Shown here piece after piece: positions 1 through 64,000 of a stretch of 64,000 nucleotides of DNA. Numbering within the stretch: position 1 is the first letter of the stretch; the number at the start of each line of letters is the position of its first letter. The DNA comes from Haliotis cracherodii (lineage: Eukaryota). The notes under the pieces were generated by a model that was not told the DNA's origin, made no database searches, and worked only from the letters and a program-made list of their open reading frames with translations. The position numbers and the translations under genes are program-made. The stretch lies in contig NW_027266297.1 in NCBI RefSeq assembly GCF_022045235.1, forward strand, positions 60,016,001 to 60,080,000, written 5' to 3'.

Positions 1-460
1 TGTGTTACTTAAGTCAAGGAGTGAATGTGTGTGCTACTTAAGTCAAGGAGTGAATGTGTGTGCTACTTAAGTCAAGGAGTGAATGTGTGTGCTACTTAAG
101 TCAAGGAGTGAATGTATGTGCTACTTAAGTCAAGGAGTGTAGGTGTGTGCTACTTAAGTCAAGGAGTGAATGTGTGTGCTACTTAAGTCAAGGAGTGAAT
201 GTATGTGCTACTTAAGTCAAGGAGTGAATGTATGTGATAGCTAAATCAAGTGATTGAATGTATGCGATAGCTAAATCAAGTGATTAATGCATGTGATAGG
301 TAAATCAAGTGATTAATGTATGTGACAGCTTACTCAAATGATTGAATGTATGTGATAGCTAAATCAAGTGATTGAATGTATGTGATAGCTTACTCAAGTG
401 ATTGAATGTATGTGATAGCTAAATCAAGTGATTTATGTATGCGATAGCTAAATCAAGTGA
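1..460. repeat. Minisatellite, 29-bp unit changing to a related 30-bp unit
   Basis: CTACTTAAGTCAAGGAGTGAATGTGTGTG repeats to ~235, then GATAGCTAAATCAAGTGATTGAATGTATGT. Confidence 0.95.
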
Positions 461-1752
461 TTAAACTCATGTCACACCTAAATGAAACGACTGAATGGTA
501 TTTCACTCCACAGTCAACAGTACTCTTTAACTCCGATTCACAATCGCGTCTAGGCCAGGCAAACGCGGGGTTGACAGCATGAGCAGCGTTCCTCGCCACG
601 AGGGTACGATGACACACAATCAGCCAGGTAAAACACTGCAACCGAAGAACAACCAGTAGGCAAATAGTCGGCAGTCAAAACACACAAGGGCAAGGGAAGT
701 ACGTGGGAGGTAATCTGCCCAGGAAGTCTCACGGGTAGCTAAATCAAATATTGTAGAAAAGTATTTATGTGTTGTTTGGCTATAATGACACCAACCTGTC
801 CTTGGGGTTTCTCAATGGTATTTTACTATTTTAGTTTATTATTGGTTTATTTTGGGGTTGTCTCTCCTCGTGAAGCAGGGCGATATATCACTGTAAATAC
901 TCCCCGAAGGACGCTGAATTAACTCAACTCTCTCGCTTATGGCACAGCGTGGCGACGCATTCCACTGCAGATGCCTTGTAGGGTGGGGTGCCAGTATTTT
1001 CACGGTATGTGTGAATGCTACTGGACATAAATCCAGTCTCAAATCTAATAAATATCTTGGAAGAAAGAATGAAATTTATACTTTTTCAGGAAATTGCTTG
1101 CAAGTTTGCAAAAATGCTTTTATCTATTCTGAACATATTAAAATAGATTTGATTAAAACACGCACGCACCTAAACACCCACTCACGCACTTGAACCTAAT
1201 CACCTAACTAAATTCAGAGATATTTTAAATCAATTAGAATTCGAAGTGTAGCTGTTTGGCAAAGTGAAAACGTGGTGTATTGGCGTCATGGATGGTTGAA
1301 CATATAGAAGTTGTGCCTTGATAGGCCCCCGCTCTGGAGCCTCAAACGAGCCAATATTTATCGCCTCGCATGAGTGACCTGCTAATGCCCATTGTGAGGT
1401 CGTGATATGCAGAGCTTTTCCCCAGGGTTGGAGTGGGGAATTCCCCTGTCCGATTTATGAAAGGCTTTTGCCGCTCTTATTTCAAACGGTCTACCAATGT
1501 CCCCAACAGTTGTACCGCGTTCATTGTGGTACCTTTTAATTGACCTGTTATATAAAGGATCCTTTTGACAACAATCTGCGTCTTTCGTATCGATGTTTAT
1601 GTACGAGGTTCACAGCTTGTCAACGCTTATTCTCTAGTCGGAGATAGTTCAGGTAAACGTGTTTGTGATGACATTAATATTAAGACATTTTTTCCTTCAA
1701 TTGATATTACACAGTTGCGGGTGTTACCAAAAGTTGAATCCAGAGGAAACTA

Positions 1753-2076
1753 CGGAAGCCTTTTAGGGACAACTGTTTTTAAAAAAATATTTTTTCGATA
1801 CTATCTTGAAATTTCAAGATACTGAGTTGAAATTTCAAGTATTATCTTGAAATTTCAAGATCATTATCTTGAAATTTCAACTTAGTATCTTGAAATTTCA
1901 ACTTAGTATCTTGAAATTTCATGATCATTATCTTGAAATTTCAACTTATGTATCTTAAAATTTCAACTTATGCATATTAAAATTTCAACTTATATATCTT
2001 GAAATTTCTATTTAGCATCTTAAAATTTCAAGAAAATTTAAAAAAAAACACCCCAAATGGCCCTAAAACGCTTCCG
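1753..2076. mobile_element. MITE with TA target duplication and an internal array of palindromic TTGAAATTTCAA units
   Basis: TA|CGGAAGCCTTTTAGGGAC at the left end and GGCCCTAAAACGCTTCCG|TA at the right end are inverted repeats. The interior (~1800-2030) is a ~20-22-bp tandem. Confidence 0.8.
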
Positions 2077-3248
2077 TAGGAAACGTGAATGAAATCTAAT
2101 ATTTGGGTCAAAAGGAATTGTCTTAACGTTGAAACCTGCCACGATGTTTCTATGCATCTTGTTACACCCATTAGACGTCATAAATCTATATATAGTCCTC
2201 GCCACTTGAAACAGAATCACGAAATATAGCGATGATTAATTAACGCAGAGAGCTGCGTGTGTGCTTATAATTATAAAGTGAAAACAAGCCATTCTATAAC
2301 GAAAATTGCAAATTGCGCTTTTCTAGAAATATCTACATTGCTTGAGATAAACATCATCATTGAATTTTTATCACGTGGTAACAACAGTCAGCTGTAATTA
2401 GTAATTATTACTACCATGAACTGAAAGAAAAAAACTTGATTTATTTAAAGCCCTATTGACTATTTCACTGTTAAATTTAACCGCTCGCAGTCACGTGACT
2501 GCTGAGTCTTACCCGGTATCACTTAATAGGTATTGGCACTCACGAAGCTATCTTCGTTGATTAATCATTGCGGTATTTCTTGATTCTATTTCAAGCGGTG
2601 AGGACTATATATCTTAATGAAAAGATAAATTGTGTTAACTATACTTGTCAAAATCTTGTCCGTATTCAGTCAATTAAGAATTCAATCTCATTAAACTCAG
2701 ATCTAACATAATCAATCATACACGATCAAACATTCTTTCATTTGACTATAGTTAATATGTGCCATGGCATCAGGTGTTCCTAAACTTACTTTGAGTAGTA
2801 TATATAACAAATCCAGGATCATAATCGGACCCCGAATTCACCATCAGCGAATCCTGGCAACTAAGGGAGGCAACTCAGTATAGCATCCACTGTGCCCCGA
2901 GGATGACCATCTTGCCTCGGATTCATAAAGTTACAAACATTATATGACTAAAATCTGCTCCTGTCACAGCCATAAAATGCCACATGCATTTGTAAACATG
3001 TCTTTCATTATTATCCGTAGTCGGAAAACTTGGAGTGAAGTACACGACTTCCTGCTTGAGATAAGAATGAGATTACTGAGTTTAGGTATCCAGCACCAAC
3101 ACTCAGCTGACACTGACACTCCCACCCACCCCCCACCCCACCCCCACTGCATACACACACGTACGCACGCACAGAGAGAGAGACACACACACACACAAAC
3201 CACACACACTTACTACTCACACACACACGCACACACAGATACACAAAC

Positions 3249-3593
3249 NNNNNNNNNNNNNNNNNNNNNNNNNNNNNNNNNNNNNNNNNNNNNNNNNNNN
3301 NNNNNNNNNNNNNNNNNNNNNNNNNNNNNNNNNNNNNNNNNNNNNNNNNNNNNNNNNNNNNNNNNNNNNNNNNNNNNNNNNNNNNNNNNNNNNNNNNNNN
3401 NNNNNNNNNNNNNNNNNNNNNNNNNNNNNNNNNNNNNNNNNNNNNNNNNNNNNNNNNNNNNNNNNNNNNNNNNNNNNNNNNNNNNNNNNNNNNNNNNNNN
3501 NNNNNNNNNNNNNNNNNNNNNNNNNNNNNNNNNNNNNNNNNNNNNNNNNNNNNNNNNNNNNNNNNNNNNNNNNNNNNNNNNNNNNNNNNNNNN
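3249..3593. other. Assembly gap preceded by a CA-rich microsatellite
   Basis: Run of N. Confidence 1.
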
Positions 3594-3925
3594 CCTCTCC
3601 CCCTGACCTAGTTGTTAGATACCTGTAGCCCTACATTGATCAAGGTCACAACGTACACTATATTTATAGCTGTCACTGTGACCAAATCGTGACAAGGGCT
3701 TCACTATGTAAGAGCGGTGGTTTAAATCTGGATAAGGCCCAACACATCATTAAGTGATTAGACATGCGTAGCTCTTTATTCACGAGGAGTTATATACATT
3801 TTACACAGACTCCCTGTATTTGCCTATACTGGTAGAAATTAACGGTCCTCCTTCAAGACTCATTTACACTGGCCGTCCACGTGCAACATCTACATTTACT
3901 GTTAACTAAACTTTATACTGTATGT

Positions 3926-4094
3926 GAGGGCGGTCGGGTAACCTAGTGATCAAAGCGTTAGCTCGTCACGCTGAAGACCCGGGTTCGATTCCCAACATGG
4001 GTACAATGTGTGAAGCCCATTTCTGGTGTACCCCGCCGTGATATTGCTGGAACATTGCTAAAAGCGGCGTAAAACCATACTCACCCACTCACTC
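3926..4094 (+). mobile_element. tRNA-derived SINE family A
   Basis: A-box-like TAACCTAGTG, B box GGTTCGATTCC, (ACTC)n tail, TSD ACTGTATGT. Confidence 0.9.
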
Positions 4095-4239
4095 ACTGTA
4101 TGTATATAGCTGTTGCCATAATACACGGTAGAATGACATTGTGTTAGAATGAATATTGTTTTACTTTCCACTCTGTTCTATTGACGGAACTGAGAGGCAA
4201 CAGAATCTTGGTATAGTTTTATCACAAGATATGAATATA

Positions 4240-5688
4240 TACTGAACCGGAAAAGAATCGTCACCATGGATATGTTTTTGAGAAACCTTATTTGTCCAAA
4301 CACTGTTAACATACTTTGAGACATATTAAAATGATGAAACTTGGCAAAACTGATCATCAAGGTTGAAATTAAAGTGTCAAATGTTCTTAAAGTGAAACAC
4401 AACACTAGTCTCTGAGAAAATGGCATCACAAGTCAGTATCTCGTGTGTCCGCCATGTGCATTGATGACTGCCGTGCAACGTCGGTACATGGAATGGATGA
4501 GGCGGTTGATGAAGGCCATAGGCACTTGAGCCCACACTCCGAGGAACGCCTGACGCAGTTCAGCTGCAGTTGTCGGCCTTGGTCGAACGTCATTCAGCCG
4601 TCTTTGAATCTCGTCCCACAGGTGCTCAATGGGATTTAAATCGGGACTGAGGGTAGGTCACTGCATGGTTCTGGTACTATTCTGCTGGAGGAAGTCTCTT
4701 GTTGCTCTCGCAGTGTGGGCAGGGGCGTTATCATGCTGAAACTCGTGGTTGCGGCGACGTGCCAAAGGGGGGATAGCGTGTGGTCAAGACTTGGTAAATG
4801 TACCGAGCTGCTGTGACACCATTGCCTCTCCCTGGACCGATGTTCTGGAAGACCACAGGGGCGACCCTCTGTGCAAGACTAATTCCACCCAAAACCATGA
4901 TGCTCGAACCACCCCACGAGTCTCTTTCAACAACACAAGCATCCGAATAACGTTCGCCACGGCGTCGCCAGACTCTCTCTCTCTTTGCCATCTGCTGTTG
5001 AGATACAGTAACGGCTCTCGTCTGAGGAGAGGACTCTTCTCCACTGCTGGTGGCACCAATGCTGGTGCTGTGTTGCCCACTAACGACGGTCCCAGAATTG
5101 GTCCTCGGTGTGGTCTGTAACAGTGGACGTGTCTGCTCGTCAATCGTCGACGCACGGTGTCCGCACTAATGTGTGGCTGATGTGTCCCCATGGTCGGCCG
5201 AACAGTTTCCGCAGCAGTAACAAAGCGATCTTAAAGATGCTGTCGCACAATCTGACGATCATAACGTCAGGTGGTGACCCTTGGTCTTCCACTACGTGGT
5301 CGGTCATCTGTAGTGTTAGTAGTCTGGTACCGTTGCTGGAGCCTGTATGTGGTCCTTACGTGGACTTGAAATGCATTGGCTACTTGCCGGGCGGTTTGTC
5401 CAGCTTGCAATCGTCCAGTGGCCTGGTGTCGCTGATTTCTTGTCAATCTTGGCATGTGGTAGCAATTCAATACCGAATGAATGTTATCCGATCTGGGTGG
5501 ATTTTGGTGTGATGCGTTTGGGTGATCGGTTGTACTGTCATCTGCTTTGTTTTTTTATCATCAAATTTCATTTTTCCGGACAAGGTAATGTTAAATTTTA
5601 GAAACTTTGACAAAAAATACCCAGATGTTTAAATGACAACTTTTCATGCAATGTTACTTGGATGTGACGTTTCTTTTGCTGTTCAGTA
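4240..5688 (-). mobile_element. Tc1/mariner DNA transposon, full length, decayed
   Basis: TIRs TACTGAACCGGAAAAGAATCGTCAC and GTGACGTTTCTTTTGCTGTTCAGTA, flanked by TA. Encloses a transposase. Confidence 0.93.
4433..5455 (-). pseudogene. Tc1 transposase pseudogene (stops and frameshifts)
   Basis: MPRLTRNQRHQATGRLQAG...DRPRSGRPRVTT HTH region, HDNAPAH...SPDLNPIEHLWD (DD34E-type), C-terminus RRCTAVINAHGGHTRY*. Confidence 0.92.
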
Positions 5689-6181
5689 TATTTTCTTTTT
5701 AACAGAGCATGGCGAACTTATATTGAAGTAGTTTGTCACGTGTGTGTTGTTCAGCTGAACACTTGACTTGCCTCTCCAAGTGTTTGTGACAGATGACACC
5801 GATGGATACGCTCACCTTTTCGCGAACACCTGGTATCACCACTATTTAATAGTGATTCATGAACACGATACTCACGACATAGCCGGAATCGTAGACTAAC
5901 ATTTAATCTCTGAAATCTTATATTACACAATATCCTTCTTGACTCTAAAAAATAAAATAAAATTCCCTATAGGAATAGAGCTAGCTTGAGCTAGCTAGAC
6001 TTGCTTTTGTATGCATTTCTAGATTATTATTTTTTCATAAAATAAATATATTCCACGGTCATGGTGCAGGGCTATCGGAATCGTACAACGGAGTCTGCTT
6101 TTGATCTAGATGTGTTATGATTATGGAAATATTTTTTTGTTTATATTTCTTATTATTTTGTAGATATTACCATAAGATATA

Positions 6182-6960
6182 GATCGCTTTCTCATCTCGT
6201 GTTATCGCTTTCTCATCTCGTATTATCGCTTTCTCGTCTCGTGTTTTCGCTTTCCCATCTCGTATTATCGCTTTCTTTTCTCGTGTTATCGCTTTCTCAT
6301 CTCTTGTTATCGCTTTCTCATCTCTTGTTATCGCTTTCTCGTCTCGTGTAATCACTTTCTCATCTCGTGTTATCGCTTTCTCGTCTTGTATTACCGCTTT
6401 CTCGTCTCGTGTTATCGCTTTCTCATCTCGCGTTATCGTTTTCTCGTCTCTTGTTATCGCTTTCTCATCTCGTTTTATCGCTTTCTCGTCTCGTGTTTTC
6501 GCTGTCTCGTGTTATCGCTTTCTCGTCTCGTGTTATCGCTTTCTCATCTCGTATTATCGCATTCTCGTCTCATGTTATCACTTTTTCGTCTCGTGTTATA
6601 GTTTTCTCATCTCGTGTTATCGCTTTCTCGTCTCGTGTTATCGCTTTCTCATCTCGTGTAATAACTTTCTCGTCTCATGTTATCGCTTTCTCATCTCGTT
6701 TTATCGCTTTCTCGTCTCGTGTTTTCGCTGTCTCGTGTTATCGCTTTCTCGTCTCGTGTTATCGCTTTCTCATCTCGTGTTATCGCATTCTCGTCTCATG
6801 TTATCACTTTTTCGTCTCGTGTTATAGTTTTCTCATCTCGTGTTATCGCTTTCTCGTCTCGTGTTATCGCTTTCTCATCTCGTGTAATAACTTTCTCGTC
6901 TCATGTTATCGCTTTCTCATCTCGCACTATCGCTTTCTCGTCTCGTGTTATCGCTTTATC
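6182..6960. repeat. 21-bp minisatellite
   Basis: Unit TCGTGTTATCGCTTTCTCRTC. Confidence 0.95.
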
Positions 6961-7829
6961 GCAATCTCACCACCCATTCCAGTCCAAAATTCCCGCTGTG
7001 TTTGTCTTTACATAGTATACATATATTGTCATGATCTCGCAAAATATATTCTTAACCATTGTAAAGCACACATTTGGTCAAACATCTACATTTACGCTCA
7101 TTGCTTGTATAGGTGCTGGGACCTCTGATTCGTAAACACACCTACCTTGCGTGTATGTACTCCGAAAGGTTTTCAAAGAGGTTACCATGGTAACAGGCAT
7201 GTCGGTGTTGGTATGCATCAAGCACACAACAAATACCACATTGTTAAAGTAACACATCTCAGGAACGGATCTAATTTCAGTTTGGCTACAGCACACCCGG
7301 ATTAGTCACAACCCTTGATTTAATCAGTGAAAGGCCCGCCAAGCCCTGCGAACGGAAAACCAATATTATGACACATTTGAATGTGTTGTGGAAAACCAGG
7401 TACATTTCGTGTATAACGTGATCCCGGATAATGAGACATTACCCCTTAAAAGTCCAACAATACATTTCATATATATGCCTGCGCGTTAACAGACATTGTC
7501 GTGACACTGCACATATTCTATAGGCAGTGTATGGGCCTACACATAAGTCTACATCCGGGTTACTTGGTCTACTTGACTAACATCTAGTCTCTGAAATGAG
7601 CAGATTTTACAGAAAAAAAAACAGTTGTTAAGTTATAGTTATAAAATATAATAAAAAGGAGCCCATAGGCTTTCTTCATTTTGAGATTTTGAGATTCTGA
7701 AACTGCAGTAATCTAGACTTGCCAAACATTATAGACATAAATGGGCTGTATTGGATATATTTTGTTTCAGGGTCTGTATTATGGCGCTACCTACACGCCA
7801 TAATGCATTGTACCATTTTGCTTCCATGT

Positions 7830-8105
7830 GTGAGTGAGTGAGTTGTGTTTTACGCCGGTTTTAACAGTATTCCAGTTTTTCGCGGCATGTCAGCTTAATG
7901 TTGGAGGAAAGCCCGAAGTGATGCAGGTCTTAGACGTTTACCACTTCGGTGAAACCCACGAGCACGAGTATGGTGCTGACAAACCTAGAAACATAATCGG
8001 GACGAACCGGGATTCGAACCCACAATCATAGGTTTCTCGCGTGCCCAAGGACGCAACTCTGCACATCGAATTGCGGCGCCTAAGACGACTGGGCCACCCG
8101 TGCCC
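7830..8105 (-). mobile_element. SINE family B (tRNA-like head with long A-B spacer)
   Basis: Reverse complement of the copies at 23248 and 31390. (ACTC)n tail. Confidence 0.9.
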
Positions 8106-8536
8106 TCTTTTTCCATGAAATATTAGTAATACATTGATTATTATCATGAGTCACACATACGTCAGAATGAGAACAGCTGATCTAACTTCATTCAAATTAC
8201 GTTCCCTGATATCAGCACTTTTAAATATTACATCACATAACCACTAACAGGAATACCTGGGTTAAAGAATGTTCGTAAACCCGTTAATCAAGGAACCAGA
8301 AACGTGCTGCCTGTTGCTGTTATAATGGTTTAGTTGGTATTTTGTTTTCTTAAGCACGCTGAGATTGACGTTACCCTCTAAATAATTTCTGTTTGTCAAA
8401 TATGGGACTAAACTATGTGAGAGACATAAGTACCATACATTATGAATCGGAGTTTTGATTAACTTGGAAAAGCCAATCAGTCTCTTTTCCGTGATTACTA
8501 GCGCCCGCCCAAGGAGAAAGACACAATTGAAAATTC

Positions 8537-8784
8537 TGTTTGTTTGTTGTTTAACGCTGCACTCAGCAATATTCCAGCTACAATACGGCGGTCTGTAAAT
8601 AATCGAGTCTGGACCAGACAATCCTGTGACTGACATCATGAGCATCGATCTTCGCAATTGGGATACGATGGCATGTATCAACCATGTCAGCGAGCCTGAC
8701 CACCCGATCCCGTTAGTCGCCTCTTACGACAAGCATAGTTCCCTTTAAGTCAAGCACCTATTCTACCCCGGAATCTTCACGGGT
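8537..8784 (-). mobile_element. SINE-like family C (no tRNA head)
   Basis: Homologous to 62412-62680 and 54734-54912. 12-bp TSD CACAATTGAAAA. Confidence 0.88.
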
Positions 8785-9604
8785 TCACAATTGAAAAGAC
8801 GGACCATGTCTGTCCATTTCTATGCCAGGTCGACACGCTTTAATTAGTCCCGTGTGTCAGATGACACAACGTGTCTAAAGGTATTATTAATTATTGGGAT
8901 AACCATTAACTACTGACCTGAGACTTTTAACAAGAGTTGAGTTTGAAGACAAACTGGAATGTTGATGGTTCAAGTCAATCTTTATACCACAGGACTGTAA
9001 ATTGGCCCCATCCTTGTCCTCCTTCAACAAAGGCAAGCCCGAGTCGTGCGTTATAGACAGTACTGTTGAGTCATTACCGATCCAACTGTTATCTCACATC
9101 CTGAATACAAGCGTTTGCCTTCAGGCCGCCGCTGTCAAGCCCCCGATGTGAAACTAGAAAAGCTTGTACATCATTTATTCCAGGTAGCATCTTACTTTTA
9201 AACAAATGTTAAAGTATTATATACATGAGTATGTATATGTTGCCCTATGCTTTTTTAAAATGATTTGTTATCGTTTAGATTTATATAAGTCCTAATTGTT
9301 CTGTATTTAATATTTGATACCATGTCTCCTTTTTCTGACTTCTTCTTCTTCTTCTTCTTCTTATATCCTTATATACAGTGAGGAGTCGTTAATATGGATT
9401 GAATGGTATACAGTGAACATAAACAGTGAGAATGTTGCAGTACTTATACAACTAATATGTTCATTTCTGAAGGGAATCATTCGCTTCAGTTCAGCAAGCA
9501 CATAATGAATTTGTGGTGATTAACTGCGCTTTTAACAAAAGAATTGTACACATGTGGAGAATCCGACCGTGTTTTAATCGACAAGCGAACACTTTAACCT
9601 CATC

Positions 9605-10088
9605 TACCCTTGAACAGATCGCTCCCCTCGAACAGATCATTCCCCTTGAACAGATCACTCCCCTAGAACGGATCATTCCCCTTGAACAGATCACTCTCCC
9701 TGAACATATCACTCCCCTTGAACAGATCACTCTCCCCGAAGAGAACACTCTCCTTGAACAGATCACTCCCCTTGAACAGATCACTCCCCTTGAACAGATC
9801 ACTCCCCTTGAACAGATCACTCTCCTTGAACAGATCACTCCCCTTGAACAGATCACTCTCCCTGAAGAGAACACTCTCCTTGAACAGATCACTCCCCTTG
9901 AACAGATCACTACCCTTGAACAGATCACTCCCCCTGAACAGATCACTCTCCCTGGACACATCACTCCCCTTGAACAGATCACTTCCCTTGAACAGATCAC
10001 TCCCCTTGAACAGATCACTCCCCTTTGAACAGATCACTCTCCCTGAACAGATCACTCTCCCTGGACACATGACTCCCCTGAACAGATC
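9605..10088. repeat. 18-bp minisatellite
   Basis: Unit CCTTGAACAGATCACTCC. Confidence 0.95.
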
Positions 10089-10914
10089 GATATGTACATG
10101 TAAGACCCAGCTCTGACGTGTATATCAGTCAATGTTCTTGTCTGTCACACAGACCCTGACAAAAATATCCACAACACCCAAAGCAAGTCTATATAAGTTG
10201 GTAAGTCTAGATGACTGCAGTTTCTCTAGGCTCCTTTTTATTGTATTATATCAAGATAATTTAACAAATGTTTTTGTTCGGTGAAATCATTTCTATTTCG
10301 GAGACTAGGTGTCAGTCTAATGAACATGTATAACGTAATTACAAGCGGGGAAGAAGGTAAACTATACGAATTTTCGTCCAGCAGTGCTTCGAACTATATT
10401 CACACCTCGCCAAGCCCACCACAACAACTGAGAATAGACACAAAAGGTATACAACCCACTAAATCTTCACAATACAATGCACGTATTTACTGTCACGTTT
10501 AGAGATGAAATCCTTTGTTGAATCACCAGCCTCGGGCTGTTTGGTTGAAAACAGTATACGTTATGGGCATAAAATAAATAAAATAAATAACATTCCTTTG
10601 TATTGCTTTGTCTTAAAGGCATGCTAGCAAGCGCTGGTCGTGACTCATATGAAGAGCTATGAAGAAAAAAATAGTATCTGTACAGACCCACGGGTGACTG
10701 CGTGAGATCGTGGCACATCTGAAAGTAGGTCAGGGGTAGATATTAACCAGCTGTTGAAGTTTACTACCAGATGTAGCCGGAGTTGACATTGATGTTGCCA
10801 TGCCAACCTGGGCTACTTATACACTTGGTCGTAAATTAAGTAACCGTGTTAGTTTCAATGACTTCCTGTAACGCTAGATTACACTGGTAGATTCAGTGTC
10901 TAAATATAACGTTT

Positions 10915-11216
10915 GATGATGAAGTTTTCACGGTCATGATGATGACTGTGATGATGATGATGATGTTTGATGATGATGATGATGATTGATGATGACTGAT
11001 GATGATGATGATGATGTTTGATGATGACTGATGATGACTGTGATGATGATGATGACTTTTGATGACTGATGATGACTGTGATGATGATGATGATGATTGA
11101 TGATGACTTTTGATGACTGTGATGATGATGACGATGATTGATGACTGATGATGACTGTGATGATGATGATGACTGATGATGACTGTGATGATGATGGTGA
11201 TGATTGGTGATGACTG

Positions 11217-11269
<53 letters not shown>

Positions 11270-11278
11270 ATTATTATT
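10915..11278. repeat. (GAT)n/(GACT) compound microsatellite
   Basis: Directly visible. Confidence 0.95.
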
Positions 11279-11492
11279 GTATACCGCAGGTATCCAGGGA
11301 CTTGTATCTTTGAAATGCGGTTTTATATTTTTTCCCGACCAATGGATCCGTTTGCATTTCAGATATCATTCTCAACTCCCTGGGGAGTATACAACCGAAG
11401 CTGCCTAGGGGCACTAGAAGGTCTTTACATACACCTCACATATCGGGTACCCATTCCCAGCTGGGTGAACAGAGGCACATTTGCCCAGGGTG
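11267..11492 (-). mobile_element. Degraded CORE-type SINE fragment
   Basis: Minus strand reads CCCTGGGCAAATGTGCCTCTGTTCACCCAGCTGGGAATGGGTACC...TATACTCCCCAGGGAGTTGAG and ends in an AAT/CAT tail. Resemblance to CORE domains is from memory. Confidence 0.5.
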
Positions 11493-11902
11493 ACAGCACA
11501 AGTTTTGACACTTGTGTTTCGGGTGTATGTACGCATTCGTGTATCCACCGTTTGGTCATCTACCAACGGACGGGTGGGTTCTATCTCATTAGATTTCACC
11601 AGTATGAACCTATTGCATTTGGATATTCAAATAGTTATACTAAAATAATATTATAATTAATAGAGTTTTATCATTATTACTCGAATATTATTTTGTTAGG
11701 AAAGCCCGTCCCAATCAATCAAAAGTCATCGTCAAATGTATATATTTATGAAACCTTCAGAACTATATTTATGGCCGGCAATAGTTATTTAACACGATAT
11801 ATTATTTGGATCTGCTTGCACATATATAACGATGATTATTGATGACCAGTATGTGTTAACATCCTTTGTATGATCGGTTTAGTAAACGTGTTTGTACTAC
11901 GA

Positions 11903-12182
11903 GTGAGTGGGTGAGTTGGGTTTAAGGCTGCTATTAACAGTATTACAGTTATATCACGGCGTGTCAGCTTAATGTGGGAGGAAAGCCCGAAGTGATGCAG
12001 GTCTTAGGGGTTTACCGCTTCGATGAAACCCACGAGCACGGGTATGGTGCTGACAAACCTAGAAACATAATCAGGGCGAACCAGGATTCGAACCCACAAT
12101 CATAGGTTTCTGGCGTGCCCAAGGGACGCAACTCTACAGAGCGAATTGCGGCGTCTTAGACGACTGGGCCACCCGTGCCCCC
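11903..12182 (-). mobile_element. SINE family B
   Basis: Full length. TSD TGTACTACGA. Confidence 0.92.
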
Positions 12183-12501
12183 TGTACTACGACATTTAAC
12201 AGCAGATAGATAAGGGTCATAGAGACCGAGGTTATTGTTCTGGCTTCTATGTCTATGAAACAGAAAACAAACTGTCATAACAACGATTAATTAATAATAA
12301 ACATAACACTTGACAACAGTGAAAGATTTTATCGTCTACAACCTTCCATCGTAGACATATATATCACAAAATAATACTGCCACTGCACCGTGATGTATTG
12401 GAAACCCTAGTGTGACAATAGTATGGAAACATTACTCTGCCATATTTCATGTTCATAGATCAGATTTGTCACGAATTGGCAACAGTTGTAAAACTCCACC
12501 A

Positions 12502-12800
12502 ATGTAATGGAGAAATGTCCCGAACTGTATCCAGATGATGTCAGATGATGTTTCATATTTAAGTTTCACCATCTCCAGGCGGACGCTCTACCACTAGACC
12601 ACATAGGCGGTCACATGTAATGAAGAAATATCCTGATCTGTATACAGATGATGTCAGATGATGTTTCATATTTAAGTTTCATCATCTCCAGGCGGACGCT
12701 CTGCCACTAGACCACGGAGGCGGTCACATGTAATGAAGAAATGTCCCGAACTGTATCCAGATGATGTCAGATGATGTTTCATAATTATGTTTCATCATCC
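12502..12800. repeat. ~113-bp tandem repeat (about 2.6 copies) containing a SINE-D head fragment
   Basis: Each full unit includes CTCCAGGCGGACGCTCTRCCACTAGACCAC..AGGCGGTC, the reverse complement of the SINE D 5' end. Confidence 0.85.
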
Positions 12801-13131
12801 TTAATATGTGATCAAACCGATCGAAATGTATTGGTCATATATCCGCAGGTCATGTTTTGGCAACTGTGTGAAGCTCCCACATGTAATGAAGGATGGAAAC
12901 GATGCTGGATATGGTCCATATGTTCCAGAAGATCCAATAAGGAATAAAAACTGTACATAGATCACAGATTCAACACGGAAAACCACACAAGATGAACAAA
13001 ACATCTGTAATTCAACCATATTTTGTTTATCTTATTAATTGCAAATTGATACAAACAAACACATTGTTCAATAATGTAGTTGGTTGATACCGTCTCGTCA
13101 GGAATGCCCTGTTTATGAGGAAGAACGGACG

Positions 13132-14310
13132 TTAAGGGGTAGAATCTGAACTACTTCTACGAAACGCCCTCGACCCGCGTTTTGCCATGGCTTTTAGATA
13201 GGACTTCATGGGAGACAACTTTTGTGATGACGACGAGGGTTGTTTCCCTTTAGGTGACGAAGGCTGGACAGGAGTTTGAGGATTCTGACCATTTGGTGGT
13301 GACGATCTTGGGATTGATTCATATGTTGAAACATGTAGGTCAGACCACTGGAACTGAGAAGAAGGCGGTGTAGCCAGAAAGACGTCGTTCGCGAGGAAAG
13401 GACTTGAACACAGCACAGGGGACACCAGCTCTCCGATACTGGTCGAAACTGATTCGTTCTCGACAAAGGTGATGATGGGTGGCCGGCATTTGCTATGAAG
13501 ATTTTGAATCATTTCCAGACCTTCTCGGTGTCTTGCCTTCACAAGGTCAACAGATTCAACATAGTCTAGCCCTGTTGATGTTTTCATGACGTGGTCAACT
13601 TCAGATTTATAATGATTTAACACATCCGCAGCTTCGTCCACTGGGTTCTTAGCATGTTTGAGCAGAGCGAGCTGTTGGTCCACAGACGCTTCTAACATGC
13701 TCAGCAAATCCCGTTTTGCATTTAGTACACTTTGAACATGGGATCTCGCCTGGTCTTCGATTCTTTTAACCAACAAGGCCTCCGCACCAGGCAACTCCGA
13801 GGCAACACTCTTGATCAGGTCCACGTTGTCCGACATGTGTTTGTACTTCACGTCAATCTTCTGCTGTCGTCCTGTCATGTCACTCTTCTTCTTTGACGCT
13901 ATGTCTTTCAAGGGACAGAACGAATCGTCTTCACATAACGGATGTCTTTCCTTACGACACACATCACACGTTACGCACTTGCACTTCTTGCAATAGTAGC
14001 TTGCTATCATCTTCGGGTGATGCTTGCACATCAAACTAGCGATGAGATCGGGGATCTGGGTGTTGTTGGGCAACTGATCTGCCCACTTCTCTACCGGGGC
14101 ATCAGGTCTGGGGATGTAGACTGGGTTGCGACACAGAGGGCAGTGGAATCTCTTCTCCCGCTTACAGATCTGGGCCTGGCAGACGACATGTCTGATGATG
14201 CAGACCCGGCAGAAGGAGTGAATGCAGGGGAGTGTCTTGGGGTCCCTGTACACCTCCAGACAGATGCTGCACTCTAGTTCCACCGACACGTCGTCAGTTG
14301 GGTCCATCAT
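13132..14310 (-). CDS. TRIM-family E3 ubiquitin ligase (RING, B-box, coiled coil; TRIM56/TRIM2/3-like N-terminus), 392 aa, single coding exon
   Basis: C3HC4 RING CSICLEVYRDPKTLPCIHSFCRVC...CPLCR, B-box CKHH...YYCKKCKCVTCDVCRKERH, helical region, S/P/K-rich tail. Acceptor TTGTTTCAG lies directly before the ATG at 14310. Confidence 0.93.
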   Translation of the reverse strand: MMDPTDDVSVELECSICLEVYRDPKTLPCIHSFCRVCIIRHVVCQAQICKREKRFHCPLCRNPVYIPRPDAPVEKWADQLPNNTQIPDLIASLMCKHHPKMIASYYCKKCKCVTCDVCRKERHPLCEDDSFCPLKDIASKKKSDMTGRQQKIDVKYKHMSDNVDLIKSVASELPGAEALLVKRIEDQARSHVQSVLNAKRDLLSMLEASVDQQLALLKHAKNPVDEAADVLNHYKSEVDHVMKTSTGLDYVESVDLVKARHREGLEMIQNLHSKCRPPIITFVENESVSTSIGELVSPVLCSSPFLANDVFLATPPSSQFQWSDLHVSTYESIPRSSPPNGQNPQTPVQPSSPKGKQPSSSSQKLSPMKSYLKAMAKRGSRAFRRSSSDSTP

Positions 14311-14533
14311 CTGAAACAAGAGGGTATGCAAAGGTTCTCTGACCAAAAGGGTTATATTTTATACCAATGCCAAGCCTATAACACACAGTAACAAATATGT
14401 GATGCAATATAACACAGCTGCAGACTGATTTAGGAAACTTGTATAACGCACAACTAACATTTGTACAGTTCCAACACCCAAATGACAGGAACCAAATAAT
14501 ACCTTAGTATGACAAAAATATCAATGTCTGATT

Positions 14534-14698
14534 TGAGTGAGTGAGTATGGTTTTACGCCGCTTTTAGCAGTATTCCAGCAATATCACGGCGGGGGACACC
14601 AGAAATGGGCTTCACACATTGTACCCATGTCGGAAATCGAACCCGGGTGCTCGGGGTGACGAGCGAACGCTTTAACCACAAGACTACCCGACCGCCCC
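14534..14698 (-). mobile_element. SINE family A
   Basis: Reverse complement of the 21176 copy. Confidence 0.92.
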
Positions 14699-14704
14699 GA
14701 AAGG

Positions 14705-15600
14705 GTTGTAGTAGCAGTAGTAGGGGTAACAGTAGTACCGGTAGCAGCTGCAGCAGCAGCAACAGCAGTAAAGAAGTGGTACTTGCAGTAATACTGATAG
14801 TAGTAGGAGGAGCACTGATGAAGAGACCATATATCGGTATATGGTCTCTGACTGATAGTAGCAGTAGAAGTATCTGTAGACGGAGCTGTAGTAGGAATAG
14901 AACTGACAGTAGTGATAGTCCTAGGTAGTAGTAGCATCAGCAGCAGTTGTACTCAGTAGTAGTAGTAATTGCAGAAATACTGACAACAGTAGCAGTATTA
15001 GTAGAGGTACCCATAGTAGCAGAAGCAGTAGTAGTACTGATTGTAATAGTAGAAGTAGCTGTAGTAGGAGTAGAACTGATAGTAATAGTAGGTAGTAGCA
15101 GTAATAGGTAGTATTAGTAGTATTAGTAGCGTAGTAGTAGTATTAGTGGAATAGTAGTGTAGTAGTAGTAGTAGTGTAGTAGTAGAAGTAGTAGTAGATG
15201 TTGTAGATGTAATAGTAGTTATAGTAATCGTGGTAAATATAGGGTATATACTACATATGTACATTTCTCCGAACTGTCTATCATCAATTCACCACTCTCC
15301 ATCTATTTATGCATCTATCAGTCCATCCGTGTTGCTCTATCCTTTCATCCGTCTTCCTCTTTTTCTGTCCATCTATCTATCCGTATGCATGTATGTCTTC
15401 TTACACTCAATCCATCAGTCTGTCTATTTATCTCTATATCTATCTGTCCCTCTCTATCTTTGTGCCTATCTATTAGTGGGTCTATCTCGCATCTAGTCCA
15501 TCTACCATCCGTCTATTTATTCATCTATTATATGTCTATCCATCTTTCTGTCTCTACATATGTGCGTCTTTCTGTCTATCCCTCTGCCTAGCTATATGTC
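14705..15600. repeat. Low-complexity (TAG/CAG)n tract followed by a TCTA/TCCA-rich tract
   Basis: Directly visible. Confidence 0.85.
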
Positions 15601-16089
15601 CTTCTTTTCGTCTCCCTAATTATTTACGTGCTTGTCTGTCCGGAAGTCCATGTATCCGTTTATTCCTCTCTATCAGCTACCTGTACCCATCAATTGTATA
15701 TCACTCCGGGTCTGCAGTTCTCTCTTTATTTGTTTATTCTCCAAGATAAACACTCCCATGGCGTCGTGTCTAGCTGTGATCAGCTTCAGTCCTCGTTTCA
15801 CCTGCCAGCATTGTCTGACACGCAGACAGAGAACATCTTAACTACTTGTTCTCTACATGCCCCCAGCTGAGGCCGCGGGCTGTAGGGGACCCAGGCGAGG
15901 CAGCCATCTACAGTACACCTAGCCCCCTCAGTCACAACATTAAATTACAACCTTGTACAATCGCACTGTCCTTACACAAGGAAACGGTTAAAAATTGTGC
16001 CATGGTAGATGATAATGTCTTTGTATGTATATAGATATTTATATACGTCTTTGTCTTGATATATAAAGAAACTTATGTCATTTTATTTA

Positions 16090-18090
16090 ACAGTTTAGGC
16101 TATGTGGCCCATAGTACTGTGTGTTTTACATATATTTATGTCATACATATGGCTGATAGTGCAGTTTGTCTGACATATGTGTGTTTCATACATGTGACCC
16201 AAAGGACGGTCTGTCTGACATTTGTATCTCTCATACAAATGACCCATGGTACAGTTTGTTTAACATGTGTCTCTCATACATGTGGCCCATTGTACAGTTT
16301 ATCTGACATATATCTCTCATACAAATGACCCATTGTCCTTGTGCTGTTTGTATAACATATGTGTTTCTCATATATATGACCGATTTACAGTTTATCTGAC
16401 ATATATATCTGTCATACACATGACCCATTGTCCATGTGCAGTTTGTTTAACATGTGTCTCTCATACATGTGGCCCATTGTTTACAGTTTATCTGACACAT
16501 ATGATTCTCATACATATGACCGATTGTACAGTTTATCTGACATATATATCTGTCATACATATGACCCATTTTCCTTGTGTAGTTTGTATAACATATGTGT
16601 CTCTCTTATATATCAGACCGACTGTACAGTTTATCTGACATATATATCTTTCATACATATGACCCATTGTCCTTGTGCAGTTTGTATAACATATATGTAT
16701 CTCATATATATGACCGATTTACAGTTTATCTGACATATATATCTGTCATACACATGACCCATTGTCCATGTGCAGTTTGTTTAACATGTGTCTCTCGTAC
16801 ATGTGGCCCATTGTACAGTTTATCTGACATATATATCTGTCATACACATGACCCATTGTCCTTGTGCAGTTTGTTTAACATGTGTCTCTCATACATGTGG
16901 CCCATTGTACAGTTTATCTGACATATATATCTGTCATACATATGACCCATTGTCCTTGTGCTGTTTGTATAACATATGTGTTTCTCATATATATGACCGA
17001 TTTACAGTTTATCTTACATATAGATCTGTCATACATATGACCCATTGTCCTTGTGCAGTTTGTATAACATATGTGTCTCTCATATATATGACCGATTGTA
17101 CAGTTTATCTGACATATATGTCTCTCATACATATGACCCATTGTCCATGTGCAGTTTGTATAACATATGTGTCTCTCATATATATGACCGATTGTACAGT
17201 TTATCTGACATATATATCTGTCATACACATGACTCATTGTCCTTGTGCAGTTTGTATAACATATGTGTCTCTCATACAAAGACCCATTGTACAGTTTATC
17301 TGACATATATATCTGTCATACACATGACCCATTGTCCTTGTGCAGTTTGTATAACATATGTGTCTCTCATATATATGACCGATTGTACAGTTTATCTGAC
17401 ATATGTCTCTCATACAAATGACCCATTGTACAGTTTATCTGACGTATATATCTGTCATACACATGACCCATTGTCCTTGTGCAGTTTGTATAACATATGT
17501 GTTTCTCATATATATGACCGATTTACAGTTTATCTGACATATATATCTGTCATACATATGACCCATTGTCCTTGTGCAGTTTGTATAACATATGTGTCTC
17601 TCATATATATGACCGATTGTACAGTTTATCTGACATATGTGTCTCTCATATATATGACCGATTGTACAGTTTATCTGACATATGTCTCTCATACAAATGA
17701 CCCATTGTACAGTTTATCTGACATATATATCTGTCATACACATGACCCATTGTCCTTGTGCAGTTTCCCTGACATATGTGTCTCTCAGAGAGACCCGAAA
17801 CCTTGGATAATTACGTAGTTTTGAAAACAGAAAACCCACCTTTTCTATTAAGCATATACCAGCACTTGGCGATATATGACTCTTCCCTATTTTTGAAAAT
17901 AGAGTCCAGCTTTTTTTATGTAGCATATACTAGCAGTAGCTCATCTATGACTCTATAATCAACAAACAATGTCAATAGTCGTCCTTATCGACCTAACTCA
18001 AGTTTGACATCTTTTAAGAAACCCCATATCTGTCATACACATGGCCCATTGTCAATGTGCAGTTTCCCTGACATATGTGTCTCTTATAGG
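16090..18090. repeat. Complex minisatellite with alternating ~35-50-bp subunits
   Basis: GACCCATTGTCCTTGTGCAGTTTGTATAACATATGTG... alternates with GACCGATTGTACAGTTTATCTGACATATATATCTGTCATACA. Interrupted at 17783-18014. Confidence 0.92.
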
Positions 18091-18901
18091 GCAGTTTGTC
18101 TCCACGTGTCTCTCATATGTACAAGAAAAACTGAACTATGGGCCACGTTACCTGAATACTGCGTAAAATATCTGAAACTGATTTCTCATGCCTTCTACCC
18201 CCTCTCTCAATAGCCCGAGGGTCTATGCTACTCATACACTACTTATATAGATTACCTGAACTGTATTTACTGAATATAGCTTAGACAACGCCTTATGCGT
18301 GGTCCCCTCATAACACATAATCAGATTTATCGACTCATACAATGTCAGGTCATTCCAAATCACGTCTTTGTCAGGACGAATACTTCACCTCCCTCTATGA
18401 ATATAAGTAACACGACTCTTATAACAGGTTATTTACAGTGCGTGTCGCAATATTCACGACCCCGAATATTCCTAGCGAGGTAGCCATAAGTATGTACGTA
18501 TTGTCGATATATATGTCGTGAAGAGGACAATGTTTGTCTTAAAACTAACATTTACTTTACACAAAACAACACCATAGACCCAATAAATACAGGGGTTGAA
18601 AAGGTGTCAAACGTGAGTTAGGTCGATAAGGACGACTATTGACATTGTTTGTTGATTATAGTCATAGATGAGCTACTGCTAGTATATGCTACATAAAAAA
18701 AGCTGGACTCTATTTTCAAAAATAGAGATGAGTCATATATCGCCAAGTGCTGGTATATGCCTCATAGAAAAGGTGGGTTTTCTCTTTTCAAACATAGGGA
18801 AGAGCCATATATGAGCTACTGCTAGTATATGCTTCATAGAAAAGGTGGCTTCTCTGTTGTCAAAACTACGTAATAATCCAAGGTTTCGGGTCTATCTGAG
18901 A
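17783..18901. repeat. Long inverted repeat, arms 17783-18014 and 18600-18901
   Basis: The arms are near-exact reverse complements. The right arm carries an extra internal duplication. Confidence 0.9.
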
Positions 18902-19022
18902 CCATAGACCTATCTATGGTCTCCTATTTATATGTACACGTATTCGTGTTCAACATGTCTCCCTTCTCGTCAGCAGTTTTATCTGAAATCAGGGTTTGAT
19001 AATATACACGAACAATACTCAC

Positions 19023-19170
19023 CACAGCCATCGCACAGCCGATAGCAAATCCGGATTCTTTGTTATGGCGGCGAATCTCTCTGCCCCGAGTTCGGTGCGC
19101 GCTCAGCCTGAAACAGGGTGTGTTCGTGTTGCGAGGCCTCAATACCCGCCGGGCCGTGACGTCAGTACAA
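19023..19170 (-). promoter_or_regulatory. Probable promoter and non-coding first exon of the TRIM gene
   Basis: CpG-rich patch with TGACGTCA at 19157-19164, a GC box at 19145-19150, a YY1-like ATGGCGG, and a minus-strand donor GTG|GTGAGTA at 19022. Confidence 0.55.
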
Positions 19171-20154
19171 GGCCACGGTTGTTAGCCGTCCCAGTCACTC
19201 TCGATACTTGGCGGGTAGGAATCGCTGTATTGAAGTATCCGGTTATTGATCTGTACATCAATTGTGGTGTATGGGCATGGCGGGGTAATTCAACTTCTGT
19301 TGTATGCCTGCATAAAACAACCTATCTTACCCCAATGTGAAGGTCCGCGTTCGTGTGCTGCGCAGAAAATGGGATTGAAATTCAACTGTGTGAGAGTCGT
19401 GTTTTTGTGTACCTGTCAATACATGACCAACTTGAGGTCATACTGAGTTTATGCATAGCTGTTTTTTGTCAGTGCACCGAGTTTATTTTATCCATAGGAC
19501 TATTAATCCTCACAGTTTATATTTGGTTTTATTGATTTAAATAAAACAGTTCTATGAATGTTAAACATTTGAATATCACTTTGATATGTATGTTATCACA
19601 TTCTTATTCATGATGACTGAAGAGGCTTGAATTAATGCTAATTGTATAATTAAAAATGAGTGAGTGAATATGTTTTTAGGCACCATGAATGACCCATCGC
19701 GGTGGTTAAAGAAGATTTGAGTCCCTTAGCACACCCAGGGCCCCATGAAAGTAATCTTATAAAGGCAGAACGAAGTCAGAGAGTTTGTTTCGGGATGGTA
19801 GTTGTTCTATTTCAGGAACTGGACACAGTCAAGGGGAGCGTATCAAGGCTAGGTCACGAATTAGGTCGGTCAACATGGCGACCGTGTATACTCCACCACT
19901 CAGACAAGGAAGTAGGGAGCATCTCAACATCTCAAATGTGGTTAAGTAGACGTGTAAAAGGGTAAGAGATATGTCAGTATTGACGGAGATAACATTCTAT
20001 CAATACAAAAAGCCGTTTATTTACTTATATTTAAATAATGTTGCTAATATATTATTATTTTGACAGTGGCAGTACATACATGTTTCATATGATTTTTATT
20101 AGTGTTTTTTTTCCAGTACATTGTTTTATTTAACTTAAAGATAACATTTAAGAG

Positions 20155-21165
20155 TTTGACCTGTTTACATCACAGTCTTAATACTTCTCCTGTTTACATC
20201 ACATAGTCCCTATATCTCATATTTTAACTGTTTACAGCATGTTCCCTATTTCTCAACTGTTCACATCACATAGTCCCTATATCTCATATCTTAACTGTTC
20301 ACTTCACATAGTCCCTATATTTCAACTGTTCACAATCACATAGTCCCTATATCTCATATCTTAACTGTTTACATCACATAGTCCCTATATCTCAGATGTT
20401 CACCTCACATACTCCCTAGATCTCAACTGTTCACATCACATAGTCCCTATATCTCAGATGTTCACATCACATAGTCCCTAGATCTCAACTGTTCACATGA
20501 CATAGTACCTATATCTCAACTGTTCACATCACATGTCCCCTACATCTCAACTGTTCACATCACATAGTCCCTATATCTCATATCTTAACTGTTTACATCA
20601 CATAGTCCCTATATCTCAACTATTCACATCACATAGTCACTATATCTCAACTGTTCACATCACATAGTCCCTATATCTCAGATGTTCACATCACATAGTC
20701 CCTAGATCTCAACTGTTCACATCACATAGTCCCTATATCTCAACTGTTCACATCACATAGTACCTATATCTCATATCTTAACTGTTTACATCACATAGTC
20801 CCTATATCTCAACTGTTCACATCACATAGTCCCTATATCTCAACTGTTTACATCACATGTCCCCTATATCTCAACTGTTCACATGACATAGTACCTATAC
20901 CCAACTGTTCACATCACATAGTACCTATATCTCAACTGCTTACATCACATGTCCCCTACATCTCAACTGTTCACATCACATAGTCCCTATATCTCATATC
21001 TTAACTGTTTACATCACATAGTCCCTATATCTCAACTGTTCACATCACATAGTCACTATATCTCAACTGTTCACATCACATAGTCCCTATATCTCATATC
21101 TTAACTGTTTACATCACATAGTCCCTACATCTCAATTGTTTACATCACATAGTCCCTACATTTCA
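20155..21165. repeat. 31-bp minisatellite with 39-bp variants
   Basis: Unit CTGTTCACATCACATAGTCCCTATATCTCAA. Confidence 0.95.
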
Positions 21166-21175
21166 AGCATTTAGA

Positions 21176-21345
21176 GGGGCGGTCGGGTAGCCTAGTGGTT
21201 AAAGCGTTCGCTCGTCACGCCGAAGACCCGGGTTCGATTCCCGACATGGGTACAATGTGTGAAGCCCATTTCTGGTGTCCCCCGCCGTGATATTGCTGGA
21301 ATATTGCTAAAAGCGGCGTAAAACCATACTCACTCACTCACTCAC
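21176..21345 (+). mobile_element. SINE family A, near-consensus copy
   Basis: TAGCCTAGTGG A box, GGTTCGATTCC B box, TSD TCAAGCATTYAGA. Confidence 0.95.
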
Positions 21346-22384
21346 TCAAGCATTCAGATCAGATAGTCCCTATATCTCAGTTATCTCATGCTAGTACCAG
21401 TTCTTAATCCCCATTGTATTTTACATTAGCGGACATCCAGGACAAGCCACGCAACTATGTCACTTCTCAGTATTACTGTTGTATATATTTATTACTTAAT
21501 CTGTGTCCGATGACCTTGGATGTATAAGCATTAGTCCAGAGACAAAAATAACAAGGTTCACCCTTAGCATAGCTTGGGTTAGGCCAGGTGCCCATGGCAC
21601 GAACGCAACAACCACTACCACTATGTGCTGACCCTGGCACAAAACACTGCTTGTTCATCTAACTGTACACAGTAAATACATTGTACTTGTATATAACCAA
21701 GCCATCGACACTATGTTGTTACTTCCTACCGACAACCGTACACCGATCGACCCCTTTGCGTGTAGGAATATGCACGTCACGTCAACAACACGTCACGTCA
21801 CGTCACGTCACGTCAACGTTAATTCAAAGTCACGTGTGTGTGCAACCCAAGAATGTTGGTTGAAAATTTCAGTCGAATCCAATACACATACAGTGTAAAT
21901 CACTACACAGAATACAGAATTGTGCAGGTGCGTGTGCGAGTGCGTGTGCGAGAGCGTGTGCGTGTGCGTATGCCAGTGCGTGTGCGAGTGCGTGTGCAGC
22001 TGCGCGTACGTGTGCGTGTGCGAGTGCGTATGCGGAGAGGCGGGGAGGAGGTCTGGGTAGGCATGTTGTGCTTATGTAATCGGTGTTTATTGGTAATTTG
22101 AGGTGAAACTGGACTCACCACATAACAAATCTGACGTTTCATCGGCTTCATTATACCCCAGGCAATCCCCAGCCCCGGGCATACAATATGCCCCAACCTA
22201 TCCCCCGGATGTTTTATTTACCCTTGTATTATGTACGACATTGCTGCCAGCTGTAAGAGTGTCGTAGATTCTACGTCCGCTTCTCCCGGTTGAACCAACC
22301 CGTTCACGTGTGTAGTCCGCTTGCTTCATCTCAACACGTCAACGTGCGTACATCTTCGCATACGTATCTATCTGTTTACATATA

Positions 22385-22940
22385 AACTCGCTGCCTATCT
22401 ACCTGCGTGCATAATTACTCGCTGCCTATCTACCTGCGTGCATAATTACTCTCTGCATATCTATCTGCGTACATAATTACTCGCTGCCTATCTACCTGGG
22501 TACATAATTACTCTCTGCATATCTACCTGGGTACATAATTACTCGGTGCCTATCTATCTGCGTACATAATTACTCGCTGCCTATCTACCTGGGTACATAA
22601 TTACTCGCTGCCTATCTATCTGCGTACATAATTACTCGCTGCCTATCTACCTGGGTACATAATTACTCGCTGCCTATCTACCTGGGTACATAATTACTCG
22701 CTGCCTATCTATCTGCGTACATAATTACTCGCTGCCTATCTATCTGCGTACATAATTACTCGCTGCCTATCTACCTGGGTACATAATTACTCGCTGCATA
22801 TCTACCTGCGAGCATAATTACTCGCTGCATATCTACACCTGGGTACATAATTACTCTCTGCATATCTACCTGGGTACATAATTACTCGCTGCATATCTAC
22901 CTGTGTACATAATTACTCGCTGCATATCTACCTGCGTACA
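22385..22940. repeat. 31-bp minisatellite
   Basis: Unit TACATAATTACTCGCTGCCTATCTACCTGGG. Confidence 0.95.
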
Positions 22941-23247
22941 TATCTGCTTGCTTTCTCATCTATCTGCATATCTATCTACCTGCGTACATATCTTCTTACT
23001 TACATATATATCTGCTTACATACCTACGTACATATATACTACATCATATACCTACATATACCTATCTACTTACTTTCATATCTATCTGCATATCTGTCTT
23101 CCTCTTTACATAAATACCTGCTAACATACCTACCCACTTACATAAATTTCTGCGTGCATACCTACCCACTTACATAAAAACTTGAGTACATACATACCAA
23201 CTTACATAAATACCTGCGTAGATACCTACCCACTTACATAAATACTT

Positions 23248-23537
23248 GGGGGCACGGGTGGCCAAGTCGTCTAAGGCGCCGCGATTCGCTGTGCAGAGTT
23301 GCGTCCCTTGGGCACGTCCCTTGGCCACGTCCCTTGGGCACGCCAGAAACCTATGAATATGGGTTTCTTTCCCGGTTCGCCACGATTATGTTTCTAGGTT
23401 TGTCAGCACCATACCCGTAGTCATGGGTTTCACCGAAGTGGTAAACGTCTGAGAACTGCATCACTTCGGGCTTTCCTCCCACATTAAGCTGATACGCCGC
23501 GATATAACTGGAATAGAGTTAAACCCTACTCACTCAC
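23248..23537 (+). mobile_element. SINE family B inserted in a ~32-bp minisatellite (23105-23665)
   Basis: Head GGGGGCACGGGTGGCCAAGTCGTCTAAGGCGCC, internal triplication of GTCCCTTGGGCAC. Confidence 0.9.
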
Positions 23538-24179
23538 TACATAAATACCTGCATACATACCTGCCCACTTACATAAATACGTGCGTACATACATGTACCT
23601 ACCCACTTACATAAATACCTGCGTACATACCTACCCACTTACATAAATACCTGCGTACACACCTACTTGCGTATATATCTAGCTGTTTACATACCTACGT
23701 ACTTACATACATATAATATCGTATACCTGCTTACATATCTAACTGAGATCCACCTGCGGACATATGTATACTTATATACCTACCTATCTATTTATCTTAC
23801 ATATCGACATATATCTGCCTGCTTAGATATCTAACTGAGATCCACCTGCGGACATATGTATACTTAACTACCTACCTATATATCTATCTTACATATCGAC
23901 ATATATCTGCCTGCTTAATTATCTATCTGTACGCTTATCTGTCTCTTAACCCATCTGCCTTCTTACAGCTCTAAGCACTTACATAATTATTATGTACTGC
24001 TTACATAAATACCTGTCTGGATGTCTATCTGCATACATATGTACCGGTATAATATTTTACCTGCATACATACATGGATACATATCCATCTGCATACAAGT
24101 CTACCAGCATACACATCTATATGATCACACTTTACGTGTCGACGAATCGCTTACATATCTACCTGCTTATACATGCATC

Positions 24180-25235
24180 TTCTGGCTTACTTACCAACTT
24201 ACTGTTCTACATCTATAATGGCTAAATATCTATCTGCTTATAATGTATACCTACACCTGTTGCCTTACTTACCAACTTACTGTTCTACATCTATAATGGC
24301 TAAATATCTATCTGCTTATAATGTATACCTACACCTGTTGCCTTACTTACCAACTTACTGTTCTACATCTATAATTGCTAAATATCTATCTGCTTATAAT
24401 GTATACCTACACCTGCTGCCTTACTTACCAACTTACTGTTCTACATCTATAATTGCTAAATATCTATCTGCTTATAATGTATTCCTACACCTGTTGCTTA
24501 CTTACCAACTTACTGTTCTACATCTATAATTGCTAAATATCTACTGGCTTACAATGTATACCTACACCTGCTGGCTTACTTACCAACTTACTGTTCTACA
24601 TCTATAATTGCTAAATATCTATCTGCTTATAATGTATTCCTACACCTGTTGCTTACTTACCAACTTACTGTTCTACATCTATAATTGCTAAATATCTACT
24701 GGCTTACAATGTATACCTACACCTGCTGGCTTACTTACCAACTTACTGTTCTACATATATAACTGCTAAATATCTACTGGCTTACAATGTATACCTACAC
24801 CTGCTGGCTTACTTACCAACTTACTGTTCTACACATAAAATTGCTAAATATCTACTTGCTTACAATGTATACCTACACCTGTTGCTCAATTACCAACTTA
24901 CTGTTCTACATATATAATGGCTAAACATCTTCCTGCTTACAATGTATACCTACACCTGCTGCCTTGCTTACCAACTTACTGTTCTACATCTATAATTGCT
25001 AAATATCTACTGGCTTACAATGTATACCTACACCTGCTGCCTTACTTACCAACTTACTGTTCTACATCTATAATTGCTAAATATCTACCTGCTTATACCT
25101 ACACCTGTTGCTTACTTACCAACTTACTGTTCTACATCTATAATTGCTAAATATCTACTGGCTTACAATGTATACCTACACCTGTTGCTTAATTACCAAC
25201 TTACTGTCCCACATATATACTTGCTAAATATCTAC
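24180..25235. repeat. ~78-bp minisatellite
   Basis: Unit CTTACTTACCAACTTACTGTTCTACATCTATAATTGCTAAATATCT... Confidence 0.95.
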
Positions 25236-25246
25236 TTGTAGTCTTT

Positions 25247-25394
25247 GGAAGCTGGTTCACCTAGTGGTCAAAGCGTTCGGTCGTCACACCGAAGACCCGT
25301 GTTCGATTCCCCACAGGGGTGACAATGTGTAAAACCCATTTCTTGTGTCCCCCGTCATAAAAATGCTGGAATATTGCTGAATCTATACTCACTC
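25247..25394 (+). mobile_element. Degraded SINE family A
   Basis: Homology to family A. TSD ACTTGTAGTCT. Confidence 0.8.
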
Positions 25395-26209
25395 ACTTGT
25401 AGTCTGTCTGAGGTATTTCACACCTATCTTTGTCCCTCACACATTTCTCACCATTTGAGTACATGCGTCCATTTGATTTTAATGTCTATCCCCTTTTCTC
25501 GTCGTTTCGAGAACCGACAATCTGAAATAAAACGAAATTACGGGATTCAAAGCCCGGAAAGTATTATTTTTTCTTTTGATGAGAATATTGCAAAACATGT
25601 CAATCATCATGCAGTTCAGTTGCCACAGACGCAAATGTCGTCATCCACTGTAAAATGACGTCATAGAATTCTGGAGTGACGTAATATGTGTCGAAGCTTT
25701 TTGACCACACGTATACAGACAGCGCTAAGCAAAATGGTACCGATAACATTTTATGGCCTACACTGTCGTCTCCAAGTGAAATTCTACCCATAATCCATAT
25801 TTCATAAATAGCACGCCTTTTAATATAATTGCAACTCTGCAACAAATAAGTAAGGATAAGAATTTATGGATGAACAACTTCTTTATTACAATTAAGAGCG
25901 TCGTTTCGGTGTAGGTTCTAACACCGTTATCAAGCAAGTACCCCAACTTCTAAATGCCTATCAAAGAAGTTATGCAACAAATAAGTACAGCACAAAAATC
26001 AATTTCGTTTGATCAGCTTGAAAAGAACACAAAACAAGCTTAGTAAGCACATTCAGACTGTATATATTGATACTGTGTACTCAGAGTCGGATGTAGCGTC
26101 GATTGCAATCGCGGAAATGTAGCTTTTAGTGGAGTTCCTGTCAGGAGACCTGGCGGCCGAGACTGGCGAGAGACGTGTGTGAGCTCCTGCTGACACACAT
26201 TCTTGTGTA

Positions 26210-26217
26210 TATATAAA
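26210..26217 (+). promoter_or_regulatory. TATA box of the lipase gene
   Basis: TATATAAA about 50 bp upstream of the signal-peptide ATG. Confidence 0.6.
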
Positions 26218-26265
26218 CATAGGTAGAACCAGCTTGGACACACTAGCTTCTGTAACCAGCAGACA

Positions 26266-26314
26266 ATGGATGCCAACATTCTTCTGGTTTTCGTTTTCGC
26301 GAACGCTGTTCAAG
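26266..26314 (+). CDS. Pancreatic-lipase-family gene exon 1 (signal peptide)
   Basis: MDANILLVFVFANAVQ + G|GTAAGG. Phase 1 matches exon 2. Confidence 0.75.
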
Positions 26315-27614
26315 GTAAGGAATTAGATTCCATATTATCATTTATGAAAGTCGGCTTTTAATTAAACTTAGCACATCAGGATACATGTTGAAATTGCTTT
26401 TCTAAGTTGAATGCAGTTGGTTTCGTAACTATAGCATTCGACAAGTTTGTTATAAAAGTATAACAGATAAATTGTTATATTCCATGCAAAACACAACTTG
26501 TCTGGTTATTATTGGTGATCCATCCGTCTGTCAATAACGCCTAAGACAGAATGCATTACACACCTATTACAACGTTAACAGATTAGAGATACGGTTTGTC
26601 GGCTATTCTTCGACACATGGTGGTCATATATGATATATTTAAATACCAGCTATTTAAAACAATGGGTCTACTGTTACACTGTTTCACGTGCTTGTCCCGT
26701 GTTTCATACATGTTATACAAGGTCAAGAATGACGTGATAATTTCTCCTCTACAAGATGCCTTTGTGTCTTTTCTGCGTTCACTGATGGATGACATTGTTT
26801 ACATTGAATTCGTCTTTGTAAAAAAATAACATCAACACCAGAGAATAATCAGTCGCGAATGTCTATCAAAACAGAGCATAAACACATATTATTTTGATGT
26901 GCTTGGCTTAGCTATTGCGGTAACTAGAACGACTCGGCAAAAAATGATTCGGTTATTTACAAACCGCCGTCATATAGCTGGAATATTGCTGAGAGCAGCG
27001 TTAAAGAACAAACCAACTAACCATAACCAACCATAACTGCATAAAGCAGAGTCGATTGTACGATTCGGACTATATAATGATCATGTGTTTATGAACCACG
27101 GTCACATAGTGATGATACCAGGTGTTCGCATCCTGAACGTATCCTGCTCCACCAGTGGCACGCGTTGCAAACACATGCAAAGGCAGGTCAATTTGAAAGA
27201 AAGAAACGTCTCAGACTAAGGGTTACTTTTTATTATTGAAATTCGGGAAGAAGCCCAAACTCTCAAGTCATTCAGTTTAGTTCGTCGGAACGCGTACTCA
27301 ATTTATTTTCGTAAATTGTTGATGTATACATAATAATGATTACAAATTGCAATGTGCATCTGCAAAATTAATTAACGTATTGGGATATGACTCTTCCTCT
27401 CCAGGGTATAAGAAACTGAAATTTCTGATTCCTAACAATTTGTTAACGTACATTCAAATACCTTGAACCTTTCTTTATTGACAGGTCTTTACAAATTGTA
27501 AATGCATTACCTTTTTCTCATCACTACCGACGGCGTGACTAAAACGTTCAACGCAATCATTCTCTCACATACCATTACGATTCAGCGTACAGGACTTCGA
27601 CCTTCTTCAATGAT

Positions 27615-27963
27615 GACCGCCTCCGTGGTCTAGTGGTAGAGCGTCCGCCCGGAGAGCGGAAGGTCCGGGGTTCGAACCCCGGCCGAGTCACACCAAAAGA
27701 CGTTAAAAGATGGAACTTGTTGTCTGGCGCTCAGCATTAAGAGGCTAAAACAAGGACTGGTCGGCTCGGAGCCCAGTATACTGTGTCTGAGGGGGTATTC
27801 ATGTTAAACTGCGGCATGGTATCTCAGTGAGCCAGCACTATAAATCGACATCAGTCCGAACTAGTACAAGCAGCCCAACACACACAAATACGTGCATGCA
27901 CACGTCGTTATATAAGTGCAACAATCTTGGACGCGACGTTAAACCCACTTTCACCTCACCTCA
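27615..27963 (+). mobile_element. tRNA-derived SINE family D (Meta-domain-like centre)
   Basis: TGGTCTAGTGG A box, GGTTCGAACCC B box, (CACCT)n tail, TSD CTTCTTCAATGA. Confidence 0.9.
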
Positions 27964-29118
27964 CTTCTTCAATGAGGAATTCAGTGCCATTTCAAAAGAA
28001 ACTTTAAAAGGTTGTCAACAGCTCCTCATCCTTGACAAAAATAATTCAGACGAACAAATAATCATTTTGTTATTTCCTAATTTCATTCATGCAGTCATTG
28101 TAACATGTTACCTGATTTATATTTGCTCATACAAGTGTTCCCGGATATGACCGATGCTGTGACTAATGTTTGTAACAGTCAGTATTCTCGAGGTGTATTC
28201 AGGTCAACAGCCTGCTGCAAGGTCGCGTAAACAGACGTGCATGGAATGTAGGACCACCTCTGACACATCCTCTTTGCCTCATGATCATGAATGTGTTTGT
28301 GTGTGGATGCAAAGTCACATTCAAGTGTGATAATGGTATATGATTGTGACCCTGGCTACACGCTTTACTCCAACTGGTGGTATTATCGAACTGTTATTGC
28401 CCTGTGATAAACACTTTTATTTATTTTGATAAACACTCCTTTAAGATGAAATATTAATAAATGTTAAATGAACTACTTGTGTGTAAAATTCATATTGGTC
28501 TGCGTAAAATTTACATTACTATTGATTGGTAGATATTCATCAACAATCTATCAATCATATATTTCTCGAAATGAACCTCCCACGGTGGTAAAGAAGAAAA
28601 AGTTTCTTTACATGACAATAAACTTGTAGTTTATAAGATGTCGGTTATACTATAAGTATTTTTGGTGACATTTAAACATTTTGCTTGAAAACCTGTGTGA
28701 ACATGTTAACAGTACATGTACATATACATAAGCACGCACGGACATATATAGTCACCCTCAAAGGTACTTATCTATCATACATATGAATTTTGCAAGGTTT
28801 TTTATATTTTTGTTCATTTCTGGTACTCTTGTTATTTTTAGGAAAGTGTGTATATTTATTCGAGGTTATTTGTATCTGGATTCACTAACAGCTTCACATT
28901 TAAACAGGTAGTGGAATTCATCGGCTGTAGCTGGCGACATACACAATTTTACATGTCCTAAATTCTCTACCTTTACAAAGCCAACGGCCAACTTCGACGG
29001 GTAGATTACGTTTGTAGATTCTATTTTTTAGAATAGGATGACGAATTTGCTTAGATGGCAGAAGAAAGTTTTCAAATGACGGGATATCTTTTAAATATTT
29101 ATAATAATACCCTTTTGA

Positions 29119-30418
29119 ACATCCACCCCAGCATCTAACAACCAACACAGCATCCAACATCCACCCCAGCATCCAACATCCACCCCAGCATCCAACATCC
29201 ACCCCAGCATCTAACATCCACCCCAGCATCCAACATCCACCCCAGCATCTAACAACCGACACAGCATCCAACATCCACCCCAGCATCCAACAACCGACAC
29301 AGCATCCAACATCCACCCCAGCATCCAACATCCACCCCAGCATCCAACATCCACCCCAGCATCTAACAACCGACACAGCATCCAACATCCACCCCAGCAT
29401 CTAACAACCGACACAGCATCCAACATCCACCCCAGCATCCAACAACCGACACAGCATCCAACATCCACTCCAACATCCAACAACCGACACAGCATCCAAC
29501 ATCCGACACAGCATCCAACATCCACCCCAGCATCCAACAACCGACACATCATCCAACATCCACCCCAGCATCCAACAACCGACACAGCATCCAACATCCA
29601 CCCCAGCATCTAACAACCAACACAGCATCCAACATCCACCCCAGCATCCAACAACCGACACAGCATCCAACAACCGACACAGCATCCAACATCCAACAAC
29701 CGACACAGCATCCAACAACCGACACAGCATCCAACATCCGACACAGCATCCAACATCCACCCCAGCATCCAACAACCGACACAGCATCCAACATCCACCC
29801 CAGCATCCAACAACCGACACAGCATCCAACATCCACCCCAGCATCCAACAACCGACACAGCATCCAACATCCACTCCAACATCCAACAACCGACACAGCA
29901 TCCAACATCCGACACAGCATCCAACATCCACCCAAGCATCCAACAACCGACACATCATCCAACATCCACCCCAGCATCCAACAACCGACACAGCATCCAA
30001 CATCCACCCCAGCATCCAACAACCAACACATCCGACCCAGCATCCAACAACCGACACAGCATCCAACATCCACCCCAGCATCCAACAACCGACACAGCAT
30101 CCAACATCCACCCCAGCATCCAACAACCGACACAGCATCCAACATCCACCCCAGCATCCAACAACCGACAAAGCATCCAACATCCACCCCAGCATCTAAC
30201 ATCCACCCCAGCATCTAACAACCGACACAGCATCCAACATCCACCCCAGCATCTAACAACCGACACAGCATCCAACATCCACTCCAGCATCCAACAACCG
30301 ACACAGCATCCAACATCCACTCCAACATCCAACAACCGACACATCATCCAACATCCACTCCAGCATCCAACAACCGACACAGCATCCAACATCCACTCCA
30401 GCATCTAACAACCGACAC
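29119..30418. repeat. 19-bp two-variant minisatellite ending just upstream of lipase exon 2
   Basis: ACATCCACCCCAGCATCCA and ACAACCGACACAGCATCCA. Confidence 0.95.
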
Positions 30419-30449
30419 TGTTACTACAACACTGAATATTTTTCTTCAG

Positions 30450-30766
30450 GATGGTTTATTTCTTCCTCCTCTCCGGAGCCAGGACGTGTCTGCTTCACCA
30501 GCCTGGGACGCTGCTACAGCAACGCCGCCCCCTACAACAATGTGCCGGGGTTCTTACCAGAGTCCCCGGCCATACAACAGGTGCAGTTCTGGCTCTACAC
30601 ACGGGGCGACACAAACCGCCCACAGACGATTTCGGCTGATTCGGATGCCAGTATTACAACGTCCAATTTCGATGCCCATAGGGAGACGAAGGTCATCATC
30701 CATGGGTTTGGGGAGTGGGGCAACAAGTCCTGGGTGAGGATCATGAAGGACACCATTCTTACACAC
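30450..30766 (+). CDS. Lipase exon 2
   Basis: TTCTTCAG| ...VCFTSLGRCYSNAAPY...LPESP...FWLYTR...SNFDAHRETKVIIHGF...DTILTH |GTGAGT. Confidence 0.92.
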
Positions 30767-31389
30767 GTGAGTTGCTCTTGGCACCATTCTTACACACTTG
30801 AACTCATATTGGCATCATTCTTACACACGTGATATCATGTTGGCATCGTTCTTACACACGTGAGATCATGTTGGCATCATTCTTACACACGTGAGATCAT
30901 GTTGGCATCATTCTTACACACGTGATATCATGTTGGCATCATTGCTACACACGTGAGATCATGTTGGCATCATTCTTACACACGTGAGTTCATGTAGACA
31001 TCATTCTTACACACGTGAGATGATATTGGCATCATTCTCACACACGTGAGATCATGTTGGCATCATTCTTACACACGTGAGTTCATATTGGCATCATCCT
31101 TGCACACGTGAGTTCATGTTGGCATCATTCTTACACACGTGAGATCATTTTGGCATCATTCTTACACACGTGAGTTCATGTAGACATCATTCTTACACAC
31201 GTGAGATGATATTGGCATGATTCTTACACACGTGAGATCATGTTGGCATCATTCTTACACACGTGAGTTCATATTGGCATCATCCTTGCACACGTGAGTT
31301 CATGTTGGCATCATTCTTACACATGTGAGATCATATTGGCATCATTTTTGCACACGTGAGTTCATGTAGGCATCATTCTTACACACGTT

Positions 31390-31673
31390 GGGGGCACCGG
31401 TGGCCCAGTCGTCTAAGGCGCCGCGATTCGCTGTGCAGAGTTGCATCCCTTGGGCACGCCAGAAACCTATGATTGTGGGTTTCTTTCCCGGTTCTCCCGA
31501 ATTATGTTTCTAGGTTTGTCAGCACCATACCCGTGCTCGTGGGTTTCACCGAAGTGGTAAACGTCTGAGACCTGCGTCACTTCGAGCTTTCCTCCCACAT
31601 TAAGCTGATACGCCGTGATATAACTGGAATACTGTTAAAAGCGGCGTTAAACCTAACTCACTCACTCACTCAC
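31390..31673 (+). mobile_element. SINE family B within the donor array
   Basis: TSD TCTTACACACGT. Confidence 0.92.
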
Positions 31674-32012
31674 TCTTACACACGTGAGTTCATATTGGCA
31701 TTATTCTTACGCACGTGAGTTCATGTTGGCATCATTCTTATACACGTGAGTTCATGTAGGCACCATTCTTACACACGTGAGTTCATATTGGCATTATTGT
31801 TTTACATGTGAGTTCCTGTTGGCTTTACTCTGTCACACGTGAGTTCATGTTGGCATCATTCTTACACACGTGAGACCATATTGGCATCATTCTTACGCAC
31901 GTGAGTTCATGTTGGCATCATTCTTACGCACTTGAGTTCATGTTGGCATCATTCTTACGCACGTTGGTTCGTTTAAGAACTGCTTTTCACTTTGTTGAGT
32001 TCTTGGAGTATG

Positions 32013-32180
32013 GGGGCGGTCGGAAAGTCTAGTGGTTAAAGCGTTCGCTCGTCGCGCCGAAGACCCGGGTTCGATTCCCGAAATGGGTACAATGTGTGAA
32101 GCCCATTTCTGGTGTCCCCCGCCGTGATATTGCTGGAATATTGCTACAAGCGGGGTAAAACCATACTCACTCACTCACTC
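32013..32180 (+). mobile_element. SINE family A
   Basis: TSD TTGGAGTATG. Confidence 0.92.
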
Positions 32181-33216
32181 ATTGGAGTATGAAGCTGGAT
32201 CTGTGTGAACGTCCAATGGAAAAACCGTATATCGTGTAAACTTCACATCTAAAGATTAGATTGACGGCATTGCTTCACACGTGAGTTCATATTAGCACCA
32301 TTCCTACAAATCGGAGATCATACTAGTACCATTCCTTCAAGTGTTCATTTTGGCACTATTCTTTCAAATGTGAGTTCATATTGACACCATTCTTTCACAC
32401 AATATTTCATATTGTCACCATTACTTCACATGTGAGTTCATATTGGCACATTACTTCACATGTGAGTTCATATTGGCACCATTACTTCACATGCGAGTTC
32501 ATATTGGCACGATTACTTTACTTGTGAGTTCATATTGGCACATTCCTTCACATGTGAGTTCATATTGGCACCATAACTTTACATGTGAGTTCATATCGGC
32601 ACATTCCTTCACATGTGAGTTCATATTGACACCATTCTTTCACACAATATTTCATATTGGCACCATTACTTCACACAATATTTCATATTGGCACCATTCT
32701 TATACACATGCGTTCATATTGGCATGATTCTGTCACACTCTATTTCATATTGGCACCGTTACTACACATGTGAGTTCATATTGGCATCATTCCTATACAC
32801 ATGAGTTTATCTTGGCACCATTCACCTACTCGCTTACCTGGTGTCATCACTGTTAGATCCTCAGTCACAGACATGCCCACGATGCAGTCGGAGTCGTAAA
32901 TCGACTCTGCTTTCGGCAGATGAATATAGAAAGGTTTTTTTGTCACTTATATTTACACACGAGAATAAATATTAGAACCGTTCGTACACACGAGAGTTCA
33001 CATTGACACCATTCTTACACACATGAGGTCATATTGGCACCATTCTCACACATGTGAGTTCACATTTGCTGTTTTTTTCAAGTGAATGAGTGACTGATTT
33101 TAGTACTTATGTACTTGCCACATTGAATAGAGTGACATTGGTTTCGACAAAGATGTTTATTATATTGATGGATGGGATGGGATTATAGTGTGCTCTGCGT
33201 TTCCGTTTTGATACAG

Positions 33217-33448
33217 GATAATGTCAACGTGATCATCGTGAACTGGCGAGAAGGTGCCAAGCCCCCCGTGTACTTTCAGAGCGTCGCCAACACGCGAGTG
33301 GTGGGGACTCTATTGGAGAAACTCATCACGAGACTCAACACAGTGACAAGAGCCTCTTTTCAGAGCTTCCATTTGATTGGTCACAGCCTAGGGGCGCACG
33401 TTGCTGGCTATGCTGGGATGACGATAAATACAATTGGTAGGATAACAG
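33217..33448 (+). CDS. Lipase exon 3 (catalytic Ser)
   Basis: DNVNVIIVNW...YFQSVANTRVVG...FHLIGHSLGAHVAGYAG...GRIT. Acceptor ATACAG, donor G|GTACGT. Confidence 0.95.
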
Positions 33449-33541
33449 GTACGTCATTGTGAAACCATGTCTTTTAATTAATTGTAAAATCAAAATGAAG
33501 GAGAATATTGCTTTCAGCAACCGTCATTTTTATATCTACAG

Positions 33542-33658
33542 GAATGGATCCAGCAGGTCCAAATTTCGACGATTTCGGAAACCAGGTCATCTTGGATGCA
33601 AGTGATGCCAGCTTTGTGGATATCATACACACAAATGCCAAACCTCTGCGCAACTTTG
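33542..33658 (+). CDS. Lipase exon 4 (catalytic Asp)
   Basis: GMDPAGPNF...LDASDASFVDIIHTN. Donor G|GTAAGC. Confidence 0.95.
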
Positions 33659-34079
33659 GTAAGCTGAAAAACAATATACCAATATACTCAATAAAACAAT
33701 GTTATAAGGTACAACTGTCTCCCAGGAATGTATCAACAGTTACAAAATTAATGTAAAGAGTTCTGACACGCTTATCGGCTGTTCATATACATGGAATACA
33801 TAGAAATATGGAGACCGAAAGTTCCAGGACTAACCCTTTTGTAAATGACTGTAATGTCATAAGGTGATGCTAGTCTAAGAATGCGAGCTCGCCACGAATA
33901 GCTGTAACATTGACGATGCGGCGTAAAGCAATATTTATTTATATCTTTAAGAATGTGAGAAAACTGTGGGTTTGAAAATTAATTGTCAGAGACGCATCCC
34001 TCATGGACCTTGCCACCCTCTCAGCGACCTGAGTGAACCTACCAGACCACACCCATGGGAGAGCCATATATTTGGGAGA

Positions 34080-36752
34080 TGTTTCTGTGACTGTGGTTCA
34101 GGGTATGGTATACAGAGGACTATCTATGATCTGTGGTTGTGTTTCAGGGTATGGGATACAGAGGACTATCTATGATCTGTGGTTGTGTTTCAGGGTATGG
34201 TATACAGAGGACTATCTATTATCTGTGATTGTGTTTCAGGGTATGGTATACAGAGGACTATCTGTGATCTGTGATTGTGTTTCAGGGTATGGGATACAGA
34301 GGACTATCTATGATCTGTGATTGTGTTTCGGGATACGGGACTATGTATGATCTGTGATTGTGTTTCGGGATACAGAGGACTATCTATGATCTGTGATTGT
34401 GTTTCAGGGTATGAGATATATAGGACTATCTATGATCTGTGATTGTGTTTCAGGGTGTAGGATACAGAGGACTGTCTATGATCTGTGATTGAGTTTCAGG
34501 GTAAGGGATACAGAGGACTATCTATGATCTGTGTCTGTGTTTCGGGATACAGAGGACTATCTATGATCTGTGATTGTGTTTCAGGGTATGAGATATATAG
34601 GACTATCTATTATCTGTGATTGTGTTTCGGGGTATGGGATACAGAGGACTATCTATTATCTGTGATTGTGTTTCAGGGTATGGGATACAGAGGACTATCT
34701 ATAATCTGTGATTGTGTTTCGGGATACGGGACTCTCTATGATCTGTGATTGTGTTTCAGGGTATGAGATATATAGGACTATCTATGATCTGTGATTGTGT
34801 TTCAGGGTATGGGATACAGAAGACTGTCTATGATCTGTGGTTGAGTTTCAGGGTAAGGGATACAGAGGACTATCTATGATCTGTGATTGTGTTTCGGGAT
34901 ACAGTGAGTGAGTGAGTGAGTATGGTTTTACGCCACTTTTAGCAATATTCCAGCAATATCACGGCGGGGGACACCAGAAATGAGCTTCACACATTGTACC
35001 CATGTCGGGAATCGAACCCGGGTCTTCGGCGTGACGAGCGAACTCTTTAACCACTAGGCTACCCGACCGCCCCGTTTCGGGATACAGAGGACTATCTATG
35101 ATCTGTGATTGTGTTTCAGGGTATGGGATAGGGAGGACTGTCTATGATCTGTGATTGAGTTTCAGGGTAAGGGATACAGAGGACTATCTATGATCTGTGA
35201 TTGTGTTTCAGGATAAGGGATACAGAGGACTATCTATGATCTGTGATTGTGTTTCGGGATACGGGACTATCTATTATCTGTGATTGTGTTTCAGGGTATG
35301 AGATATATAGGACTATCTATTATCTGTGATTATGTTTCAGGGTATGGGATACAGAGGACTATCTATTATCTGTGATTGTGTTTCAGGGTATGGGATACAG
35401 AGGACTATCTATGATCTGTGATTGTGTTTCGGGGTAAGGGATACAGAGGACTATCTATTATCTGTAATTGAGCTTCAGGGTATGGTATACAGAGGACTAT
35501 CTATGATCTGGGATTGTGTTTGGGGATACAGAGGACTATCTATGATCTATGATTGTGTTTCAGGGTATGGGATACAGAGGACTACCTATTATCTGTGATT
35601 GTGTTTCGGGGTAAGGGATACAGAGGACTATCTATGATCTGTGATTGTGTTTCGGGGTAAGGGATACAGAGGACTATCTATGATATGTGACTGTGTTTCG
35701 GGATACAGGACTATCTATGATCTGTGATTGTGTTTCAGGGTATGAGATATATAGGACTATCTATTATCTGTGATTGTGTTTCAGGGTATGAGATACAGAG
35801 GACAATCTATGATCTGTGATTGTGTTTCAGGGTATGAGATACAGAGGACAATCTATGATCTGTGATTGTGTTTCGGGATACGGGACTATCTATGATCTGT
35901 GATTGTGTTTCGGGATACGGGACTATCTATGATCTGTGATTGTGTGTCAGGATACGGGACTCTCTAAGATTCGGATTGTGTTTCAGGGCATGCAATACAG
36001 AGGACTATCTATGATCTATGATTGTGTTTCAGGGCATGCAATACAGAGGACTATCTATGATCTGTGATTGTGTTTCAGGGCATGCAATACAGAGGACTAT
36101 CTATGATCTGTGATTGTGTTTCAGGGTATGGGATATAGAAGACTATCTATTATCTGTGATTGTGTTTCAGGGTATGGGATACAGAGGACTGTCTATGATC
36201 TGTGATTGTGTTTCAGGGCATGCAATACAGAGGACTATCTATGATCTGTGATTGTGTTTCAGGGTATGGGATACAGAGGACTAACTATTATCTGTGATTG
36301 TGTTTCAGGGTATAGGATACAGAAGACTATCTATGATCTGTGATTTTGTTTCGGCATACGGGACAATCTATGATCTGCGATTGTGTTTCAGGGTATGGGA
36401 TACAGAGGACTATCTATTATCTGTAATTGTGTTTCAGGGTATGGGATACAGAGCACTATCTATGATATGTGATTGTGTTTCGGGATACGGGACTATCTAT
36501 GATCTATGATTGTGTTTCAGGGTATGGGATACAGTGGAATATCTATGATCTGTGATTGTGTTTCAGGGCATGGGATTCAGAGGACTATCTATGATCAGTG
36601 ATTGTGTTTCGGGATACAGGGTTATCTATGATCTGTGAATGTGTTTCAGGGTATGGGATTCAGAGGACTATCTATGATCTGTGATTGTGTTTCGGGATAC
36701 AGGACTATCTATTATCTGTGATTGTGTTTCAGGGTATGGGATACAGAAGACC
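34080..36752 (+). repeat. ~46-bp tandem array whose unit spans the exon-5 acceptor site
   Basis: Unit TCTATGATCTGTGATTGTGTTTCAG|GGTATGGGATACAGAGGACTA, with shorter variants lacking the AG. The last copy is the real exon start. Confidence 0.95.
34904..35073 (-). mobile_element. SINE family A within the acceptor array
   Basis: TSD GTTTCGGGATACA. Confidence 0.93.
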
Positions 36753-36852
36753 ACTGGTCATGTGGACTTCTTCCCTAATGGCGGTGTCAATCAGCCGGGG
36801 TGTCCCGACACCACCAGGGGCATCCTGCTCCTCCTCAACGGCGACACTGCAG
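36733..36852 (+). CDS. Lipase exon 5
   Basis: (G)YGIQKTTGHVDFFPNGGVNQPGCPDTTRGILLLLNGDTA. Phase 1/1, donor G|GTAGGT. Confidence 0.95.
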
Positions 36853-37439
36853 GTAGGTGATGTACGGCTCTCGGTCCCTCCCTTCCAACACAAAAATACC
36901 TTACTTGAGCAGCGTCACGTTCATATCACTGGCCCTCTACTCCGCAATGTCACACAGACACACATGTCACAATTACAAATGATGCCCTCGAGTTTCAATT
37001 TGCTGATCAAGAAAAAGAAAGAATGTTCATGTTTACTGTTATTTGTCTTACGGGCAACTGTATTTTTCGAACCCTTAAAAAATATGTCTGTATTACTGAA
37101 ATGAGAGTTCATGTGAGCATTTTTGTCAACATGAGTGAGTGAGTGAGTGAGTGAGTGAGTGAGTGAGTGAGTGAGCATATCGTCTAGATGTGGGAAGAAA
37201 GCCCGACGTGATGCAGGTCCTCGTTCACGGCTTTGATGCGGCGGAGGAGCACGGGTATTTGCATTTGGAAAAGAGAGGAATAATATCCATAAAATCACAG
37301 ATTAACATAATTTTATTCGACAGTTGTTTCAATGGCGATCAGTTAGATCAGTGCCCGAAGCATTATCGAAAGTTATTTCCTCCATCGTTGACACAATTAA
37401 GAATAACAATAACAACAACAATAAAATAATAATTTTCAC

Positions 37440-38690
37440 AGTTTTCTTAAACGAACCAAGGATGTGGGACATAAGCTCAATGTCAGTGATGATTTTCTTG
37501 ATGGTTCTGTACTGCTGGACTGTACAGTGAGTGAGTGAGTATGGTTTTACGCCGCTTTTAGCAATATTCCAGGAATATCACGGCGGGGGACACCACAAAT
37601 GGGATTCACACATTGTACCCATGTCGGGAATCGAACCCGGTTCGTCGGCATGACGAGCGAACGCTTTAACCACTAGGCTACCCGACTGGACGGTACAGAA
37701 ATGAGTGTCAACCAAGCGAAATGCCATATCAAATCGGCCCAAACTCAGCTCTTCAAGGAGGGGCTATCTGAACGACCACTGCATAGAGGTTATGTGCAGT
37801 GTGTTGAGAAGATCAGCAACCCCGCAGAGTTCTTCGTTTGGGTGAAGTCGTCTGGCCTGAAAAGTGAAACAGAAGGTTTTGTGTTTGCTGCTCAGGACCA
37901 GTCAATTCCCACTCGAAACCGTCAATGTGTGATTTTGCATCAAAATGTTAATATGAAATGTAGATAATACAATGAATTTAATGAGACTGTCCAACACATT
38001 GTCAGCGGATGCCCCGCTTTGGCACAAACACAGTATCTTAAACGACATGATGGTGTAGCTCGATCATTTTATTACCGTCTCCGCCATGGTTGTGGTTTTG
38101 ACACAGAGGTCCACCCATGGTACACCCCGGAGTATGTAGAGAGCGTCATGGAAAATGATAAATACCAAATTCTTTGGAATAGGCCCGTTTACAGCCTTAG
38201 ACGTATCCAGTCCAACAAACCTGATCTTGTCCTTTTTGATAAATCCAATGAAATCATTTATAGAATTGAATTTTCTGTCCTTCTGACACTCATGTAATGT
38301 CCATAATTCAGTAAAAACATGGCAAATATGCAGACCTCGCTTTCGAAATGTCACGCTTGCATCCCAAGTACCAAGTTGTCCGACTCCCCATTGTTCTCGG
38401 TGCCTTAGGTTTGGTACCTCCCAATCTGTTGACTGACATCGGGAGAGTACCCGGGTTTGCTACCAGGAATACAGCCCTTCTGACAATCTGGGTAATGCAG
38501 AAGGCTGCAGTGTTGGGGAGTCTTCACATTCTCCGAAAAGTTCTGGGTGGGTTTGACAAGGCAGGGCTTCCTGGGAAAGTCCCATTCGCTGTCTAGGCTG
38601 CGTGTAGAGAGGGCAAGGGCCCTGAGCTGATGATTAGCCTAACCAGCCTGGCTGTGCCAGGATCACCCAAACCCTCCTTGCTGCATTATA
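37440..38690 (+). mobile_element. R4/Dong-like non-LTR retrotransposon, 3' fragment (zinc knuckle and RLE), decayed
   Basis: ETEGFVFAAQDQ..TR, ETVQHIVSGCPALA..YLKRHD, NKPDLVLFD, PIVLGALG, MQKAAVLGS. Confidence 0.85.
37528..37685 (-). mobile_element. SINE family A nested in the LINE fragment
   Basis: TSD CTGGACKGTACAG. Confidence 0.9.
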
Positions 38691-38729
38691 TATTTTTAAT
38701 CTTTTTTTAATATGTTATTTCATGTTCAG

Positions 38730-38956
38730 CGGCTGTGACGTCATTGGCTTGTAGTCACGAACGAGGATTCGTGTATTTCATCGCTTCTATAAACGGGACC
38801 CTTTTTGAGGCGTATCCTTGCGCCAGTAAGTCCGCCTATCAGCGAGGCCTGTGCAGGTCATGTGACAGCGGGTGTGCATACATGGGTTACTACGCCGATG
38901 AAACTAGTCCCAGAGGTACATTCTATCTGTCAACGGGATCCGATTGGATACAATAT
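38730..38956 (+). CDS. Lipase exon 6 (catalytic His)
   Basis: AVTSLACSHERGFVYFIASIN...YPC...CRSCDSGCAYMGYYA...FYLST. Donor TAT|GTAAGT. Confidence 0.93.
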
Positions 38957-39109
38957 GTAAGTAGGCATGGAAACATGTTGCACAGGAGTCAGATTCTTTA
39001 GGCATGTAGACTTCGGATCAGGATTCGTAGTTCGAACCCAAGTTAAATGTTCACCTCCACCACCTACGCATATTATTAGTCATGACTTCTTTAGTTGCAG
39101 TACACGGTT

Positions 39110-40349
39110 TCTTATTATGCTCCAAAGATTGACCAATCAGAGAGCAGAACCAAAAACCCCACATGAGCCCGTATACCATCAGTAAAAATCCAAGATGGTT
39201 GTTACTGACCTGATATGAGACAGTATACCGTCAGTAACAGCCATCTTGGATTTTCCAACACTCACTTCACATATTTCACATTAAATTCTGGTACAGAAAT
39301 ACGTTATTTGACACTGTTTTGTGTTTTAATATTATTCATTGTGATGCGCAAAAACATTTATGTTTAAATAAACCACGTTCTTGACTTTTTAAATAGAAAA
39401 TATGGAGAAAAAGCTTACAACGGAGGTCACTGAGTTACAAACAAGAAAAACGTGACGCAATTACGTTACCATGCTATAAAATAGATTGCTGAGCAGCTCG
39501 TCGATAGGGGAAAGCGGACTGCTATCAAGTTACAGTTGCCCGCAGATTTCTGTTAACATGCGGGCGTTTTTATGAAATTCTATCCATTTTAGCTGTAATA
39601 CTTGTTTAAACATTCACATTTAGTGCATTATATATTCCATTGTTAACGTTTATGTTTACATTGAAGCGTTGTATCGGAAACATATGTACTGGTCCTGTTG
39701 TACTGGTTGTACGTTTTGTCATGACATGTGCGATAAAGAAACAAACTAGTGTAAACTTTTCGGCATAATAAATTCGCTGTGGTGTCTTTAGTGGCTGTAT
39801 GCGGTGTCATATTAGGTTAGCAGAAGAATATTGGGCGAGGTATGAGCTAACCTAATATGACACCGTATACAGCAACACTATACAAAACCATAACGAATTT
39901 ATCATGCCGAAAAGTTGACACTGTCTTGTATCCATTTCGCATTTGGCATGCCAATATGAAAACTTGACACTTCCAACCGTTGACGTTAGGGCTCAAAGGG
40001 AGACTACTCTTCAAACCTTAGAGGCCAAACCTGTTGACAATTTTAACTATATCCTTCATCAATAAAGTCACGAACATGATCTAAAAATAGGAATTAAGTC
40101 CTTGCACATCACAATTAAAGACTTACGAACACAAAACAGTGTCGAATAACGACTTTCTGTACCAGAATTTTCATGTGAAATGTGTGAAGTGAGTGATGGA
40201 AAATCCAAGATGGCTATTACTGACGGTATACGGTCTCATGTTAGGTCAGCAACAACCATCTTGGATGTTTACTGACGGTATACGGGCTCATGTGGGGTTT
40301 ATAGTTCTGCTCTCTGATTGGTCAATCTCACTTTGAGGCATTATAAGGA
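39110..40349. mobile_element. Foldback / long-TIR non-autonomous element with a central palindrome
   Basis: 39110-39390 is the reverse complement of 40060-40349. There is an inner inverted pair at 39748-39821 and 39845-39921. Confidence 0.8.
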
Positions 40350-40435
40350 TATATATAGGAGTCGTCTTCACAATGTACGTACAATTCTTAAATGGTTTCT
40401 CTCAAAGAAACAGAGCGACAAACCACTTTCAATTA

Positions 40436-40610
40436 CAGTAAAGTACGGTTATAACGAACTCAAAGGGACTACTAACTTTAGTTCGTTATAACCGTAGTTC
40501 GGTATAAGCATATATACAGCATAACTAAAGCAAATAGTCGGGACCAAAACGTAAGTTCGTTATATCCGCCAGTTCGTTATAAGCGTGTTCGTTATAACCG
40601 TAGTTTACTG
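40436..40610. mobile_element. Pogo/Tigger-like MITE
   Basis: TIR CAGTAAASTACGGTTATAACGAAC, TA flank, second copy at 63010. Confidence 0.88.
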
Positions 40611-40941
40611 TGTCATAACCTATCTCTACCAAAAGCTGAGTCCATTAAACAATTATTATAAGCATGCGTTTATTGATCAGTGTCATTTCGTGATGAGCGT
40701 ATCCTGCCCCACCAGTGGCACCTGGCACAAACACATGCAGAGGCAAACATCTGAGCAAACAAGGAAACAGGGGAAGGTTCGCCTGATTATGTCCACAAGT
40801 GTGTCAGCACCACAACTGATGACGTTAAAGATATATCTCCTGAATCTATGTCAATAGGCTCGACACAGTTACCTCCCTTACACCGTTTCTTTTACTACAC
40901 CATAAGGGACTTTTTCACCTTCCGAACCCTTTTTGTTGCAG

Positions 40942-40983
40942 CCCCAGGACACCTCGATGGGAGTCCTTGCAGCCATCAATTGA
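40942..40983 (+). CDS. Lipase exon 7 (terminal)
   Basis: TTTTGTTGCAG|PQDTSMGVLAAIN*. Phase 0 matches exon 6. AATAAA at 41031-41036. Confidence 0.65.
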   Translation, partial: PQDTSMGVLAAIN

Positions 40984-41268
40984 TGTCCCCGATATTCCTT
41001 CATTCTTTCCTGTGTATTTAGAATTTCCAGAATAAAGTTGATATTGTCCAGAAAATGGGACTTTCACATATTCCATTTTTTCTCTGACGGAGCTGGGAGG
41101 CCACAGGCCAAAATACTGTCACGTTCACAAGATATGAGCAGTTGGTGTTTCAGAGCAGTCCAAAGGAGTAATTTACAATTTTTTATGACATTGTTTATAC
41201 AGATGCTTGTGTGTGTGTGTGTGTTCACAATACGTGCGTATTTAAAGGAATTCATCTTCTTTGTTTTC

Positions 41269-41437
41269 GGGCGGTTGGGTAGCCTGGTGGTTAAAGTGTT
41301 CGCTCGTCACGCCGAAGACCCTGGTTCGATTCCCGACATGGGTACAATGTGTGAAGCCCATTACTGGTGTCCCCCGCCGTGATATTGCTGGAATATTGCT
41401 AAAAGTGGAGTAAAACCTCATTCACTCACTCACTCAC
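41269..41437 (+). mobile_element. SINE family A
   Basis: TSD TCTTTGTTTTC. Confidence 0.9.
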
Positions 41438-41664
41438 TCTTTGTTTTCAGTCGCTATATGGCTGAAATAATGCCACTGTGACGTTTAAGTTTGACTTTTT
41501 TCTCACATACGATTTATTTGCAAGAGTACAAAACGGTACAGGCATAAAACGTTTGATTAATTACTTTTCACATTATAACGTGAGTTTGTTATATTCAGCA
41601 AGGGAATACACCCATTAGACGAGACTCCTTATTTTAATTCATTTGCTGATTCCCCGACCCTTAA

Positions 41665-43147
41665 GGTTCTACTACACCAAATCAGAACCAGTTGGGACAG
41701 TGCGGTTTTCGTAGCCTTCAGTGCAAATCGAGAAATACCTGCATGCTGTGATTGGAGGATATTCTGTAAGATTTTATGTCGTTTAAATGTACATCCATCC
41801 AGTTATTAAAACTGACCATGTTTTTTCTATATTTAGTACTGTCTTTTTCAACATGATGACTTCTGCTGAATGTGATCACAGCCATTTTCAAGTAGGTGAC
41901 ATTTAGTGCGAAACTGGGGGCGGTGTGTTTAGCTTCCTGTACTCGGAAAAGGAGCTGGCTAAGCTGGTCATTTTTTATGATTTTATTGCTGCTCTAAGGC
42001 CAAACTGTGCACACACGTACACGTACAGGTAATAGCTGTTGAATGTTTAGTTATTTTAAAAAATACTACTATAGAAGTCAATGGGAAAACGTTTGGTTGT
42101 GTGTAACTTGTAGTAATGAAAACTGAAAAATATCAGGCTGGGTGTGTTGATGGTGGGTCATCGTACCATGACGGAATTGATCGTTGCTCATAATATCAAT
42201 CACTGGATTGTCCAGACACGTCATATGGCTGGAATATTGTCGAGTGCAGGGGTAAACATGAAACAAAACAAGATACTAGTAAACAAACCGTATGTTGTCG
42301 AAGATCAGAATCTAGATTGGGAGTGGTGTCATTCAAGGTGCTGTTACGTTGGACAGAAAATACCAAATACCTAGAACGTTGTTATTTAAGGAGTGACAAC
42401 ATTCCATTGTTTATTCTTAAAATGTATTTGTTTTATACAATTAAATCTTGTCACTACTCAAATAACAACCCAAATGTCTTTGAATTGGTTATATCAATGG
42501 AATATCTGACACCCCGTTCCCACACAACATTAATCAATGACCATTGTTATTAATAGAGCAAATATTGGTAATAAGTAAATATAAACTTCTCAACGGAGAA
42601 ACACCACACGCTAAAGATGTTTAACAAGGGACACAACTTCGTATGGCTTAACGTGTCAGTATGGGTGCCAAGCAGGTCTCGTGGTCCAAGGGCGCCTTCA
42701 AGATTACACAAAACCGAATGTTTTCTCATAGACTTCTATAGTAACGTTATATATTTTTTTTGAAAAATTAAGCATTCAACAGCTATTACCTGTACGTGTG
42801 TGCACAGTTTGGCCTTAGAGCAGCAATAAAAACAAACAAAATGACCACTTAGGCCAGTACTTTTTCCGAGTACTGGAAGCTAAACACACACACACACACA
42901 CACACAGTTTCGCTTCAAATGTCACCTACTTGAAAATAGCTGTGGTCACATTAAGCATCAGTCATCATATTTAAAAAGACATAATTAAATATAGAAAAAC
43001 ATGGTCAGTTTTAATAACTGGATGAATGTACATTTAAAAGACATAAACATCGTACACAATATCATTCTATCACTGCCTGCAGATACCTCTCGATCTGCGC
43101 TGAAGGCCACACTTTCCTAACTGGTTCTGATTTAGTGTGGTAGACTC
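41665..43147. mobile_element. Non-autonomous DNA transposon with ~450-bp TIRs (Kolobok-like), containing a SINE C fragment
   Basis: 41665-42115 is the reverse complement of 42695-43147. Left flank is TTAA|GG, right flank is TTCA. Confidence 0.75.
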
Positions 43148-43639
43148 TTCAAACCAGAGACCATATATGGTCTCTGCTTCAACCAACGAATCACTCTTAA
43201 CTGCTAAAATATGCGCCAGAGAGCAGATACAGGCTTCTGATCTAGGGGACATAACTCGGATGGCACTATTTGCTATCTGTGACTAAAACTCTCTCACGCT
43301 GTCTGCCACTTCTCTCGGGTAAGCGCCTCATGCAATTTCCGAGAAATGAGAGACAGTAGGCTGGCGCTTCTCAGAAATGCTTGGTGTAATGACTGTGTAT
43401 CTTTCCGAGAAATGCTCGACATTATGTCAACGCTTCTGAGAAATTCATGGTCTGATGACTGTATTGTTGTCAAAGATAGAATGGGGTCACATACCTCGGG
43501 AGTCATGCACTAGGAGGGTATATGCTCTGGTGGCTTCTATAAACCTGAGTCAAGACAAAACAATTAGTTCCCCGGGTGAAATGATAGATTTATAAACATG
43601 ATGCTTTTTGGGACAGCAGGCAAACACGTTGTTGTTTGA

Positions 43640-44660
43640 CGGACAACCAATGCCAGACAGAAACCATTGCTAGACAGCAACCAATAGTAGACAACACCCA
43701 AAGCTAGACAGCAACCAATACAAGATAGCAACCAACGCTAGACAGCAACCAATATTCGACAACAACCAATGCTAGACAGCAACCAATACTAGACAGCAAC
43801 CAATGCTAGACAGCAACCAATACTAGACAGCAAGCAATGATGGACAGCAACCACTAGACAGCAACCAATACAAGATTGCAACCAATACTAGACAGCAACC
43901 AATGCTAGACAGCAACAAATACTAGATAGCAACCAATGATGGACAGCAAATAATACTAGACAGCAACCAATACAAGATTGCAACCAATGCTAGACAGCAA
44001 CCAATACAAGACAGCAACCAATACTAGACAGCAACCAATACTAGACAGCAACCAATACAAGATTGCAACCAATGGTGGACAGAAACCAATACTAGACAGC
44101 AACCAATGGTGGACAGCAACCAATGCAAGACAGCAACCAATGGTGGACAGCAACCAATACTAGACAGCAACCAATACAAGATTGCAACCAATGGTGGACA
44201 GCAACCAATACAAGACAGCAACCAATGCTAGACAGCAACCAATGGTGGACAGCAACCAATACTAGACAGCAACCAATGATGGACAGTAAACCAATACTAG
44301 ACAGCAACCAATGATGGACAGCAACCAATACTAGACAGCAACCAATGGTGGACAGCAACCAATGCAAGACAGCAACCAATGGTGGACAGCAACCAATACA
44401 AGACAACAACCAATACACGACAGCAACCAATACACGACAGCAACCAATACAAGATTGCAACCAATGCAAGACAGCAACCAATTCAAGACAGCAACCAATA
44501 CAAGACAGCAACCAATGGTGGACAGCAACCAATACAAGACAGCGACCAAAGATGTACAACCAAATTGAATCATGGACAGCAATCAATGACTGAAAGCAAC
44601 CAAGGCCAGACAACCAACTCTACTGACAGCAATCAGTGCTAGACAGCAACCAATACAAGA
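43640..44660. repeat. ~17-18-bp minisatellite
   Basis: Unit AGACAGCAACCAATACT and variants. Confidence 0.95.
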
Positions 44661-45079
44661 GACCATGAGACAACAGCACATCTGCTTTTTGCAAAAGTAA
44701 AAATGTAGTATACCATCGCACGTTTAACTATCAGCTTCTCCATGGACCTAAATATACATGATTTTGTTCAAGGATCTTTATATCAGCTGATATTACTAAA
44801 CAATGCTAAAAGCGGAGTAAAACCCACTCACTCATTTGGGTCAAGTCCAAAAATAGTTCAAAATTAAATAGTCAAACTTTCCTGGTTGTTATGTATATCC
44901 AATGGAAGGTATTTATACACATACAGGATGAAAAAAACAACAAATTACATTGTTATTTCACTTCGGAATTCTCGAAGGAGGTCATGACGTCAGGCGATGC
45001 TTTGATATGATCTTTATCTAATCAAGACTACGCGTGTCACGATCATTTTGACCAGAGGCAACATGTGACCAGTTGTCTC

Positions 45080-45685
45080 AGGCAGAGTTGCGTCCCTAGG
45101 TCATGTCCGGATCCCATGACCCAGTGGTCTTATCCAAGATTCGCTCTAATTATTATCCTTGGTTTGTCATCACCATACCCGTGCTCGTGTTTTTTACGAA
45201 TACGATAAACGTCTAAGGCCCGAAAGCGTGTGAAAGCGCTCCCCCACTCATTCAAGCGGCATTAAATCAACTCACTCACAGACTAGTACAAGCAGCCACA
45301 CACACACATACACGTGCATGCACGTCGCTATATAAGTGCAATAATCTTGGACGCGACGTTAAACCCAATTTCACCTCACCTCACCTCACTCACAGTGTGC
45401 ACAGGCGGTCCCCAAGCCAAACCTACGAATGGACTAGTTGGAACTCTTTTGGCACGGGTGGCCCAGTCGTATAAAGCGCCGCGATTCGCTGTGCAGAGTT
45501 GCGTCCCTTGGGCGCACCAGAAACCTATGATTGTGTGTTCGAATCCCGGTTCGCCCTGATTATGTTTCTAGGTTTGTCAGTACCATACCCGTGACATTAC
45601 ATCGGGCTTTCCTCCCACATTAAGCTGACACGCCACGATATAACCGTAATACCGTTAAAAGCGTTAATACCGTTAACTCACTCAC
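45080..45685 (+). mobile_element. SINE cluster: degraded B, 3' part of D, internally deleted B (45451-45685)
   Basis: Homology to other copies in the window. Confidence 0.8.
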
Positions 45686-46389
45686 TTATCAATCTTAGAT
45701 ATATTAACCAACTGACTCACTTCCTCCAAGAGGATTAAAGCGTCTAGCTGATGGCAGATTGCTGTCGAGGAAAACCATATTTTTCCTTTTCTATTACACG
45801 TGTACAGTGTGTCTATTGTATTGCTCGGGTTCCCGTTCAGGGTATCCAGTTTCCCCGAGAAAACCTGTTTCGGTGAAATCCCCATTCGATACAAGTAGGT
45901 CACAAGATACTCCATGTCAACCTGCCCTTCGCTCATTGCCCCCGCCCCGACTGGCCTTCTTCCTGGTTCTGGTGTAAGCTTTTTGTGCCGAGGTTTTGGA
46001 TAGGTTACTAACATTACTTAACAGTCAGTTATTGAACGTTTATTTAATGTTAGGCCCCTGGATGTTTAAACCAAACAATGAAAGTTAACGCCCCATAGGC
46101 TCCACATACAGGGAATAAACGATAGCGTTTTATCAAAAATAAAGTTATTTGGTGGAATACGAGTTAACAATGAAATGACATTATGACTCAGAACTATTTT
46201 TTTCAATTATCTAAAAATGAGAAAAACCTTTAGGTTTAAAAAGAAATGTGTTCACTAGAATGTATATAACAAACATGTTCTGCTTATTCCTTCGCACAAA
46301 ACAAATGTATGTGTTGAAGTAGAGACCGAAATGTATCCGGTATCTCACAAAATACAATAACACTGACAATTACCAACACAATAAACTCA

Positions 46390-46425
<36 letters not shown>

Positions 46426-46896
46426 CACGTACATTGGGGATGCAGGCTTCACAATGTTGTGAAAGTTGCTAAAATAGACATGACGGCCATTGTCGGAACA
46501 GGGAAATTGATACTATCATGTGTATTTGAAGTAATCCTTCTCTACAAGTGTACATACACATTTGATATCATTTGCAGCTCCTTCTTGTGGTGAGACTGAT
46601 GTGCCCCAACTCACCGGAGAGGACAGGATCAGGTGTCTTTCGAACGTGTGAGTAACCCCATCTCAACAGATTCGACAATACACCTTAACGCCGCAATTTT
46701 CAAGCAATATGATGGCAGTCTGCAACTATTCGATTCTGCACCAGAATATCCATTGATCGCTATGTGAGCAACGGCCCACCTTATCGGGGTACGAGGACAC
46801 GCAATCAACCGAGTCACCGAGTCCAGCCCATTCTCGGAATCCCCATGCGATTGCCTACACTAAGCTAAACGTGCGTGCATATCTGTATATCATGTA

Positions 46897-47632
46897 TACT
46901 CTTCAAAAAATGAAACTTGACACCGACTTTCAAAATGTAATATAGTGCGATTGTTTCAAAATAGGACACAGAAACCATAATTGAAACACTGTTTGAAGAT
47001 CAATGTACACAATGCTCAAAACATTAATCGTGTCACATAGACAGACACACGTACACGATACAGTTAATGTCACAGGGGTCAGTATCGGTTGTGCCCACCA
47101 CGTGCATCAATCACCGCTTGACACCGACGACCCATAGATGCAATCAAGTTGTCAATAACACGCTGTAGGATGTGCTGCCATTCATGCTGAAGTGCATCCA
47201 GAAGCCCCGGAAGTGTTTGGGCGGTGGATTCCTTCTGCGAACGCGTCGATCCAACTCGTCCAACAGATGCTCAATCGGGGACAAATCTGGTGACCGGGCT
47301 GGTCAAGGTAATGTCTGGATGCTGTTGTGCTGTAAGCAGTCCTGACAAACACGTGCAATATGCGGTCCAGCGTTGTCCTGCTGGAACTGTCCGCCTTGCA
47401 TGCTTAAATGCAGGATCCTGTTCTGCACGTTTTTTTATAGGCGGTTGCGTTTGGATGAAGCTGTAAAATTGATCCCCAAACTCTACGTGTATGTGCCTTG
47501 CATGTGTTTTCGCGAATTATAGACACATCATCTTTCTGTTTGACTTATTTGGTTCTCATTTAATGTAATTATTTTAGATATTTGGCAAAAAGTGGTTTTA
47601 CATCTATGTCAAGTTTCTTTTTTTGAAGAGTA
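46897..47632 (-). mobile_element. Internally deleted Tc1 element of a second family
   Basis: TIR TACTCTTCAAAAAA..GAAACTTGACA with TA flanks. Retains FQQDNAGPH...RSPDLSPIEHL...RRCQAVIDARGGHNRY*. Confidence 0.9.
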
Positions 47633-47704
47633 TATATATATAATGTTTACGATCGTATAGGTGAGCATTCTATTTCTTGCAGGCCGTGTACCCAGTTTCA
47701 AACG

Positions 47705-47761
47705 ATGATGACTGTACAACCCTCATACTCAGTGGTCACGTTGATTGTCATCCTGCTACAC
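47705..47761 (+). CDS. EGF-TM receptor 1, probable signal-peptide exon (runs into the gap)
   Basis: Acceptor TTTCTTGCAG at 47682. MMTVQPSYSVVTLIVILLH... Confidence 0.55.
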
Positions 47762-48279
47762 NNNNNNNNNNNNNNNNNNNNNNNNNNNNNNNNNNNNNNN
47801 NNNNNNNNNNNNNNNNNNNNNNNNNNNNNNNNNNNNNNNNNNNNNNNNNNNNNNNNNNNNNNNNNNNNNNNNNNNNNNNNNNNNNNNNNNNNNNNNNNNN
47901 NNNNNNNNNNNNNNNNNNNNNNNNNNNNNNNNNNNNNNNNNNNNNNNNNNNNNNNNNNNNNNNNNNNNNNNNNNNNNNNNNNNNNNNNNNNNNNNNNNNN
48001 NNNNNNNNNNNNNNNNNNNNNNNNNNNNNNNNNNNNNNNNNNNNNNNNNNNNNNNNNNNNNNNNNNNNNNNNNNNNNNNNNNNNNNNNNNNNNNNNNNNN
48101 NNNNNNNNNNNNNNNNNNNNNNNNNNNNNNNNNNNNNNNNNNNNNNNNNNNNNNNNNNNNNNNNNNNNNNNNNNNNNNNNNNNNNNNNNNNNNNNNNNNN
48201 NNNNNNNNNNNNNNNNNNNNNNNNNNNNNNNNNNNNNNNNNNNNNNNNNNNNNNNNNNNNNNNNNNNNNNNNNNNNNNN
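47762..48279. other. Assembly gap
   Basis: Run of N. Confidence 1.
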
Positions 48280-48701
48280 CCCCACACACACCGCTAAGCA
48301 CCACCATCACCCTCTCCCCCTTATCTAGTTAGATACTTGTACCCCTACTATTGATCAAGGTCACAACGTACACCAGATATATATATAACTGTCACTGAAA
48401 CCAAGTCGTGACAAAGGGTTTCACTATGGAAGTGCGATGGTTTAGATCTCGATTAGGCTTCAATACATCATTAAGTGTTTAGACAGGCGTAGCTCTCTAT
48501 TCACGAGGAGTTTTATACATCCTGTATTTGCCTGTACTAGGAATAAACACTTCTCCTTTAAGACTTATTTGCACTGTCCGTTTCACGTGCATTATCTTCC
48601 TTTTCCGTTAATTCAACGTTGTAATGTCGTGAATTTAATATAAGTGTTCCCATTGTTTCTGTTTGAGTTCAAATCAAGATGTATGCATATTTTCCGTTTA
48701 G

Positions 48702-49283
48702 CGCAGAATGACCCGTCTTCTCCGGGTGGTACTTGCAAAGAAGGATGTAAACAAGGTTTCTATGGCGACGGGTGCAACCGGTCTTGTCGAAACCAATGTA
48801 TAAGTAGTAGGTGTCACGTGTCCCGGGACACCGGAAGCGCCGTTTGCGACACTGGGTGCATTCCGGGATTTCGAGGACGTTATTGTGAGAGAAAATGTCC
48901 CAGACGATGCGCAGAGTGCACCAACACCATGTGTCCCAAATGTACTAGTGACTCGTGGTACGGGGCAAACTGTAGTAAGTACTGTAGCCATTGTAATGGC
49001 GAGTCCTGCTTTAAGAACGGAAACTGCAAACGAGGCTGCACCGGAGGGAACGTTGGACCAGGATGCAACACTACGCCTACCTGCAGTTTCCGGTGTTCTG
49101 AATGCGAAGGAAGCTCGGATACGTGTTCGACGTGCAAACCTGGTTACTATGGCAACAGCTGTGTCAGCAACTGCAGTTCTAACTGTATCGGGTCTGTCTG
49201 CCACTTTTCAAACGGGACATGTGCGCAAGGGTGTATTTCTGGATGGGTCGGACATGATTGTACGGTGCAGCTGCTGGTTGATG
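48702..49283 (+). CDS. EGF-TM receptor 1 (MEGF10/CED-1/SCARF-like), EGF-repeat exon
   Basis: Repeated C..GC..G(F/Y/W).G..C...C motifs. Phase 1/1, donor G|GTGAGT. Confidence 0.9.
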
Positions 49284-49410
49284 GTGAGTGGTCAATAGCA
49301 GCGGTTACCGTCACTCCTCATCCGTTTATTGTTAGAATGTTTGTTTGTTTTTTTGATTGATTGTTGTTTAACGCCGCACAGGTTGGTGGACACCGGGTCT
49401 TGCATCCAGA

Positions 49411-49544
49411 GGGGCGGTCGGGTAGCCTAGTGGTTAAAGCGTTCGCTCGTCACGTGGGTACAATGCGTGAAGCCCATTTCTAGTGTCCCCCGCCGTGATA
49501 TTGCTGGAATATTGCTGAAAGCGGCGTAAAACCCTACTCACTCA
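49411..49544 (+). mobile_element. SINE family A with the B box deleted
   Basis: TSD CTTGCATCCAGA. Confidence 0.88.
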
Positions 49545-49669
49545 CTTGCATCCAGATTCGTACCAGCCGCTGTTACAGTGCGTGCAGGACCCGGTTGGTT
49601 TACAAAGGTAACAGTGTGGCCCACAGGCTGATCAAAGCACGGTTCCTGTGGGAAAACGTCAAGTCCTAA

Positions 49670-49870
49670 GCGTTTGTTTGTTTATTTGTTTCTTAAAGCC
49701 GCACTCAGCAATATTACATCTATATGACGGCGGTCTATAAATAATCGTGTTTGAACAAGACAATACTGTGATTGACATCATGAGCATCGATCCACGTAAC
49801 TGGGATACGATGACATGCATCAACCAAGGTGGCGAGCCTGACCACCCGACCCCCTTAATCGCCTCTTACG
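49670..49870 (-). mobile_element. SINE family C, 5'-truncated
   Basis: Homology to the 8537 copy. Confidence 0.85.
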
Positions 49871-50066
49871 TAAAATGAGTTTTCTGTATTTCACTACTGG
49901 GGACTGCGTAAATTCCTACAAATGTCCGCTTTAGGATTTGAATACAATTCTTGCAGATAAAATGGATAGAATTATCATAATTCTGCCATATTGGCCCTAG
50001 AGAATATGCTAAAAAAGGAATCCAACTCAAGTCTGGAAAGATTTGGCAATCTGTCGAAGGGGTGTA

Positions 50067-50132
50067 TGAGGTGAGATAAAATGGGGTTTAACGTCGAGTC
50101 CAAGGTTATTGCACTTACATAGCGACGAGCAT

Positions 50133-50200
<68 letters not shown>

Positions 50201-50457
50201 CTGCTTGTACTAGTCCGAACTGATGCCGAATTTATAGTGCTAGCCCACTGAGATACCATGCCGCAGTTCAACATGAATATACCCACTCAGACACAGTGTA
50301 CTGACTCCGAGCCGACCAGTCCTTGTTTTACTCCCTTAATGCCGAGCGCCAGGCAGGGTAACACTAAGTACCATCTTTTGGTATGACGAGACCGGGATCG
50401 AACCCCTTACCTTCCACTCTCCGGGTGGACGCTCTAGCACTAGACCATGGAGGCAGT
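50067..50457 (-). mobile_element. SINE family D with an expanded internal (CA)n
   Basis: Reverse complement of the 27615 copy. TSD-like GAAGGGGTG. Confidence 0.88.
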
Positions 50458-50964
50458 CTGAAGGGGTGCGTGAAGCCAAAGTTAATTTGAATACAAACGT
50501 ACACAAACATGGCGTCTGACTGCATGGCACGACGCGACAAGCGTGACCGAGGGGGCTGATGCAATATTAGTCTATTAGGTCCAGTGCGTATATTTAGAAG
50601 AAAACAACAGCGATTTATAGTAAATGAGAAAACACTAGACATATTGCAGATGGAAGGTAAATCAAACACTACGACCAGATGCATCGTGTACACAGGTTGC
50701 TGCCTGTTACTCCGACTTTACCTACAGGTTCCAATATCAATCACTGCAATACCAATTACAATGTAAATGTCGAGCAAAATCCGAAATTGACGTTCGAATT
50801 GACACGGAATTGTCTCCCCTGATCAAATCGAAGGCCAAGGTCGAATGACGTTTTGAGATATATAGACGTAATCCATCGTTGCTGAATGTTTCCAGGCTAG
50901 TGTTTCACTAGTGTTTTGTGTGTGGACTGCTTACAATAAGGTGTCCAGCGCTCTCGAGGGGCAT

Positions 50965-51685
50965 ATGGTGTGGATGTGGGTGTGGGTGTGGATGTGGATG
51001 TGGATGTAGGTGTGGGTATGGATGTGGGTGTTGGTTTGGGTATGGGTGTGGGTGTGGATGTGAGTGGGTGTGGGTATGGGTGTGGTGTAATGTGGGTGTG
51101 GATGTGAGTGTGGGTGTGGATGTGGATGTTAGTGGATGTGGGTGTGGGTGTGGGTGTGGATGTGAGTGGGTGTGGGTGTGGATGTGGATGTGAGTGGGTG
51201 TGGATAGGGGTGTGGATGTGGTTGTGTATGTGGGTGTGGGTGTGGATGTGGATGTGAGTGGGTGTGGATAGGGGTGTGGGTGTGAGTGGATGTGGGTGTG
51301 GATGTGGGTGTGGATGTGGATGTGAGTGGGTGTGGATAGGGGTGTGGGTGTGGATGTGGGTTTGGGTGTGGTTGTGTATGTGGGTGTGGGTGAGGGTGTG
51401 GGTGTAGGTGTGGGTGTGAGTGTGGGTGTGGATGTGAGTGGATGTGGGTGTGGATGTGAGTGGGTGTGGATAGGGGTGTGGTTGTGGGTTTGGGTGTGGT
51501 TGTGGATGTGGGTGTGGGTGGATGTTGGTGTGAGTGTGGATGTGGATGTGGATGTGGATGTGGGTGTGGATAGGGGTGTGGGTGTGGGTTTGGGTGTGGT
51601 TGTGGGTGTGGGTGTGGGTGTGGATGTTGGTGTGAGTGTGGGTGTGGATGTGGATGTGGATGTGGGTGTGGGTGTGGGTGTCGGT
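50965..51685. repeat. (GTGGGT/GTGGAT)n hexamer repeat
   Basis: Directly visible. Confidence 0.95.
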
Positions 51686-51802
51686 GTAATACACCATATG
51701 CCCCGAGGGTGATAAAGCAGTACGATTTCGCATTGTTGCGCAACACAACTCTCACAATAAAAGCAGAATTCTGTCGATCATTCAGCCTTGTTATAATTGC
51801 AG

Positions 51803-51956
51803 ACACACATACAGCTGAACCAGAGCATGGCGAGACGATACATGACGGTGTCTACGGCACAGAGGAGGGCGAGGGTGACAAGACGTTTTACATGCTAATC
51901 ATCTTCGGATCGCTCACCGTATTCATGCTCGTCGTGTCCTGTATTGTTGGTGTCAG
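51803..51956 (+). CDS. EGF-TM receptor 1, transmembrane exon
   Basis: ...TFYMLIIFGSLTVFMLVVSCIVGV. Acceptor TTGCAG, phase 1/2. Confidence 0.8.
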
Positions 51957-52005
51957 GTGATTGTAATGCTCATTGTTTAGTATTGTACTTTGAGCGACGG
52001 TTTAA

Positions 52006-52185
52006 AGGGGGACTCTACTCGGCCTAATTGGCAGACCAAGCAACATTAATTCAAGTTCCTCAAACACAATTTCTGAAGGGTCTCCTAGGTCAAATTTTAT
52101 GATAGCATATCTCAATATTTACGGATTTACACAGGTCTTAGTTTCACACAGTTATTAAATAAAACACACTAAGCATAGTCCCCCT
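52006..52185. mobile_element. Kolobok-like MITE
   Basis: TTAA|AGGGGGACT...AGTCCCCCT|TTAA. Confidence 0.75.

Positions 52186-64000: not shown

Follow-up and report, generated by a model that had tools for sequence, protein, structure and literature searches.

Minisatellites whose repeat unit spans an exon/intron boundary have been described in cephalochordates and in humans. In amphioxus, they are known as mirage minisatellites (Cañestro et al. 2002, as cited in PMC3087553), and they occur in Adh3, troponin C, the globins BflGb6 and BflGb9, and PGBD5 (PMC3087553, PMC3902484). In humans, minisatellites at donor sites include F7 IVS7 (a 37-bp unit in 5-9 copies), the interferon-inducible gene 6-16 (25 pseudo-sites), CBS IVS13, LMNB2, and PDGF (PMC1557585). 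Mutagenesis of F7 IVS7 showed that only the most upstream of its identical donors is used, as a result of 5'-to-3' scanning; in 6-16 and CBS, the two nearest pseudo-sites are used (PMC1557585).

Here, we describe a pancreatic-lipase-family gene of Haliotis cracherodii in which a donor array and an acceptor array occur together, a combination that distinguishes it from the amphioxus mirages. In both arrays we found the features of a mirage minisatellite, namely head-to-tail units, an exonic and an intronic part in each unit, and a terminal copy that homology indicates to be authentic. As in amphioxus, the 5' or the 3' boundary of an intron is affected, many units keep their AG or GT, the authentic copy stands at the exon edge, and the array is subject to minisatellite turnover from whose homogenisation the edge units escape. 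The host, however, is a mollusc and not a cephalochordate, and each array holds about 50 copies as compared to the 1-6 duplicates of two globin mirages (PMC3087553). Moreover, splicing and length instability were shown for the amphioxus mirages, whereas the lipase arrays are described from the genome sequence. The human arrays, with their 5-25 copies, resemble the donor array in starting with a monomer that lies across the exon-intron boundary and in having their authentic donor upstream of all other copies. They differ in that all listed cases are donor-side, that the F7 unit includes 4 exonic nt as opposed to 16 in the lipase donor unit, and that first-donor scanning, demonstrated in F7, is assumed for the lipase gene. 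Hence the phenomenon has precedents in lancelets and in several human genes. This locus is a large new example of it, with no new principle or mechanism, and adds molluscs to the cephalochordates and humans in which mirage minisatellites are known.

Anatomy of the gene and its two arrays

The gene (Pfam family PF00151) lies at 30450-39001 (+) of the window, by which we mean the whole stretch of 64,000 nucleotides that was analysed. Exon borders were taken from the sequence and then checked for each exon against PF00151 and PDB lipases; all protein searches were run on single exons. The numbering presumes an exon 1 upstream of the located exons. Exon-by-exon Pfam matches showed that five exons together cover positions 10-332 of the 336 of PF00151. 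Exon 2 (30450-30766, +) is entered in phase 2 and left in phase 0, and it ends with ...MKDTILTH at the donor CAC|GTGAGT (30767). Exon 3 (33217-33448, +) contains the catalytic serine motif GxSxG as GHSLGAH, and its borders are common to at least 12 paralogues. In the protein collection searched, the best short relative of this exon was 74% identical, and no same-species protein was present. Exon 4 (33542-33658, +) ends with ...LRNF and the G of a split Gly codon, followed by the donor GTAAGC. Exon 5 (36733-36852, +) begins with GYGIQKTTGHVDFFPNGG... after the acceptor TTTCAG|GG (36732/36733), carries the GH.DF.PNGG block as GHVDFFPNGG, and can be aligned from its first residue to residues 216-241 of human pancreatic lipase. 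Exon 6 (38730-39001, +) covers Pfam positions 259-332 of 336, and ends either at a stop at 38999-39001 or at a strong donor, TAT|GTAAGT, at 38957. Elsewhere in the window, a run of N occupies approximately 47760-48280.

Intron 2 (30767-33216, +) measures 2,450 nt, starts with the genuine donor GTGAGT (30767-30772) and ends with 148 nt of unique sequence. Its content includes two SINE insertions and about 1,590 nt of a 31-bp array, or some 65% of its length. Tandem Repeats Finder (TRF) called this array at period 31 with about 50 copies in four blocks (30734-31388, 31670-31964, 32268-32823, and 32953-33066), and the call extends into the exon. The unit consists of the final 16 nt of exon 2 and the initial 15 nt of intron 2. 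The true donor is the most upstream copy, with all 48 complete decoys downstream of it; GT is kept in 35 and GTGAG in 33 of these 48. The 9-mer of the true donor recurs identically in 13 decoys, and three decoys reproduce the exonic 16-mer without change. Besides the true junction unit (30751-30781), block 1 (30751-31388, +) comprises 19 complete decoys plus a decoy cut by a SINE, and it displays a higher-order repeat of six units (186 bp) with 97.8% identity. Block 2 (31670-31964, +) holds 8 complete decoys, 7 of them with GT. Blocks 3 and 4 (32268-33066, +), interrupted by about 130 nt of unique sequence at 32824-32952, contain older and more diverged copies (21 decoys, GT in 10). Over the array as a whole, divergence rises distally, the blocks close to exon 2 being homogeneous and those farther away decayed.

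Intron 4 is 3,074 nt long, of which about 86% is array. The unique part that precedes the array (33659-34083, +) is presumably the original intron, which would have measured about 450 nt counting its old 3' end. The acceptor array (34084-36751, +) is composed of 46-bp units with 37/39-nt variants and displays higher-order periods of 83, 175, and 352 bp. TRF, at period 46, called about 60 copies over 34084-36751, again extending into the exon. Each unit combines 27 intronic and 19 exonic nt from around the exon-5 acceptor. We aligned 51 decoy acceptors, 38 of them long (46 nt) and 13 short (37/39 nt, with the AG deleted). YAG|G is kept in 35 of the 51, and 14 match the true site identically from -10 to +10. 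The final unit (36706-36751) includes the genuine acceptor (36732|36733) and the codons G-Y-G-I-Q-K, and the copy adjoining it, at 36669, is a short unit that lacks the AG.

Recursive splice sites, or ratchet points, consist of a 3' and a 5' site that abut exactly (YAG|GTRAGT) and define a zero-length exon. The acceptor units recall this arrangement, as they set a 3' site beside a donor-like GTATGG or GTAAGG, but they have an extra G between AG and GT (CAG|G|GT) and are not zero-length ratchets. We rejected an array of recursive splice sites, since in units that read CAG|G|GTATGG one base separates the sites, so that each recursive step would leave that base behind and shift the frame.

A preliminary description of this DNA had reported two unrelated minisatellites with units straddling functional exon-intron boundaries. 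The TRF calls and the in-register exonic and intronic halves of the units bear this out, and a match of 16-19 nt in register with the adjoining exon cannot be due to chance. The donor and acceptor units are unrelated to each other (local alignment score of 5), and it follows that the arrays arose independently, in agreement with the two separate events proposed at the outset.

Old introns and the growth of the arrays

The lipase frame is colinear with Pfam and PDB homologues, and on this ground the exon-side terminal copy would be the genuine splice site in both arrays, as first described. The exon ends carry residues typical of the family (W....M...(L/I)L.. before exon 3 and G-[FLY]-G....GH at the opening of exon 5) and are colinear with PDB lipases, without indels. 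As these exon ends hold ancestral family residues, it was the junctions of the gene itself that gave rise to the two arrays. The accompanying suggestion that the terminal copies contribute conserved lipase codons stands for one array and only partly for the other. The GYG...GH of exon 5 is strongly conserved, with G in 72 of 74 homologues, whereas TILTH of exon 2 is conserved only at I and L (L in 71 of 90 homologues), its T and H being variable and its length exactly colinear with homologues.

The introns themselves are older than the arrays. We compared paralogues over about 3.2 kb around exon 3 of each. At least 12 paralogues have introns 2 and 3 at matching positions, and 6, without such arrays, have intron 4 at the identical residue. 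Intron 2 measures about 590-1040 nt in paralogues as compared to 2,450 nt here, and intron 4 about 270-320 nt, in the two paralogues with the whole intron inside the compared region, as compared to 3,074 nt. Since both introns are common to paralogues, the arrays enlarged old introns, which upholds the expansion claimed for them and indicates that such arrays can supply most of the length of an intron. We discarded intron gain by tandem duplication, as introns 2-4 are already present in paralogues. The Rogers model of intron gain from AG|GT proto-splice sites, as outlined in PMC3087553, likewise has tandem duplications that add splice signals within a gene; in the lipase gene, the introns pre-existed and the duplications enlarged them instead of creating them.

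Based on these findings, we think it likely that the arrays are two independent minisatellites of the mirage type, seeded by chance across junctions, essentially neutral, and spliced at their terminal copies. Once per array, a short tandem duplication would have happened across the junction of an old, originally short intron, involving 31 bp over the exon-2 donor and about 37-46 bp over the exon-5 acceptor. Each array would then have risen to about 50 copies through replication slippage and unequal exchange. This expansion would have been confined to the intron side, since an extension into the exon would disrupt the lipase. The higher-order repeats (186 bp in the donor array; 83, 175, and 352 bp in the acceptor array), the divergence gradient, and the edge units, which merge into unique flanks, are signs of ordinary minisatellite turnover, and the higher-order repeats point indirectly to turnover that is recent. 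The arrays would thus be essentially neutral intron ballast.

A broader proposal holds that minisatellites are seeded at junctions above the neutral frequency and repeatedly serve as a major means of intron expansion, with mutation aimed at junctions and selection disarming the nearest decoy; we consider it unlikely. One of its components, a mutational process aimed at splice junctions that would make straddling arrays commoner in the genome than chance allows, has in our judgement a slim prospect of being correct. Transcription- or splicing-coupled breaks or motif-prone slippage are candidates for such a process, two of the three arrays in the lipase gene straddle junctions, and the authors of the amphioxus work likewise suspected a general phenomenon (PMC3087553). 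The third array of the gene, a minisatellite in intron 1 (29118-30418, +) with some 68 copies of a 19-bp unit, stops 31 nt short of the exon-2 acceptor and serves as an internal control, for its unit has no GT, resembles neither junction, and is not junction-derived. In introns of paralogues and in neighbouring introns, about 10 arrays have a known exon context, and none of them straddles a junction; the lipase locus was picked for being striking, which introduces an ascertainment bias. By a rough neutral estimate, about 10-30% of the arrays seeded in short introns would straddle a junction; for units of 31-46 bp in introns that originally measured about 165-450 nt, the chance from random seeding is roughly 14-31% per array. 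A special junction-targeted process is therefore not needed. The junction-centred amplification postulated earlier is not supported by these comparisons, and chance seeding would suffice for the two arrays.

Decoy splice sites

The pre-mRNA is predicted to contain dozens of decoys, as had been anticipated, with about 35 intact donors and about 35 intact acceptors, any use of which would lead to a premature stop. For a decoy donor the stop comes within 22-26 codons, and for a decoy acceptor mostly after 11 codons. Decoy-spliced RNA would be frameshifted and stop-containing, and probably removed by nonsense-mediated decay (NMD). Splicing most likely takes place at the exon-side terminal copies, that is, at the 5'-most donor and the 3'-most acceptor; we infer this normal splicing solely from precedent and from the intact frame. 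Local identity to the true sites, found for 13 of the decoy donors and 14 of the decoy acceptors, makes some mis-splicing plausible.

The decoy closest to the true site is disarmed in both arrays, with TT in place of GT in the donor copy at 30798 and the missing AG in the acceptor copy at 36669. Such a pattern is suggestive of selection against the decoys next to the true sites, and the arrays may not be strictly neutral. We set aside the idea that the six nearest decoy donors are all weakened, since only the first is dead, the second and fifth read GTGATA, and the rest read GTGAGA and retain G+5. Given the higher-order repeat structure, weakening of the nearest decoy donors is suggestive at best.

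It is improbable, in our view, that the decoys are functional, with copy number setting the balance between productive and NMD-targeted splicing and so tuning lipase expression. The abundance of intact decoys of each kind, all leading to premature stops, would suit such a role, as would the use of nearest pseudo-donors in human 6-16 and CBS (PMC1557585) and the association of human tandem-repeat length with splicing variation (PMC10078293). However, pseudo-sites are silent in F7, LMNB2, PDGF, and the amphioxus mirages (PMC1557585, PMC3087553, PMC3902484), and the paralogues manage without such arrays. The splice dinucleotides of the decoys are no better conserved than other positions: among decoy donors, conservation is 0.79 at G+1 and 0.83 at T+2 against a mean of about 0.86 (in the old block, 0.62 against 0.83), and 13 acceptor units have no AG. 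The disarming of the nearest decoys also argues against a regulatory role.

The copies of each site type, of which about 35 are intact and 13-14 locally identical, far outnumber those of human F7. This makes the locus a clean natural experiment in splice-site choice, where scanning for the first donor and choice of the last acceptor could be tested in a protostome. For genome annotation, it is a place where gene predictors easily pick a decoy.

SINE insertions and the reality of the arrays

Both arrays are interrupted by SINEs. An insertion in the donor array (31389-31675, +) has a head that looks tRNA-like by eye and an (ACTC)n tail, splits a repeat unit, and is flanked by a 10-11-bp target-site duplication (31378-31388 / 31675-31685). 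ARAGORN called no tRNA across 29-39 kb. The insertion in the acceptor array (34905-35074, -) belongs to the same SINE family, splits an acceptor unit, and is flanked by a 13-bp target-site duplication (34892-34904 / 35075-35087). Since SINEs with target-site duplications sit within both arrays, the arrays are real, are not of very recent origin, and predate these insertions.

Long minisatellites are difficult to assemble, and one amphioxus mirage was mis-assembled in a draft genome (PMC3087553). Nonetheless, it is very improbable that repeat mis-assembly created the arrays or their length. The differences among copies are structured, with higher-order repeats and a divergence gradient, the target-site duplications of the SINEs are clean, the edges of the arrays blend into unique sequence, and the exons remain in frame. 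At most, assembly error might affect copy number.

The reverse direction of descent, in which an older dispersed satellite supplied the codons that close exon 2 or open exon 5, is scarcely credible: arrays of 31- and 30-bp units on two other chromosomes (L015 and L017) do have a 15-nt half in common with the donor unit, but they are only 68-73% similar to it, which is within chance for a repeat-rich genome of 1.18 Gb, no lipase exon lies beside them, the 46-bp array had no match beyond its own locus in the genome search, and the family-typical residues at exactly colinear positions of the exon ends largely refute this reading. We accordingly judged the weak matches of the 31-bp array on these two chromosomes to be due to chance, and rejected a dispersed satellite family.

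The genome is replete with minisatellites, which make up 26.9% of the window. Paralogue introns carry arrays too, and a published abalone intron contains 62 copies of a polymorphic 27-bp unit (PMC6905558).

Junction-straddling repeats in a lipase gene

The pancreatic-lipase-family gene (PF00151) on the plus strand was identified by sequence reading and exon-by-exon translation, and the nearest named relatives of the lipase exon in a protein search are molluscan. Protein and Pfam searches were run for each exon separately, without a joined spliced protein. They placed exon 2 (30450-30766) at PF00151 positions 10-95, exon 3 (33217-33448; GHSLGAH) at 101-176, exon 4 (33542-33658) at 178-212, exon 5 (36733-36852; GHVDFFPNGG) at 218-242, and exon 6 (from 38730) at 259-332 of 336. 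Full-length homologues from a representative protein search map these same five exons, with nothing missing. Exon 1, not found in the exon-by-exon reading, probably encodes a signal peptide. A strong donor (TAT/GTAAGT) occurs at 38957 inside exon 6, 45 nt ahead of the in-frame stop (38999-39001), and one further short exon may lie downstream.

Two minisatellites of this gene have units that straddle an exon-intron boundary, as the preliminary description had reported. The 31-bp array of intron 2, resolved by Tandem Repeats Finder (TRF) into four blocks (30734-31388, 31670-31964, 32268-32823, 32953-33066), repeats the 3'-terminal 16 nt of exon 2 and the adjoining 15 nt of intron 2. The genuine donor unit (30751-30781, plus strand; cleavage CAC/GTGAGT) is followed downstream by 48 complete copies, which we call decoys. 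Of these, 35 keep the GT, 33 keep GTGAG and 13 carry a 9-mer identical to the genuine donor, while the exact exonic 16-mer occurs in three copies of the array. Block 1 is homogeneous, with a 186-bp higher-order repeat of six units at 97.8% identity. The distal blocks are decayed (GT kept in 10 of 21 copies), and the intron closes with 148 nt of unique sequence. Use of a decoy donor would add a multiple of 31 nt and lead to a stop 22-26 codons beyond the end of exon 2.

Meanwhile, the 46-bp array of intron 4 (34084-36751, TRF) repeats 27 intronic and 19 exonic nt, and its genuine acceptor unit is at 36706-36751 (plus strand; cleavage TTTCAG/GG). The 51 aligned decoy acceptors comprise 38 units of 46 nt and 13 variants of 37/39 nt that have lost the AG. 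YAG/G is kept in 35 of the long units, 14 of which match the genuine acceptor exactly from -10 to +10; decoy use would reach a stop, mostly after 11 codons. In every long unit a donor-like GTATGG or GTAAGG also follows the AG at a distance of one base, an offset that rules out clean recursive splicing. The dozens of decoy sites announced earlier are thus present. So is the enlargement of the introns: arrays make up ~65% of the 2,450 nt of intron 2 and ~86% of the 3,074 nt of intron 4, and paralogue introns are shorter.

Direction and age of the arrays

The exons align colinearly with PDB pancreatic lipases (exon 2 residues 12-96 with chain residues 2-88, exon 3 residues 2-77 with 99-174, exon 5 residues 1-26 with 216-241) and with Pfam, supporting the proposal that the exon-proximal copy would be the genuine site in each array. 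Exon 5 starts with [FLY]-G-x5-G-H, the G being found in 72 of 74 homologues. Before exon 3, homologues follow the pattern W....M...(L/I/F)L.., and 71 of 90 have L at position -3. The TILTH residues ending exon 2 had been presented as conserved codons; this holds for the I and L and for the length, which is exactly colinear, and fails for the rest. Judged from these alignments, the exon ends are ancestral, indicating that the repeats were copied from them and excluding the opposite direction.

A six-frame search of the same genome found 15 further lipase loci, mostly on the same chromosome (L020-L034), with one on another contig (L031). Twelve span all of exon 3 at 40-53% identity, three give partial matches of up to 66%, and the exon-3 borders agree with those of the focal gene. 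Six paralogues have intron 4 at the same residue, and it measures ~270-320 nt in the two loci that contain it whole, against 3,074 nt here; five others lack it (L023, L025, L027, L029, L030), their exons 4 and 5 being fused. Intron 2 is ~590-1040 nt in paralogues versus 2,450 nt. The comparison indicates that both introns predate the arrays. The first acceptor-array unit (34075) blends leftward into unique intron sequence, and the original intron 4 was therefore ~450 nt. That unit has ~37 nt of junction homology; the other 9 nt of the acceptor unit are of uncertain origin.

Both arrays are interrupted by SINEs of one family (tRNA-like head, (ACTC)n tail) with clean target-site duplications, showing that the arrays are real sequence and older than the insertions. 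Copies lie at 31389-31675 (+), ~32003-32185 (+), 34905-35074 (-), ~37527-37690 (-) and ~41270-41440 (+). A ~170-nt core is common to four of the five aligned copies, the one at 31389-31675 being longer with a more divergent head; ARAGORN called none as tRNA.

Origin of the arrays and fate of the decoys

The evidence shows two independent junction-spanning duplications, probably amplified by ordinary minisatellite turnover, within old introns. Each short duplication would have spanned a splice junction, and turnover would then have multiplied both. Repeats of this kind are already known. Tandem repeats that cross the border between exon and intron received the name "mirages" in amphioxus Adh3 and were later found in amphioxus genes for troponin C, globin and PGBD5, where 5' as well as 3' boundaries are involved and aberrant mRNAs are absent (PMC3087553, PMC3902484). 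In several human minisatellites the first monomer spans the donor: F7 IVS7 (37 bp, 5-9 copies), interferon-inducible 6-16 (25 pseudo-sites), CBS, LMNB2 and PDGF (PMC1557585). Abalone also has a long polymorphic intronic minisatellite (27 bp x 62; PMC6905558). Given the amphioxus and human precedents, the lipase arrays are a new example of a known repeat type, distinguished by being large and double.

The preliminary description had read two events in one gene as a sign of junction-centred amplification. Minisatellite density is very high here: TRF arrays occupy 26.9% of the 64-kb window, as ~25 distinct minisatellites whose units measure 17-95 bp. If a seed duplication (length L) arises randomly within an intron or at its edge, the original intron length being I0, we estimate the neutral chance that it straddles either junction as ~2(L-1)/(I0+L-1). 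The resulting values are ~18% (intron 4) and 14-31% (intron 2). A gene with two straddlers would be unusual, at a few percent by our estimate, yet such cases are expected many times over given the genome size. Since the locus was also chosen for standing out, we do not accept the pair as evidence of junction-centred amplification.

Splicing would use the first donor and last acceptor, and any decoy use would yield stop-containing RNAs removed by NMD. In F7 the most upstream donor alone is used, via 5'-to-3' scanning, while 6-16 and CBS also use the two nearest pseudo-sites (PMC1557585). In the lipase gene TT replaces GT in the closest decoy donor (30798), the sole GT-less unit among 19 complete block-1 units, and the closest acceptor unit upstream (36669) is short and AG-less. 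The copy adjoining the genuine site is thus disarmed in both arrays, with a joint chance of ~1% at face value, a post hoc figure for units made non-independent by higher-order repeats; this may be worth testing. Decoy GT and AG are no better conserved than other positions, which argues against selection keeping decoys.

Other repeats and features of the window

A third array of the gene (19-bp unit, intron 1, 29118-30418) ends 31 nt short of the exon-2 acceptor and displays no junction derivation. Among about ten more arrays in paralogue or neighbouring introns, none straddles a junction, and for several the end lies 13-60 nt short of an acceptor. In paralogue L021 (747-1157, minus-strand gene), intron 3 consists mostly of a 36-bp x 11 array that halts 13 nt ahead of the exon-4 acceptor, excluding the junction. 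On other chromosomes, L015 (1457-1754, 31-bp units) and L017 (1413-2865, 30-bp units) each hold a 15-nt half of the donor unit with no adjoining lipase exon, a likeness probably due to chance among abundant minisatellites. Four or five successive C-rich arrays at 22365-25236 have minus-strand units with donor-like CAGGTA or GGTAAGT motifs, and no adjoining minus-strand exon was identified.

The window also contains Tc1/mariner-type transposase remnants (4400-5560, minus strand; weak PF01498 match, DDE-like tail by eye), an open frame of 408 aa carrying a RING finger at its N-terminus (13135-14358, minus strand; PF13445, PF00097) and a run of N at ~47760-48280, a gap or masked stretch. A Cys-rich, EGF-like exon lies at 59453-60010 (minus strand), with a 55-bp x 22 array (60043-61249) ending ~60 nt upstream of its acceptor, and a second EGF-like exon at 48644-49357 (plus strand) has a weak teneurin-EGF Pfam match.

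What the first reader, a model, noticed from the sequence alone, without database searches (positions are those of the whole stretch)
30750..33062. Donor array of ~50 5' splice-site copies, with the six nearest decoys weakened
Seen: the real donor is CAC|GTGAGT at 30767. Copies at exact 31-nt steps read TTGAAC (30798, GT lost), GTGATA (30829), GTGAGA (30860, 30891), GTGATA (30922) and GTGAGA (30953). The first intact GTGAGT is at 30984, and many follow. Exon extension hits TGA at 30830-30832, and the 30829 site shifts the frame, so only the first donor is productive. Inference: selection may have degraded the competing sites within exon-definition range while distal copies drift.
Basis: partly seen in the sequence, partly recalled or inferred. 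Interest (0 to 1): 0.8.

Follow-up and report, generated by a model that had tools for sequence, protein, structure and literature searches.

The report
Splice-donor minisatellite in a lipase intron
An intron of a lipase gene begins with about fifty head-to-tail copies of the exon end plus its splice signal, a repeat type already known from humans and lancelets, and the weak copies next to the exon are mostly one repeat variant that multiplied locally.

Summary
CAC|GTGAGT at 30767 is followed at exact 31-nt steps by TTGAAC, GTGATA, GTGAGA, GTGAGA, GTGATA and GTGAGA. The first intact copy is at 30984.

My census finds 50 decoys in four blocks, 24 of them intact. RNA-type contigs join 30766 directly to 33217. 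Every decoy would be unproductive.

This is a junction-spanning ("mirage" or F7-type) minisatellite, a known kind (PMC1557585, PMC3087553). This scan has already noted the kind in other genes of the same genome.

The claim that selection degraded the six nearest decoys is weak:
- GTGAGA recurs six more times beyond the first intact copy, inside a 6-unit higher-order repeat.
- Units 3, 4 and 6 are letter-identical to units 9 and 15, so the proximal run is a local expansion.

A residual signal remains. Changes in units 1-6 concentrate in the donor hexamer (10 of 36 positions against 4 of 150 in the body). Unit 1 has lost its GT. These amount to only about 4-5 independent events (p about 0.01-0.05). 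Selection on the nearest one or two decoys is therefore possible but unproven.

The parts
30450..30766 (+). Lipase exon A. It ends in phase 0 with ...W V R I M K D T I L T H.
   Evidence: Pfam Lipase PF00151 positions 10-95. RNA-type contigs cover 30448-30766. The same intron position is seen in at least 11 paralogue exons.
30734..30766 (+). Exon tail of 33 nt that is itself a unit of the repeat. It begins with GTGAG, a direct repeat of the donor's GTGAG 33 nt downstream.
   Evidence: TRF starts the array at 30734. The global alignment of the tail to units scores 19-21. None of 2000 shuffles reaches that score (maximum 5), and 451 control 33-mers from the exons reach at most 3.
30767..30772 (+). 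Real 5' splice site, CAC|GTGAGT.
   Evidence: Contigs X1 record 1 and X3 record 16 join 30766 directly to 33217.
30798..31389 (+). Block 1: decoy units 1-19 plus the start of the unit split by the insert. Units 1-6 have no GTGAGT. Units 7-12 and 13-18 form a 186-nt higher-order repeat.
   Evidence: The two higher-order copies differ at 6 of 186 positions. Units 3, 4, 6, 9 and 15 are identical.
31390..31675 (+). Retroposon (SINE-like) insert with an (ACTC)n tail, flanked by a 10-12 nt target-site duplication inside one repeat unit.
   Evidence: The duplication is TTACACACGT, possibly with a further TC. Summed contig depth reaches 10^5-10^6, and many loose ends fall at 31390 and 31670. ARAGORN and Rfam find nothing.
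31676..31964 (+). Block 2: 9 decoy units (7 GTGAGT, 1 GTGAGA, 1 TTGAGT).
32013..32180 (+). Second SINE-like insert, in a unique spacer, with the 10-nt target-site duplication TTGGAGTATG.
   Evidence: Very high summed depth.
32268..32831 (+). Block 3: 18 older, more diverged units (9 GTGAGT, 9 without GT).
   Evidence: TRF reports 78% matches. Census.
32953..33084 (+). Block 4: 4 degenerate units. The last intact GTGAGT is at 33054.
33217..33449 (+). Lipase exon B (DNVNVIIVNW...GHSLGAH...), preceded by its acceptor AG at 33215-33216.
   Evidence: Pfam Lipase positions 101-176. Contigs cover 33217-33449 contiguously with exon A.

Best explanation
This is a junction-spanning ("mirage" or F7-type) minisatellite.

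Origin (inferred). The last 33 nt of an ancestral lipase exon start with GTGAG, and the intron starts with GTGAG. Slipped-strand mispairing or unequal exchange between these two 5-nt direct repeats duplicated the exon tail into the intron. The array then grew to about 50 units of 31 nt, each carrying CAC|GTGAGT.

Later history (shown). Two retroposons inserted into the region. The block next to the exon was reshaped by recent amplifications: a 6-unit higher-order repeat, and a run made from a unit type with A at +6.

Splicing. The cell uses only the first copy (shown at contig level). I infer this is because the first copy is the first donor downstream of the exon's acceptor, through positional or 5'-to-3' selection as shown experimentally for human F7. 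The other copies are silent or give frame-shifted, stop-containing RNAs.

The weak proximal run. It is mainly a by-product of which unit variant was amplified locally, plus divergence of the boundary units. It is not site-by-site degradation by selection.
For: - The array starts inside the exon. The exon tail aligns to the unit over its full length: 0 of 2000 shuffles reach the score.
- The intron position and the W-x11|GT tail are shared by at least 11 paralogue exons, and none of them has an array. The exon is therefore ancestral and the array is derived from it.
- The unit occurs nowhere else in the 1.18-Gb genome, apart from one 68% match to an unrelated array.
- Contigs join 30766 to 33217 in 2 of 3 RNA-type runs. 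No contig depth lies on 30816-31023 in any of the 3.
- Units 3 = 4 = 6 = 9 = 15, 7 = 13 and 10 = 16. The shift-6 identity is 0.926 against 0.87-0.90 for other shifts.
- Six of the 13 units from 7 to 19 carry +6 A.
- Literature: F7, IFI6, CBS, LMNB2 and PDGF carry such minisatellites, with the first site used (PMC1557585, introduction and discussion). Amphioxus mirages show concerted evolution with boundary units excluded from it (PMC3087553, passages).
Against: - Within units 1-6 the differences from the consensus sit in the hexamer: 10 of 36 positions against 4 of 150 in the body (Fisher p = 1.3e-5 when cells are counted naively).
- Units 7-28 show no such excess: 8 of 132 against 45 of 550, p = 0.47.
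- Unit 1 has 3 of 6 hexamer positions changed against 1 of 25 body positions (p = 0.016).
- Only 1 of 45 six-unit windows lacks an intact copy, and it is the first window.
- The bodies of the proximal units are near-consensus, so plain decay at the array edge does not explain them.
- Contigs cannot exclude low-level use of decoys. In one search, 1064 joint rows were not shown.
Confidence: 0.62

Rival explanations
1. Selection has disabled the nearest decoys. Pseudo-sites close to the real donor compete with it and yield frame-shifted transcripts. Variants that destroy or weaken the first one or two copies (unit 1 lost GT, unit 2 lost +5 G and +6 T), or amplification of weak unit types next to the exon, were therefore favoured.
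For: - The hexamer-specific excess of changes in units 1-6, and the unit 1 result.
- Event-based binomial tests give p about 0.01-0.05.
- In human IFI6 and CBS only the first two pseudo-sites are used alongside the real one (PMC1557585, introduction). These are exactly the two most damaged copies here.
- None of 15 inferred donors of this gene and its paralogues has A at +6, and 12 have T (donors inferred from homology, not RNA-verified). GTGAGA may therefore be a genuinely poorer site in this species.
Against: - Only about 4-5 independent events are involved, and the +6 A is shared with six distal units.
- Units 3, 4 and 6 are identical to units 9 and 15.
- The +6 A:T contrast between proximal and distal units gives p = 0.10.
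- In F7, identical and even strengthened pseudo-sites do not compete (PMC1557585).
- The window of six was chosen after seeing the data.
- The acceptor array of the same gene keeps an intact acceptor copy about 85 nt from the real one.
Confidence: 0.28
2. The array is functional as an array. Dozens of U1-binding sites in the intron could protect the long, repeat-rich intron from premature cleavage and polyadenylation, enhance use of the upstream donor, or provide regulated unproductive splicing.
For: - 24 intact plus 10 near-intact U1-complementary sites.
- The genome's U1 has the canonical 5' end.
- There is no direct evidence.
Against: - Paralogues with the same intron position have no array.
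- Distal blocks are decaying freely: 12 of 22 copies in blocks 3-4 have lost GT.
- By a crude genome count, triples of GTAAGT at 18-48 nt spacing are not commoner than the reversed control: 37,308 against 52,967.
Confidence: 0.07
3. The array or its unit order is an assembly artefact.
For: Short-read contigs break at the array edge: the X19 contig ends at 30773.
Against: - The exact 31-nt register holds over 20 units.
- A retroposon with a clean target-site duplication sits inside a unit.
- DNA-type contigs of another sample lie on parts of blocks 1, 3 and 4.
Confidence: 0.03

Closest known systems
Human F7 intron 7 37-bp VNTR (Borensztajn et al. 2006, PMC1557585)
   Same: The first monomer spans the exon-intron boundary. 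The real donor is followed by copies of itself. Only the most upstream site is used.
   Different: F7 has 5-9 strictly identical copies, and its monomer holds only 4 exonic bp. Here there are about 50 copies of a 31-nt unit that copies the whole 33-nt exon tail, split into four blocks by retroposons. Many copies are variant or decayed. No splicing experiment exists for this locus.
Amphioxus "mirage" minisatellites (Adh3, globin genes; PMC3087553, citing Canestro et al. 2002, which I could not read)
   Same: [quoted passage not shown] They do not disturb normal splicing, and they show concerted evolution with boundary units excluded. This gene likewise has a donor array and an acceptor array.
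   Different: The phylum differs. Earlier notes of this scan call the genome a mollusc; I did not test this. The copy number here is much larger. Length polymorphism was not tested.
Human IFI6 (6-16) intron 2 and CBS intron 13 minisatellites (as described in PMC1557585, introduction)
   Same: Many pseudo-donors follow the real one: 25 in IFI6 and 15-20 repeats in CBS.
   Different: In those genes the first two pseudo-sites are used constitutively. Here the first two are the most damaged copies, and no use of them is seen at contig level.

Membership tests
Junction-spanning (mirage / F7-type) minisatellite | Tandem array whose first monomer spans an exon-intron boundary | tested here: met
   TRF starts the array at 30734, inside the exon. 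The exon tail aligns to the unit, with 0 of 2000 shuffles reaching the score.
Junction-spanning (mirage / F7-type) minisatellite | [quoted passage not shown] | tested here: met
   24 of 50 decoys are exact GTGAGT and 10 are GTGAGA. Most are preceded by CAC or CAT.
Junction-spanning (mirage / F7-type) minisatellite | Normal mRNA is spliced from the most upstream copy | tested here: met
   X1 record 1 and X3 record 16 join 30766|33217. No depth lies on 30816-31023 in 3 of 3 RNA-type runs. These are contigs only, so minor isoforms are not excluded.
Junction-spanning (mirage / F7-type) minisatellite | Concerted evolution inside the cluster, with boundary units diverged | tested here: met
   There are identity classes of units and a 186-nt higher-order repeat. 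Units 0 and 1 are the most divergent of block 1, at 4-8 mismatches to all other units.
Junction-spanning (mirage / F7-type) minisatellite | Variable copy number between alleles (VNTR behaviour) | not testable with these tools
   Only one assembly was available.
Pancreatic-type lipase (Pfam PF00151) | Match to the Lipase profile above the curated cut-off | tested here: met
   Exon A scores 38.5 bits and exon B 70.7 bits against a cut-off of 27. They cover consecutive profile positions 10-95 and 101-176. The exons were searched separately.
   GTGAGA occurs at 6 of 13 units beyond the first intact copy. Units 3, 4 and 6 are identical to units 9 and 15.
   Proximal units show 10 of 36 against 4 of 150, while distal units show 8 of 132 against 45 of 550. 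This reduces to about 4-5 events, with p about 0.01-0.05.

The most novel reading that the evidence does not exclude
The two decoys nearest the exon were disabled by selection. These are +31 nt (GT lost, with three changes in the hexamer and one in the body) and +62 nt (+5 and +6 lost). As in human IFI6 and CBS, only the first one or two pseudo-sites can compete with the real donor. The locus would then be a natural read-out of the distance over which 5' splice sites compete in this animal. If the many similar arrays of this genome show the same signature, they would make that rule measurable genome-wide.
Probability: 0.25. Interest if true: 0.55.

Novelty: new member of a known kind. Interest (0 to 1): 0.3.

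Why it matters
Arrays of identical splice donors are natural experiments on how the spliceosome picks one site among many. This locus adds a large example from outside the chordates: 50 decoys, 24 of them perfect. The first copy is still the one used, in line with the positional rule established for human F7.

The claimed selective weakening of nearby decoys would be new, but this locus alone cannot carry it. A genome-wide analysis of such arrays could test it properly. The scan's earlier notes say these arrays are frequent in this genome.

Tried and rejected
- **Unit as a dispersed repeat or transposon part.** Rejected. It occurs only at this locus, apart from one 68% match to an unrelated 31-nt array.
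- **Exon end captured from a pre-existing repeat.** Rejected. The intron position and tail motif are shared by paralogues that have no array.
- **Close orthologues or alleles in protein collections, to compare the proximal units across species.** Nothing close was found. The best match is 48% identical, and one search gave no hit, for proteins of 0.55-1.75 times the query length only.
- **Independent test on other donor arrays of this genome.**
  - The 200 kb to the right of the window held 7 arrays of 12-150 nt period, none with a GTRAGT consensus.
  - A pattern search located many arrays. It could not serve for the test, because the pattern demands three intact copies in a row, and because no more genome letters could be cut.
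  - The minus-strand 78-nt array at 24185-25236 carries donor-like motifs, but it starts at a SINE rather than an exon. I did not use it.
- **Species-trained donor model.** Not feasible. I used only in-register U1 complementarity and 15 homology-inferred donors.
- **Local RNA structure.** A CUUAC-ACAC-GUGAG hairpin forms in real and decoy units, but it is not better than shuffles.
- **Other negative or blocked steps.** tRNA and Rfam scans of the inserts were negative. Supplements of PMC3087553 (unit alignments and trees of mirages) were not opened. Canestro et al. 2002 (PMC117041) is not held.

Full report
**What is there.** The window holds a pancreatic-type lipase gene on the + strand. Exon A (30450-30766) and exon B (33217-33449) match consecutive parts of Pfam Lipase PF00151: profile positions 10-95 and 101-176, at 38.5 and 70.7 bits against a cut-off of 27. 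I searched the exons separately and joined no spliced model. The 2.45-kb intron between them consists mostly of a 31-nt tandem repeat. TRF reports four blocks: 30734-31388 (21 copies, 87% matches), 31670-31964 (9.5 copies), 32268-32823 (18 copies, 78%) and 32953-33066 (3.7 copies). The first block starts inside the exon.

**Check of the observation.**
- At exact 31-nt steps from the donor CAC|GTGAGT (30767), the hexamers read TTGAAC, GTGATA, GTGAGA, GTGAGA, GTGATA, GTGAGA, then GTGAGT at 30984.
- Reading the exon on in frame meets TGA at 30830.
- Sites at +31 and +62 shift the frame. Exon B read in either shifted frame stops within five codons. Only the first donor can give the lipase.
- A register walk over all blocks gives 50 decoys: 24 GTGAGT, 10 GTGAGA, 2 GTGATA and 14 that lack GT or are otherwise broken. 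One unit with a 4-nt deletion at about 32343 is counted as broken.

| Block | Decoys | GTGAGT | GTGAGA | GTGATA | No GT |
|---|---|---|---|---|---|
| 1 | 19 | 7 | 9 | 2 | 1 |
| 2 | 9 | 7 | 1 | 0 | 1 |
| 3 | 18 | 9 | 0 | 0 | 9 |
| 4 | 4 | 1 | 0 | 0 | 3 |

**Transcripts.** I laid four public runs on 30400-33500. All were contigs, not raw reads.
- In two RNA-type runs with different organism labels, one contig covers 30448-30766 and continues without a gap at 33217-33449 (X1 record 1, 1186 nt; X3 record 16, 1118 nt).
- In the third RNA-type run (X6), contigs end at the junction on both sides.
- None of the three has depth on 30816-31023. X3 has slight depth (1.7-2.8) on 31024-31231.
- The fourth run (X19) behaves as DNA: its contigs cross 30766 into the intron and cross the acceptor.
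- Contigs drop rare forms, and 1064 of 1079 joint rows were not shown. Low-level use of decoys is therefore not excluded.

**Origin.**
- The unit occurs nowhere else in the 1.18-Gb genome, apart from a 68% match to an unrelated 31-nt array.
- Fifteen paralogous lipase exons lie in the same genome. At least 11 end at the homologous codon with W-x11|GT, for example WVQVMKDTFLKL|GT. None is followed by a repeat. The intron and the exon tail are therefore ancestral, and the array was copied from them.
- The last 33 nt of the exon (30734-30766) align to the unit over its whole length. The score is 19-21. The best of 2000 shuffles scores 5, and the best of 451 control 33-mers from the exons scores 3.
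- This tail begins with GTGAG and the intron begins with GTGAG. The two are a 5-nt direct repeat 33 nt apart.
- I infer slippage or unequal exchange between them as the founding event.
- A SINE-like element with an (ACTC)n tail later inserted into one unit, duplicating a 10-12 nt target (31390-31675). A second inserted into a unique spacer (32013-32180).

**The proximal six.** Within block 1, units 7-12 and 13-18 are two copies of a 186-nt higher-order repeat. They differ at 6 of 186 positions, and the shift-6 identity is 0.926. Their hexamers end T, A, A, T, T, A. GTGAGA is thus an established unit type well beyond the first intact copy.
- Units 3, 4 and 6 are identical over 31 nt to units 9 and 15. 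Units 2 and 5 differ from that type at 2 and 3 positions.
- The proximal run is therefore a local amplification of one unit type.
- The +6 A:T contrast is 5:0 in units 2-6 against 6:7 in units 7-19 (Fisher p = 0.10).
- At the far end of the array, the last intact copy (33054) is likewise preceded by four non-intact copies.

**What still speaks for selection.**
- The first window is the only one of 45 six-unit windows without an intact copy. A naive independent-draw calculation gives p = 0.015, or 0.034 within block 1.
- In units 1-6 the differences from the consensus lie in the hexamer: 10 of 36 positions against 4 of 150 in the body. In units 7-28 the figures are 8 of 132 against 45 of 550.
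- Unit 1 has three hexamer changes, including the loss of GT, against one body change (p = 0.016).
- Counted as events rather than cells, there are about 4-5 hexamer events against 3-4 body events. The binomial p is 0.009-0.05, depending on how the events are counted.
- The 15 donors I could infer for this gene and its paralogues have T at +6 in 12 cases and never A. These donors are inferred from homology and are not RNA-verified.
- The genome's U1 has the canonical 5' end. In register, the real site forms 7 Watson-Crick pairs plus a wobble. GTGAGA forms 6, GTGATA 5 and TTGAAC 4.

**Comparison with the literature.**
- A full-text search led to Borensztajn et al. 2006 (PMC1557585). I read the abstract, introduction and discussion.
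  - Human F7 intron 7 has a 37-bp minisatellite whose first monomer spans the exon boundary.
  - The identical pseudo-sites are functional but silent, and the most upstream site wins by position.
  - The introduction lists further cases: IFI6 (25 pseudo-sites, the first two used), CBS, LMNB2 and PDGF.
  - They do not disturb splicing, and they show concerted evolution that excludes the boundary units.
  - The original paper (Canestro et al. 2002) is not held. I did not open the supplements.
- This locus meets the defining features I could test, so it is a new member of a known kind.
- Earlier notes of this scan (unchecked by me) report the same kind in MMP, AS3MT, CCDC6, KIAA2013 and kinase genes of this genome. 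They call the genome black abalone.

**Attempted replication.** I tried to test the weakening idea on other arrays.
- The 200 kb to the right of the window had no suitable array.
- A genome-wide pattern for three GTAAGT at 18-48 nt spacing matched 37,308 times, against 52,967 for the reversed control. By this crude count, donor-bearing arrays are not over-represented.
- No further genome letters could be cut.
- The acceptor array of the same gene (34084-36751) is a partial comparator. The copy next to the real acceptor (36732|36733) is the AG-less 37-nt variant, which recurs through the whole array. The next copy, about 85 nt upstream, is intact.

**Verdict.** The thing is an F7-type or mirage minisatellite, and the first donor is the one used. 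The six-site selection gradient is not supported. A weaker version, limited to the nearest one or two decoys, remains possible, at about one in four.

Noticed in passing
window 34084-36751, with the real acceptor at 36732|36733: A second junction array in the same gene. About 60 units of 46 nt copy the acceptor TTTCAG plus the first ~20 nt of the next lipase exon, in a 175-nt higher-order repeat that includes a 37-nt AG-less variant. The copy nearest the real acceptor is the AG-less variant. The next copy, about 85 nt upstream, is intact.
   Followed up: partly
window 30758-30772 and every unit: Each unit can form a small hairpin, CUUAC-ACAC-GUGAG, that covers +1 to +5 of the donor. The +6 A variant extends the stem: minimum free energy -9.9 kcal/mol against -5.1 for the real site over 39 nt. 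None is better than shuffles (z at best -1.4).
   Followed up: partly
window 31390-31675 and 32013-32180: Two SINE-like inserts with (ACTC)n tails and 10-nt target-site duplications. They share about 60 nt at the 3' end. Summed contig depth of 10^5-10^6 in all four runs shows a very abundant family. ARAGORN and Rfam recognise neither.
   Followed up: partly
window 20243-21166, 22365-22942, 53322-53945; L007 1457-1754: Four further tandem arrays of unrelated sequence also have a 31-nt period, and arrays of 32 nt lie at 23106-23713. I could not explain why this period recurs.
   Followed up: no
window 29118-30418: A 19-nt array of about 68 copies fills the upstream intron and ends about 30 nt before the acceptor of exon A. 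It carries no splice-site copy.
   Followed up: no
G000 contig C34, 64.2-68.7 Mb and 59.89-59.92 Mb: A cluster of at least a dozen paralogous lipase exons (31-42% identical) lies on the same contig as the window.
   Followed up: no
G000 contig C6, 9.319-9.348 Mb: Dozens of near-identical U1 snRNA genes in a tandem array at about 565-nt spacing.
   Followed up: no
window 32342: A DNA-type contig of another sample (X19, organism D) has four extra letters behind 32342. This is exactly where one unit of block 3 lacks four letters of its hexamer, so the deletion differs between samples.
   Followed up: no
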